Positions 1-64,000 of a DNA stretch of 64,000 nucleotides are shown one piece after another. Origin of the DNA: Nannocystales bacterium. Its GTDB lineage: Bacteria > Myxococcota_A > Polyangia > Nannocystales > Nannocystaceae. Location of the stretch: the NCBI GenBank assembly GCA_050633305.1, contig JBOEGF010000012.1, positions 98,385-162,384 of the forward strand. Reading direction: 5' to 3'. Made by a program: the position numbers and the translations under genes. How positions within the stretch are numbered: the first letter of the stretch is position 1; each line of letters begins with the position of its first letter. The notes below the pieces were generated by a model. That model saw only the letters and a list, made by a program, of their open reading frames with translations, made no database searches and had not been told where the DNA came from.

Positions 1-518
1 ACCGTGGTGGTCTCGAGGTGTTCGAGATCGATCTGGAGTCTTTCGCTGAGCGACTGCGACGCAAGAACCACACCCTCAAACGGGCGCTGACCGACCCCCG
101 GATCTTCAGCGGCGTCGGTAATGCCTACAGCGACGAGATCCTCCACGCCGCCAAGCTGTCTCCGATCAAGCTCACGAAGAAGCTCGACGATGACGAGGTC
201 GAGAGGCTTTTTCAGGCCACACTCAGCACGCTCGCGCTCTGGACCGATCGCTTACGGGCGGAGGCGGGCGCGAAGGGCTGGCTCGAGAAGGTCACCGCGT
301 TTCGCCCAGACATGGCCGCGCACGGAAAACGTGGGGAACCCTGCCCGGTCTGTGGTGCCAAGATTCAGCGGATCAAGTACGCCGATCGTGAGACCAACTA
401 CTGCGCGGTGTGCCAGACCGGGGGACGGCCCCTGGCGGATCGAGCGCTGTCGCGGTTCTTGGGGAAGGATTGGCCCAAGACGCTGGAGGAACTCGAAGAG
501 CGCCGTGGCGGCACGTGA
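1..518 (+). CDS. Fpg/Nei family DNA glycosylase, C-terminal part (5' truncated by window edge)
   Basis: H2TH motif ([20 protein letters not shown]) and FPG zinc finger CPVCG...YCAVCQ; frame is open to the window start. Confidence 0.9.
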
Positions 519-558
519 GCGGGTGGCAGGCGTCCGGGTTTGCGCTACACAGTCGGGG

Positions 559-912
559 ATGCGCGCGCCTCTCGTGCTGTTGTTGCTCGCCGCTGGGTGT
601 GGAGGCCGCGGCCCCGTCTCGCCCGCGGCGCAGGCCCAAGCGGATGCGATCTGGAGTGAGCGCTGCGCGAACTGTCACGGCCCCCGCGGCATGGGCGACG
701 GGCCAGGCGCGGCGGCGCTCCCGACCAAACCCCGCGTCCTTGCCGACTCCACATGGCAGTCGCAGGTCACCGATGAGCACATCGCCACCGTCATCACCGA
801 TGGGGGCAAAGTCTTGGGGCTCGACGCCAACATGGCTGCCAACCCGGATCTCAAGGCGAAGCCCGAGGTGCTGCGCGGCCTGGTGCTCAAGGTCCGCTCG
901 TTGACGCCGTAG
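559..912 (+). CDS. Monoheme c-type cytochrome lipoprotein
   Basis: Lipobox LLAAGC, heme motif CANCHG, distal Met (NMAANP); start reassigned inside track ORF 121..912. Confidence 0.85.
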   Translation: MRAPLVLLLLAAGCGGRGPVSPAAQAQADAIWSERCANCHGPRGMGDGPGAAALPTKPRVLADSTWQSQVTDEHIATVITDGGKVLGLDANMAANPDLKAKPEVLRGLVLKVRSLTP

Positions 913-989
913 CGCCCAGTCCAGGTCGCGCCGGTGTGGGTCGGTTCGGGTCGGTCCACCCAGGGCGTGCGTAGGGCTATAGTGCCGCG

Positions 990-2597
990 GTGTCCGCTTG
1001 GCTTCAGGCCCGCCGCACGACCGCGCTGGCCGGGCTCGCGTTTCTCGGGTCGCTCTGTTTTGGCCTGGCCTCGCCTCCGAGTTCTGTACCTGTGCTCGCG
1101 TGGTTGGGATTCATCCCCCTGCTGCTGGCTGCGACCGGGATGGAGGGACGTCGTGTTCGCGCCCAGTTCTTCGTCGGCTGGGTGGGCGGGCTGTGTACCG
1201 GGTTGGTGGGCTTCCCGTGGATCGGACACACACTGGAACGTTTCGCCGAGTTTCCCGCATGGCTCGCCGCTGTGGGCACGTTCCTGTTCGCGGCATACAC
1301 AGCGGTCCCGTATGGCCTGTGGCTGATCGCACTGGCCAGAGGACCCAAGGCGGGTCCGTGGCGGTTGTTGTGGGCTGCCGCCTCGTGGGTGGGTCTGACG
1401 TCCTTGTGGCCCGCCTTCTTCCCGTACACCCCGCTCATCGGCCTCTCACAGCTCCCCCCGTGGATTCAGGCGGCGGAGTTGGGTGGGGTGCCGGCGGTCG
1501 AGTGCATCGTCCTCGGGTTCGGCTATGCCGTCGTGTCGGCGGCGCTCTCGGGGACGATGCGGGCGCGCAGCGTCGCGCTCGGTATCGCAGTCGCCATCCC
1601 CTCGCTGACCTGGCTTGCAGGGACATGGCGTCTCGAGAGCCTCGACGCCCAAGCCGAGGGCGCACCCGTCGTGCGATTCGGCATCATTCAACCAAACACG
1701 GCGCTGTTCGCCAACCAGCGCATCGACAAGATGAAGCGGCTGTGGTCGATGTCCGCCGCCGCCGAACGAGAGGGGGCCCAGGTCATCGTGTGGCCCGAGG
1801 CGGGGATCTATCCGTGGGTACAGGAGCGACCGTTCCTCAAGGACGGTCACGGACTTCGGCGCGTGCTCCAGGCGCACAAGCTTCCGACGATCCTGGGGGT
1901 CGCGACGCGCAAGCAGGGCGACCCCTACGAGTGGAACACCGCCGTGGTGATGAACGCCGAGGGCGAGGTCGAAGGCACGTTCGACAAGACGGTCCTCGTG
2001 CCCCTCGGAGAGGAGATCCCGATTGTGGATCCCGACTGGGCGCGCTCGATCGTACCCGCGATGTCGCACAACCACGCCGGGGAGGAGCCCGCGCTGTTCC
2101 CGGTGACGCTGGCCGACGGTTCCGCCTCCTACGGGGCGGGCCCGCTCATTTGCTACGAGGATATTTTTGGGGACTTCGCGCGCGAGGTCGCGGGTCAGCC
2201 AGCGGGCATCGAGTTCTTCGTCAACGTGACCATCGACACCTGGTTCGGCGACACCGCGGAGCCTTGGGAACACCTCGCCCTGGCGCAGTTCCGCAGCGTG
2301 GAGCACCGGATCCCCATGGTCCGAAGCGTCGCGGCGGGGGCGAGCTCGGTGATCGATCACGGCGGCCGTCTGGTCGCTTCGGTTCCTGTCACCGATCCCT
2401 TGCCCGGGCATCCGATCCCACCGCAACGCCTGGTCCACGACGTGGCGCTGCCGAGAAACACCGCGCGCTCACCGACGATCTACGCGCGTGGGGGCTGGCT
2501 GCTGGGTCTGCTGTGTTCCATCGCGACCGTGTTGGTGCCGCTTGCTGCCGTCGTTCGGAGCAAGTATCGTCCGCGCGCGAGCGACGCGACCTCCTGA
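990..2597 (+). CDS. lnt: Apolipoprotein N-acyltransferase
   Basis: N-terminal TM helices, QPN, WPE, K-x-x-LVPLGE and ICYE nitrilase-fold triad motifs. Confidence 0.95.
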   Translation: MSAWLQARRTTALAGLAFLGSLCFGLASPPSSVPVLAWLGFIPLLLAATGMEGRRVRAQFFVGWVGGLCTGLVGFPWIGHTLERFAEFPAWLAAVGTFLFAAYTAVPYGLWLIALARGPKAGPWRLLWAAASWVGLTSLWPAFFPYTPLIGLSQLPPWIQAAELGGVPAVECIVLGFGYAVVSAALSGTMRARSVALGIAVAIPSLTWLAGTWRLESLDAQAEGAPVVRFGIIQPNTALFANQRIDKMKRLWSMSAAAEREGAQVIVWPEAGIYPWVQERPFLKDGHGLRRVLQAHKLPTILGVATRKQGDPYEWNTAVVMNAEGEVEGTFDKTVLVPLGEEIPIVDPDWARSIVPAMSHNHAGEEPALFPVTLADGSASYGAGPLICYEDIFGDFAREVAGQPAGIEFFVNVTIDTWFGDTAEPWEHLALAQFRSVEHRIPMVRSVAAGASSVIDHGGRLVASVPVTDPLPGHPIPPQRLVHDVALPRNTARSPTIYARGGWLLGLLCSIATVLVPLAAVVRSKYRPRASDATS

Positions 2598-2624
2598 CGG
2601 TCGGCGGCGCAGCCCCGTATTCCC

Positions 2625-3992
2625 ATGCATGCGCCCCCGTCCAAGACCCAAAGTCGCGGCGCCTTCGGCTCCCGACTCGGCTTCATTCTCGCGGCTGCTG
2701 GCTCGGCGATCGGCCTCGGCAACATCTGGCGGTTCCCCTACACCGCCGGCGAGAACGGTGGCGGCGCCTTCGTGCTGCTGTATCTGCTCTTCGTCGTCGG
2801 CCTCGGGCTGCCCGTGCTGCTCGCCGAACTGTCGCTGGGGCGTGCGAGCAAGAGCAACCCCGTCGGTGCGTTCAAGCGGTTCTTCCCCAAGACGCTGTGG
2901 CCCTACGTCGGCGGCCTGGGCGTGTTGACCGGGTTCGGCATTCTGGCGTTCTACGTCGTCGTCGCCGGATGGAGCCTGTCGTACCTGGGCCGGGCGCTCA
3001 CCGGGACGTTCGATGGCGCAATCACTGCGGAAGAGTCGGGGGTGTTGTTCAAGTCGATCATCTCCAACCCGACCGAGACCGTGGCGATGGCCGGTGTTTT
3101 CTTGGTGCTGACCGCCGCGGTCGTGCGCGCGGGGGTGGGGGGAGGCATCGAACTCGCCTCCAAGATCCTGATGCCGATCTTCTTCGTGCTGTTGCTGGTG
3201 CTCGCTGGGCGTTCGTTGACGCTCCCTGGCGCGGACGAGGGCGTTGCGTTCTTGTTCGGAACCGACTTCAGCAAGCTGACCGGGCAGGGCGTCATGAGTG
3301 CGCTTGGCCAGGCGCTGTTCAGCCTCAGCCTGGGCATGGGCGCGATGATCACCTACGGCTCGTACTTGCCCGACAAGGAGAACCTGCCGGTTGCAGGGGC
3401 GGCGGTCGCATTCTTCGACACCGCGATCGCGTTGCTCGGCGGTCTCATCATTTTCCCCGCGCTGTTCAGCCAAGGCGTCGCGCCCGACGAAGGGCCTGGC
3501 CTCGTGTTCGTGGTCCTGCCGACGATCTTCCACTCGCTTCCGATGGGACATCTGTTCGCGGTCGCGTTCTACGGGTTGTTGTCCATCGCCGCGCTCACCT
3601 CGACCATCAGTCTGATGGAGGTCGTCGTGGCCTACTTCGTCGACGAGCGAGGATGGAACCGCAACAAGTCGGTTTTGGTGCTGGTGCCTGCGACGCTGGT
3701 GCTCGCGATCCCCTCATCCCTGTCGCAAGGCGGCGTGGACTTCTTCACGGACTTCATCGCCGGCAAGGGGTTCCTCGACACCCAGGACATCCTGTTCGGC
3801 AACATTTCCTTGTCGGTGGGGGCGCTGCTGATCTCGCTCTTCGTCGGATGGAAGTGGGGCGCGAAGGAGGCACTCGAGGAGATGGACAACTTCTCCTTGG
3901 GCGCGGTCTGGTCGATTCTGATTCGGTTTGCGGCCCCGATCGCGGTGGGGGCGGTGCTGGTCACCTTCGTCGTCGGACTGTTCGGCGAGTGA
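2625..3992 (+). CDS. Sodium-dependent transporter, NSS/SNF family
   Basis: SRLGFILAAAGSAIGLGNIWRFPY...NGGGAF signature; multiple TM helices. Confidence 0.95.
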   Translation: MHAPPSKTQSRGAFGSRLGFILAAAGSAIGLGNIWRFPYTAGENGGGAFVLLYLLFVVGLGLPVLLAELSLGRASKSNPVGAFKRFFPKTLWPYVGGLGVLTGFGILAFYVVVAGWSLSYLGRALTGTFDGAITAEESGVLFKSIISNPTETVAMAGVFLVLTAAVVRAGVGGGIELASKILMPIFFVLLLVLAGRSLTLPGADEGVAFLFGTDFSKLTGQGVMSALGQALFSLSLGMGAMITYGSYLPDKENLPVAGAAVAFFDTAIALLGGLIIFPALFSQGVAPDEGPGLVFVVLPTIFHSLPMGHLFAVAFYGLLSIAALTSTISLMEVVVAYFVDERGWNRNKSVLVLVPATLVLAIPSSLSQGGVDFFTDFIAGKGFLDTQDILFGNISLSVGALLISLFVGWKWGAKEALEEMDNFSLGAVWSILIRFAAPIAVGAVLVTFVVGLFGE

Positions 3993-4708
3993 ACGTCGTC
4001 CTCCTCGAGCCCGGCGAGGTGCGCTCCGACGGTGGTGCGTCGTTGGATGGTCGCCGGGCCGAGCATGTCGCCAAGGTTTTGGGCAAAGCTCCCGGCGATG
4101 CGCTGACCGTCGGGGTCCGTGGCGGAAAGCTCGGGTCGGCGCGCGTTGTTTCGAGTACGAAACAAGCGCTCGAGTTGGAGGCTTGTGTTTTCGAGCGCGA
4201 GCCCGCTCCGAAACGCCCGATCACGCTGGTGCTCGCCTTGCCGCGCCCGCCCGTGTTTCGCCGGTTGCTGCAACACGTCACCGCACTCGGCATTGAGCGG
4301 CTCGTCTTGCTGCACACGCGTCGGGTCGAGAAGAGTTACTGGATGAGTCCATCGCTGGAGCCCACCGCCATCGATGCCCAGATTCAGCTTGGTCTCGAAC
4401 AGGCGTTGGACACTGTGGCGCCACAGGTCGAGCGGGCGCGGGGGTTCAAAGCGTTCGTCGACGAGCGACTGCCCGAGCTCGCGCACGACGCCCGGGTCTT
4501 GGTGGCGCATCCGGGTCCGTTTCCACCGTGCCCGGTCGATACCGCGGGCCCTGTGGTGTTGCTCGTGGGCCCTGAGGGCGGGTTCATCCCCTATGAGGTG
4601 GAGCGGTTGACCGAGGCGGGCGCGCAGGGGGTTTCGCTGGGCCCCCGCATTCTTCGGGTCGAAACCGCGACGTTGGCGTTGTTGGGCCGACTCGGCGCTT
4701 CCGCGTAG
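3989..4708 (+). CDS. rsmE: 16S rRNA m3U1498 methyltransferase (SPOUT)
   Basis: HVAKVL, EQA, VGPEGGF, LGPRILRVETA motifs; GTGA overlap with upstream stop. Confidence 0.9.
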   Translation: MNVVLLEPGEVRSDGGASLDGRRAEHVAKVLGKAPGDALTVGVRGGKLGSARVVSSTKQALELEACVFEREPAPKRPITLVLALPRPPVFRRLLQHVTALGIERLVLLHTRRVEKSYWMSPSLEPTAIDAQIQLGLEQALDTVAPQVERARGFKAFVDERLPELAHDARVLVAHPGPFPPCPVDTAGPVVLLVGPEGGFIPYEVERLTEAGAQGVSLGPRILRVETATLALLGRLGASA

Positions 4709-4792
4709 CGGCACGAGCGCTGTCCGAGAAGGCGGGGAACCCAGAGGGCTCCACGGTCGACGCCTCGGCGGGTGCCGTGTATGAGGGGTCCG

Positions 4793-5653
4793 ATGGTTCA
4801 GCTGATCGTCACGCATCCGGGCGGCGCCCACAAAGACGACCTTCTTGCCGCCTGTGTACTCGCAGCCCAGCACGGAGCGCCGATCGAGCGGCGTGACCCG
4901 ACCGCCGAAGACCTCGCAGATGCGGGGGTCGCGGTAGTCGACATCGGCGGCGCGCACGAGCCCGAGCGGATGAACTTCGACCACCACCACTTCGAACGGG
5001 AGCACCCGCCCACCTGCGCGCTGAGTCTGGTGCTGCAAGCCCAGGGCTTGTATGACGACGCGAAGCGCTTCTGCGATTGGCTGGAGCCCGCCGAGTGGTT
5101 CGACAGCCGCGGACCGAACAAGACGGCGACCTGGCTCGAGGTTCCCCGCAAGGCGATCTCGCAGCTCAACTCGCCCATCGACATGACCCTGCTGCGGCGG
5201 TTCGCGGGGCAGTCGAGGCACGAGCCGGGGCAGCCGCTGTACGCGTACATGCAGATGGTGGGACAGGATTTGCTCGCCTACCTCTCCACCGTCCGCGCCC
5301 GCATCGCCTTCGTGCGGGAGAACGGCGTCCGTTGGCAGGTCCCTGCTGGCGACGACACCATTGAGGTGGTCTTCCTCCCTCGGACCGAACCGCCCTCGGA
5401 CGAGCCGAGTGCCGCGGCCAAGGCCTACGTCCGCGCCGAAGGGCTGGAGGATACGGTCGCCGCGATCGTCTACCCGGATCGGCGTGGCGACGGCTACGGT
5501 ATCGCGCGCTACGAAGATCACCCGCGGCTCGACTTCAGTCGCGTCCAGTCCGAGGACGACGTGCACTTCGCCCACAAGAGCGGCTTCATGTGCAAAGTGA
5601 CCGCAACGACGCCACAGCGGCTGCAAGCCCTCATCGTCGCCGCTTGGAGCTGA
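4793..5653 (+). CDS. MYG1-like (DHH-fold) hydrolase/nuclease
   Basis: THPGGAHKDD, VVDIGG, FDHH and HFAHKSGF resemble MYG1/UPF0160 motifs. Confidence 0.75.
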   Translation: MVQLIVTHPGGAHKDDLLAACVLAAQHGAPIERRDPTAEDLADAGVAVVDIGGAHEPERMNFDHHHFEREHPPTCALSLVLQAQGLYDDAKRFCDWLEPAEWFDSRGPNKTATWLEVPRKAISQLNSPIDMTLLRRFAGQSRHEPGQPLYAYMQMVGQDLLAYLSTVRARIAFVRENGVRWQVPAGDDTIEVVFLPRTEPPSDEPSAAAKAYVRAEGLEDTVAAIVYPDRRGDGYGIARYEDHPRLDFSRVQSEDDVHFAHKSGFMCKVTATTPQRLQALIVAAWS

Positions 5654-5687
5654 ACGGCGCGTGCGGCCAGGTGCTACAACCGCCCTC

Positions 5688-6830
5688 ATGACGCGCTCGT
5701 TACGGTGGTTGCGTTGCTCGGCTCTCCTGCTTACCCCCGCCGCATGTTTCGGCGGCGAAGGCACGCTTGGAGCGGCCTGCGAGCGAGACGGGGACTGCGG
5801 GGCGGAGCAGAGCTGCCAGCGCGAGATCTGTGGCCTTTGCGGCGACGGCGTGGCACAGGCCGGGGAGGTGTGCCTCGACGGTCCCCAGAGCAGTGAGGCA
5901 CAACCCGCGGGTGCCTTGTTTGTCGCGCTCGCGGATGTGGACGGCGACGGCGCGGCGGACCTCGTTTGGCCCGCGCCCAGCGGACTCGCGGTCGCGCAGC
6001 GAGTGGACGACGGGTTCGCGGGGGCGCAGGAGCGGCCGTTCGATGTCACGGCGCTGTGGTCTGGAGATGTGGATGGCGACGGCGTTGCTGAGTTGCTCAC
6101 ACGAGACACCAGCGGGGGCGCAGCGTTGTGGCGTCCCAACGCTGCGGGCGAGTTGCAGGAGGCCGCCGAGCTCGACCTCGAGCCGCTGCGGAACCTTACG
6201 CATGCGCTCTTGCACCCGGACTTCGGCGTCGTTGGGCAGGTTGGCAACACGCTCGTCCGTGTCGACTTCGAACTCGACCCGTCGACGGTCGAGCTCGGGG
6301 AGGACGTCACACACCTTCGAGCGGCGCCGTCGTTGAGCGACGGCGTGTCGTTTGACCTCGTAGCCGTCACCGATGTTCAGGCTCTAGTCCCGGTGCTCGT
6401 CACCGAAGGAGGACTGGAGCTTCAGCCCGAAATCTCGCTCCCGGAGACGGCCCTCGACATCGCGACGACGCGGTGGAACGGGGATGCGTTCGGGGATGTG
6501 GCTGTGTTGTACGACACTGGGCAGGTTCAGCTTTGGCTGGGGACAGGGAGCGGCGCTCTCGTTGAGGGGCCCAGTGGTGCGGCTGCACTGTCCAGCGAGC
6601 GCCTCGCGGTGTTCGATGTCAACTCCGACCGTTCGCCGGACGTCCTCGTCTTCGGTCCCGAGTCGAGCATGCGACTGCTTGTTCATCGTGGCGCCGAACT
6701 CGACGGTGCACTCGAGTTCGCAGACACCTCCGCGTGGTGGGTTACACCCCTCACCGTAGGCTTAGACCCGTTCGTGGACCTCGTGGTCTACGACGGCACC
6801 AGCATCTCCATCCTCAGGAGCGCACCATGA
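5688..6830 (+). CDS. Lipoprotein with Cys-rich segment and FG-GAP/VCBS-like repeats
   Basis: Lipobox PAAC; CGDG repeat; DVDGDG, WNGDAFGD and DVNSDRSPD repeats. Confidence 0.7.
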   Translation: MTRSLRWLRCSALLLTPAACFGGEGTLGAACERDGDCGAEQSCQREICGLCGDGVAQAGEVCLDGPQSSEAQPAGALFVALADVDGDGAADLVWPAPSGLAVAQRVDDGFAGAQERPFDVTALWSGDVDGDGVAELLTRDTSGGAALWRPNAAGELQEAAELDLEPLRNLTHALLHPDFGVVGQVGNTLVRVDFELDPSTVELGEDVTHLRAAPSLSDGVSFDLVAVTDVQALVPVLVTEGGLELQPEISLPETALDIATTRWNGDAFGDVAVLYDTGQVQLWLGTGSGALVEGPSGAAALSSERLAVFDVNSDRSPDVLVFGPESSMRLLVHRGAELDGALEFADTSAWWVTPLTVGLDPFVDLVVYDGTSISILRSAP

Positions 6831-7276
6831 TCTTCCGCCAGCTCTGCGCCGCATCCTTGGTTCTCTCGTTGAGCACGCCGGCGCTTGCCGCAGAACCTCC
6901 TACGCCGCAGGTCGAAGCTTCCCCCGCACAGACGTCACCCGGCCGTCCGATGGCGGTCGCCGGGAGCGTTCTGATCATGGCCAGCGCCGCGGGTTACATC
7001 GCGATGGCCGTGGGCCTGGGGATCGGGTCCAACGCCGACGCCGAGCTGGGTTCGCTGGGCTCGTCCGACGACATCGAGCGGCGGCGCGAGGTCATGGACC
7101 GAGGCCAACTGGGCAATCGGCTCGCCCTGGGTGCGGGCTTGGCCTCCGCCGCGTTGATGGCCACGGGAATCGCGTTGGTCGTTGTCGGGCGTCGCAGGGC
7201 GCAGGAGCATCGAGCGACCCTTGGCTGGCTGCCGCTCGAGCGTGGCGCCGGGCTTCAGCTCGGCGCGCGGTTCTGA
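6827..7276 (+). CDS. Hypothetical membrane protein with C-terminal beta-strand ending in Phe
   Basis: Signal peptide ending ALA, two hydrophobic helices, C-terminus GAGLQLGARF; ATGA overlap. Confidence 0.7.
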   Translation: MIFRQLCAASLVLSLSTPALAAEPPTPQVEASPAQTSPGRPMAVAGSVLIMASAAGYIAMAVGLGIGSNADAELGSLGSSDDIERRREVMDRGQLGNRLALGAGLASAALMATGIALVVVGRRRAQEHRATLGWLPLERGAGLQLGARF

Positions 7277-7302
7277 GAGACCCGGATGCCCCTCGGGCCT
7301 CG

Positions 7303-8010
7303 CTAGGGGATCTCGGCGTAGAACGTGGAGCTGAAATCCGCGGTCGTGCTGCCGTCGTTCGAGGTCAGTGTTGCGCTCAGGACCCCTGCCACGACGCCCG
7401 AGCTGTGTACGTCTGCCTCGGTCAGGTCCAACGTCCCGAACGCCATCGAGGGATCGAAGTAGCTCTGCCAGGCAGCGCCGACCTCGTTGATGTTCATGTA
7501 GACGCCACTGAAGTCCTGGCTGAGCGCGACCTCCCCGGCCGCCGCAGAGGTGGGGATGGTGACGGACCAGACCGTGTAGCCACCGGCTTGTTGGTAGCGC
7601 ACGAGCACGCCGTCGGGGGTCAGGGTCGCATCGCAGAACGTACGGTCCTGCATGCTCAGCGTCTCGGAGTCCCCGCCCTCGGTGTATGTGATCTCGGTCA
7701 TCGCCCACTGGCCGCGGGGGAGGGCAGGGCCGGTTTCGCCGCTGCCACCGGTTTCACCACCGGTCGAGTCATCACCCCCGCCGGAGGTGTCGGAGGGCGG
7801 GCCGCCGCCGGTCTCCTCGCCCGTCGTCCCGGAGGTGTCGGAGGTCGAGCTCGTGGCACCGGATGTCGAACCCGGGGCTACGGGCCCCGTGCTGCCCATG
7901 GCTGCCGCAGTGTCGGTCCCCGACGCGTCGGCCGCGGAGTCGTCGGAGTCCGTCCCGTCCCCGCATGCGAGGGGGAGGCAGCTCAGACCGACGAAGAAAA
8001 GGCGGCGCAT
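7303..8010 (-). CDS. Hypothetical lipoprotein with Ser/Thr/Gly linker
   Basis: Lipobox PLAC, low-complexity linker, beta-rich C-terminal domain. Confidence 0.75.
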   Translation of the reverse strand: MRRLFFVGLSCLPLACGDGTDSDDSAADASGTDTAAAMGSTGPVAPGSTSGATSSTSDTSGTTGEETGGGPPSDTSGGGDDSTGGETGGSGETGPALPRGQWAMTEITYTEGGDSETLSMQDRTFCDATLTPDGVLVRYQQAGGYTVWSVTIPTSAAAGEVALSQDFSGVYMNINEVGAAWQSYFDPSMAFGTLDLTEADVHSSGVVAGVLSATLTSNDGSTTADFSSTFYAEIP

Positions 8011-8059
8011 GTCATTCCTGACGCGCGCCGCCTCACCCGGTTGCAGTGCTTTTCTGGGC

Positions 8060-9808
<1,749 letters not shown>

Positions 9809-9854
9809 TTTGTTTGCGTACTATCGTTGGTAGACTGCGGCGACGCAACCCGCC

Positions 9855-10550
9855 GTGCCGGTCTATCAACTCCCCAAAGATCTGGTGTTCCCAGATCCTG
9901 CGCTGGCCGACGACGAAGGCCTGTTGGCGGTCGGTGGAGACCTCTCCCCCGAGCGCCTGGTGCTCGCGTACCAACACGGGATTTTCCCTTGGTACAGCGA
10001 GGGGCGACCCATCTTGTGGTGGTGCCCGCGCCCCCGCCTCGTCCTGTTGCCCGAGGAACTGAAGATCAATCGCAGCCTTCGCAAGGCGATTCGACGCGCG
10101 CCCTACCGCATCACGCTCGACACGGCGTTCGATGCGGTCCTGGGCGCGTGTGCCGAGACACCGCGACCCGACCAGGGCGGCACGTGGATCACCTCCGACA
10201 TGCGCGCCGCCTACAACGAACTGCACCGGTTGGGGATTGCCCATTCCGTGGAGGCTTGGCAGGGAGACAGGCTCGTCGGCGGCCTGTACGGGCTGGCGTT
10301 GGGGACCGCGTTCTTCGGCGAGAGCATGTTCGCACTGGCGCCCGATGCTTCGAAAATCGCGTTCGCCACCTTGGTTCAGCAACTCCATGCGTGGTCGTTC
10401 CGGCTGGTCGACTGCCAAGTCGTCACCGAGCATTTGGTGCGCTTCGGTGCGCGGGAGTTCGAGCTGGGCGACTTCCTGGGCCAGCTCGAGGTCGCGACGC
10501 AAGACCGGCACCGCAAGGGCCCGTGGCGCTTCGACGCCGCGCTGCTCTAG
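9855..10550 (+). CDS. aat: Leucyl/phenylalanyl-tRNA--protein transferase
   Basis: GLLAVGGDL, AYQHGIFPW, TWIT, AHSVEAW, FFGESMF, DCQ motifs. Confidence 0.97.
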   Translation: MPVYQLPKDLVFPDPALADDEGLLAVGGDLSPERLVLAYQHGIFPWYSEGRPILWWCPRPRLVLLPEELKINRSLRKAIRRAPYRITLDTAFDAVLGACAETPRPDQGGTWITSDMRAAYNELHRLGIAHSVEAWQGDRLVGGLYGLALGTAFFGESMFALAPDASKIAFATLVQQLHAWSFRLVDCQVVTEHLVRFGAREFELGDFLGQLEVATQDRHRKGPWRFDAALL

Positions 10551-10730
10551 AGCGCCGACCGGCTTGAAACGGCCTGCAACGCACGCCTCTGGTCACTTCT
10601 GGCTGCGTTGCTCGGCGCTCGACGGACCGGGAACACGGTGAGCGCTGAACGACACCACCACAGCTCGCCCCAGGCGTGCACTGGCGGGCGTGTTTTGGCG
10701 GTTCGTCTCTTTTGCAGCCCGCGGCTCGCC

Positions 10731-11861
10731 TCAGGGGGCGGCGGTGGGATCGACGATGCAGGTTCGTTGAGCCAGGGCGCAGGCGAGGCCAACGCAAGAG
10801 CAGGACACCTCTCGGACCGTGCCGGCGTCGTTCCAGAATGCCGTGCGCGTCCAGAACCCATCGTGTTGGTCGAGCTCGTAGCCATACATCGGCACCGCGC
10901 CGTGGGGGTCGGCGTGCGTCTCGACGCTGCGCAGCGTGCCTCCGCTCCTCAGCGAATCGACCTCCGCCTTGCGCCGGTTCTCCGCCAGCGTCTTTGCGTC
11001 GCATGCGGGGGGCTGCGCGCACCATGTCGCCTCGGTCAGGACGACACCGCTGCCTTCCGGCGCATTGAGCCCCTGGACCCGCACATCCGAGCGCCGCGGA
11101 GCATCCTGCGAGCCGGAGGTTTCGAGCTGCGTCCGCAGTGTCGCAGGGAGCGGGGAGAGGTGGGCAGGCGCCTGCATCCGGCCCGCGCCCGAGGTGGTCT
11201 TCAAGGTGGTTGCCGCGGTCTGCGTTCCGAGCACCACGCCGGCGGCGAGAGTGTCCGGTGGGGGCTGCGGAAGCGTGCACGCTGCGGGTTCGGTGCAGCC
11301 ACGCCCCGCGCACTGGCAACTCGCCTCGATGAGGTGGCCCTCGGAGGACAGCCAATGCCGAGCCCGTACCCGCAGTGAGCCGCCGTTGGGCAGGGGGAGC
11401 TCGTAGCGGCTGAGGACAGCCGTCTCGGCGCTGGGGTCCTCCTCGAGGTTGGGGGGCTTGGCGTCGGGGTCGAGGGCGGTCAGGCTGGCTTCGACGGCAC
11501 GCAGGTTGTGCCGAACCCAGGTTCGAAGCGTGTGTCCCTGCACCGGTTCGGTTACCGCATGGCGGACTGTGGTCGCGACCAGGAGTCCGCTCGACGCACC
11601 TTCGGGGGCGACCCACGCATCGAACTCCGCCCCGGTCGCGGTGCCCCGGACGGTCGCTGCCCGGAGCCGCTCGATGCCGGAGGCTTCCATCGCGACGAAG
11701 CCCGGCGGAGGGGTGACTCCGGTCGTGGTGGCCGGGGGAGGCGTGGGTGCGGGGACGGCGGATGCCGAGGCCGAGGGTGTGTCCTGAGTCGGCGGGGAGT
11801 CTCCGCCGCAGGCGAGCAGCCCGCAGACCCAGAGCACCAAGAGACGTTGCGAGGGCGGCAC
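10731..11861 (-). CDS. Hypothetical lipoprotein with two internal Cys-rich repeats
   Basis: Lipobox LLAC, Pro/Thr linker, two SCxCxGxxC...C motifs. Confidence 0.7.
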   Translation of the reverse strand: MPPSQRLLVLWVCGLLACGGDSPPTQDTPSASASAVPAPTPPPATTTGVTPPPGFVAMEASGIERLRAATVRGTATGAEFDAWVAPEGASSGLLVATTVRHAVTEPVQGHTLRTWVRHNLRAVEASLTALDPDAKPPNLEEDPSAETAVLSRYELPLPNGGSLRVRARHWLSSEGHLIEASCQCAGRGCTEPAACTLPQPPPDTLAAGVVLGTQTAATTLKTTSGAGRMQAPAHLSPLPATLRTQLETSGSQDAPRRSDVRVQGLNAPEGSGVVLTEATWCAQPPACDAKTLAENRRKAEVDSLRSGGTLRSVETHADPHGAVPMYGYELDQHDGFWTRTAFWNDAGTVREVSCSCVGLACALAQRTCIVDPTAAP

Positions 11862-11883
11862 CGCCTCGCATCATACGACGCCC

Positions 11884-12894
11884 TCACCCCGTCTTCTCCC
11901 GTAGCCAGTTGCCCAACGTGCTGCGGGGAAGCTTGAGAACCTCGGCGGCCCGGCGTTGGCTGCCTTCGCGTCGAACCACGGATTCCAGGAGGGCACGGCG
12001 CATGCTGGTGTAGTCCCCGCTGGGAATGGTGAGCGTGGCCCCTTGCACCCCGGTCGGCGTGGGGAAGAGGTCATCGGCGGTGATCGGCTGCCCGCGAGCT
12101 ACGAAGGCGGCTCGGTGCACGGCGTTTCTCAGTTCGCGAACGTTGCCCGTCCACGCAGCACAACGCGCGGCTTGGCGGGCGTCGGGCGAGAAGCGGATCG
12201 GGTGTCCAACGTCGGAGGCGTGGGTTTGGGCGAAGTGGTCGAGCAACACGTCGATGTCGGAGGGTCGGTCTCGCAGTGCCGGCATCTCGACCGTGAGGAC
12301 ACTGAGCCTGTGGAACAGGTCGGCGCGGAAGGTGCCGCGAGCCACCATCACGCGCAGGTTGCGATGCGTGGCACACACGACCCGGGCATCGACGGTGGTC
12401 TCGGTTTCGGCCCCGACCGGGCAGACTCGTCCGGTCTCGAGGACCCGCAGTAGGAGGGCCTGGCTGGGGAGCGGAAGCTCGCCGATCTCGTCGAGGAACA
12501 CCGTGCCGCGGTGGGCTCGTGTGAAGGCGCCTCGGTGCTGGCCCACTGCGCCCGTGAACGCGCCTCGAGCGTGTCCGAACAGCTGGCTCGCGGCGAGTGC
12601 CTCGGACAACGCACCGCAGTTGAACGCGATCAGCGGGCCAGCGCGGCCGCTACGGTTGTGTAACTCGGCCGCCGCAAGTTCCTTGCCTGTCCCCGATTCG
12701 CCCTGAATGAGGACGGGTGCCCGGCTGCGGGCGAAGTGACGCAGTTGTGCGGTGGCCTCGGAGAGCAGGGCCGAGCGTCCGATCCAGCGCGGGCTGGGAC
12801 CGCAGCCAGGGGCAGGGCCGGGCGCGGGGACGCTCGCATCATGGGCACGTACGGGGCGAGCGGACGGGGGCAGCGGGGCGACGGACGTGGGCAC
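11884..12894 (-). CDS. Sigma-54-dependent enhancer-binding protein without N-terminal sensor domain
   Basis: GESGTGKE, GAFTGA, FLDEIG, FRADLFHRL, WTGNVREL and C-terminal HTH; start uncertain. Confidence 0.9.
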   Translation of the reverse strand: MPTSVAPLPPSARPVRAHDASVPAPGPAPGCGPSPRWIGRSALLSEATAQLRHFARSRAPVLIQGESGTGKELAAAELHNRSGRAGPLIAFNCGALSEALAASQLFGHARGAFTGAVGQHRGAFTRAHRGTVFLDEIGELPLPSQALLLRVLETGRVCPVGAETETTVDARVVCATHRNLRVMVARGTFRADLFHRLSVLTVEMPALRDRPSDIDVLLDHFAQTHASDVGHPIRFSPDARQAARCAAWTGNVRELRNAVHRAAFVARGQPITADDLFPTPTGVQGATLTIPSGDYTSMRRALLESVVRREGSQRRAAEVLKLPRSTLGNWLREKTG

Positions 12895-12975
12895 GCAAGA
12901 CCGGTCGGCCGCGCCGTGTCCGGTGTTGCAGGAAAAGATCCGACATGCACCGTGCGGGCAGGGGTCCCCTGTCCC

Positions 12976-13647
12976 TCAGGGTCCTTGGCCGATCCACGAG
13001 GCCCCAGACTCCGCGACTTCCTTCTTCCAGATCGGCACGTCGTCCTTGAGCTGCTCGATGGCCGCTCGACATGCTTCAAAGGCCTCGGCGCGGTGTGGGG
13101 CGCTGGCCGCGATGACAACGGCGGTTTCGGAGATGCCCAGCACTCCGATTCGGTGGTGAATGGCCACCTTGGCGCCTTCGATCTCGGCCTCGATGCCGTC
13201 CGCGATTTTCGTCATGACCGCGGTGGCCATCGGGGCGTAGGCCTCATACTCGAGTCGTTCGATCGTCTCGCCGCGGGAGTGACGTCGCACGTTCCCCGTG
13301 AACGTGGCAATGCCGCCCGCCCCTGGGTGCTCGACCGATGCGATGACGTGCTGGAGGTTGAGGGGGGACTCGGTCAGAAGGATCCGTGGCGGTCCGTCGT
13401 GTCCCCCGCTGACCGGTGGGATCAGCGCGACCTCACTGTTGGCGTCGAGCGGCTCGTCGGGATTTGCGAACGCCTGGTCGATCGCGACCCGGCACCCCGT
13501 CACGCGGCCGCGCAGTTTTGGGATCTGCTGCTCCACTGCCAGCAACAGCCCCCGCGCGGTGCAGGGCTCGGAGATCTCGACCTGGATGATTTCCGAGCGC
13601 GCTGCCTCTCGGAGTCCGGCGAAGAGGAGAACCTTCAGGGTCGGCAT
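12976..13647 (-). CDS. Fused molybdopterin synthase MoaD-MoaE (MoaX-like)
   Basis: N-terminal LFAGLRE...EVALIPPVSGG (MoaD), then FTGNVR, LEYEAY, HRIG, SAPHR, PIWKKE (MoaE). Confidence 0.93.
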   Translation of the reverse strand: MPTLKVLLFAGLREAARSEIIQVEISEPCTARGLLLAVEQQIPKLRGRVTGCRVAIDQAFANPDEPLDANSEVALIPPVSGGHDGPPRILLTESPLNLQHVIASVEHPGAGGIATFTGNVRRHSRGETIERLEYEAYAPMATAVMTKIADGIEAEIEGAKVAIHHRIGVLGISETAVVIAASAPHRAEAFEACRAAIEQLKDDVPIWKKEVAESGASWIGQGP

Positions 13648-13963
13648 ACGAGGGGCCTGCGTCGGGTGCGTGGGAGATCAGGGGACACAAACACAGCACT
13701 GAAGAGACTCGCACAGCGCCACAATCGAAAGAACCTCGCCACTTTTCGCGGATCGTGAGGCGCCGCGCGAATGCAGTCCACAATTTCGAGCCGTCCGGGG
13801 GGCGGATCTAAGCTTGGCGCACGCAACGGCGATGGCCGCCCGCAACGTCCTCTGCCGACGGGACCACGGGCGCCGCATTCACCTCGCCTTCGCGATCTCG
13901 TACGCCATGATTCAAACTGCGCAAGGCCCCGCTACGGCCGCCCGCCGTGATTGCCGCTCGCCG

Positions 13964-14839
13964 ATGAGCTCCTCCAAGCCCCGATCCCCGCGCTCCCGCG
14001 CTCGCGCCGCAAAACAGGTGCGGGGAGACGCGACACGGCCGGAGCCGGCCGACGAGGACCTCGTCCCCGACCCTGAGCTCGGTGCCGAGGACTTCCTCGA
14101 CTTCGATCCGCCCGCCGAGGCGCCGGAGAGTGGTTGGTCGATGCTGTCCTCCGCCGACCAAGAGGAGCGCCGAGCCGCGCTTCAGTCTCGTCTGGGCGCG
14201 TACCTGCGAGCGGGGTCGGCACGGGTTGTCCTGACCGACAACCTCTATTCGATGGTCACGATCAAACGCGGTGACGGCGTGTCCACGTTTCGCGTCCATC
14301 ACATGTTCTCCGATGCGCCCGCCAAGGTGATTCGAGCGCTCGCAAAGTACGCCGACACCCAGTCCCGCGAGGCTGCGACGTTGCTGCGGGACTTCATCGA
14401 TGCTCACGACGACCAGGTCCGTGAGCGAGACGCCCCGCGCCCGATCACCGTTGACGTCGAAGGGCGGCACCACAACCTCCAGGAGCTCTTCGATCGAATC
14501 AACGCCGCCTACTTCGAAGGCGCGATCGAGGCCCGGATCACCTGGGGTCCTCGGACGAAACGGAAGAAGTCACGGGACTCGATCAAGCTGGGCAGCTACA
14601 CGGTTGAGGACGCGCTGATCCGCATCCATCCAGTGCTCGATGCGGCAGATGTGCCGGCCTTCTTCCTCGAGTGGATCGTCTATCACGAGATGTTGCACGA
14701 GGTGCACGACATGCCGGTCGTCGACGGCCGACGCGTCTACCACACGGCGGAGTTTCGCCGAGCCGAGGCGCAGTTCGAGCGCTACGCTGAGGCGGTGATG
14801 TGGGAACGCACGCACTTGTTCAAGCTCCTCGAACGGTGA
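13964..14839 (+). CDS. SprT/M48-like zinc metallopeptidase domain protein
   Basis: HEMLH zinc motif followed by H-x-x-x-F; start uncertain (13814-14141). Confidence 0.75.
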   Translation: MSSSKPRSPRSRARAAKQVRGDATRPEPADEDLVPDPELGAEDFLDFDPPAEAPESGWSMLSSADQEERRAALQSRLGAYLRAGSARVVLTDNLYSMVTIKRGDGVSTFRVHHMFSDAPAKVIRALAKYADTQSREAATLLRDFIDAHDDQVRERDAPRPITVDVEGRHHNLQELFDRINAAYFEGAIEARITWGPRTKRKKSRDSIKLGSYTVEDALIRIHPVLDAADVPAFFLEWIVYHEMLHEVHDMPVVDGRRVYHTAEFRRAEAQFERYAEAVMWERTHLFKLLER

Positions 14840-15026
14840 TGTGAACGAGCCCGCGCAGGGGCTCGCGCTCGTGGACGGGAGCCCCCCCGCTCCCGTTGCG
14901 CCGCGCAACCGTCTTCACACCGGAGGTCAGCGGGCGGCGAAAAGTTGCGCCTCTGTGACATCTCGTCTTTGACCACGAGCGTGGTCGTTGCTAGGCCGGA
15001 GTCTCGAGTCACTCGGGAATTTGGCA

Positions 15027-16004
15027 GTGCAGCGCTTCAAAATCATCGGTACTGGCAGCTTTCTTCCCGACAACGTCGTGACGAACGACGAACTCGCGAA
15101 GACGGTCGATACTTCGGACGAGTGGATCCGCGAGCGGACCGGCATCGGTGCCCGCCGCTACGCGCTCGAGGGGGCTACCTCTGATCTCGCGGCGGAAGCG
15201 GTTCGCCGCGCGTGCGACGACGCGGGGATCGCAGCGGGCGAACTCGACGCTTTGATCGTCGGCACGTGCACGCCGGACACGCTCTTCCCGTCGACGGCGT
15301 GTTGGGCTCAAGGCAAGCTCGGCATCCAGGGCATGCCTGCGTTTGACGTCATGGCCGCGTGCACCAGCTGGATGTACGGGATCAAGGTTGCCGCCGACAT
15401 GATCGCGGGCAACCCGTCGCTCAAGATTGCGGTCTGTGGCGCGGAGACGTTCAGCCGGATCCTCGACTTCGAGGATCGCCGGACCTGCGTGTTGTTTGGG
15501 GATGGCGCGGGAGCGACCATTCTGACGGGAACGCAGGAGGACAAGGGCCTCCTGGCGTCCAACTGGGGATCGGACGGCAATCTCGCCTCGATCCTTGGGG
15601 TCCCCGGGGGAGGCTCGGCCAAGCCGTCAACACACGCGACGGTCGATGCACGAGAGCACTTCGTCTACATGGAAGGCGGCAAGGTCTTCAAGCACGCCGT
15701 CACCGCGATGAGCTCGGGGGTGCTCGAGGCGCTGGCCGAGGCGAACCTCACCGCGCAGGATGTGGACCTACTGCTTCCGCATCAAGCGAACAAGCGCATC
15801 ATGAATGCGTGCCTGGACCGGACGCAGATCGATGAGGCTCGTGTGTTCTCGGTCATCGAGAAGTACGGCAACATCTCCGCGGCCTCCATTCCCGTCGCGC
15901 TCGACGAAGCGCGAAAGGCCGGTGCGCTGCTCGAGGGCCACAAGCTGGCCGTGACCGCGTTCGGTGGCGGTCTGACCTGGGGCTCGGGCGTCATCCAGCT
16001 GTAG
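15027..16004 (+). CDS. fabH: 3-oxoacyl-ACP synthase III
   Basis: DTSDEWIRERTGI, AAC, LFGDGAGA, HQAN, GNISAAS catalytic C/H/N. Confidence 0.95.
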   Translation: MQRFKIIGTGSFLPDNVVTNDELAKTVDTSDEWIRERTGIGARRYALEGATSDLAAEAVRRACDDAGIAAGELDALIVGTCTPDTLFPSTACWAQGKLGIQGMPAFDVMAACTSWMYGIKVAADMIAGNPSLKIAVCGAETFSRILDFEDRRTCVLFGDGAGATILTGTQEDKGLLASNWGSDGNLASILGVPGGGSAKPSTHATVDAREHFVYMEGGKVFKHAVTAMSSGVLEALAEANLTAQDVDLLLPHQANKRIMNACLDRTQIDEARVFSVIEKYGNISAASIPVALDEARKAGALLEGHKLAVTAFGGGLTWGSGVIQL

Positions 16005-16082
16005 GCGAGCCAGGGTGGCTGGCGAGGCCGAACTCCACCTCGACCCCGCGATCGCGACCGATGGCTTGGTAGGCTCCGGGTC

Positions 16083-16613
16083 GTGACGCGACCTGCTTGC
16101 TGCCTAGGCCTCCTCGTTTTCCTTGCTGCCTCTGGCTGCGCGACCGAGGAGCCCGAGGATGCGACGTCTACGGTTGCGTCCTCCATCGGGATGAGCGGCG
16201 AGTCCAACGGGACCTCGGGCGATCCCGGTTCCACGGGCGAGGCGTCGTCGGGCTCGGACACGGAGCCCGTCGGATCGTCGGGCCAGCTCGTCGTCGACTA
16301 TGAAACCGACGTGCAGCCGCTGTGGAACGGGAGCTGTACCTGTCACCTCATGGGCGGGAGTGGAACGATGACGGCGACGGTGTTGACCCTCAACCCGGGG
16401 ATGTCGATCGGACAACTGGTGGGCGTGCCGTCTGAACAGTCGGAGCTGAACCGGATCGAGGCTGGCTCCACCGAGGACAGCTACCTGTGGCTGAAGCTGA
16501 CGGGAGCTCATGCAGGCGTGGGCGAAGGAGACCCGATGCCCCCGACCGGCACGCTCAGTGACGACCAGCTGGCGGTCGTCGAGGCGTGGATCCTCGCGGG
16601 CGCGGAGCCGTAG
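16083..16613 (+). CDS. Lipoprotein with planctomycete-type cytochrome c-like domain (CxCH)
   Basis: Lipobox ASGC; VQPLW...CTCH...SYLWLKL...MPP...WILAGA pattern. Confidence 0.7.
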   Translation: MTRPACCLGLLVFLAASGCATEEPEDATSTVASSIGMSGESNGTSGDPGSTGEASSGSDTEPVGSSGQLVVDYETDVQPLWNGSCTCHLMGGSGTMTATVLTLNPGMSIGQLVGVPSEQSELNRIEAGSTEDSYLWLKLTGAHAGVGEGDPMPPTGTLSDDQLAVVEAWILAGAEP

Positions 16614-16627
16614 CGACCGCGAGCACC

Positions 16628-17851
16628 TCAGTGGGGGTGGCTGGCGGCGTACGCCAACGTGGTCCATTGACTGCCCTCGGAGGACAGGCGTAGCGCGTGG
16701 CCGATCGGGAGCCAACCGAGGACACAGGGGGACTGTGCGTGTAGCGTGCCCAGCGTTAGCGATTGTTGTTCGTCCTCTCGGAGTGTCACGATTGCGACCT
16801 GTTCGACCCCGAGCGCTTGAGCCTTGACGAGCGCTGGCTGGTAGACGTGCGGAGGCGCCCGCCGGTCGACAGCCGCCACGAGGACAGGCGTGCGGTCGTC
16901 TTCGCTGTGGGCCTCCCAGGTGGAGACTGGTGCGGCCGCGGACTGCGTCGGACCCAACTCCAGCGGCAGGACGCGCTGCCGCGAGGGGTTGAAGGGGACC
17001 TCCGAGCAGTGGGAAGCGATGGGAAGCTGCAGTGACAGATCGCGAACCGCGGGGAGGGCCCGCTCGGGAGTCGGGCGTCTCCACGCACTCTCACCGCGTT
17101 CGAGCGATGCCATCGGGCCACGGGCCAGGTCTTCGCTTGCGAAGCGACTGGTCGACCACGCCGCCAGCCCGACCAACAGTAGGGCCTGCGAGAGCTGGTG
17201 GGTTCGAGAGCTGACGACGTTGCCCTTGGACGCGGCGTGCATCACGACGGGCGTTGCCGCCATGAGTCCCACGGCGGCAACGCCCGCCACAGCCCACTTC
17301 GACGCTTCGAGAATGTGCCATGCCTCCCACATCGCTTCGGAGGGGTCGTGGCCGATCATCGTGTCGGCCATCCACAGGATGCCGCCGCACGCTGCAAGGA
17401 CGGGGAGGCTCAAGGCCACCGTGCCAACAACCGAGGCGACAACTGCGGTCGTCTCTCGGGAGGGGTCAAACCGCCAGGCCGCGATCCAGGAGACCGGGAC
17501 GAGCGTCGCGACACACAGCGATGCCCAGCGCTGCAGGGAGGCGGTGGCGTCCATCGCTGCCGAAGGATCGAAGCCGACCAGGCTGACGCGACGCCAACCG
17601 TCCTCGGTCGGCGCAAAGGCAGCGCCCAGGACGGTGTGGGTGACGCCCCACTGGCCAACCGCTGCGAGGGCGACGACGGCCGCCGCCGTGACGAGTGCGA
17701 CCAGAGGATGGCCCAGCGCCCGGGCCCAGCCGCTTCGGCCTGAGGCGGTGTAGAACAGACCCGCGCCGCAGGAGATGACGGCCGCGGCTGTGAGCGCCGC
17801 ACACGTCACTCTGAGTGTGGCCAGCAAGAGCGTGAAGTCGGTCGGGTCCAT
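16628..17851 (-). CDS. Hypothetical polytopic membrane protein with possible ExbD/TolR-like C-terminal domain
   Basis: About 6 hydrophobic helices; C-terminal LQLP...VAAVDRRAP...AQALGVEQVAIVT; GGAG SD upstream. Confidence 0.65.
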   Translation of the reverse strand: MDPTDFTLLLATLRVTCAALTAAAVISCGAGLFYTASGRSGWARALGHPLVALVTAAAVVALAAVGQWGVTHTVLGAAFAPTEDGWRRVSLVGFDPSAAMDATASLQRWASLCVATLVPVSWIAAWRFDPSRETTAVVASVVGTVALSLPVLAACGGILWMADTMIGHDPSEAMWEAWHILEASKWAVAGVAAVGLMAATPVVMHAASKGNVVSSRTHQLSQALLLVGLAAWSTSRFASEDLARGPMASLERGESAWRRPTPERALPAVRDLSLQLPIASHCSEVPFNPSRQRVLPLELGPTQSAAAPVSTWEAHSEDDRTPVLVAAVDRRAPPHVYQPALVKAQALGVEQVAIVTLREDEQQSLTLGTLHAQSPCVLGWLPIGHALRLSSEGSQWTTLAYAASHPH

Positions 17852-17854
17852 CGA

Positions 17855-17968
17855 TCAGCGCTCCACCAGGTAGGGCAGGAAAAGATCGAAACCGGTCCAC
17901 TCCAACGCCGCGGTTGCCGCCAGCGCGAGTCCACATCCGGCGAACCACAGGGCCTTGAGGTTTCGCAT
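17855..17968 (-). CDS. Small (37 aa) hydrophobic protein, not in ORF track
   Basis: MRNLKALWFAGCGLALAATAALEWTGFDLFLPYLVER*, GC-rich third positions, ends 3 nt before next ATG. Confidence 0.55.
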   Translation of the reverse strand: MRNLKALWFAGCGLALAATAALEWTGFDLFLPYLVER

Positions 17969-18083
17969 CGCACCAGTACGGACACGGGCGCGAGCAGCTT
18001 TGTTCGCCGCTCGGATTCGTGCTCCGGCTCACGGTTGCTCGCCGCGGTGGACAATCGGAACGCCGCTGGTAATGTTCGCCGTC

Positions 18084-18533
18084 ATGCCCGCCCAGTACAT
18101 TGTTCGCGCGACCACCGAGTTCTCGGCGGCCCACGTGCTGTACGGCTACGCTGGCGCCTGCAACCGAGTGCATGGGCACAACTTCAAGGTGGAGCTCGAG
18201 GTCGAGGCGCGCGCGGTTGACGACATCGGGATGGCGATCGACTTCACAATGCTCGAATCGATCGCTGCGTCCATCGCGCAGGAGCTGGATCACCGGCTTC
18301 TCAATGAGATCCCTCCGTTCAACGAGGTCAACCCAACCGCGGAGAACCTCGGCGCCTACTTCTGGACGCGCGCGTCCCGAGCCCTCGCGGACAAGATCGG
18401 GACGGGGGCTACTCCGGACGTGGAGGCCGCGCAGACGGTCGAGGCGGCCCGTGGCGTCCGGCTCCGGGCCGTGACGGTTCGCGAGAACGACCGCACGTCC
18501 GTCACCTATTCAGAGCTGCCCGACGGTGCTTGA
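18084..18533 (+). CDS. queD: 6-carboxytetrahydropterin synthase
   Basis: [28 protein letters not shown] motifs; alternative start 18072. Confidence 0.92.
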
Positions 18534-18580
18534 CATGCGGGTGGCGTTGGTCCAACTTCGCCGCCCCTGGAGCGACAGCT

Positions 18581-18817
18581 ATGGCGAAAATTTGCATGGT
18601 GACCGGTAAGAAGCCCCTCACGGGGATGAATGTTTCGCACTCGCACATCCGCACCAAGCGGCGGTTGCTGCCGAACCTGCATTCGAAGCGTTACTGGGTC
18701 CCCGACGAAAACCGCTTCGTGCGTCTCCGCCTCTCGGCTGCCGGCATGCGTCTCATCGACAAGCTCGGCATCGACGTCGTCCTCAAGGACGTCCGAAACC
18801 GCGGATACAAAGTCTGA
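18581..18817 (+). CDS. rpmB: 50S ribosomal protein L28 (long, single-Cys form)
   Basis: [33 protein letters not shown]...; GGAG SD upstream. Confidence 0.97.
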
Positions 18818-18879
18818 TCCGGCCCGGATTCGGATGAATCGGGTCTTTGACCTGCTCTCCGAACTCGCCATCTCGTCCT

Positions 18880-18911
18880 GAGGGCACTTCGCACCGCGAG
18901 GTGCCCTCTTT
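18880..18911 (+). terminator. Intrinsic terminator-like hairpin after rpmB
   Basis: GAGGGCACTTCGC-ACC-GCGAGGTGCCCTC followed by TTT; a second hairpin+TTT lies at ~18821-18848. Confidence 0.6.
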
Positions 18912-18959
18912 GCGTTGGTTCAAAGCGCGTCGACTCGACTTCGACGGGGTTCGGGGGAG

Positions 18960-20108
18960 CTACTTCGGTGCTTCGTAGACCAGCGCACCGAAAAAGTCGT
19001 CGAACCAGGCCGAACAGTTGTCGTTTCCCGGGAGCGCGTCGTTGCGGTCGCAGCTGAGCCGCAAGCGAATCCGGCGCGTGGTCGCGGGAATGGCGACGTC
19101 GAAGGCAGTGGACTCCCAGCCGTCGTGGGTCATCCCGCCGCGGCTTGCCCCATCGAGCGCGGTGCCAGTGTCGTCGAGGAAGGTGAACGAGATCCCGTGG
19201 GGGTCGTCGTTCCAGAAATCGTCGTCCGCCCGAGTCCATCCGCTGAAGACGAACCGCAGGCCGAGCTTGTCGATCGACGAAGACCATGGATTCAGCACGA
19301 GGTCCTGGGTGATCTCAGGGTTCTCGGAGCCGCCACCGAAGAACGAGTGTGAACCGACGCCGTGGTTGTGCTGAGTCGTGGTGTGGAACGAAGAGTCCTC
19401 AGCGTCCCAGCCCGTGAGGATTGCTCCCACTGGATCGGACTCCGCGTCGGGGTTTTCGATCAGGTTCAGGCCCTGCCCGGTGGCGATGAGCTCGACCGGA
19501 GCTGAAGCGTTCCCGCTGCCAACAGCGTCCGTGAAGTGCACGCCGAGGGATCCTGCGGCGAAACCGGGTTGTCCCGGACCGACCACCAAGGTGACGGTGC
19601 AGGTCCCTGCCGGGGGAATGACGCCTTCGCATGTCGCGTCCGTGCCGGGATATGCGTAGCCGGCCCAGTTCAGGGGCGAGGGGGGATCATCCGCGCCCAC
19701 GATGGTGGCGGGGGCTTCCCCCTGGTTGGTGAGCTGGAGCGTGAGGACCGTCGGGCCCGTGAGCGGAAGGGTCCCGAGATCGATGGGGCCTTCCTGGACG
19801 AACAGCAGGTCGGCGCGCGGTGGGTTGCCCTCCGAGGAGTCCGTCGTGGTTGGTGTCTCGTCCCCGGCCTCGGAGGACGTGCCCCCGGTGCTGCCATGAC
19901 CGGTCCCGCCTTGGCTCCCCGCGCTGGTGCCCGTGGAGCTCGTGTTGTCCTTCCCGGCGGTTGCAGGTGCGTCGGCGCTTGAGCTGGAGCCATCGGTCTC
20001 CTCCAGCATCCCGGAGTTGCTCGCGCTACCGGACTCGAAGACGCACGCAGACAGCACGCACAAGCCTACGACTCCGCTCCAACGGCTGCCCCCCACGTGG
20101 CCCAACAT
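18960..20108 (-). CDS. Lipoprotein with Ig-like and carbohydrate-binding-like domains
   Basis: Lipobox LSAC, S/T/G linker, LTNQG...CTVTL Ig-like domain, NLIENPDAE...WFDD jelly-roll-like domain. Confidence 0.7.
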   Translation of the reverse strand: MLGHVGGSRWSGVVGLCVLSACVFESGSASNSGMLEETDGSSSSADAPATAGKDNTSSTGTSAGSQGGTGHGSTGGTSSEAGDETPTTTDSSEGNPPRADLLFVQEGPIDLGTLPLTGPTVLTLQLTNQGEAPATIVGADDPPSPLNWAGYAYPGTDATCEGVIPPAGTCTVTLVVGPGQPGFAAGSLGVHFTDAVGSGNASAPVELIATGQGLNLIENPDAESDPVGAILTGWDAEDSSFHTTTQHNHGVGSHSFFGGGSENPEITQDLVLNPWSSSIDKLGLRFVFSGWTRADDDFWNDDPHGISFTFLDDTGTALDGASRGGMTHDGWESTAFDVAIPATTRRIRLRLSCDRNDALPGNDNCSAWFDDFFGALVYEAPK

Positions 20109-20152
20109 ACCAGATGAACGCAGCGCGGCGCGCGGGGTTGCTGCCGGCGAAG

Positions 20153-21585
20153 TCAGCCGTGGGGCGGGACCGTGACGGAGTCCGCAACCCGCGAAAGCGA
20201 GCGTTCCATCTTCTCGTTCGCCCCGCATAACGCCCATGCCCAACCATTCTTCCCCAGACGCGGGTCGAGCTGCTCACCCATCCAAGTGGTGAGCAGCTCG
20301 GGCTGCACGGAGAGCATCGCGGTCGCGTCGGAGGCGAGCGCGCGAGGGATGTCCGACTCTGTGCTGGCGAGGTCCATGGCTTCGCTCCAAAGCGCGGTCC
20401 AGTCCTCTCCCTCGAGGCTGGCCTGAACCACTCGCGCTCCAAGCCACAGCTGCGCCGCGGTGAAAAGTCGCTGCGAGGGGGCGCGTGTTTTTCCGCCACC
20501 GGCAAGAGCCTCCACCAGACCTTGCGCCCGAGACTCGATGCTCTTCTCGCTGACCGCGGTGCTGATCGTGAACACCGACACGGGGCCGGAGATGGCGAGT
20601 CGTGCGTCCTGGGTCTCTGCGAGCAGGCGCTGGGCCAACCGCGCGTTGGCCCGGGCTTGCACGGTCGGAGTGCCGAGCCGGCAGGCCATGACCAGTTTCC
20701 CGCTGCCGCTGCCACCCTCGCTGGGAAGCAGCAGCGGTGCCCCGTCATCGGTCATGAGGTGTTGCGGGTTCTTGATCGGGCGAGCTGTCCACCGAAGTCG
20801 CGCCAAGCTCGACTCCAGAGCTTCGCGTCGTCCCTCACCGGTCCAGCCGGAGAACGCGGCCAGCAACGAGGGGAGCTCTTCGGGTGCTTGGGGCGCATGG
20901 ATGACCATCACGCATCGACGCGGGTCGAGAAGCTGGGTCCATGCGGCCGTGAGCTGGTCACCGGTTTGGAGCTCGGCTCGACTCGAGTCGACGCGTTGGG
21001 AATCGAGTGAGACGTCGAAGAGGGAGGCGACCGCGGCGGCGGTCGCAATCTCGAGCGTTGTGCGGGTCTTGGCATCCCGGGTCGCGCGGGCGCGGGCCTG
21101 CAGAAGCGACGCCGGCAATCCGCGGTTGTTCTTGGCGGTGCGTGCGAGCGGACGGGCGAGGGCAACCGCGATGCGTGGGAGGTCCGCGGCGGGGCCGGAG
21201 ACGGAGAGCTCGAGCCGTCCGGGGCGCCGGGTCTGTCGCAGCCGAGCGGGGACGCGGCCGAGGCCACGCCGGACAGCGTGACGGAGGGCACCCCCGACCG
21301 AGCGGACGGCGAGCGCCGCAAGTGGCTGACCGTCGGCATGGTCGGGCATCATCAGGCGCACGTGGGCTGTCGTCGCACCAGGGTCGCGTAGCCAGTACGT
21401 GAGCAGTCCAGAGTCGAGCGTGGCGCGAGCGGGCGCGGGCCAGGGAGGCGCGAGCTTGCCGAGGGCGTCCGCCCGTTCGGGGACCGGCGCTTCGTCCCAG
21501 ATCTCCGGAACGATGGGGTCCTTGTTGCGCTTGCACGCGGCGACGAGCGCGGCGATGCCGGCGAGAAGGGCGCGTCGTTGGGGAT

Positions 21586-21589
<4 letters not shown>
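20153..21589 (-). CDS. M16 (insulinase)-like lipoprotein, non-catalytic
   Basis: RR-containing signal with lipobox VAAC; TLDSGL N-terminal M16 strand; no HxxEH; GTGA-coupled to upstream gene. Confidence 0.6.
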
Positions 21590-24401
<2,812 letters not shown>

Positions 24402-24462
24402 TCAATGTGCAGCACTGCGGCTGTTGACGCCGCGTCGCAGGGGCCCGTACGGTGCGTGAACC

Positions 24463-25773
24463 ATGCGCGAGGTCGTCATCGGCTTGCTCGGGGCCGGCAA
24501 CGTGGGGGGCGGCGTAGCGCGCATCCTCCAGGAAAACCAGGCTGACATCGAACGGCGCCTGGGCGCCTCGGTCCGGGTCAAGAAGATCCTCGTCCGGGAC
24601 CTCGAGCGAGCTCGCGACGCCACGATGCCGCGGGCGCTGCTGACGACCGACCCCCGAGAGGTCCTCGAGGACCCGGAGATCCGGATCGTTGTCGAGCTGA
24701 TGGGAGGCATCGAGCCGGCCCTGACGATGGTTCTCGAAGCGCTCTCGCGCAGCAAACACGTGGTGACCGCCAACAAGGCGTTGATGGCCACCCACGGCAA
24801 GGTGTTGTTCGCCGAGGCCCAGCGGCGCGGGGTCGCGATCAACTTCGAAGCAGCCGTCGCTGGAGGCATTCCGATCCTCCGAGCGCTTCGTGAAGGCTTG
24901 GCCAGTGACCGCATCGAGCGCATCACCGGGATCGTCAACGGCACGTGCAACTACATCCTCGACGCGATGAGTCGCACGGGCGCGGCCTATGCCGACGCCC
25001 TGAAAGAGGCCCAGGCCGCTGGGTTTGCGGAGGCAGACCCAACGCTCGATGTCGGGGGAGGCGACGCGGCTCAGAAACTGAGTCTCCTGACATTGCTCGC
25101 CTTCGGTCTCCGTGTGGACCCGTCCGCGATAGCGACCGAGGGCATCACCCGGGTCCGGTCCTTCGACATCGCGGCCGCGGATGCCCTTGGCTACGTCTTC
25201 AAGAGCTTGGCCGAGGCACGCCAGACGCCCGAGGGTCCGGCGCTGTCCGTCCATCCGGTGCTCGTGCCCAAACAACACATCCTCGCGACCGTCCGCGGTT
25301 CATACAACGCGGTGTTGGTCGAGTCGCGTGCGATGGGCCGCAGCCTCTATCACGGCCGCGGTGCGGGTCCGATGCCCACGGGGATGGCGGTGGTCTCCGA
25401 CATCATCGAGTTGTGTCGGCACATCTTCGCGTTCGATGCTGGCCGCCCACCGCCTGAAGCGTTCAGCACGGTCGTTGAAGCGGCGCCCCGGTCCAGCTCC
25501 GATGAAGCGCACGAGAACTACCTCTGCGTGCATGTCACCAACGTCCCGGGTGTTCTGGGGCGCGTCGCGTCGTGTCTGGGTCGGCACGGGGTCAGCGTCA
25601 AACGGCTGGAGCAGGATCTGCGAGGTGCCGGGCAGGCCGTCGACATGGTCGTGGTGACCGAGCGTGTGCCCCAGGCCAAGGTTCGTGCCGCGATCGAGGA
25701 GATCGACGGGTTCGACGAGGTCACCGGTCCGACCCACAGGTTTCGGATCCGTGAGCCCGACACCATCGAGTAA
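24463..25773 (+). CDS. hom: Homoserine dehydrogenase with C-terminal ACT domain
   Basis: GAGNVG, VVTANK, FEAAVAGGIP, NGTCNYIL, AEADPTLDV. Confidence 0.96.
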   Translation: MREVVIGLLGAGNVGGGVARILQENQADIERRLGASVRVKKILVRDLERARDATMPRALLTTDPREVLEDPEIRIVVELMGGIEPALTMVLEALSRSKHVVTANKALMATHGKVLFAEAQRRGVAINFEAAVAGGIPILRALREGLASDRIERITGIVNGTCNYILDAMSRTGAAYADALKEAQAAGFAEADPTLDVGGGDAAQKLSLLTLLAFGLRVDPSAIATEGITRVRSFDIAAADALGYVFKSLAEARQTPEGPALSVHPVLVPKQHILATVRGSYNAVLVESRAMGRSLYHGRGAGPMPTGMAVVSDIIELCRHIFAFDAGRPPPEAFSTVVEAAPRSSSDEAHENYLCVHVTNVPGVLGRVASCLGRHGVSVKRLEQDLRGAGQAVDMVVVTERVPQAKVRAAIEEIDGFDEVTGPTHRFRIREPDTIE

Positions 25774-25778
25774 CGCGC

Positions 25779-26255
25779 ATGGCCAAACGAAAACGCCTCT
25801 GTCCCGACCTCGTCACCGAGTTGACGACCGTTGCCACGCCGCGCGTGTTGTTCGCGGACACGGACAAGATGGGCATCGTCTATCACGCGTCGTACCTCCG
25901 CTACCTGGAGATGGCGCGGGTGGAGTTCATTCGCCGGGGCGGCTCGCCGTACACGGAGCTCGAAGACCTGGGCTTCGGACTGCCGGTCTCCGAGCTCGCG
26001 CTGCACTACCAGGCGCCTGGGCTGTACGACGATCGCATGAGCTTGCAGGTGGGGCTGAGCCTGGTCACGCCGGTTCGAATTCACTTCGAATATCGGATCC
26101 GCGTGTTGGCCGGCGACCGCCGGGGTCTCGAGCACGACGTGGACTTGCTGCGTGCTCAAACGCGCCACGCGTGCGTGCGAGCACGCGACGGGCGTCCGCA
26201 ACCGCTCCCAGAGCGCTTCTACGAGTTGTTGCGTGCCGGCGTGACATCGCAGTGA
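25779..26255 (+). CDS. Acyl-CoA thioesterase (YbgC/4HBT family)
   Basis: ADTDKMGIVYHASYLRYLEMAR hotdog-fold motif. Confidence 0.9.
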   Translation: MAKRKRLCPDLVTELTTVATPRVLFADTDKMGIVYHASYLRYLEMARVEFIRRGGSPYTELEDLGFGLPVSELALHYQAPGLYDDRMSLQVGLSLVTPVRIHFEYRIRVLAGDRRGLEHDVDLLRAQTRHACVRARDGRPQPLPERFYELLRAGVTSQ

Positions 26256-26321
26256 GCCGGGGCACCTTCCCGGCGGGACCGCTTTCCTGCTACAAGGCGC
26301 CATCGTCGCTGGAGTTTTCTG

Positions 26322-27290
26322 ATGGATCGTACCCTCGTTCTCGAATTCGTCCGTGTCACTGAAGCCGCCGCAATCGCGTGCTCCCACCTCGTCGGCCGCG
26401 GGCAGAAAGACGCCGCTGACGCGCGTGCTGTCCAGGCCATGCGCCAGGCCTTCGATCGTGTATCGGTGCGAGGAACCGTGGTGATCGGTGAGGGAGAGCG
26501 GGATGAGGCGCCCATGCTCTACATCGGTGAGCAGGTGGGCCCCAAGGACGAGAGCCTCCCCGAGGTCGACATCGCCGTGGATCCGCTGGAGGGCACGAAC
26601 CTGTGCGCCGAGGGTGCTCCGGGGGCGCTGGCCGTCCTCGCGGTGGCTCAGCGCGGTGGGTTGCTCAACGCGCCGGACACCTACATGGAGAAGATCGCGA
26701 CCGGGCCGCTCGGGCACGGCGTCGTCTCGCTCAAGAAATCGCCGACCGAAAACGTCCGTGCGCTCGCCGAGGCCAAGGGATGCAAGGTCAGCGAAATCTC
26801 CGTCGTCGTGCTGGAGCGCGACCGACACGAAGCCCTCATCGGCGAGCTTCGGGGTGCTGGAGCGCGCGTGTTCCTGATCTCCGATGGCGATGTCGCCCCC
26901 GCCGTCGCGACCTGCATGCCCGAGAGCTCCATCGACATGGTCTACGGCACCGGCGGAGCCCCGGAGGGGGTCCTGGCCGCCGCGGCGCTCAAGTGCATGG
27001 GCGGCTGCTTCCATGGCCGACTTCGCTTCCGCAACGATGGCGAGCGTGAGCGCGCGATCAAGATGGGCATGTCGGACCCCGACGCCTACCTCGAGATGTC
27101 GGACCTGGTCAGCGGTGAGGTCATCTTCTGCGCCACCGGAGTGACCTCCGGCCCCATGCTCAAAGGGGTTCGTCGCATCGGAGACCGACTGCACCTGCAG
27201 ACGCTTTCGATGCGCTCCTCGACCGGCACCATTCGCACCGTCGACTCAGTCGTCAGCGCGGCGCGGTTCTCCGAGCTGTACGCGGGGTAG
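26322..27290 (+). CDS. glpX: Class II fructose-1,6-bisphosphatase
   Basis: VTEAAA, GEGERDEAPML, DPLEGT, DGDV, GGAPEGV, ATGVT. Confidence 0.97.
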   Translation: MDRTLVLEFVRVTEAAAIACSHLVGRGQKDAADARAVQAMRQAFDRVSVRGTVVIGEGERDEAPMLYIGEQVGPKDESLPEVDIAVDPLEGTNLCAEGAPGALAVLAVAQRGGLLNAPDTYMEKIATGPLGHGVVSLKKSPTENVRALAEAKGCKVSEISVVVLERDRHEALIGELRGAGARVFLISDGDVAPAVATCMPESSIDMVYGTGGAPEGVLAAAALKCMGGCFHGRLRFRNDGERERAIKMGMSDPDAYLEMSDLVSGEVIFCATGVTSGPMLKGVRRIGDRLHLQTLSMRSSTGTIRTVDSVVSAARFSELYAG

Positions 27291-27381
27291 GCCTCACGCC
27301 CGCTTGAGGGCCGCGCCGGGCTTCTACGCGACCTCCTCCCTTCGGGGGGCGAACCCGCAGGAGATGGCGGACCCCGCGGTC

Positions 27382-27960
27382 CTACGGCCAGTTGTCCTCT
27401 TCGAGTTCGACGCCGAGCCCGTCCACCACCCGGTTGACGTACGCGAAGTACGACACGACTTGGTTCGCGTCGAGGATCTCAGCATCGCTCATGCCTGCAT
27501 CACGCATCGGCTGCAGGTGCGTCCGCTTCATCTCGGCGGGACGATGTGTGAGGGCCATGGCGTACTCGAGCATCGCCCGCTCGCGGGGCGTCGCCGTTTC
27601 GGGGGACGGACCCTCGCCACGGCCAAAAGCTTCGACCGCGTCCATGATCGCGGTCGCGTTCTCGGGGAGCGTTCGCGCCAGACCGGCGCGATGATGTCGG
27701 ACTCAATAGTGGCAGGCATTGGCCGCCGAGACCGCGACGGCCAGCATCTCGCGCTCCCGCCGAGACAAGCCGCGAGGAGCGTGCATGACGGCGCCGTAGA
27801 GTTTGAGGTGCCCATCGAGCGTCGGCGGTCGCAAGCTGTGAATCTGGATCACATTGTCGACGCGCTGGGTGTGCGGGTCGACCGCGGCCTTGTACAGCCG
27901 TGCGAGCCGTCCACCGGCTTCCATCACTTCGTCTTCGTCGAGAACTTCGATCCAGGGCAT
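27382..27960 (-). CDS. AhpD/CMD-family peroxidase-related protein, probable selenoprotein (CxxU, in-frame UGA at 27703-27705)
   Basis: Track ORFs 27703.. and ..27645 are in one frame: ...LSRREREMLAVAVSAANACHY-UGA-VRHH...SYFAYVNRVVDGLG; SECIS-like hairpin follows the UGA. Confidence 0.85.
27673..27691 (-). promoter_or_regulatory. Bacterial SECIS element
   Basis: mRNA UCGCGCC-GGUCU-GGCGCGA, a 7-bp perfect stem starting 11 nt after UGA; GGUCUG apex as in E. coli fdhF SECIS. Confidence 0.75.
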
Positions 27961-27965
27961 GGCGT

Positions 27966-28700
27966 CTACAGGTTCTGTGCCGTCAGGTCGTCGAACCAGG
28001 TCGCGGCATCGGCCTTGGTCCACAAGCCAATACGCCCGGCGGCCTTCAACGTTTCGTCCTCCGCCACAAGAACCGACTGCTCGTCCATGAATAGTTCCAT
28101 TCGTGTGCCCTCGACGATGACCCGCATCGTGTGCCACTGGCTTGCATCGAGGTCGAGCTCGGCGGCCTTGAACGCACTGCGTTGCTCACCGACGACCACG
28201 TAGAACCGAACGTTCTTCTCCAGGGGGTTCCACCGCGCGATGTAGTAGTCCGTCGCGCCCTGGGCCCGGAAGACGACACCACCTCCTTGGTCCCCGGTGC
28301 CGGAGTCGGCTTTGAGGGAGACGGTGAGCTCGACGTCGGCCGCCTGGAAGCCTGGCGCGAGCGCGACGTTGTACGTCTGGCCCGTGTTCGCGGTGCTCAG
28401 AACCCCGAATCCCTTGCCTCCCGAAGGCGCGGTGGAGTCCTCGACCACCCCCCATTTCGCGGGGGTGCCCGCCGCAGCGGTCTCGAGTAGCTCAAAACCT
28501 CGCGGTGTCGAGCCCGCCGCGCCGCCGTCGAAGGCCCAGCGTTCGAGCGGACTCCCCGTCTTGGGATCGGCCTTCACAGCGGCCTTCGATTCATCGGCGG
28601 AAGCGGGCGGGGAGGCTTCCTGCTTCGGCTTGGTGGGTGTCGCATCCTGGGCGTCGCAACCGAAGGCGACGAGCAGCAAAACGAGGGAAATCGTGCGCAC
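27966..28700 (-). CDS. Lipoprotein with DUF1080/3-keto-disaccharide hydrolase-like (LamG-type) domain
   Basis: Lipobox AFGC; GGGVVFR...YY...WHTMRV...GRIGLWTKAD...FDD. Confidence 0.75.
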   Translation of the reverse strand: MRTISLVLLLVAFGCDAQDATPTKPKQEASPPASADESKAAVKADPKTGSPLERWAFDGGAAGSTPRGFELLETAAAGTPAKWGVVEDSTAPSGGKGFGVLSTANTGQTYNVALAPGFQAADVELTVSLKADSGTGDQGGGVVFRAQGATDYYIARWNPLEKNVRFYVVVGEQRSAFKAAELDLDASQWHTMRVIVEGTRMELFMDEQSVLVAEDETLKAAGRIGLWTKADAATWFDDLTAQNL

Positions 28701-28811
28701 GGCCAGATGGTACCTCCGATGGAAATGCGTGGACCAGCAGCCCCGGCCACGGCGATGTTTCGGCCGAAGCTGCTCCCGACCGCCGGTCGCGTCGACTGCT
28801 AGGATCGGCGC

Positions 28812-29696
28812 GTGGAAGGGCTGAGACTGGGGATCGATCTCGGAGGGACGAAGACCGAGATCGTGGCTCTGGAGGGCGCGGAGCAACGGTGGCGGAAACG
28901 CGTCCCCACACCGAGCGACGACTACGATGCGATCATCTCCGCGATTGTGGACTTGCATCGCGAGGCGACGCAGGCGTTGGGTGTCGGTGGAACGCTCGGG
29001 ATCGGGACGCCGGGCTCTGTCTCGCCGAAGACGGGCCTGATGCGTAACTGCAACACGCAGGTTCTCAATGGAAGACCCCTGCGTGCGGACGTGGAGGCGG
29101 CCCTCGGCCGGGAGGTTCGGTTGGCCAACGATGCGAACTGCTTTGCGTTGTCCGAGGCGACGGATGGGGCCGGGGCAGGGGCGGCCGTGGTGTTCGGGGT
29201 CATCTTGGGTACTGGGGTGGGCGGGGGTCTCGTCGTCGATGGACGGTTGCTCGAGGGACACAACGGCATCGCAGGGGAGTGGGGTCACAGCCCTTGTCCT
29301 CGCGGACCGGACGAACTCGGGCCGGGTCCCTTGTGTTACTGCGGCCGCCGCGGGTGCGTCGAAACCCTGCTCAGCGGACCTGCCCTGGCGGCTGAGCATC
29401 AGCGAGAGTTTGGGGGGGACGCGAGCGCGGCGGAGCTTGTCGGGCTCGCGAGTGCGGCCCCGTTGTGGGAGCGCTACGAGGCTCGGCTGGCGCGAGCCCT
29501 TGGGACGGTCGTGAACCTTCTCGACCCCGACGTGATCGTGCTCGGCGGCGGGTTGTCGAACGTGGCGAGGTTGTACGAACATGTCCCGCCGTTGCTTGCG
29601 GAGCACGCCTTCTCAGACGTCTTCGACACGCCGATTCTCCCTGCGCAGCACGGTGACAGCAGCGGTGTCCGAGGCGCCGCGTGTCTTTGGCCGTGA
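28812..29696 (+). CDS. ROK family sugar kinase (Mak/fructokinase-like)
   Basis: GIDLGGTK, NDANCFALSE, GTGVGGG, GEWGH, CYCGRRGCVE, HGDSSGVRGAA. Confidence 0.93.
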   Translation: MEGLRLGIDLGGTKTEIVALEGAEQRWRKRVPTPSDDYDAIISAIVDLHREATQALGVGGTLGIGTPGSVSPKTGLMRNCNTQVLNGRPLRADVEAALGREVRLANDANCFALSEATDGAGAGAAVVFGVILGTGVGGGLVVDGRLLEGHNGIAGEWGHSPCPRGPDELGPGPLCYCGRRGCVETLLSGPALAAEHQREFGGDASAAELVGLASAAPLWERYEARLARALGTVVNLLDPDVIVLGGGLSNVARLYEHVPPLLAEHAFSDVFDTPILPAQHGDSSGVRGAACLWP

Positions 29697-29699
29697 GAC

Positions 29700-30926
29700 T
29701 CAGTGGCGGCGGCGACGTCGGATGCCCAACAAGCCGAGGAACAGCAGCAGGCTGAGCCCGCTGCCACGCCCGCCGACTGTGCACGTGCCCCCGGAGCGAC
29801 CGCCCGTGTCGCTCGCGGGTGCCGTGGTTTCGCCGGAGGTGCCCTCAGCCGCGGTGCCCGAGTCCGTGGTCCCAGCCGTCTGTGGGGTACCGGTGCCTGT
29901 GTCGCTGGCGGAGGACCCGCCCGTGCTGCTGTCGCCACCGCATCCGGGGTTTCCGATGATGCTTCCCCCGGTCTCGTCGCAGCCTCCCGAGCTCCCGGGC
30001 AAGACAATCACCAGCTGCGTCATATGGGCCTCGTACGAGCGGCCCGCGGGGTCTGTGGCGGTGACGCGGATCAGGAGCGTCTCGGTGGCGTAGTCGTCTC
30101 CGGGGACGAAGTCGAGGGTGAACGCTTCTTCGTCCACCGGGACGTTCTCTGCGAAGGAGATCCAGGTCGGCTGCCAGTCGAGCTCGCCACCTTGAGGTGT
30201 GACGGCAAACTCCGCGGTCAAGGTTGTGCCTTCGGCACCCGCGACACAGCCTTCGATGGCGGCCGCGTCGTTGGCGTAGACGATGATCTCGCCGCTGGTG
30301 ACGACCGCCGCTGGGCCCACCTCGTCGGGGTCGCCGTCGTGCACCACCAAGACGTTGCCCGTTCGCTGGCTCCAAATGTTGAACGCGGGCTCCCAGGTGT
30401 AGCCCCACAGGATGTACGCGCCCGCGTTGGCCGAGGAGGTGTCCCACTCGATAGGCTCCGCAACGCTCTCCCAGGAGATCGGCCGCCGCGCGTCGTCGGG
30501 GGTGATCCGAACGAAGTGGTCCGACCAGATTGGGCTGGTCTCCATGGTCTCGTCGGCGCCGACGGTGGTGTCGGCGATTAGCTCCTTGTCGAGCGCGGCC
30601 TGGACGTCCTCCGGGGAGAGCCACAGGTGCGGGTACTCGGATTGCGGATTCCCCTGTCTGGACAGCGCGATGAACTGATGTCGACGAGAGTCGGAGACCT
30701 CGTCGGGCAGGAGTTCTTCACCCGGACTGGGGTCTTCGTCGGGGATGTTGTACGAGAAGCTGTAGACCGGATCTGCGGACCGGTCGACGAACTCGACGCA
30801 CCCGACGGGGGACTCCCACATGACCGGTAGGCGTGGCTTGATGCCGTTCTCCGCAGCCGCCGTGCCCGGCAATAGTGCCGGCGCAAAAAGCGCAGTTGCG
30901 AGCACGAGGCGGTTCGTCCAGACCAT
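29700..30926 (-). CDS. Secreted acidic protein with MYXO-CTERM-like sorting signal
   Basis: Signal peptide; C-terminus GGTCTVGG...LLLFLGLLGIRRRRRH. Confidence 0.8.
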   Translation of the reverse strand: MVWTNRLVLATALFAPALLPGTAAAENGIKPRLPVMWESPVGCVEFVDRSADPVYSFSYNIPDEDPSPGEELLPDEVSDSRRHQFIALSRQGNPQSEYPHLWLSPEDVQAALDKELIADTTVGADETMETSPIWSDHFVRITPDDARRPISWESVAEPIEWDTSSANAGAYILWGYTWEPAFNIWSQRTGNVLVVHDGDPDEVGPAAVVTSGEIIVYANDAAAIEGCVAGAEGTTLTAEFAVTPQGGELDWQPTWISFAENVPVDEEAFTLDFVPGDDYATETLLIRVTATDPAGRSYEAHMTQLVIVLPGSSGGCDETGGSIIGNPGCGGDSSTGGSSASDTGTGTPQTAGTTDSGTAAEGTSGETTAPASDTGGRSGGTCTVGGRGSGLSLLLFLGLLGIRRRRRH

Positions 30927-30960
30927 ACCGACAAGTGTGGGCGCGGTCGCCGACACGCAC

Positions 30961-30989
30961 AAGGCCCCCGCGGATTCCCGCGGAGGCCC
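30961..30989 (-). terminator. GC-rich hairpin after lipoprotein gene
   Basis: GGCCTCCGCGG-GAAT-CCGCGGGGGCC-TTGT on minus strand. Confidence 0.45.
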
Positions 30990-31015
30990 TGGGTGTTACG
31001 CCGTGGCGGTTGAGC

Positions 31016-31696
31016 TCAGCCGGCGGATGCGCCGCCTGCGAATGCTGCGGTCAGCTTCGCGAGGGCCTCGGCGCCCAGCTTCGGGACGCCCATGACGGTG
31101 GCTTTCGCGTCGCTGATCGACGCCTTGATGTCGGCGTCGAACTTGATGACGAGGTCGAGCTCGCCCTGCAGTTCGGCCTTCTTGTCCGCCTTGAGCAGCG
31201 GGTTGGCCATCTTCGCCTGAATGGAGGCGGTCATCTTGGTGACGATGCCCGCCGCTTTGACGCCCAACTCGGCGAGGTTGGCGGTGGCGGTCTTGGCTCG
31301 GGCTGGCGTCTCTTTGAGGCCTTCGCCGATGCCCGCGATCGTCCCCAGCATGGTCTCGATCTCGGCCTTGGCATCTCCGTCGATGTCGGCGCTGAACTCG
31401 ACCGTTCCGCCGTCGAACTTGGCGCTCGCCATCGCGGTGAGATCCGTGGCGTTCATGCCATAGCGGGTGGGGATGGAGGTGAGCTGGTCAACGACGACGT
31501 CGACATCGGTGATGGGCTGCAGCACCAGATCGATTTCGGCTTGGATTTTTTCGGGGATGGCCTGCAACTCGGCCATCGGGTCCCCGTCTTCTTGGGCAGC
31601 TTCATCCGGGGAATCCGTTCCCTTGTCTTTCTTGGCGCAGCCCAGAGGTGCGAAGGCGAGGGATCCGAGGACGGCAAACGTGATGAGGCGTTTCAT
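31016..31696 (-). CDS. Alpha-helical hypothetical lipoprotein
   Basis: Lipobox PLGC; Ala/Lys-rich helical sequence, strongly biased codons. Confidence 0.85.
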   Translation of the reverse strand: MKRLITFAVLGSLAFAPLGCAKKDKGTDSPDEAAQEDGDPMAELQAIPEKIQAEIDLVLQPITDVDVVVDQLTSIPTRYGMNATDLTAMASAKFDGGTVEFSADIDGDAKAEIETMLGTIAGIGEGLKETPARAKTATANLAELGVKAAGIVTKMTASIQAKMANPLLKADKKAELQGELDLVIKFDADIKASISDAKATVMGVPKLGAEALAKLTAAFAGGASAG

Positions 31697-31913
31697 GGCG
31701 GTGACTTCTTACTGATCTGTGAAGAGGTTGTGTGGTCGTGGGCGCACGTTGCGGGGTCGTCTGCGTGCGGAGGTCCGCCGTCCCATCGTCGTGCGAGGGA
31801 CCGTGGATCCGGTGCGTCGAGCGCGTCCGTGCTGGTTGTCGTGTCGCGAGAGAAAACCTCCCGCTTCGCTAGGGGAGACGAGGCGAAGGGCCCCCGGTTG
31901 CGGACCACCCATG

Positions 31914-31942
31914 AAAAGAGCCCGTGCGGGAACACGGGCTCT
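31914..31942 (-). terminator. Intrinsic terminator after lgt
   Basis: GAGCCCGTG-TTCCCG-CACGGGCTC-TTTT on minus strand. Confidence 0.75.
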
Positions 31943-31965
31943 GCAATGCGACGAAGTCTGCAACC

Positions 31966-32931
31966 TCAGGCGCGAGCTCCGTCACCCCCTGCGTCGTCGG
32001 TGTCGGTGTCGTCTTCGGCGTCGTCCTCGTCGCCTTGGCTGTCCTCGTCCTTGGAGCCCGAGGCGGCAGCCTTCTCGGCCGCGATGCGCTCAGAGTCTTT
32101 GGCGTAGTCCATCTCGCCGGGCTTCTCACGCCGCACGAACAGCAGCCACAGACCTGCGAGGAAGAACGTGACCGTGAACCACTGCGCTGGGGTCAGGCCG
32201 ACATATCGAGCGTCGGGCGTGCCAATGACGCCCATCGCCGCTTCGTCGGCCCGTGCGAAGTCGAGCAGGAACCGGTACGGCGCGTACACAGTGGCGACGA
32301 GTCCTACCAGCCAGCCCGGACGCTTGTTCCGCCAGTCGACCACGAAGTAGATCGTGGACGCCAGCGTCACGATGAAAAAGAGCTCGAGCAGTCCGAGGTC
32401 GTAGCGAAAGGACCCATCGGGCCAAGGACCCACGGCGAGCAATGTGCCCTCTTCGACCACCCGCCCGGGGTGGTCGTGAACCACCGAACAACCGGCTCGA
32501 CCAAAGCACCAGCCCAGCATCAAGCCGAAGATCGACGCGTCGGCGAACACCATGATCGGCTGCTTCTTCATCTTGAGATAAACCATCATCCCGATGAAGG
32601 CGCCGAAGAAGCCGCCGACGCTGGAGAGGCCGTTCCAGACCTTGAGCAAGACCCACGGGTCGTCGGCGATCTGGTCGGGGAAGTAGAAAACCACCGAGAC
32701 CCAGTGCGAGATCACGAACGCGGTGACCAACACCCAGAACATGTAGTCGCGGAACAGGACCTCATCGATGTCCTTCGCCTTCGCGTACTTGAGGCACTGG
32801 CGCCAGCCGAGGATGACGCCGGTGGCGACCAGCGGCCCGAACGGCTGCAGCTTGAGCTCCCCGAACACGGGGATGTCTTCAAGCAGCGTGTACGTCGGGA
32901 TCTCAATGTAGGGGATGAGCGCCTCGAGCAT
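31966..32931 (-). CDS. lgt: Prolipoprotein diacylglyceryl transferase (divergent type)
   Basis: VWNGLSSVGG, FGRAGC...HDHPG, YRFLLDF, GLTPAQW; acidic tail. Confidence 0.8.
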   Translation of the reverse strand: MLEALIPYIEIPTYTLLEDIPVFGELKLQPFGPLVATGVILGWRQCLKYAKAKDIDEVLFRDYMFWVLVTAFVISHWVSVVFYFPDQIADDPWVLLKVWNGLSSVGGFFGAFIGMMVYLKMKKQPIMVFADASIFGLMLGWCFGRAGCSVVHDHPGRVVEEGTLLAVGPWPDGSFRYDLGLLELFFIVTLASTIYFVVDWRNKRPGWLVGLVATVYAPYRFLLDFARADEAAMGVIGTPDARYVGLTPAQWFTVTFFLAGLWLLFVRREKPGEMDYAKDSERIAAEKAAASGSKDEDSQGDEDDAEDDTDTDDAGGDGARA

Positions 32932-32980
32932 GGGGTGGGCGAACCCTAGCCCAGGCGGCCTATCACGGCAAAACGGGTGC

Positions 32981-35900
32981 TCAGGGGTCTTTGACGGGGC
33001 CTGCGGGCACATCGAAGCCGCCGCCGCCGGGGGTCTCGATCCGGATCGTGCTTCCCGCAGGCAGCGCCTCGGAGAACCGGCCGCCCCGCGGCGACCCGTC
33101 GATCAGGGTCAGGCCGGCGGATCCCGGGCTTCCTCCGGCCAGCCCGAAGGGGACGGACCGACGGCGATCGGACAGCATCGAGACCCGCAGCGGCCTCAGC
33201 AGCGTGTACTCGCGGACGACGCCATCCCCACCTCGATGCCTCCCGGCGCCTCCCGAGCCGCCGCGCAGCGCAAACCTCTCGAGTCGGACCGGAAAGCGAA
33301 GCTCGAGGGTCTCCGGGTCGGTGATCCGCGTGTTGGTCATGTGGGTGTGGACGCCGTCGCGTCCGTCGGCGGTCGCGGTCGCGCCATCACCACCGGCGAT
33401 CGTCTCGTAGTAGCCGAAGCTCCCATCGCCAAACGTCAGGTTGTTCATCGTTCCCTGGCTGGCGGCCTTGCGACCAACCGCCGCGAGCAGGACGTCGACG
33501 ACCCGTTGAGCGGTCTCGACGTTGCCGCCCGCGACCGCCCGGTCGGGCTCGGGATCGAGCAAGCTGTTACGAGGGATGGTGAGGGTGATGGGCTCGAGGC
33601 ATCCGCGGTTGAGCGGGATGGGTTCTCCGACGAGCGAGCGCAGGACGTACAACACGGCGGCGACCGTGACCGCGCGTGGGGCATGGAGGTTGTGTTCCCC
33701 GCAGTCCGAGGTGCCGGTGAAGTCGACGTGCAGGTGCTCGCCGTCCCGCCGTAGGGTCACGGTGATACACAGGCCATCGTCGGTGATGTCCTCGAAGTTC
33801 GCGTGTTCGAACGGGAGCTGGGCTATCGCTTGGCGGACGGCGTGCGCAGCGTGGGCCTGCACGTGTCGCATGTGCGCATGGACCACGGTGGTGCCGACCT
33901 CCTCGCACAACCTGTGGAGCAGGGTGGCTCCTGTACGGTTCGCCGCGACCTGTGCCTGAAGGTCGGCGAGGTTCTCCGCTGGGCGCCGGGCCGGGTGGGG
34001 GCCACTGTCCAGCACAGCTCGCACCGCGGCCTCGTCGAGTTGGCCGCGGTGAACGATCCGGGTTCCGCGAAAGACGACGCCTTCTTCGTCGAGTCTGGTG
34101 GCATGCGGCGGCATGCTTCCCGGGGAGACTCCACCCACGTCCGCGTGGTGTCCTCGGGAGGCGACATAAAACGAGACCGAGTCTTGCTCGAAGACCGGCG
34201 TGACGACGGTGATGTCGGGAAGGTGGCTGCCGCCCGCGGTCGGGTCGTTGGTGGCGAACACGTCTCCGGGGCTCGGGTTGGGATGTGCCGCGGCGATGGC
34301 CTCGACCGAGGCTCCCATGGCGCCGAGGTGCACGGGCATGTGTGGGGCGTTGGCGACGAGGCCTCCGTCCCGGTCGAACACGGCGCAGGAGAAGTCGAGC
34401 CGCTCGCGAATGTTGGTGGAGACCGAGGTCCGTCGCAGGACCTCACCCATCTGCTCCGCAATCGCCATGAACCGGCCGCCCATGACCTCGAGGGAGACCG
34501 GGTCGCGGTCGGTGCCGACCTGGGGTCCCGAGCCGGGTTCGGTGTCTTCGAGGATGACGATGTCGTCGGGGCCGTGACGCAGCCGCCAGCCCGGCTCGAC
34601 GACGAGGGTGCCGGTGTCATCCAGGACCAGGGCGGGGCCGTGCAGCGTCGACGGGAGCCGCTCCCGGTCAAAGAGGGGGGCGTCGACCCAGGTGCCGCCG
34701 TAGCGTAGACGGGTGTGGCCGGTCGAAGCGGCGTCGCGTGGCGCCGTGGGCGTGGACGGGTCGTCACCGGTCTCGATGCGCAGCTCGAGTCGAAGGGCTG
34801 CGATCTCGACGGGGTGTCCGGCGCGCTCGTATCCGAACTGGTCAGCGTGACGCTGGGCAAACGCGACGGTCAACGTCGGGGCGTCATCCCACGGGAGCTC
34901 CAAGGTCGTCTGGGTTCCGGCGTACCGCAGCGAGACCGTACGAACCGCATGCGCGACGGAGCCCAAGGCTTGTTCCCCCTCCTCGCGCATCGACTCGAAC
35001 TGCGGGCTCAGCTCGTCGAGAGACGCCTGCTGCAGCTGGCGTCCCTGGCCATCACGTTCGCCATGCCAGGTCTGCGCCGCACGTCCGATCCCCCAGGCGG
35101 ACAAGACCCCGCCGAGCGGATGCAACACCAGCGTGCGAACGCCCAGAGCCCGCGCCACGGCGCACCCGTACTGCCCGCCGGCGCCCCCGTACACGACCAT
35201 GGCGTGTTGGCGGACGTCGTGACCCCGGGCGACGGTTACAACGCGAATCGCACGCGCCATGTTCTCGACCGCGATCGACAACAGACCTTCGGCGGCAGCT
35301 TCCACCGACATCCCCGCGGTCTCGGCGAGGGCGGCGACCCCCGTCTGGGCGCGAGCGAGGTCCAGCGGGAGGGGAAACCGATGCGGCGGGATGCGGCCGA
35401 GCGTCGCCGCAACATCGGTCAACGCGGGCTCGTGAGCATCGGGGTGCCCGTAACACAGAGGCCCCGGCTGTGCCGATGCACTGTGCGGCCCGACGGTGAA
35501 CCGCAGTCCGTCGAAGCGACACAGCGAACCGCCCCCGGCCGCGACGGTGTGAATGGCCACCATCGGGGTTCGAATCCGGACGCCCGCCAGCTCGGTCTCG
35601 TGGTCACGCTCCACCGTGCCGCCCCACCGCAGCACGTCGGTGGAGGTCCCGCCCATGTCGAACCCAATGAGCTGGTCCAACCCGAGCGTCTTGCCAAGCG
35701 CCGCACAGGCGACCGCACCGCCCGCGGGTCCGGAGAGGACGGCATCCTTGCCTCGAAAACGGCCCGCGTCGGCGAGACCGCCCGAGGACTGCATTACGGA
35801 GACGGTGCTGCCCGGCAGTTGAGCCCGTAGATGATCCAAATAGCGCAGCAGAGGCCCGGTGGTGTACGCGTCGACCACGGCGGTGTCGGCCCGGGCCAAC

Positions 35901-36487
35901 AGACCAGGGGTGGTCGAGACCTCGGTGGATGCGACCACGCATCGGAATCCGTGGCTCCGGATCCTTTGGGCCAAGGTGCGCTCGAAGCTCGGGTTCGCAT
36001 GCGCGTGGAGCACGACCAGGGCCACGGCGTCGAACCCCTCGGAGCGTAGGGTCTGGCAGTCCTCGTCCAACGCCTGCAGATCGGGGCTTGCCAACACGCC
36101 GCCGCGTGCATCGAGTCGGGCATCGAGCTCGAGCACCCGGGTCGGCAAGGGACGAGGTTGTTTGAGGTCCAGCGCGAACAGGTCGGGACGACTCTGATCG
36201 CCGAGTGTCAGCAGGTCGCGAAACCCTCGGGTGATGAACAGCGCGCTCGCTTCGCCCCGCCGCTCCAGCAACGCGTTGGTCGCCAGCGTCGTCCCGAGTC
36301 GGAGTTCGCAAGGGGGCAGGGGGGCGTCGGGCCCGAGATTCTGCATCGCGCGCATCGCCTCGAGCGGCGCGTCGTCGCTGGAGAGCAGCTTGACGACGTG
36401 CGTGGTTCCGGTCCGCGGGTCGATGCCGATGCAGTCGGTAAAGGTGCCGCCGCGGTCGATCGAGAACCGCCAGCGATGCTCAGCCAT
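32981..36487 (-). CDS. 5-oxoprolinase / fused hydantoinase A-B
   Basis: [69 protein letters not shown]. Confidence 0.95.
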
Positions 36488-37007
36488 CCGCTCCTGCATC
36501 ACGGGCCCGGTACTGACCCACGCGTTTGACGTACTCGCGCCAGGAGAACTCGATCGACTCGTGGTCCGCCGGGGTGCACGTTCGCAGCACCCTCATCGGG
36601 TTTCCGATGACGACCGTGCCCGCTTCGACGCGTTTCCCCGGAGGGATCACCGCGCCGGCGCCCACGATGCACCCCGGCTCGATGACGGCGTTGTCGAGGA
36701 TGATGCAGCCCATCCCGATGATGCAGTCGTCTCCGACCGTGCAGCCATGCAGGATGACCCGATGCCCGACGGTCACCCGGTCGCCCACCGTGGTCGTGGA
36801 GAGACCCTCGGTGTTGTGAACGACGGTCCCGTCTTGAATCGAGCTGCGCGTGCCGATGCGGATCGGGCCGTCGTCGCCTCGGAGGGTCGCGGTGGGCCAA
36901 ACGCTGGACAGGGGCCCGAGCGTGACCTCGCCGATGACCACGGCGGTGGAATGCACGAAGGCGTCGGGGTCAATCTGCGGCTGATGGCCCTCGAACGGCT
37001 CGTGCAT
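36480..37007 (-). CDS. Gamma-carbonic anhydrase family protein (YrdA/CaiE-like)
   Basis: Hexapeptide repeats, LRGD, IQD..VVH, VGH...LHGC. Confidence 0.92.
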   Translation of the reverse strand: MHEPFEGHQPQIDPDAFVHSTAVVIGEVTLGPLSSVWPTATLRGDDGPIRIGTRSSIQDGTVVHNTEGLSTTTVGDRVTVGHRVILHGCTVGDDCIIGMGCIILDNAVIEPGCIVGAGAVIPPGKRVEAGTVVIGNPMRVLRTCTPADHESIEFSWREYVKRVGQYRARDAGADG

Positions 37008-37044
37008 GATGCCGTGTCGTATCACGTCCAAGGTGCGCTCGCCG

Positions 37045-37623
37045 CTACGCCTGGTCTTCTTCGCGCAAGCGGATCGGTCCGACCAGATCGTTCTTGTACC
37101 CCTTGGCGTCCATGGGTTCGTAGAACCCTCGAATCGCGTCCATGTCGGCCTTGAGGTCGCCGGTCGGCATGATCGGCGGCCCGAACCCGCCGCGCTTTTT
37201 CCCGAAGTCCAGGTACGAAGGGATGATCGGAACGCCGGCCCCTACGGCGATGTGCCAGAAGCCGGACTTCCAGTGGTCCCGGTAGCTCCGCGTGCCCTCA
37301 GGAGGGATCATCAGCGCGAGCGAGTCCCGGCTCTCGAACTCGTCGACCATCTGCTGCACGACGCCGTTGGCCTTCGTGCGATCGATGAACACCCCGCCCA
37401 CTCCCCGCACCACGGATCCGAGCACCGGCTTGTTGACGGCGTCTTTGACCATCCACGACATCTCGAGCCCCATCTGCGCGGCCATCATGACCATCATGAT
37501 CCCGTCGAGGTTTGAGCTGTGGGGCCACGCAAGGCCGACGAACTTCTTGGCTTCGGGCCGCTCGGTGATCGTCCAACCAAGGGCGCGCAGGGAGAGCCGA
37601 GACGGAAACGCCAGCATCGACAT
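37045..37623 (-). CDS. PlsC-like 1-acyl-sn-glycerol-3-phosphate acyltransferase
   Basis: PHSSNLD (HxxxxD), FIDR, PEGTRS, WKSGF. Confidence 0.9.
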   Translation of the reverse strand: MSMLAFPSRLSLRALGWTITERPEAKKFVGLAWPHSSNLDGIMMVMMAAQMGLEMSWMVKDAVNKPVLGSVVRGVGGVFIDRTKANGVVQQMVDEFESRDSLALMIPPEGTRSYRDHWKSGFWHIAVGAGVPIIPSYLDFGKKRGGFGPPIMPTGDLKADMDAIRGFYEPMDAKGYKNDLVGPIRLREEDQA

Positions 37624-37657
37624 GGTCGTGCTGGCGTATCACGGGCGGTGTTTGCGT

Positions 37658-38632
37658 TCAGCCAGAATACGCACGCGCGAGGGCGGCGTTGACGAGGGCT
37701 GAGCCACTGTACGCGGCCGTCTCCGGGTCTCCTGCGCCCAGCGACGCGCTCCCGAGCGTGGCGGAGATTCCATCCTTCGCCAAGCCGTCCTGGAGTCGGT
37801 CTCGGAGCACATCGGTCCCTTCCTCGTCGGTCTCGGGGAGCAGCATCACGAACGTGTCGCGGTTGTAGCGAGCGACGATGTCGACGTCCCGAGAGGTCCC
37901 GGTGAGCTGGCGAGCGATCCGGCCCGCGACGGCGTCGCGCTCGGCCGCGACGGGGGCGTAGACGACGATGATCGACAGCGGGCGGTCGTAGCGGTGTGCT
38001 CGAGCGGCCTCGGTCGGAAGCCGGTCCTTGAGGTACGCAGGCGTGTAGACCTGGGTCACGGGATCTCGTGCGTCGATCTGCCCACCAACGGGTTGGTTCG
38101 CGGCCGGAGCTTGCGGTCGGTCTAGCACCGGGTCGGTCGAGGCGTAGTGCGAGTGCCCAAGCCGCACCAGCAGGTGCGTTCGAGCCAGCAGTTCGACCTC
38201 GGTGGCACCGAGCCGGAAAAAGTCGCAACCCGTTCGGGCGTACGCTTCATCGATGACGCTCGAGGGCGCGTACTCCCCGACCAAAGCCACCAGCGGGACA
38301 TCCTTGGTCTTGGGATCGTTGGCGAGGAGCTCGATTGCCCGCAGGCACAGGGGCAGCGGCTGGTCGAGCGTCACGTAGATCACGTCCGGGCCGTAGGTCG
38401 CCGCGGCGAGCGGGAGGTGGGACGGGGCTCGGGTGATCGGCAGGCGGCCGATCATGTAGCCCGCGCCGCGCAGGCACTGTTCGGCCGGCGTGTCGCTCGC
38501 GGCTCCGGTCCGCACGTGCAGCACTCGGCCGCGACCCGTGTGCGTCGAGAAGTCCCGAAGCTCTTCGGCGGTCCAGAAAGGACTGTCGATGGCGATTTCC
38601 AACGGACGGACGGCTGCTTCGATCGGGCCCAC
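37658..38632 (-). CDS. Pseudo-receiver plus degenerate GGDEF domain protein
   Basis: REC-like PDVIYVTL...PKTKDVPLVAL; D-P-V-T, RDVD I-site, ARYNRDTF in place of GGDEF. Confidence 0.8.
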   Translation of the reverse strand: MGPIEAAVRPLEIAIDSPFWTAEELRDFSTHTGRGRVLHVRTGAASDTPAEQCLRGAGYMIGRLPITRAPSHLPLAAATYGPDVIYVTLDQPLPLCLRAIELLANDPKTKDVPLVALVGEYAPSSVIDEAYARTGCDFFRLGATEVELLARTHLLVRLGHSHYASTDPVLDRPQAPAANQPVGGQIDARDPVTQVYTPAYLKDRLPTEAARAHRYDRPLSIIVVYAPVAAERDAVAGRIARQLTGTSRDVDIVARYNRDTFVMLLPETDEEGTDVLRDRLQDGLAKDGISATLGSASLGAGDPETAAYSGSALVNAALARAYSG

Positions 38633-38691
38633 AGCCCAGGTATCGTCCGCGAGCCGTCCTACTTGAGGACTACTTGCTGGCTCCTTGATGG

Positions 38692-40041
38692 CTACTTGAT
38701 TACGAGCATGTAGACCGCTGCGCCCGCGCCGGCAGCGATGAGCAGCAACACGGCCAGCATGGGCATGAGCGAGCGCCCTGCACCTGCGCCAGCCCCTGCA
38801 CCACCTGCGTGCGGCACGCTCGGGTGGCCGCCGGTGCGGTGGATACTGCCCTCGGGCGCGGTGGTGCTCGAAGACGCCGCAGGGGGCGGTGTCGGCTCGT
38901 TGTCCGGGGAGGACGCGGGTCCCGCGTCGAACTCGTCCAGCGCCAACGGAGTCGCAGGATCGTAGTTGATCGGCATGTTGCCGGCCATCAGGGAGTCGAG
39001 CGGCTGCGAACCGAGCTCCGGTGCGTCGGAGTCCTCGTCGATCGACTTGAAGGTGGTGAACTCCTCCTCGATCAGCCGGAGGATGACGTTCCCCTGCTCC
39101 TCGGGCTTCTTCTGGGGGGCCGGTGCAGGCTCCTTCTGACGCATGTCGTCCAGAAGCGTGCGCAGTGTACGCGCGCTGACCTTGAGCTTGCGCGAGAACA
39201 GAAACCCCAGGAGATCGTCGGCGAAGTCGGAGGCGTTTTGGTAGCGGTCCTTCGCATCCCGGGACAGCGAGCAGCGAATGATCTCTTCGAGCTCGGCCGG
39301 GATCTCCGGGTTGATCGCCCGCATCGACGGGATCTCAGCCGCGCGGACGTTTTGGACTGTGTCGTAGTCGGTGTCGGCCAGGAACAGCCGCTGACCGGTG
39401 AGCATCTCGTACGCGAGGATTCCGACCGCGAAGATGTCTGCTCGGTGATCGACCGCCTCGCCGTGTGCCGCCTCGGGCGCGAGGTAGGCGAACTTGCCCT
39501 TCACGACGCCGGGATCGGTGGATTCGAGCTGGGTGCTCGCCTTGGCCAGACCGAAGTCGGTCAGCTTCACCTCGCCGTTCCACGATACGAGGATGTTTGG
39601 GGGGGAGATGTCGCGGTGGACGATGGCGAGGCCGTCGCCCGTGTTGGGGTCGCGCAGTTCGTGCGCGTAGTCGAGCCCCTTGAGGATCTCCCCGACCACC
39701 CAACAGGCCAACGGCACAGGCATGGGCCTGCGGTACTTGGCCAGGTACTGGAGGATGAACTTGAGGTTCGTCCCCTCCACGTACTCCATGACGATGAAGT
39801 ACGCGTTGGCGCTCTTGCCGATGTCGAAGACGCTGACGATGTTCGCGTGGTTGAAGTTCAGCGACAGCCGAGCCTCGTCCAGGAACATTCGAACGAACCG
39901 CTCCTCTTTGAGGAGGGCCGGAAGGATGCGTTTGATCGCGACCTTCTTGGTGAAGCCCGCTACTGACTCCGCCTCGGCCACATAGACCTCGGCCATGCCT
40001 CCGGAGTCGAGCTTGTACAGTGGGCGGTAGCGGTCGGCCAT
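38692..40041 (-). CDS. Hanks-type Ser/Thr protein kinase with C-terminal TM helix
   Basis: GGMAEVY, VAIKRI, HRDISPPNIL, DFGLAK, YLAPE. Confidence 0.95.
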   Translation of the reverse strand: MADRYRPLYKLDSGGMAEVYVAEAESVAGFTKKVAIKRILPALLKEERFVRMFLDEARLSLNFNHANIVSVFDIGKSANAYFIVMEYVEGTNLKFILQYLAKYRRPMPVPLACWVVGEILKGLDYAHELRDPNTGDGLAIVHRDISPPNILVSWNGEVKLTDFGLAKASTQLESTDPGVVKGKFAYLAPEAAHGEAVDHRADIFAVGILAYEMLTGQRLFLADTDYDTVQNVRAAEIPSMRAINPEIPAELEEIIRCSLSRDAKDRYQNASDFADDLLGFLFSRKLKVSARTLRTLLDDMRQKEPAPAPQKKPEEQGNVILRLIEEEFTTFKSIDEDSDAPELGSQPLDSLMAGNMPINYDPATPLALDEFDAGPASSPDNEPTPPPAASSSTTAPEGSIHRTGGHPSVPHAGGAGAGAGAGRSLMPMLAVLLLIAAGAGAAVYMLVIK

Positions 40042-40208
40042 TGCTTCGCGGGCGACGGTGAGGGGGGGACGTCGGACTCGGGACGTCGAACTCCACACGT
40101 CAAACGATGGAGAGTCCCGAGAGGCGCACCCCGTCGGGGTCGTGCGTCCTGGGGCACAGTGTATCGGAGTCGCCCCCGATCGGGGGGCCGTATTCGACGA
40201 AACTCGGC

Positions 40209-41294
40209 CTACGGCTGTGGCGTTGAGCGGTCGGTGGGTGCAGCCCGCGTCTCGCGTTCAGGGCGCGGTGGAGGGTCGTACGCCGACAGCTGAAGCCGAA
40301 TCGAGCCCACCCACATGTCGCTTTCCAGCACCAGTGGGATGCGCCGCGCGTCCGCGCTGACCCAGGCTCGGAGCGCAAAGGCTTTCTTGCCGGGGATCGG
40401 TTGGTCGTGTGCGTCGACGCGGGTCAGCTTCCCCTTGAGCTGCACAATGTCATCCGGGCCCAGCTCCAGCGCCCGGGTGATGCTGGGCAAATGCGCCGGG
40501 GCGCCGCGCCCGGTGGCCTCGATCTCCACCCGCATCAGCGTCGAACCGTCGACGACGTGAGCCTTGTATCGAGTCCCTGGCTCGAAGGGCAGCGTTCGCA
40601 CCCATGCCATCGCGGACATCGGGTCGAAGGTGTCGACCGGGACGGTCTTCAGCTTTCGCTTCACCTTGTCGTCCTTCGTGTCGACGATCCGGACCTGGCC
40701 GCGCCCCTCGTACTGCTGGTCGGTGACCCGGTGGCGATATTTGGGCGCAAATCCGTCGTAGTGGAGCGTGTTGACCGAGTGCACCGGCGCGCCGGTCTTG
40801 GCGTCGATCACCGACCGAATCTCGTCGGTCACCGTCGCCAGCATCGAGACCACGCCCGAGGTTCGCGCGCTGCCCAGGATCTCCAGTGTGGGGGCGCCCT
40901 CGGGCCCGCGACCCCGTGGATCGGGTTCACCTGCGACAATTTTCGCTTCGGCGAGCCCTGCGGGGTTCCCGGCAAAGTTGATGTCGAACCTGAATTTCTC
41001 GCCGGGGATGAGTTGGTGGCCAAACGGTGCCGGGACCTGGGTGCGAGGCACGCGACGCCGGCCATCGGAGAACGGCGTCCTCAGCGTCGCGCGGGTCCAG
41101 CTGGACGTGCTGCGGGCTGCGTCGGACTTGCGACCATCGCGGGGTTGGCCCACGACGGCGGGGGACCTGGTTCGTGGCAGGACGCTGCTGTCTCCCCACG
41201 TCGATCCGTGTCCGCCGGTTCCCCGTGGTGCGGCATGAGTTTCTGTCGCCAAGCCGCTGAGCAGGCAAGCGAACACGAGCGAGCGGCGACGCAT
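40209..41294 (-). CDS. DUF3108-like secreted protein
   Basis: Signal peptide; PGEKFRF, DPMSA, WVSADARRIP...GSIRLQL pattern. Confidence 0.75.
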   Translation of the reverse strand: MRRRSLVFACLLSGLATETHAAPRGTGGHGSTWGDSSVLPRTRSPAVVGQPRDGRKSDAARSTSSWTRATLRTPFSDGRRRVPRTQVPAPFGHQLIPGEKFRFDINFAGNPAGLAEAKIVAGEPDPRGRGPEGAPTLEILGSARTSGVVSMLATVTDEIRSVIDAKTGAPVHSVNTLHYDGFAPKYRHRVTDQQYEGRGQVRIVDTKDDKVKRKLKTVPVDTFDPMSAMAWVRTLPFEPGTRYKAHVVDGSTLMRVEIEATGRGAPAHLPSITRALELGPDDIVQLKGKLTRVDAHDQPIPGKKAFALRAWVSADARRIPLVLESDMWVGSIRLQLSAYDPPPRPERETRAAPTDRSTPQP

Positions 41295-41329
41295 GCCCTC
41301 GATGGTAGATTGCGCCGCACGAGCGCGCC

Positions 41330-42271
41330 ATGAGTCCCGCGACTGCAACGTCCCCTGCGCCTTTGGTCATCACGCAAGGGGATCCCCGCGGCGTGGGATT
41401 GGAGCTCCTCCTGCAACTGGCGGCCGAAGGGGTCTTCCGCGCCGCCGATCGTGTGATTGCCGACCCCGCGGCGTTGGCGGACCGGGCCGCGGATGTCCCG
41501 GCGAGTTGGGCGGCGCGCGGGTGGGCGGCGCTGGAGCCGTTGGTGGAGGGGGAAGCCGGCTTGCGGCAGACCGATGCGCTCGCTCGCGGAGTCGACGCGG
41601 TGCTGGAATCGCCGGGGAGCGCTCTGGTCACGGCGCCGATCGACAAGAAGGCGTGCCAGGACGAGGGTTTCGAGTTCCCCGGGCACACCGAGTACCTCGC
41701 ACACCGGGCCGGGGACTGCGAGGTGGCCATGCTGATGGCCGGCCCCGAGCTTCGTGTTGTCCTGGCGACCATTCACGTGCCGCTGTCGGAGGTCGCCCAA
41801 CGGCTGGACGCGGCGGCCGTCGTGCGAGCGGGCCGCCTCCTCGCGCTGGGGCTGCGCGCTCGCTTCGGCGTCGCGAAGCCTCGTGTTGCTGTGCTTGGCC
41901 TCAATCCACACGCGGGCGAGCGAGGCATGCTGGGCCACGAGGAGTCCACGGTCATCGCACCAGCGATCGCCCAGCTGCGCGTCATGGAGCCGTACGCGAG
42001 CTTCTCCGATCCTCTTCCCGCCGATACCGCGTTCGCTGCCCACCATCAGGGCCACTACGACGGCGTGGTCGCGATGTATCACGACCAGGGGTTGGGGCCC
42101 TTCAAGCTTCTTCACTTCCACGACGGCGTGAACGTGACGCTCGGTCTGCCTTTTGTCCGGACCTCGCCCGATCACGGTACTGCGCTCGACATCGCGGGCC
42201 GTGGCGTGGCCAATCCGGCGAGCATGCGGGCCGCGATCGGGCTCGCACGCGGGGAGTCCTTCGACCGGTGA
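41330..42271 (+). CDS. pdxA: 4-hydroxythreonine-4-phosphate dehydrogenase
   Basis: [43 protein letters not shown]. Confidence 0.95.
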
Positions 42272-45075
42272 GCGCCTCCAAGATCGTGATTCGGGGCGCA
42301 CGGACCCACAACCTCCGAGGAGTGGACCTCGACCTGCCTCGCGATGCTCTCGTGGTGATCACCGGCCCATCGGGCTCGGGGAAGAGCTCGCTGGCGTTCG
42401 ATACGATCTTCGCCGAGGGCCAACGGCGCTACGTAGAGAGTCTGAGCGTCGCCGCACGGCACGTCCTCTCTCAGCTTCCCAAACCGGAGGTCGACCTCAT
42501 CGAGGGGCTCTCTCCGGCGGTTGCGATCGACCAAGGTTCGCGACCCCGAAACCCGCGCGCCACGGTCGGCACGGTCACGGAAATCGACGACTACCTTCGG
42601 CTGCTCTACGCCCGGGTCGGGGAGGTGTTCAGCCACCGCTCAGGCGAGAAAATGCAGCGCCACACCATCGGGGACATGGTGGAGGCTGTGTTGGCGCTGG
42701 AGGATGGCACCCGCTTCTCTATCTTGGCGCCCGTCGTGGTCGGGCAGCCCGGAGACCACGCCGAGACGCTGGAGGAACTGAGGCGTGAGGGCTTCACACG
42801 GGTCGCGATCGACGACGAGGTCTGTGACCTGGGCGAGCCTCAGAGCTTGGACCCGAACGAGCGACACACCCTCGAGGTGTACGTCGATCGCCTCAAGCTC
42901 AAAGAAGGGATCCGAGGGCGTCTTGCGGACTCCTTGGAGATCGCCGCTCGTCTCAGTGGGGGGGTGGTCAAGGTCCTGACCGTGCCCGGAGACGTGGTGC
43001 GGTTCAGCGAACGGTTTGCCGATCACGAGCACGACCTGGCGTACCCCGAGCTGACGCCCAGCTTGCTTTCGTTCAACTCCCCTGCGGGTGCCTGTCCGCA
43101 GTGCGATGGACTCGGCACCCGGTTCACGCCGGACCTCTCCTTGGTCATTCCCGACGAAGGGCAGAGCGTTGAGGGGGGGGCCCTGGCACCGCTGACCGGT
43201 CGCGGCAGCGCCACGCTTCGAAAACAGGCCCTCGTTGTCTTGGGGAAAGCCGCGTCGTCACCGTGGCGACGCCTCGACGCACAGACCAAGCTCGTGATCC
43301 TCGAGGGGTCCGGGGCGGTTGTTCCCGAGGGCCTTCGCAAGCCGTTCGAAGGCGTCTTACCCTGGATGCGTCGCCGGCTCATCGACGAGGAAGAACTCGA
43401 AGACGACGAGCCGGACGTCGCGCGTGGCCTGCGGGGGTTTTTCACCGACACGGTGTGCGCGGCGTGCGAAGGCACCCGGCTGCGACTCGAGGCGCGGATG
43501 GTCAAGGTCGACGGGCATGGGTTGCACGAGGTCTCTCGTTGGCCATTGGCACAGCTGCGAGACTGGGTCGAAGGGCTGACGCTCGACGGTGCCGACGGGG
43601 AAATCGCCCAAGTCGTGCTCGCCCAGGTCAAGAAGCGGTTGGGGTTTCTGGACGGGCTGGGCTTGGGGTACCTGACGCTCGGACGCCGCGCGCGAACGCT
43701 CTCGGGTGGAGAGGCCCAACGCATCCGCCTCGCGACCCAGGTCGGGGCCGGGCTCGTCGGCATCACGTACATCCTCGACGAGCCGAGCATCGGACTGCAT
43801 CAGCGAGACAATGACCGTTTGATCGCCGCGCTGCAGCGTCTACGGGATCTGGGCAACACCGTGTTGGTCGTCGAACACGACGAGGACACGATGCGTGCCG
43901 CCGACTGGATCGTCGACATGGGCCCCGGAGCTGGTGTCTTGGGGGGCCAGGTCGTCGTCGCAGGAACGGTCGAAGAACTGTGTGCCCACCCCGAGTCTGC
44001 GACAGGGCGGGTGCTCTCGGGTCGCGACGTCGGTCCTGCCTCGGTCAAGCGCACGGGCAAGACCGCCAGCCTGGTCGTGCAGGGGGCCCGGGGCAACAAC
44101 CTCCAGGACGTCACGGCCACGTTTCCCGTCGGTCGGTTCACCTGCGTGACCGGGGTGAGCGGGTCGGGCAAGTCGAGCCTCGTCGTCGACACGCTGCTGC
44201 CCGAGGCGGCCCGGGTCCTCAACGGTGCGATGCGCCGCGGCCTGCCCCACGACGCGATCGTCGGCCTCGGACGCTTCGACAAAGTCGTGCATGTCGATCA
44301 GTCACCGATTGGTCGTAGTCCCCGCAGCAACCCTGCGACCTACACCGGACTGTTGTCCGACTTGCGGACCGTATTCGCTCAGCTTCCCGAGGCCAAGCTG
44401 CGTGGCTACGCACCGTCGCGGTTCTCGTTCAACGTCAAAGGGGGGCGCTGCGAGGTGTGCAAAGGGGAGGGCGTGCGCCGCATCGCGATGGACTTCTTGC
44501 CGGACCTCTTCACCGAGTGCGACACCTGCAAGGGGCGCCGCTACAACCCGGAGACGCTCGCGGTCACGCTGCGTGGCAAGACCATCGCGGACATCCTCGC
44601 CATGTCGGTCGCGGAGGCCTACGACTTCCTCGTGGTCTACCCGGCCATGCGGGCGAAACTCGAGGTCCTCCGGGATGTGGGGCTTGGGTATGTCCCCTTG
44701 GGGCAGAGTGCGCTGACGCTCTCGGGTGGCGAAGCCCAGCGCATCAAGCTGGCGCGAGATCTTTCCAAGAAGGCGACCGGGTCCACGCTCTACGTGCTCG
44801 ACGAGCCGACCACGGGGTTGCACTTCGTCGACGTCACCCTCCTGGTGGGCGTGCTTCAGCGACTCGTCGACGGTGGGAACACGGTGGTCGTGATCGAGCA
44901 CAACCTCGATGTCATCGCGCGGGCCGACCACGTGATCGACCTCGGGCCCGAAGGGGGAAGCGGCGGCGGTCAGGTCTTGGTGTCGGGGACGCCCGCCCAG
45001 GTTGCGAAGTGCGAGGCGAGTCACACCGGGCGGGTGCTCGGGGACGTCCTCGAACGACTCACTTCATCGCCGTGA
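42268..45075 (+). CDS. uvrA: Excinuclease ABC subunit A
   Basis: GARTHNL, two Walker A (GSGKSS), LSGGEAQRI x2, [15 protein letters not shown] overlap with pdxA. Confidence 0.97.
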
Positions 45076-45775
45076 GACCTTCTTGGTCCTTCAAAACGAC
45101 CGTCCGGCCGTTGAGGTCCAGGAGACTCTTCTTCTTGAACTGCGCCAAGGTCAGCGAAATCGTCTCGCGTGTGGAGCCGATGAGGTTCGCCATCTCTTGG
45201 TGCGTGATCTTCAGGCCGATCTGCAGGCCGTCTTCGCATTCCACCCCGTACTCTTCGCCGAGGTCGAGCAGGAGCGCGGCCAACTTGGCCTGCACATCGC
45301 GAAAGACGAGGTGCTCGAGCTTGGTCTCGATCTGGCGCCGCCGGTCTCCGACGATGCAGGCGAAATTGAAGCAGAGCTTGTTGTCGGTCTGAAGGAGCTC
45401 GGTGAAGAGCTCCCGTGGCACCTCGGTGATGATCGCGTTCTTCATCGCCTCGGCCATCTCGTCCCGAGGCGTTCCATCGATGATGCAGAGCTCGCCGAAG
45501 AGCTGACCGGCTCCCCGGTAGGCAAGTGTCAGCTCTTTCCCGTCACGTGTGACCTTGCTGCACTTGACCCGACCACCGTTGATGAAAAACACCCGGTCTC
45601 CGGGATCGCCTGGCAGGTAGATGACCTGGCGCCTGGGAATCTCGCGGATCTCGACCGCTGCAGCCAGCTGTTGAAGGCGGCCCTGATCGACACCCTCGAG
45701 GAGGGGAATCTTGCGCAGGTACCACATTGCGCGCTTCTCATCCTTGGCCGGATCTTCTTTTGCGCCGCGAGCCAT
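45059..45775 (-). CDS. Crp/Fnr family transcriptional regulator
   Basis: cNMP-binding domain (FGE...R) and HTH ITHQEMANLIGSTRETIS. Confidence 0.95.
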   Translation of the reverse strand: MARGAKEDPAKDEKRAMWYLRKIPLLEGVDQGRLQQLAAAVEIREIPRRQVIYLPGDPGDRVFFINGGRVKCSKVTRDGKELTLAYRGAGQLFGELCIIDGTPRDEMAEAMKNAIITEVPRELFTELLQTDNKLCFNFACIVGDRRRQIETKLEHLVFRDVQAKLAALLLDLGEEYGVECEDGLQIGLKITHQEMANLIGSTRETISLTLAQFKKKSLLDLNGRTVVLKDQEGLTAMK

Positions 45776-45817
45776 ATGCGTCCGCACTGTACGCCACTTC
45801 ACGAAGACGTACAATCC

Positions 45818-45833
45818 TGTTAGCCCGGCAACA
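45818..45833. promoter_or_regulatory. Candidate CRP-family operator (TGT-N10-ACA)
   Basis: TGTTAGCCCGGCAACA between the divergent crp-family gene and the pilin operon. Confidence 0.45.
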
Positions 45834-45857
45834 TCCTTCAGCCGGCCCGTCGGGCCA

Positions 45858-45873
45858 CGGCACGCCGATTGCA
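45858..45873 (+). promoter_or_regulatory. Sigma-54 promoter (-24/-12) of minor pilin operon
   Basis: CGGCACG-CCGA-TTGCA versus consensus TGGCACG-N4-TTGCW. Confidence 0.75.
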
Positions 45874-46009
45874 ATGATTTACGGGTGCTTTGATGTCGAC
45901 GCCGCACCAGCGCGGGCCACAGGGGCCCTCCAACGACATTTGCCCAGTCAATCCAACACGTTCGCTCTCCCCGCGTCCCACCCGCGGCGGACCTCAAAAC
46001 GGCCCACCT

Positions 46010-46654
46010 ATGCAAAGAGTTCACAGTGGTCGCGACGCTTTTCGGCCCCGTCGTGCCCGAGGACTGGCCGGCTCGCGCGGTTTCACGCTGATCGAGCTGA
46101 TGGTCACGGTGGCGATCCTTTCGATTCTCGCCGCGGCCGCACTCACCGGCTTCCGCCAGGATCAGGTTCGTAGCCAGTACAAGCGGTTTATCGACGACGC
46201 GCGAGGTGCGCTCCAAACCGCACGGAACGCGGCGATCGACGACCAAACGCTGGTGGACGTCGAGGTCACAGCGACGGAGATCCGAGTCAACCGGCTCGAC
46301 CAAGCAACCGACATTTGGGAGCCGGTCATGCGGGTTGCGCTGGATCGCCCCACGACGGAGTTGCTCGAGATGGAGAACCGCGTCTGCGTGTTCGGATTCG
46401 CCTCCGGGGTGCAGACGCCGGCCCAGGCCGAAGATGCGCCGCCTCCGGGGGGTTGTGTGGCTGAGATGCAGGTCCTCCGTTTCCAGCCGGACGGAAGCTT
46501 CGTCGACCGCGACTCCAACTTCACCACGATTGAGAATGCTGGAGTCACGCTGTGGATCGCCAACCAGCAGGTCTCCGGCAACACGAAGCTCGCCATGATT
46601 CAGATGTTTCCCGGCGGACTCATTCGCGCCTTCGACCGGACGAGCCAGGAATGA
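46010..46654 (+). CDS. Type IV minor pilin, FimU/FimT-like
   Basis: Class III signal G|FTLIEL; LQTARNAAI; RFQPDG. Confidence 0.85.
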   Translation: MQRVHSGRDAFRPRRARGLAGSRGFTLIELMVTVAILSILAAAALTGFRQDQVRSQYKRFIDDARGALQTARNAAIDDQTLVDVEVTATEIRVNRLDQATDIWEPVMRVALDRPTTELLEMENRVCVFGFASGVQTPAQAEDAPPPGGCVAEMQVLRFQPDGSFVDRDSNFTTIENAGVTLWIANQQVSGNTKLAMIQMFPGGLIRAFDRTSQE

Positions 46655-47328
46655 TGAATCGCTCCAGCCTGACCACACGCCGACTTGCGGCGCAGCGCGG
46701 TTTTACGCTCATGGAGGTCCTGGTGGCCTTGGTGGTGTTTGCGATCTCGGTCGTCGGCCTTGTGGCACTCGAGTCGCGGAGCATCGATTCGCAGCGGGCC
46801 GCGCAACAGCTGCGCGAGGGCGAGCGCATCGCCCAGCAGACGATGGCGAACATCACCTCGCGCGGATTTCTCGAACTCGTCGCTCGTGACTTCGCCGGTA
46901 ACGACAACCCAGCGTTCCCCTATGACGACGAGGGGGTCGACCCTGGGCTTCGCCTACGCGACTTTCACCGGCCGCCCGCCGACATCCCCGCTGCTGAGGT
47001 GGTGGTGGGTGAGGTTCGCGGGCAGTACCTCGTTTCGCGACGTGTGGATTGGGTGGTGAACCCGCTCAATCAACCGACCGCAAACCCACCGCCGGTCGCA
47101 GAGTGGACCCTCGTCACGGGGGTCGAAGTGGACATCACGGTGATGTGGATCGATGACACGAACCCTGCATTTCCGCCTCCAGACGGCATGCGGACCATCG
47201 ACCTCGACCCTGCGATGACCGACCCCGCCAGCCCGACGTTCTCCCCCTTCGTAGGCCATGTACGGCTGCGTACGGTTCGGGTGAACGACGCGGTCCTTCC
47301 TCCCGCAGACGGAGTCCCTGGGCCATGA
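46651..47328 (+). CDS. Type IV minor pilin, PilV-like
   Basis: G|FTLMEVLVALVV; ATGA overlap; cluster position. Confidence 0.85.
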   Translation: MMNRSSLTTRRLAAQRGFTLMEVLVALVVFAISVVGLVALESRSIDSQRAAQQLREGERIAQQTMANITSRGFLELVARDFAGNDNPAFPYDDEGVDPGLRLRDFHRPPADIPAAEVVVGEVRGQYLVSRRVDWVVNPLNQPTANPPPVAEWTLVTGVEVDITVMWIDDTNPAFPPPDGMRTIDLDPAMTDPASPTFSPFVGHVRLRTVRVNDAVLPPADGVPGP

Positions 47329-48998
47329 CGGACGGGACGGACGGAACCTCTGGCAGCCACGGCATGAACGGCATGAACCGAAACGCGCGAACCTCACGGG
47401 TCCCATGGAGCACCAGCGTCGGCCACCGCGGCTTCACGCTGATCGAGCTCATGGTGGCGATGGTTGTGTCCTCGATCGTGGTGCTCGGCATCTTCGCCTT
47501 CTCGAGCATTCAGCAGACGACCACGGGTATCCACGAGCGAAACGTTCGGATCCAGCAAGCCCTCGAAGGCGCGATGTACAGCGTCGGGCAGGACGTGCGT
47601 GCGGCCGGGATGGGTTGGTCGCGTCTGTGCACCGAACTGCGGGTTTGGGATGGCGCCAACAACCGATTGATCAATCCGGGCGGTGCAATCAACGCAGGAG
47701 CAGCGACGGTCGATGCTGTCACCGGTGAGGCCTACTGGGTGCTGCGTGATGGGATCCAGGGCTTCTGGGACTCGGGGCCCGCTGGGAGCATTCTCGGCGC
47801 CGGCGGTGCAGAGGCCAGCTCGGCGCGCCCCGACGCGGCCGGCGACGCGCTCGACGTGATCGTAGCCGAAGCCAACTACACCGGGAGCATCGGCGTGTTC
47901 TCGCTGTCGACGTCGATGAGCGGCGCCGACACGGTCATCCAAGTTCGAACCGGTCCCGCACTGGACTCCGCAAACCCGAACCACCTGGCCGAAGTCCAGC
48001 AGATGTTCCCGCCGGGCTCCTTCGTGGTGGTCGTCAACCCGCCGCTGCTCTCCTTCCGCGCGGAGCAGCAGCAGCAGTGCATCTTGTTGCAGCTCACCGG
48101 TGACGTGGCCGCGGGTCCCACCGCGCAGGAGTTCCAACTCCCCATCGATGGAGGCTCGGGGTTCAACAACCTCGCCGGGTTGCTCAACGACAACAACGGC
48201 ACACCCGCGGGAGACGATTGGGATCCGGGGACGGTCAACAGCACCCAGGCCAGTGTCATCCCCATGGGGCGAATTCGCTGGTCTCGGTACGAGATCGACT
48301 ACAGCCTCCCGCGGATTCCGTATCTGGTCCGCTACGACATCATCGGGTTCCAAGACGGCGTCGATCCGGGCAACTTGGGCGCGGTCGACTATCCGCACTG
48401 TGATGCGGGCACCTGTCCGATGCCGGGCCTGCATCTGCCCGGAAGTGAGCCTCCGCCTCAAGCTGTGGCCATTGGGCCGATGATCGAGGACATGCAGGTC
48501 TCTGTCGGGTGCGATGGATACACGCCCGCGGGAGTCGCGGCGGCCGACGCGACGATCAACGACCCTGCGCTCGGGTTCGAGGAGCAAGGCCCCGCCGAGG
48601 GTCCATTTGCCGGGGTTTCCAACCGAACCGTCGACGAGAACACGCCCGGCAGCAACGAGCGGGACTCGGACGAGTGGCTCGGCAACGCTGTCGAGGAGGC
48701 GTGGGCACCCGATTGTGTGTTCTATGGCACCGCCGAGTACGACGCCGCCGGATGGGAAGGGATCGAGGGGGTTCAGAACCCGCCGCCGCCCCACCGGATG
48801 AGCCCGCAGACCGTACGCGTCACCCTCGTGGCATCGGGCGAGTACGACGAAGAAGGTGGGGGCCTCGGCACCGACCAAGTCCTCGCGGTCGAGGACCGGC
48901 CGCCCATGACGTCGGAGGTCGGCGTCCGCCAGAGATTCACGCTCACCGAGCGTTTTAGTCCGGAGAACCTGCGCTGGCGGGATCCCCAAATCGAGTAG
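47325..48998 (+). CDS. Type IV minor pilin, PilW-like (large)
   Basis: G|FTLIELMVAM, DVRAAG, IEDMQV; true start may be 47363 or 47373-region. Confidence 0.85.
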   Translation: MTDGTDGTSGSHGMNGMNRNARTSRVPWSTSVGHRGFTLIELMVAMVVSSIVVLGIFAFSSIQQTTTGIHERNVRIQQALEGAMYSVGQDVRAAGMGWSRLCTELRVWDGANNRLINPGGAINAGAATVDAVTGEAYWVLRDGIQGFWDSGPAGSILGAGGAEASSARPDAAGDALDVIVAEANYTGSIGVFSLSTSMSGADTVIQVRTGPALDSANPNHLAEVQQMFPPGSFVVVVNPPLLSFRAEQQQQCILLQLTGDVAAGPTAQEFQLPIDGGSGFNNLAGLLNDNNGTPAGDDWDPGTVNSTQASVIPMGRIRWSRYEIDYSLPRIPYLVRYDIIGFQDGVDPGNLGAVDYPHCDAGTCPMPGLHLPGSEPPPQAVAIGPMIEDMQVSVGCDGYTPAGVAAADATINDPALGFEEQGPAEGPFAGVSNRTVDENTPGSNERDSDEWLGNAVEEAWAPDCVFYGTAEYDAAGWEGIEGVQNPPPPHRMSPQTVRVTLVASGEYDEEGGGLGTDQVLAVEDRPPMTSEVGVRQRFTLTERFSPENLRWRDPQIE

Positions 48999-49065
48999 CC
49001 CTTCGAGCGCTGCCCGAGAGCCAATCGCAAGCCCATCGTATCTCAACCGAGTCAGCGAGCCGTCC

Positions 49066-49854
49066 ATGCAGACCCAACGTCCAACTTCTCTTTCCGCCGC
49101 CGCGATCGCTCGTCAGCGCGGCGTCACCATGGTCAGCGTCATGCTGATGACCGTGTCGCTGATGACACTCGGTCTGCTCGCCGTGCGCTCCTCGGTGCGC
49201 GAGGCCACGGAGGCGGGGCAGCTCGTGTCTCGCGAGCGCGCCCTCATGGTCGCGCAGGCCGCCGTCGACCTCGCCTCCGCGCAGTACGTGCAGTACGAAG
49301 AGGATCAGATCGACCAGGCGCTGCTCGGGTTCAATGGCCAGGGGGCGGCGTGTTCCGACCCGCTTGCCGACTGCATTCCGGGGCTCGACCCGGCTTCGGT
49401 CACCGGTCAGCGCAACGACGTCCTCGCCGGTTCTGCTGTCGGTTGTGGGGGGCAGGTCTGCATGCGGCAAGGCTCGGTGGCGTTCCTGCGGAACTCGGCC
49501 GGCGTTCAAGAAAGCTGGGCAGACGTTCCGTTCCGTGACCTCGTCCCCAACGGTGACCCCGATGCGCGGGTGACCGTCTGGGTTCGGAACAATGCGGCCG
49601 ATGCCCTCGGGGTTGGCGGTTCCGGGGTCTGGACCGACGACTCGGACGGTCAGGTTGTGGTGACGGCACAGGCCCGGGTCCGGCAGACCGTCGTGACCAT
49701 CGAGCAAGAAATCGCGCTGTCGGTCGGTGCTGGTCTTCAGGTCCTGCAGCCACAGAGCCCCGATGAGGGCTACGGCGGTGGGCACAACAACGACAACTCC
49801 GCTGTCTCGGTCTGCACCGACGACTATGTGGCCGGTGCGGCCGCCACTCCCTGA
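49066..49854 (+). CDS. Type IV minor pilin, PilX-like
   Basis: RQRG|VTMVSVML lacks Glu5; ALMVAQAAV; cluster position. Confidence 0.75.
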   Translation: MQTQRPTSLSAAAIARQRGVTMVSVMLMTVSLMTLGLLAVRSSVREATEAGQLVSRERALMVAQAAVDLASAQYVQYEEDQIDQALLGFNGQGAACSDPLADCIPGLDPASVTGQRNDVLAGSAVGCGGQVCMRQGSVAFLRNSAGVQESWADVPFRDLVPNGDPDARVTVWVRNNAADALGVGGSGVWTDDSDGQVVVTAQARVRQTVVTIEQEIALSVGAGLQVLQPQSPDEGYGGGHNNDNSAVSVCTDDYVAGAAATP

Positions 49855-49944
49855 CCTCGAGACCCTCTCTGCATTCTTCCCGGCTCTGCGTACGCCGTCG
49901 TCCATTCGGACGGCGGCGTTTGTCGTTGTATCCTCGTCCTTGCG

Positions 49945-51483
49945 TTGGCCACCGACATCGAACTCCCCGCACCGCTGCGAAAGCTCCTGCTCAGCAACGA
50001 CCTGCAAGTCGATGCGCCTTTCGACCGGCGGATCTTTACGAATCGCGACCTCAACCTCGACCGCGTCAGCATGTTCGGGTTTGACATGGACTACACGCTG
50101 GCGATCTACCTTCAGGATGCGCTGGAGCGCCTTTCGCTGGAGTCGACGACGAGTAAGCTCCTGGCGCGGGGGTATCCCGCCGAGATCGGCAACGCCGACC
50201 CGGATCCGCGATTCGCGATCCGCGGACTGATGGTCGACAAGAAGCTGGGCAACATCATCAAGCAGGACCGGCACGGGTACGTGGGGCGCGGGTACCACGG
50301 CGTCCGCAAGCTCTCCGACGAGGATCGGCGTCCGTACCGCGACCAGCGACTCGGGATGGAACTCGAACGCTTCGCTCCGGTTGACACGCTCTTCGCGTTG
50401 CCGGAGGTCACGCTCTACGCCCAAGCCGTCGAGCTCATCGACCGTCACCCCGAGCTGTGGCCGGACAAGAAACCGCCGAGCTACACCAAGGCGTGGAACG
50501 ACGTGCGCGAGTGCATCGACGAGGCCCACCGTGACGGCTCGATCAAGGATCTGATCCGTGAGAACCCCGCCGAGTACATCGAGCAGGATCCGGAACTCCC
50601 GCGGACGCTGCACAAGTTCCGTTCTGCGGGCAAAAAGCTGTTCCTGCTGACCAACAGCTACTTCACGTACTCCAACGCCGTGATGAACTTCTTGCTCGGC
50701 GGCAAGATGAACTCCTATCCCGACTGGTTCTCCTACTTTGACTGGGTGGTCGTTGGGGCCAAGAAACCCGGGTTCTTCACCGATGGCGCGCCGTTCCAAG
50801 AACTCGACCGCGAGGGACACGAGGTCGGAAAACCGCGGCAGGACGTGCAGCGCGGCAAGATCTACCAAGGCGGGAATCAGCTCGGACTGCAGGCCTCGTT
50901 TGGATGTCACGGCGACGAGGTGCTCTACGTCGGCGATCACATCTACGGCGACATCGTGAAGAGCAAGAAGAGCTCCGGTTGGCGCACCGCGCTGGTCGTC
51001 CAGGAGTTGCAGCACGAGCTCCGGGTCGCGCGCGCCCGCGGAATGACACTGCAGGAGATCGAGAGCCTGTATCGACTGCGTAGCCAGCTCGCCGAGCAGG
51101 TCAGCGCGCTGCGTCACGTGTCGCGGGTTCTGGGACGACTGCCCCTCGAGCAGCTGACCGAAGAAGGTGCGTTGACCGCCTCCGAGGGCTCCGAGATGCT
51201 CGAGGAGACGCAGGCCAAGGTGCGAGTACGGCTCGATCGACTGCGGGCGTACGAGGCCGAGACCGTCGAGACTCTCGAGAAACGAACGCAAGAGGTCGAC
51301 GAGGCCTTCAACCCCTATTGGGGGAGCAGCTTCTCCGAGCGGCACGACACCAGCCGGTTCGGGGCGCAGGTCGAGAACTACGCGTGCATCTACACCTCTC
51401 GGGTCAGCAACCTGCGCTTTGTGTCGCCGGCCAAGTACTTCTTGTCGCCACATGGGTCCCTCCCCCACACGTCGGTGAGATGA
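49945..51483 (+). CDS. HAD-superfamily (cN-II/IG-type) 5'-nucleotidase
   Basis: GFDMDYTLA, LFLLTNS, AKKPGFF, YVGDHIYGDI, GWRT, YACIYTSRVSN. Confidence 0.93.
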   Translation: MATDIELPAPLRKLLLSNDLQVDAPFDRRIFTNRDLNLDRVSMFGFDMDYTLAIYLQDALERLSLESTTSKLLARGYPAEIGNADPDPRFAIRGLMVDKKLGNIIKQDRHGYVGRGYHGVRKLSDEDRRPYRDQRLGMELERFAPVDTLFALPEVTLYAQAVELIDRHPELWPDKKPPSYTKAWNDVRECIDEAHRDGSIKDLIRENPAEYIEQDPELPRTLHKFRSAGKKLFLLTNSYFTYSNAVMNFLLGGKMNSYPDWFSYFDWVVVGAKKPGFFTDGAPFQELDREGHEVGKPRQDVQRGKIYQGGNQLGLQASFGCHGDEVLYVGDHIYGDIVKSKKSSGWRTALVVQELQHELRVARARGMTLQEIESLYRLRSQLAEQVSALRHVSRVLGRLPLEQLTEEGALTASEGSEMLEETQAKVRVRLDRLRAYEAETVETLEKRTQEVDEAFNPYWGSSFSERHDTSRFGAQVENYACIYTSRVSNLRFVSPAKYFLSPHGSLPHTSVR

Positions 51484-51519
51484 CGACATCGGGGGCGGGT
51501 GAGTTCGGCCCAATCTGAC

Positions 51520-51535
51520 TGGCCCAGGTGTTGCA
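51520..51535 (+). promoter_or_regulatory. Sigma-54 promoter upstream of pilY1-like gene
   Basis: TGGCCCA-GGTG-TTGCA, correct GG-N10-GC spacing. Confidence 0.65.
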
Positions 51536-51754
51536 CAGCTCAGGACCCGGACGGAGCCTCCGTCCAAGAGTCCTATGAAGGAGCCGTCAGACCTACGTTT
51601 GCGATGTGCGCGCCGCTCGGCTGCGCAACCGTTCGTAGGTCCTATGCATCGTTTTCATAGTGATTGCGACGCTCTGGACAAGCCCTTCGGCCGGCTTGTC
51701 ATTCGACCCCGTTCTCGAGTCGCGCCCCTGTGAGGGCACCCTGAGGAACTCGCC

Positions 51755-54700
51755 ATGCGTAACCCCGTACACCCGACGCGAACCGTTCACCTCCTGACCC
51801 GTATGGGCCGCATCGGCGCGACCTGGGCGGGGCTGGGCCTGATGGTCCTCATGCTCTGGCTCGGCCAGGCCGGTTCCTCTCAAGCTCGACTGGACGCGTA
51901 CTACGTCGTTCGGGGAGCGGCGTTTGGGACCGTCTCGCCTCGGGTCCTCTTCGTCCTCGATACCTCGGGTTCGATGAGCCGCCGGGCCAGCGCTGGGGCG
52001 GGGCGCTGTCGGTGGTCTCGATGCGAGAGCCCGGACTTTTACGACACCACCGAAGAGAGCCGGATCTCTGCGGCACGCCGTGCGATTCGGACGGTCGTCG
52101 ATGGGGCAGGGGAGAGCGCGCAGTTCTCGTTGATGACGTTTGTGCAGAACGTCGCGGAGACGCAGGCGCCACCTCCGATGTGCGAGACGTATGGGGACCC
52201 GGCGGTGCCGACCCGGTTCGTCTGGACGAACGTCTTCAACGACTGGTCGGGGACACTGTGGTGGATCCTTCGGACCGAAGGGGGACCAAACGACTACGCA
52301 GGTGGACTTCGCTTGTGCCAGGGCGATGCTCGTCGACCGTATGCGTACATCCGCTGGGATGAGCTCGGCACCGGCTCGGTCATCGGTGGGAACAACGAGG
52401 CGGGTCCGGTTCCCGACTCCCCTCTCATCAGCCTGGCCGAGGCGGACTACAGCGACATCTCGACCCTGCAGCGACGGGTTCAGTTCTTCCCAACGTTCAT
52501 GGGTGTTCGAGCCCAGCTCAATGCGGTGACCGACCCGGACCAAGACATTCTCAATGGAAGCGTCGGCGACTACGATCGCACGACCGAGGTCTGGAACCAG
52601 GACTTCTACTACTGGCCGTACGTCGACGGATTCTCCGGCTACGCGACGCTGAATGTCTTCGATTTGGACGTCGATAACGGCCTCGTCAGCGGCTACGACG
52701 GGTCTGTCCGGGCTGGTGTTGCGGGCGACAACGATTGGGTCGCGGGGGTCGAGTTGCATGCTCCGTTCTTCGTCGACCTTTCGGATGCGCTCCCCGCGAT
52801 CCCCGCCGACGACTGGGGGCCTGCGGACGAGGCACAGGCTCTTGCGCTTGCGCAAGGTCGGACGGGGCCGCTGATCGAAGGTGGTGTCGACGCGACCGGC
52901 GGTACACCTTGGCGTTCCGCGGTGGGTATCGAGCCTGGGACTCCGGAAAACCCCACCCCGGTCGTCCGAGAGAACGATGTCGGGTCGCACCCTTCGATCG
53001 CCTCCTATCTCGCCTTCCTCAACACCGTCGCAGAGAGTTCCGCCTGCGCGCCGACCAACGTCGTGCTGCTGACGGACGGAAACCCATCCGGCGGGGAGGG
53101 GGGCGCGGGGCTGTATGCCAACTTGGCAGCGCTTCGCAATGACCTGGGCGCTTCGGTGTACGTGGTCGGCTTCTTTGTCGATGGCGGTGAGCTCAACAAC
53201 ATGGCATGTGCGGCCGCGGGAGCCTGCGATGGTGCGAGCTGCGGGTCTCCGTGCGATGACGACTCCGCGCAGGACTGGGATACGTGCAGCGACCCGGACA
53301 ACCCCGGCACGGCGTGTGCGTTTGTGGCCTCCAGCACCGCGCAACTCGAGGCGATTTTCGCGGGCATCATCGATGACGCCCTCGACGTGAACGTCGACTC
53401 CGGACAGGGATCCGTGGTCAACGAGTTTGGAGCGACTGGACTCGCCGACGGGGTCGTCGCGGTGCAGACCGTGTTCAGCGCGAGCACGGACTACCCCGGC
53501 TGGACCGGTCACGTCGAGCGACGGTACTGCGAGATCTACGACGAGTTCGATGTGCTGGTGCCAACGTGCCAGCCTCCTTCGCCGGAGTTTGAGCCCGACT
53601 TGGAGGCCGCGTTCGAGACCTTTGGCGCCGGCTGCGACATGGGTCGCGACTGGGACGCCGGTGAGTGTCTCCGGGATACGACCTGGAGCGACCGCCGAAT
53701 CTACTCGCACGATGCGAGCAACAACGTCTATCGGATCAGCAACGTGGATGGCAGCGCCTCGGGTCAGTTCATCTCCGAGCTGACGACGTTGGGCCACATC
53801 TCAGGACCGGACGCGGACGATGACGCTGACGACATCGTCGCGTTCCTGCTCGGCAGGGACGCACCGGGGGACTGGAAGCTCCCCGGTGTGAGCAACTCGT
53901 CGCCGATCACGGTGCGCCGGGTGCCCGAGTACGATGAGACGCGTCTGCCCGAGGTCGCGATCACCGACCCCCACTGTGCGGGTCGTACCTTCGGTGAACT
54001 CGATGCTGGCAGCCTCCCCAACTCCCTCGAGCAGTTCGCGCTCGACTCGTGGGACGAAGACGAGGCTCCCAACTACGCGTACCAAGAGGCGGTCGTCGTG
54101 GGGGATGACTACGGCATCATCCACGCGTTCCAGCTCGACTCCGGGAACGAACTGTTCGGGCTGATCCCGCGCTTCGCGTTGGGGAATGCTGTGGCGCAGT
54201 CGGCAAACGGTCCACTCAACATGGGGCAGCCGGCCGACGATCTCGAAAACCACGAGTTCGGCGTGTCCTCGACGCTCAACCACGGATGGGCTTTCGATTC
54301 CGACGAGTCGCGTTGGCGCCATCTGGGCATCATCGGCATGGGTGCTGGGGGAACCGAGTACATCGCACTCGACCTCAGCCACATGAACCCGTTGTTGGGT
54401 CTACCGGTTGAGGTGCTGTGGACCACCGAGGACACGGAACTTGCAGGCGAGGATCTCGCCACCGCTTACGAGCCGATCCTCGGGGAGACGTGGGCTCGAC
54501 CTGCGCTCACGTATCACGTGACCAACGAGCAGCTCGCAAGCGAGCCCGAGACGTTCCTTGTCGCAGGGAGTGGCTACCCCGAAGACGGAGACCTCGGCGA
54601 CGAGGGGCGCGTGTTGTTCGTCGCCAATGCGATGACCGGCGAGCTCCTCGAGCAGGCAACACTGCCTGCGGAGGGGGACGTCTACGAGGACGTGTTCGGC

Positions 54701-55846
54701 GCGGTTGTCGACCCATCGGTGGGTAGCCACTGCATGTCGCGCTACTGGGCGGAGGGCCAAGAAGCCTACATTGCGGACCCCGCCGGGCGCTTGTTCCGCT
54801 GGGACTTGGGGCGCGACGTGGAGCCCTTGTCGTTCAAGCACGATGACGACAGCGGGGATGACCCGTGGGGCACCGACGCGGAGGAACTCGTTTCCTTCCC
54901 TGCGTGCACCGGAACGGGCGACACCTGCACGGTGAGCCCCGCCAACCCCGGTGACCCGTTCTTGTTTGGTCCGTCGGTCAGCGCGTTCAATCGGATCGAC
55001 GACATCAGCGGTGGCGCTTTGGATCCGGTCGAGGAAAACGATCAGTTCCTGATCGCGCTCGTCTCAGGCTCGCCCAACGAGGACACCCTTGACGGTGGCG
55101 ACGAGGAAAACGATTTTCACTCGAGCCTCTACCTGCTCGTCGACGACCACGGCCCGACATCAACCTCGGACGATGGCATCTCAGTTCCCGCGGGCGCCCC
55201 GAAGTCGGGACCCTCGTTCTCCGCAGGCGACAGCGTCAACGGAAACCCAGGGTACATGCGCATCGCGGTTTCGGATATCACGCGGACGCGGACCGTCACT
55301 CCGTTCCCTGGCGCTGGCGAGTTCACCGAGACTCGGGCCTTCTCCAAGGCGGCGCGACCGGTCCGTGCACCTCGGATCTATGTCACCGGCGTCGTCGACG
55401 ACAGTGGGGGCGAGCCGGTGGTCGTCGAGGATGTCGAGGTCTACTACGTGACCTACTACATCTACGAGCCCAGCTCGGGAGAGTGCGACCCGCGCTTCTA
55501 CAATACCGCGACCCGAACCTGGTACCCCGATCGCGGAACGACCTACGAGCTGACGTTCCGGTTGACGGCCGACGCCAACAACGGGTTCGAGTTCAACAGT
55601 GGTGTGAGCGGTGGTGATGCGTTGGCGGACTTCGGGGCTGGGTTCGAGACCGGGTTGCAACTCGTGTCGGTCGAACAGGGGAACGATGGCGAGTGCGAGT
55701 CTGGCAACTGCGGGGCCAGCGTCACACCGCAGCCGTTCGTACCCTGCGACAACAACCCGCCCGAGGATGAGCCTGCGCCGATCTCGACGTACGTCATCCC
55801 CATGGGCAACAAGACGCTCGACGCGTTCTCGCCGGTCGAGAACTGA
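51755..55846 (+). CDS. PilY1-like adhesin with vWA domain and C-terminal beta-propeller
   Basis: Signal peptide, MIDAS DTSGS, LLTDG, WTGHV, HAF...GNELFGLIP, GETWARP, GRLFRWD; follows minor pilins. Confidence 0.85.
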   Translation: MRNPVHPTRTVHLLTRMGRIGATWAGLGLMVLMLWLGQAGSSQARLDAYYVVRGAAFGTVSPRVLFVLDTSGSMSRRASAGAGRCRWSRCESPDFYDTTEESRISAARRAIRTVVDGAGESAQFSLMTFVQNVAETQAPPPMCETYGDPAVPTRFVWTNVFNDWSGTLWWILRTEGGPNDYAGGLRLCQGDARRPYAYIRWDELGTGSVIGGNNEAGPVPDSPLISLAEADYSDISTLQRRVQFFPTFMGVRAQLNAVTDPDQDILNGSVGDYDRTTEVWNQDFYYWPYVDGFSGYATLNVFDLDVDNGLVSGYDGSVRAGVAGDNDWVAGVELHAPFFVDLSDALPAIPADDWGPADEAQALALAQGRTGPLIEGGVDATGGTPWRSAVGIEPGTPENPTPVVRENDVGSHPSIASYLAFLNTVAESSACAPTNVVLLTDGNPSGGEGGAGLYANLAALRNDLGASVYVVGFFVDGGELNNMACAAAGACDGASCGSPCDDDSAQDWDTCSDPDNPGTACAFVASSTAQLEAIFAGIIDDALDVNVDSGQGSVVNEFGATGLADGVVAVQTVFSASTDYPGWTGHVERRYCEIYDEFDVLVPTCQPPSPEFEPDLEAAFETFGAGCDMGRDWDAGECLRDTTWSDRRIYSHDASNNVYRISNVDGSASGQFISELTTLGHISGPDADDDADDIVAFLLGRDAPGDWKLPGVSNSSPITVRRVPEYDETRLPEVAITDPHCAGRTFGELDAGSLPNSLEQFALDSWDEDEAPNYAYQEAVVVGDDYGIIHAFQLDSGNELFGLIPRFALGNAVAQSANGPLNMGQPADDLENHEFGVSSTLNHGWAFDSDESRWRHLGIIGMGAGGTEYIALDLSHMNPLLGLPVEVLWTTEDTELAGEDLATAYEPILGETWARPALTYHVTNEQLASEPETFLVAGSGYPEDGDLGDEGRVLFVANAMTGELLEQATLPAEGDVYEDVFGAVVDPSVGSHCMSRYWAEGQEAYIADPAGRLFRWDLGRDVEPLSFKHDDDSGDDPWGTDAEELVSFPACTGTGDTCTVSPANPGDPFLFGPSVSAFNRIDDISGGALDPVEENDQFLIALVSGSPNEDTLDGGDEENDFHSSLYLLVDDHGPTSTSDDGISVPAGAPKSGPSFSAGDSVNGNPGYMRIAVSDITRTRTVTPFPGAGEFTETRAFSKAARPVRAPRIYVTGVVDDSGGEPVVVEDVEVYYVTYYIYEPSSGECDPRFYNTATRTWYPDRGTTYELTFRLTADANNGFEFNSGVSGGDALADFGAGFETGLQLVSVEQGNDGECESGNCGASVTPQPFVPCDNNPPEDEPAPISTYVIPMGNKTLDAFSPVEN

Positions 55847-55853
55847 GCTGGCT

Positions 55854-55891
55854 GAGGTCTGGCTGGGGCCGCCGGGGCCCGGCCAGACCTC
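55854..55891 (+). terminator. Long hairpin after pilY1-like gene
   Basis: GAGGTCTGGC...GCCAGACCTC inverted repeat; no clear U-tract. Confidence 0.5.
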
Positions 55892-55986
55892 CTCTACGGC
55901 TCTGGCTGGGCTCCGACCGTGAGCAGACTCGGGGACTGCCAGAGCTGCCACGGGTTGGTCCGAGGGCGCGGTGCGCCCGTGCGTGC

Positions 55987-57024
55987 ATGGTACGGTCCGC
56001 CGCCGTGAGTGACGCCGAGCAGTCCCCGACCGACGACACCATCAACCCCGTGCAGCTCGCGACGCGCGGTGCGACGGGTGGCGTCCTCATGGGGCTCGCA
56101 AACCTGGTGCCTGGCATCAGCGGGGGCACGATGCTCCTCGCGGCTGGGGTGTACCCGCATTTCATTCAGGCGATCGCTGAAGTCACGCGACTGAAGTTCA
56201 AACGGAGCTCGTTGATCGTCCTCGCTTCTGTTGTTGCCGCTGCGGGTCTGGCGATCGTTCTGCTCGCCGGCCCGGTCAAGACGCTTGTCGTCGACTACCG
56301 GTGGATCGCGTACAGCCTGTTCATCGGGCTGACGCTCGGTGGGGTACCGATCGTCTGGCGGCTCCTTCCCCGACGCACCACCTCGGTGTGGGGAGGCGCC
56401 GCGGTTGGCTTCGTCGCGATGGCCGCGTTGGCGCTCGTGCAAGGGCAGGGCACCGGAACCGATGGGGGCCCCACGGATGCGGGCTTTGTGCTGATGTTGC
56501 TCGCTGGGGTGGCGGGCGCGAGCGCGATGATCCTGCCTGGGATCAGCGGCGGCTACCTCCTGCTGGTGATGGGGGTCTACGTTCCGATTCTCGCGGGGAT
56601 CGATGCGCTCAAGCTTGGACTCAAGTCCGGCGATGTCGCGTCCTTGCAGGCGCCCCTGGTCGACGTCGTGATTCCGGTCGGCCTCGGGGTCGTCTTGGGC
56701 ATCGTCGTCGTCAGCAACGCGCTCAAGTGGCTGCTGGCCAAGTTTGAGCTGCCCACGCTGGGCGCCCTTTTGGGGCTTTTGTTAGGCGCGGTCGTGGGTC
56801 TGTGGCCGTTTCAGCAGGGCGTGGCCCCCAGTGTCGGGGACACGTTCAAGGGACAGGTGGTCACCGCGAGCTCGCTGCCGGAGCTCAAGCCCGAGGACTT
56901 CCCAACGGACTTCTTCACGCCGGACGCGGTCCAGGTCGCCGGGGCGATCGGGCTCATCATCGTGGGCTACTTCGTGACCGTGGGCGTCGCTCGGCTCGGT
57001 GGCGCCGCGTACCTCAAGGCCTGA
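55987..57024 (+). CDS. DUF368 family membrane protein
   Basis: MGLANLVPGISGGT and AMILPGISGG repeats. Confidence 0.9.
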   Translation: MVRSAAVSDAEQSPTDDTINPVQLATRGATGGVLMGLANLVPGISGGTMLLAAGVYPHFIQAIAEVTRLKFKRSSLIVLASVVAAAGLAIVLLAGPVKTLVVDYRWIAYSLFIGLTLGGVPIVWRLLPRRTTSVWGGAAVGFVAMAALALVQGQGTGTDGGPTDAGFVLMLLAGVAGASAMILPGISGGYLLLVMGVYVPILAGIDALKLGLKSGDVASLQAPLVDVVIPVGLGVVLGIVVVSNALKWLLAKFELPTLGALLGLLLGAVVGLWPFQQGVAPSVGDTFKGQVVTASSLPELKPEDFPTDFFTPDAVQVAGAIGLIIVGYFVTVGVARLGGAAYLKA

Positions 57025-57090
57025 AGCGTCGTCGCCCGTCGCGCCAAGGACACCCGGCGGAGGTTGCCCCGGGTCGGGCATTTCGCTGGA

Positions 57091-57867
57091 CTAGTTCGGT
57101 GCGACGACGGTGATCTCGACCTCGGTGCCAGGCGGCACCTTGTCGCCGGGGCTCGGGTCTTGTCGGAGCACGTAGTTTTCGCCGCGCTCCGGATCTTCGA
57201 CCCGGCGGATGCGGCCGACGGTGAGCCCGAACTCGGCGAGCTTCTTCTTGGCGCCGGAGAGGTAGAGCCCCTTGAGCTTGGGCACCTCGACGGCGAGAGG
57301 CTCTGCGATGGTCAACCGAACGACCGAGCCATCCTTGGCCTCGGTACCCGGTGCTGGGACCTGCTTGAGGACCGTGTTGGGGTCTTCGTCGGAAACCTCG
57401 GTCGCGGGCTCGGGGACCTCGAATCCCGCCTTGACCAGCTCGGTCCGCGCGGCATCGAAAGCCTTGCCCTGGACGTCCGGCAGCGCGACGTTGCTCGATG
57501 CCTTGGCGACCACGACGCGAATCTCCTTGTTGCTGGAGAGCTCTGCGCCCGCGGAAGGTCGCTGTTGCACGATCGTCCCGGGGTCGGCCGCGGTCACGTT
57601 GCGTTCGCCGTCCTCAATGATCACCAGTCCCTTGGAGCGCCACCGCTCCCGAGCCGCGTCGACGGTCATTCCCTCCAGGTTCGGGGCGGAGAGCTTTTCC
57701 GTCCCTTCCCCGCTCGGTGTGGTGGGCGCCGAGGTTCGCGCTGCCGTCGCCGGAGCCGGCCCCGCACTGTCGAGCCCCTGCAGCTTGATGATGTAGGGCG
57801 TCAACAAAAGCTGGCTGGCCACCGAGGTGACCAACGCGATCAGAAACATCTTGAAGTAGTCGTTCAT
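57091..57867 (-). CDS. Membrane-anchored protein with three PASTA domains
   Basis: Three P-x-L/V-x-G...Q-x-P repeats after an N-terminal TM segment. Confidence 0.85.
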   Translation of the reverse strand: MNDYFKMFLIALVTSVASQLLLTPYIIKLQGLDSAGPAPATAARTSAPTTPSGEGTEKLSAPNLEGMTVDAARERWRSKGLVIIEDGERNVTAADPGTIVQQRPSAGAELSSNKEIRVVVAKASSNVALPDVQGKAFDAARTELVKAGFEVPEPATEVSDEDPNTVLKQVPAPGTEAKDGSVVRLTIAEPLAVEVPKLKGLYLSGAKKKLAEFGLTVGRIRRVEDPERGENYVLRQDPSPGDKVPPGTEVEITVVAPN

Positions 57868-57931
57868 CGAACGGGAGCCGAGCATCGAGGCCGGCCGGCT
57901 CCCGTGAGTCTACCCCACCCATCCAGTGGGT

Positions 57932-60574
57932 CTACGCGACTTGGTGTGTACGGAGGTTCAGCAGCTCCGGGTCATCGGCCCCTTCCTCCGGCGAACCTGT
58001 GTCGATCTCGACGGTGCTCCCGGGTGGGAATGAGCCGTCGAGGATACCGCGAGCGAGGCGGTCGACGACATTGCGCGCAAGGACGCGGGAGAGCGGACGC
58101 GCACCGAAGACGGGGTCGTAGCCAGCCTCCGCCAGCATGACCTTGGCCTCCTCGGTGAGTTGGACACGCAGCCCCCGTTCCTCCAGCCGCGGTTGCAGTC
58201 GTTCGAGTTGAATGTCGAGTACGCGCCCCATCGCCTCACGTGTCAGGGATGTAAACGACAACACGCCGTCGAGCCGGTTGAGGAATTCGGGCCGAAACTG
58301 ATGCCGCAGGGCTTCGTTTTGGGCTGCGCGTCTGCCCTCAGCGTCGAGGCCGGTATCGAGGAGGGCCTCGCTTCCGACGTTGCTCGTCATCAGGACGATC
58401 GTATTTCGGAAGTCGACGGTTCTACCCTGGCTGTCGGTCAGCCGACCATCGTCGAGGAGCTGGAGCAGCACGTTGAACACGTCGGGGTGCGCCTTCTCGA
58501 TCTCATCGAGGAGGACGACCGAGAACGGTTTGCGGCGCACCGCCTCGGTGAGCTGACCTCCCTCGTCGTAGCCGACGTACCCCGGAGGCGCGCCGATGAG
58601 GCGGGAGACTGCGAACTTCTCCATGTACTCGCTCATGTCGATGCGAACGACCTGACGCTCGTCGTCGAAGAGGAACTCGGCCAAGGCCTTCGCGAGTTCG
58701 GTCTTGCCGACCCCGGTGGGCCCCAGAAACAGGAACGAAGCGATCGGCTGATCGGGGTCGGAGAGGCCGGCCCGGGCTTGTCGCACCGCCGCCGCGACCC
58801 GCTCGAGCGCGGGATCTTGTCCGACAACACGGCGTCGCAGGTTGTCTTCCATGTGCAGGAGCTTCTGTTGCTCGCTGGCGAGCATCTTCGACACGGGGAC
58901 GCCGGTCCACCGAGACACGATGGCGGCGATGTCCTCGTCGGTCACCTCTTCGCGGAGGAACGAAGCCTCGCTGGAGGCGAGGGTGGCTTTCAGTTGGTCC
59001 CGAGCGCGGTCACGGTCGGTTTCGAGGTCGCGTAGCGTGCCGTAGGTCAGCTCGGCGGCACGACTGAGGTCTCCGGACTTCTCCGCCATCGCGGCGTCGG
59101 ACTTGACGCGTTCGATTCGAGCGGAGACCTCCTTGACTTCGGCGAGCTGGTCGCGTTCGGTCTGCCAACGCGAACGCATGGCATCGACGTCCTCCCGAAC
59201 GGTCGCGAGCTCGCGCTGGACTGCGCTGAGACGCTCATCCTGGGCTGGCGCTCGATGCTCTTCCCGCTCCAGTGCTGCGCGTTCGATCTCAAGCCGGGTC
59301 AGTCGACGCTCTTGTTCGTCGATCGGGGTGGGCACACTCTCGACCTCCATCTTCAACTGCGCGGCGGCCTCATCCATGAGGTCGATCGCTTTGTCGGGGA
59401 GGAAGCGGTTCTGAATGTAGCGGTGGCTGAGCGTCGCGGCGCTGACCAGCGCAGCGTCTTGGATGCGAACCCCGTGATGGGCTTCGAACTTGCTGCTGAT
59501 GCCGCGGAGAATTGCGATCGTATCGTCGACGGAAGGCTCATCGATCATCACGGGCTGGAAGCGCCGCTCCAGTGCTTTGTCCTTCTCGATGTGCTTCCGG
59601 TATTCATCGAGGGTGGTCGCTCCGATGCAGCGCAACCCCCCGCGCGCAAGGGCGGGCTTGAGCATGTTGGCAGCGTCCTGAGCTCCTTCGCTGGCGCCCG
59701 CACCTACGAGCGTGTGCAGCTCGTCGATGAAGAGGATGATCTTGCCCTCGGCGGCCTCGACCTCGGCGAGGACCGCCTTGAGTCGCTCCTCAAACTCGCC
59801 GCGGTACTTGGCTCCGGCCACCATCGCGGCCAAGTCCAGCTGGTGGAGTTGTTTGTCCGTGAGGCTCTCGGGCACGTCGCCACTGGCGATGCGTTGGGCG
59901 ATGCCTTCGGCGATCGCGGTCTTGCCCACGCCCGGCTCACCGATCAACACCGGGTTGTTCTTGGTGCGGCGGCTGAGCACTTGCAGGGCCCGGCGAATCT
60001 CGGTGTCCCGACCGATCACGGGGTCTAGGGACTCCTTGCGCGCCAGCGCCGTCAGGTCGAGCGCATACTTGGCCAAGGCTTCGTACGTGCTCTCGGGGTC
60101 TTGGGTTTGCACGCTTTGGGTTCCCCGCACCTCACGGAGGGCAGCGAGGACGAGTTCGGCCGAGGCTCCCAGCCCGCGCAGTAGCGCGTGCGCCTTGAGC
60201 CCGTGTCGCTCCGCGTTGTCGTGCAGGAACGCGAGGACGAGATGTTCGGTGCTGACGTACTTGTCGTGTAGCCGCTCGGCCTCGGCAGCCGCGAGATCGA
60301 GGGCCGCCATCAGTTCTCGGGCGGGCCGCACGTCGGCGCCTTGCACTTTCGGAAGGCGTGCGAGGGCATCCGAGATGGCTCGGTCGAGCGCGGCACCGTG
60401 GACTCCCGCTCGCTCGAGCAGGGGCCGCACGAGGCCGCCGTCCTGACCGGCGGCAGCGGAAAGCAAATGGAGGGTCGTGACCTCGGGATGGCCAAGTTCT
60501 TGGGTCATCGCTTGCGCGTGAGCGAGCGCATGACGGGTTTTCACGGTCGCGGATTCAGCCTGGAATGCGGGCAT
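57932..60574 (-). CDS. clpB: ATP-dependent chaperone ClpB
   Basis: [15 protein letters not shown], coiled-coil M domain, [17 protein letters not shown]; start trimmed to MPAFQ. Confidence 0.97.
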
Positions 60575-60706
60575 CTCGCACCTACCTTTCGGGGCCGTTC
60601 TCCGGTCCCAAACGCAACGTAGGTACGGATCGAGACGGCGCAAGGCTGGTCGATCGGGCAGCGACCGTTGCGTAACGGATCGCGGCCGGGCACGGTTGCA
60701 GGGTCC

Positions 60707-61894
60707 ATGCTCGCCTTGCGTTCCTTCCCTGCCGGCGCCCTCGCGTTGTCGTTGGTCCTGTCGTCGGCGTGCGGACCTGAGGACGCGCCGGCGCCTGCTG
60801 AAGCGTCGCCTTCGGGAGACGCAGGGGGAGAGCCGAAGGTCGAGCACCGCTCGGAGCCCGAGGCTGAACCCGCCAAGCCGGGGGTGCAAGCCGATGGCAC
60901 GATCGTCTCCGCCGTGGAGTGGTTTCACGGGTCTCTCGACGAGGCGTTCGCGGAGGCGAAGAAGGACGGGAAGCTCGTCTTCGTGGATGTCGGAGCGTAC
61001 TGGTGCCCTCCGTGTCAGAAGCTCGATGAGCAGGTCTTCGTGGACGCCGCGGTCGGTGAGGCGCTGGGCAAGGGATACATCGCCGTGCACGTCGATGCGG
61101 AGAAGGGCGAGGGTCCGGACGTCGTTCGCGAGTACCGAGTCCAGGCGTATCCAACGCTGCTGGTGCTCGAATCAGGCGGCGTAGAGAAGGGCCGGGTGGT
61201 GGACTTCCTCCCGGCGGACGAACTTCTCGCCGCGCTGGTCCGCATCGAGCAAGGCGACAATGTCCTCGCGGAGGCAGTCGCCGAGCTCGAGGCCAGGCCC
61301 GATGACGTCGCGCTTCGTCAACGGCTGGGGCACTTGTACGTGTTGGCGGGTCAACGCGAGCAGGCCAACGCGGAGTACGAACAGGTCTTGGAGGCCGACC
61401 CCACCAACGAGATGGGCTTGGCGGCGAAGGTGCTGTACGACCAGGCGTTGTTCATCCAGTTCAAGCTCGATGACGATGCTTCCGGAGCGGTCGCAGCCCT
61501 CCGCAAACTCCAGTCGCAGTTCCCCGACAGCGCCGAGGCTCTTCGTGCGCACCGGCAGATCGGTCGGATGCTCAACCGGCTCGGAAAGCCGGACGAGGCG
61601 ATTGCCGAACTCGATGCGATGCTGGCCGTGGATCCCAAGGATGTTGGGCTTGCGAGCAGCTACGGATGGTTCAGCTTCCGGCAGAAGTGCAAACCCACCC
61701 GCGGCCTCGAGGTCGTCCGGGCCGCGCTCAATGTCGAGCCGAAGAACGCAGACCTCCTCTACCTCGAGGCAGAGCTCGCGGAGCTGACGGGGGACCGGGA
61801 GGCGGCTCGTGTCGCGATCCGGCGCGCTCGCGACGTTGAACCCAACTCGGCATTCTTGCGACGCCAGGTTCAGCGGTTTGAGGAGACGCCATGA
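60707..61894 (+). CDS. Thioredoxin-like domain plus TPR lipoprotein
   Basis: Lipobox SSAC, YWCPPC, YPT cis-Pro, TPR-like helices. Confidence 0.85.
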
Positions 61895-62379
61895 TCCCCC
61901 TGTTCGTGACGTTGGCTCTCGCGCTTGCCGTTCCGCCGCCAGTGTTCGATCCGGACGCTGGAGTGCCCCCTGGAGGCGGGTACTGGGCGCCCGGCGAGGC
62001 GCCCTCGGTTGCCCCCCCGGATGGTGAAGAACAGATCCTGATCGGCGCGATCATGCTGCCGTTGGGCGTCCTTTCCACCGCATCCGCGTCCCCGATGGTG
62101 TGGGCGACCGCTCCTGGCCATTGCCCAGATCGCCTCCAAGCGTGGGGCATCGACGCGGACGCCGACCAGTGCAAGGGGCTGTTCATCTACAACGTGATCC
62201 GCGTGTCGTATGGCGCCGCCGCGGTGATCACGGGCGCAGTGTTCCTGACGATCGGGCTCCAGCGTCGCAAAGCGCTCAAGGAGTGGAAGCGGCGACGCTT
62301 TCAGGGGCTGAGGCCCGCCGGGCTGAGTTTCAAGCCGAACCGACGCGGTGCTTCGCTCGGGATGACCTTCCGGTTCTGA
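61891..62379 (+). CDS. Hypothetical membrane protein with C-terminal beta-strand ending in Phe
   Basis: Signal peptide, Pro-rich segment, two hydrophobic helices, GASLGMTFRF; ATGA overlap. Confidence 0.65.
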   Translation: MIPLFVTLALALAVPPPVFDPDAGVPPGGGYWAPGEAPSVAPPDGEEQILIGAIMLPLGVLSTASASPMVWATAPGHCPDRLQAWGIDADADQCKGLFIYNVIRVSYGAAAVITGAVFLTIGLQRRKALKEWKRRRFQGLRPAGLSFKPNRRGASLGMTFRF

Positions 62380-62565
62380 ACCGCGGTCGTCGGCGCGCGG
62401 CCGCCCCGTGTTCAGTGCGGCCCAGGTAGGGAAGCATCGCACGGTGGAATGAGCCGGCGAGTACGGTAGGATTGCTTACGCGCAAAATTCGTACGGAAGC
62501 GCGGCACCGAGCCGGTGTCTCAGGGGAGGACAGCGGCAACCCGTAGGGGAAACGTGAAGGGAAAC

Positions 62566-63777
62566 ATGATGCATAAACACCTGACTCTGGCTGGAATGCT
62601 CTGCGTAGCGGGGGGATGCCCCTCTGCGGACTCCGGCGAGGACACTTCGGACGACTCGGGCGGAATCGCGAGTTTTTCCGGGACGGACACGGACGGCTCG
62701 ACGACCGACGTGAATCCGACGACCGGTGAGGCCACCGCGGCCGATTCGGGCTCCAGCAGCACGGGCGAACTCAACTGCGGCGAGCAGGAGTTCGTCCTGG
62801 AGGCCGTCCCGCCCAACGTCGTTCTCGTGCTCGACAAGTCGGGGAGCATGGTCCAGAACGAGTGGGACGCGGACAACGATCCCATGACCGACACCGAGAC
62901 CCGTTGGAGGAGTCTTCACGATGTCGTGTCGTTCGTGGTCAACACCTTCGAAGCGGAGATCAACTTCGGAGCCGTGCTGTTTCCGTCTACGAGCGCGATC
63001 GCAGAACTCGGCGCGGGTGCATGCGTCGTCAATGCACAGCCCGAGGTTCCGGTTGCCGCGACCAATGCTGCTGGGGTCCTCGACGGGATTCCCGCCGCGA
63101 GCGCTGCCGCGACCATCAACGGGGCGACACCCGCCACGGCGGGTGTGCAAACAGCGCTCGACCACCTCAACACGCTCGATGAAAACATCGACCGGTTCAT
63201 GATTCTGATCACCGACGGCGCGGCCAACTGCGGCGCCGATGCGGACACCAGCATGTGTCCGGGCTTGGGCTGCGGGCTGATGGAGGACTACGACACCAAC
63301 CTGTCGTCGGTCGTTGGAGATGCCTTCACCACGGACAGTGTCCCCACGTTTGTGATCGGCATCGACATCCTGGACGAGCTTGTCGGGGCCGATCCCGGCG
63401 ACGGCCAGGTCGGGGCGAACACCTTTACCGAGCTCAACACGGTCGCAGAAGCGGGAGGCCGGGCGCGCGAAGGGGACGAAAAGTTCTTCAACGCCACCAA
63501 CGAGATCGAGCTGCAGGCTGCGTTGGCGGAGATCGCGGGCCAGGTCGTGTCGTGCACGATCCCCCTGAGTGAGGAACCCTCGGACCCCGACTTCGTGGAG
63601 ATCGAGATCGGTGGAATGACCTACGAACAGGTGACCGACTGCGAAACCGAGGACGGCTGGGTCTACTCGAACCCCAAGGGTCCGTACGACGCCATCGAAC
63701 TCTGCAACGCGGCGTGCGACGCCCTTGCGGAAAGCGGCGAGCTGGATGCGACCTTCGGCTGTCCGCCTCCGGGCTGA
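62566..63777 (+). CDS. vWA-domain Cys-rich lipoprotein (CglB-like family)
   Basis: Lipobox AGGC, S/T linker, MIDAS DKSGS, ATP, LITDGAANC. Confidence 0.85.
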   Translation: MMHKHLTLAGMLCVAGGCPSADSGEDTSDDSGGIASFSGTDTDGSTTDVNPTTGEATAADSGSSSTGELNCGEQEFVLEAVPPNVVLVLDKSGSMVQNEWDADNDPMTDTETRWRSLHDVVSFVVNTFEAEINFGAVLFPSTSAIAELGAGACVVNAQPEVPVAATNAAGVLDGIPAASAAATINGATPATAGVQTALDHLNTLDENIDRFMILITDGAANCGADADTSMCPGLGCGLMEDYDTNLSSVVGDAFTTDSVPTFVIGIDILDELVGADPGDGQVGANTFTELNTVAEAGGRAREGDEKFFNATNEIELQAALAEIAGQVVSCTIPLSEEPSDPDFVEIEIGGMTYEQVTDCETEDGWVYSNPKGPYDAIELCNAACDALAESGELDATFGCPPPG

Positions 63778-63899
63778 AGTCGGCCGAAACCGCGAGGACA
63801 TCTTCGAAGCGACGGCACCCTCGGTGGTCCGTCGCTTCGTTTTTGCGCCCTCTGCTCGCGTCGCCATGGCGATCTGCTCTAAGCTCGGGGCCGCTTCGT

Positions 63900-64000
63900 A
63901 TGGCTGCACGGAAGACCACCAAGAAGACGGCGAAGAAGGCGAACTCGAAGAAGACGACTTCTGCCAAGAAGAAGACGGCGTCGGGGAAGAAGACCGCGTC
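63900..64000 (+). CDS. Lys/Ala/Thr-rich (histone H1-like) N-terminus, truncated by window end
   Basis: MAARKTTKKTAKKANSKKTTSAKKKTASGKKTA... Confidence 0.6.
   Translation, partial: MAARKTTKKTAKKANSKKTTSAKKKTASGKKTA

Follow-up and report, generated by a model that had tools for sequence, protein, structure and literature searches.

A selenoprotein gene of the catalogued AhpD-like CxxU family, stored in two pieces, in a Nannocystales bacterium

The window analyzed here, a stretch of 64,000 nucleotides from a Nannocystales bacterium, holds on its minus strand, read from 27960 to 27382, a single frame of 192 residues that runs from an ATG at 27960 to a TAG at 27382-27384 and contains one in-frame TGA. 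This frame is the gene of an AhpD-like protein of the peroxidase-related family TIGR01926. The TGA (27705-27703) falls at position 86, in the context NACHY-U-VRHH, and makes the second position of a CxxU motif that aligns with the second Cys of the CxxC motif in homologues of solved structure. In the list of open reading frames, the gene appears as two pieces, one that stops after AANACHY at 27703 and another that begins with MDAVEAF at 27645. The original prediction joined these pieces, which lie in the same frame and are separated by this one TGA, into a 192-residue protein, and our re-reading of the minus strand agrees with it, including the location at 27382-27960; what the prediction lacked was the strand. 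The codons before and after the TGA are used as in coding sequence (values of 0.23 and 0.25), which sets them apart from the two other minus-strand frames (-0.28 and -0.39). The plus-strand reading of 27382-27960 lies in a different frame, does not look coding and was rejected as a gene. The two short neighboring frames are almost certainly one gene in which the internal stop encodes selenocysteine, and the sequence leaves very little doubt that the UGA at codon 86 would be decoded as Sec.

With Sec read as Cys, residues 2-185 of the product score 124.9 bits against the TIGR01926 profile, above the cut-off of 81.8, and Pfam assigns the protein to CMD. The structure model (pLDDT 92, pTM 0.88) is one all-helical domain with the AhpD/CMD fold. 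Its best Foldseek match is Deinococcus DR1765 (6k40; TM 0.83, E 1.4e-9, 34% identity), followed by other uncharacterized peroxidase-related proteins and, farther away, by Bmp8, sestrin 2 and M. tuberculosis AhpD. Five residues, E71, C83, Y85, U86 and H90, are invariant in all 27 aligned rows and map onto the relay Glu118/Cys130/His132/Cys133/His137 described for AhpD (PMC3141380). The proton-relay Glu71 (27748-27750, minus strand) stands 12 residues before Cys83 (27712-27714, minus strand), the first residue of CxxU, as Glu118 stands before Cys130, and the proton-relay His90 (27691-27693, minus strand) follows Sec by four residues, corresponding to His137. In the model, the AhpD-like relay pattern Glu...Cys-x-(His/Tyr)-Cys(Sec)-x3-His is carried by a two-helix hairpin formed by helices 67-80 and 84-95. 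The protein had been predicted to be an AhpD/CMD peroxidase with a CxxU motif; the AhpD-like fold, the TIGR01926 membership and the motif all stand, whereas the term peroxidase extrapolates from them, and the protein may instead act as a disulfide reductase for a partner protein.

The homologue search covered 72 genomes of the order, 38 of which yielded a match at E<=1e-25, giving 44 matches, 30 of them with DNA. At the Sec column, these 30 order-wide loci have TGA in 23 cases and TGC or TGT in 7, and neither TAA nor TAG occurs in any of them. Another 11 loci, drawn from a phylum sample, a GTDB scan and the paralogue in the same genome, add 6 TGA and 5 TGC codons (the GTDB scan for related loci gave 3, of which one, probably a duplicate, was not counted). 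In 11 close homologues, the N-terminal and C-terminal parts resemble the query to a similar degree, with 56-92% identity before the UGA and 50-78% after it. All 114 full-length database homologues read NxCx[YF]C, that is, have Cys at the Sec column, and no protein returned by the database search carried U. The 75 short database hits comprise 42 that end exactly at NxCx[YF] and 33 C-terminal halves with scattered starts, and none of them spans the motif. These fragments bear out the expectation that annotation pipelines split the gene, leaving separate N- and C-terminal halves as database proteins; because the UGA forms are stored in this way, protein searches see only the Cys relatives.

Among the 33 genomes with a TGA-bearing match (the position of the TGA was checked in 23), selA is present in 30; the three others are 64-77% complete and show selB and selD, selD, or tRNA-Sec. 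Five genomes have the Cys form only, three without selA and two with it. Because the genomes are kin and not independent, these co-occurrence counts are descriptive. Two small genomes (G014 with locus L030 and G015 with locus L031), which are 94-95% complete, carry the Cys form; selA, selD and tRNA-Sec were not found in them, and their Rfam hits to tRNA-Sec were rejected as tRNA-Ser. The Cys form in these two genomes is consistent with replacement of Sec by Cys upon loss of the machinery, the tree placement being weakly fixed. Phylogenetic trees cluster the Sec forms and need 2-3 changes between Sec and Cys, and the AU test does not reject one clade of all Sec forms (p-AU 0.283, in a tree from which five near-duplicate loci were omitted and to which 9 database Cys proteins were added).

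Eleven nucleotides past the TGA begins a perfect 7-bp Watson-Crick stem (27691-27685 paired with 27679-27673) that encloses the loop GGUCU (27684-27680), the loop beginning at a distance of 18 nt from the UGA; re-measurement gave the same stem, loop and offset that had been predicted. We assign this element (27673-27691, minus strand) as the upper hairpin of a SECIS on the basis of its geometry, its covariation and its match to formate dehydrogenase. Bacterial SECIS elements are described as having a stem of 4-16 bp, a loop of 3-9 nt with a G in the first two loop positions, and a spacing of 16-37 nt (PMC13188914); the query hairpin, with its 7 bp, its 5-nt loop starting with GG and its 18 nt, falls within these bounds when the spacing is measured to the loop, an end point that we assumed. 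The predicted resemblance to the fdhF SECIS of E. coli was examined on the formate dehydrogenase gene of the query genome itself, whose hairpin has the same 11-nt offset and the same 13-nt core, a match that implies that E. coli SelB may read the query element.

Taken by itself, the hairpin is weak evidence in a genome with a GC content of 66%. Its folding stability is ordinary (z from -0.90 to +0.30 in 5 windows). The exact pattern derived from it follows 6 of 229,155 TGA and 11 of 406,532 TGC triplets genome-wide, such that TGA is not enriched, and a looser, SECIS-like pattern is about as frequent behind TGA as behind TAG (about 3% of either). A search of Rfam gave no match to a SECIS family, and its sole hit, a snoRNA with E 2.3, was dismissed as chance. 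Because both the stability and the genome-wide counts are ordinary, the evidence that goes beyond chance is the conservation and covariation of the element rather than its fold alone.

For covariation we used the 13 UGA homologues with the stem in the +11 register, namely the 12 closest ones and locus L033. In this set, the two sides of the stem are paired in 93.4% of the cells, 5 of the 7 pairs show two-sided, compensatory change, and none of 500 shuffles reaches the observed pairing or covariation score, with slid controls at 21-53% paired; these values come from sequences that are kin and from a structure that was derived from the query. The same columns in 7 Cys homologues are 44.9% paired, which is the shuffle level (383 of 500 shuffles are as high). 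Moreover, the Gly codon in the loop is GGT in all 13 UGA homologues vs 1 of the 7 Cys homologues, GGT making up 14.5% of the Gly codons of the genome. The remaining 10 UGA loci lack the +11 stem, the respective columns being 35% paired, and have a 7-bp stem two codons later instead. In this second Sec subclade (L034-L043, L077), the stem starts 17 nt after the UGA and is 100% paired; 6 of its 7 pairs are invariant and 62 of 500 shuffles score as high, so that covariation says little about this later register. This subclade shares a supported tree branch with the +11-type sequences. Because both register types sit in one supported branch, a comparison of the sequences suggests that the SECIS moved register within the AhpD-like family.

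The genome (11.0 Mb in 90 contigs, 92% complete, with close relatives titled Nannocystaceae) contains selA (397 bits), selB (265 bits), selD (366 bits, with an in-frame TGA of its own) and tRNA-Sec, the product of selC, and its sole tRNA with a UCA anticodon is of the Sec type. The genome also holds a distant Cys-type AhpD-like paralogue of the query (C9:235106-235492, plus strand; L014), with about 28-30% identity. Our screen for other selenoproteins relied on a home-made read-through filter, the first setting of which missed the query gene. It yielded 26 read-through candidates that were scanned for families: 12 match redox families with the TGA at the catalytic position, and 14 were rejected, either for want of a redox-family match at the UGA or as joins of unrelated genes. 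The read-throughs L060 and L064 were discarded as such joins. The 12 additional genes encode formate dehydrogenase alpha, a glutathione peroxidase, three Prx-like proteins, a DsbA-like, an ArsC-like, a SelL-related and a SelW-like protein, and three multidomain thioredoxins. Including SelD and the AhpD-like gene, the genome has at least 14 selenoprotein-type genes (a lower bound; L011, L047-L056, L066), in most of which the UGA is followed at 17-22 nt by a G-containing loop on a short stem.

The multidomain thioredoxins are three paralogous proteins of 577-646 aa (C5:194820-196655 and C5:196652-198592, both on the minus strand, L047; C18:114260-115993, on the plus strand, L048) that have a C-terminal thioredoxin domain of the AhpC/TSA type, a UxxC motif and a SECIS-like hairpin. 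The rest of these proteins consists of a lipoprotein-like N-terminus (identified by eye), propeller-like repeats (with no Pfam hit) and an Ig-like choice-of-anchor D domain. The family occurs in 17 of the 72 genomes of the order, and 31 of its 34 matches hold one TGA (position checked in the source genome). Trx-UxxC is a known class, and the multidomain architecture is not among the entries in Table 1 of PMC13188914; this seleno-thioredoxin family may be more novel than the AhpD-like gene. The genome further contains a small gene (C14:279437-279814, plus strand; L067) with an in-frame TGA (YDAT-U-LG), a hairpin with a GGUC loop and no NCBIfam hit, as well as small extra tRNA clusters (C27:100925-101282, Tyr-Ser-Ser-Ser; C13:26362-26583, His-Gln-Pro; C49:10260-10527, Ser-Ser) that are possibly located on mobile elements.

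The immediate surroundings of the AhpD-like gene carry no functional signal. Only 5 nt upstream lies a gene (27966-28700, minus strand), possibly co-transcribed with it, whose 244-aa product looks exported and contains a PF06439 domain; this neighbor is linked with the AhpD-like gene only within the genus and shows no sign of a shared function. Downstream and convergent, glpX (fructose-1,6-bisphosphatase II; 26322-27290, plus strand) is a neighbor only, and a ROK kinase gene is found in the vicinity as well. Neighbors in the window match only loci of the same genus, similarity of the flanks is confined to close kin, and no redox partner was found among the neighboring genes. Neither a sigma-70 promoter pattern nor a terminator pattern turned up at the locus. 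The sequencing runs listed as containing the sequence include no RNA run, which says nothing about expression. Elsewhere in the window are two genes for exported-looking proteins without a Pfam match, one of 420 aa with a C-terminal sorting tail of the myxobacterial type, identified by eye (29700-30962, minus strand), and one of 226 aa that is lipoprotein-like (31016-31696, minus strand).

The readings that dispense with Sec are hard to reconcile with these observations. If the UGA were a true stop, the locus would either encode two polypeptides, one of 85 aa and a re-initiated C-terminal half, or be a pseudogene. The separate storage of the two halves in databases (42 of the 75 short hits ending at NxCx[YF], the 33 others being C-halves) is what such a reading would lead one to expect, and the codon after the UGA is GTG, a possible start, in 7 of the 23 UGA loci. 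However, that codon is no start in the other 16, including the query, which has GTC; the annotated starts of the C-halves vary widely; and the stop is always TGA, never TAA or TAG. Moreover, termination here would break the active-site helix, separating Cys83 from His90, both halves are conserved, and the hairpin covaries only with TGA, so a true stop appears very improbable. Even less credible, to the point of being negligible, is that a TGC was assembled as TGA or that UGA is reassigned to Trp or Gly genome-wide, as might be entertained for an assembly of 90 contigs and 92% completeness. A contig from a public sequencing run spans 27582-28084 with 0 differences, TGA included; another run, X2, has no coverage of the codon. 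A further 22 genomes of the order have the identical TGA, and they are the better guard against an assembly error because the public contig may come from the source sample. Reassignment is contradicted by the tRNA set, in which a UCA anticodon occurs only in the Sec-type tRNA, and by the use of TGA to terminate ordinary genes in this genome. The original prediction had set four points beforehand as capable of overturning it, namely the presence of the sel genes, the codons at the Sec column, the conservation of the hairpin in UGA orthologues and the integrity of the assembly; the findings on all four leave the reading of the UGA as Sec standing.

A different kind of alternative accepts the insertion of Sec and assigns it to another selenol chemistry, for example reductive dehalogenation of halogenated aromatics, in the manner of the CMD-fold debrominase Bmp8, or detoxification of hypohalous or other electrophiles. 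Bmp8 does match the fold of the query (TM 0.72-0.74, 17% identity), with a distant profile match (E 5.7e-7), the query sequence occurs in a microbial-mat metagenome, and the members of TIGR01926 are mostly uncharacterized. Nevertheless, the profile matches to five peroxidase-related structures are much stronger (E 5e-40 to 6e-29), and no halogenase, biosynthetic or halopyrrole-cluster genes were found among the neighbors, the context being unconserved beyond the genus. We consider such chemistry unlikely. The more specific proposal that the Nannocystaceae subclade is a Se-dependent reductive dehalogenase or electrophile detoxifier built on the AhpD fold, a bacterial functional parallel of the Se-dependent deiodinases and not a peroxidase, seems more doubtful still; if true, it would provide the first biochemical function for the abundant TIGR01926 CxxU selenoproteins.

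The explanation that best accommodates the data is that the gene probably encodes an AhpD-like oxidoreductase of the TIGR01926 family that employs Sec86 in oxidative-stress defense. SelB loaded with Sec-tRNA would bind the hairpin that starts 11 nt past the UGA through its G-containing loop and bring Sec to the ribosome, which would then read through; under selenium shortage, the ribosome would stop after Tyr85. By analogy with AhpD, the Glu71-His90 relay would activate Sec86, which would then attack either a hydroperoxide or the disulfide of a partner protein. Cys83 would resolve Sec86 to a selenenyl-sulfide, and re-reduction would most likely proceed by the lipoyl/NADH route. This route is taken from DR1765, a mutant of which is sensitive to H2O2, with rescue requiring the CxxC motif (PMC8945050); two lipoamide dehydrogenases are present in the query genome. 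The Pseudomonas protein PA0269 is a weak peroxidase only (PMC3141380), and the best-characterized relatives share just 25-34% identity with the query. Given decoding of Sec, a role in peroxide or disulfide redox chemistry is likely by analogy with these relatives, and the protein may serve in the cytoplasm as part of a large set of redox selenoproteins.

No AhpC was detected above the cut-off in the genome, and none is encoded beside the gene; because of this absence, the version in which the protein is an AhpC reductase is weakened, and direct reduction of peroxide or another partner is favored. The prediction that the second Cys of the motif is catalytic applies to M. tuberculosis AhpD, where this residue contacts AhpC, and fails as a general rule: in B. 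thailandensis AhpD, the first Cys was the more important one (PMC6626918), and sestrin 2 keeps and uses only the first (PMC4674687). In the query, Sec took the second position, which suggests that catalysis by this position holds here.

The gene is a real, correctly read selenoprotein gene of an already catalogued CxxU family. The Sargasso Sea survey described AhpD-like CxxU selenoproteins as early as 2005 (27 sequences; PMC1088965), in accord with the statement in the original prediction that such proteins had been predicted elsewhere, and the GOS survey listed 299 sequences as 'AhpD-like 1' (PMC2398784). BSepDB has a family page for the AhpD-like selenoprotein (PMC13326102), and Table 1 of a 2026 review lists 'AhpD-like protein, TIGR01926, CxxU' as 'Predicted with high confidence' and not experimentally verified (PMC13188914), which makes the present gene a convenient test case. 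We found no mention of a myxobacterial AhpD-like selenoprotein in the text of BSepDB or in the literature, and the BSepDB tables may hold such genes; the open literature, as distinct from subscription journals and supplements, yielded neither an assayed AhpD-like selenoenzyme nor a myxobacterial selenoproteome. The novelty that had been placed in lineage and context thus shrinks to lineage, the context being without functional signal. The main value of the present analysis is a correction of annotation, given that public gene callers break the members of this subclade into two entries; in addition, a myxobacterium is shown to have at least 14 selenoprotein genes.

Compared with known systems, the query agrees with the AhpD-like CxxU family (COG2128 / TIGR01926) in scoring above the TIGR01926 cut-off, in the CxxU motif, in the single Sec and in the UGA followed by a downstream SECIS, and differs from it in lineage only. 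CxxU is found in the same helix-turn-helix in NF041238 (CFYUT), NF041047 (GSU3128) and the CMD-like proteins of PF02627; the query lies outside the first two subfamilies, with scores below the cut-off in both cases (54.5 of 175 bits and 16.4 of 110 bits, respectively). With M. tuberculosis AhpD (1knc/1gu9) it shares the proton-relay spacing Glu-12-Cys-x-x-Cys-x3-His, although the topology differs (TM 0.50) and the TIGR00777 profile for this type of AhpD gives 19.1 of 191.95 bits, far below its cut-off. In Pseudomonas PA0269, as in the query, Tyr replaces His132 (PMC3141380). The closest structural counterparts are DR1765 (6k40), 2oyo, 3c1l, 2pfx and 2prr, which have the same fold (TM 0.78-0.83), the same E...CxYC...H signature and both helical halves in one chain, but are only 23-34% identical to the query and have Cys in place of its Sec.
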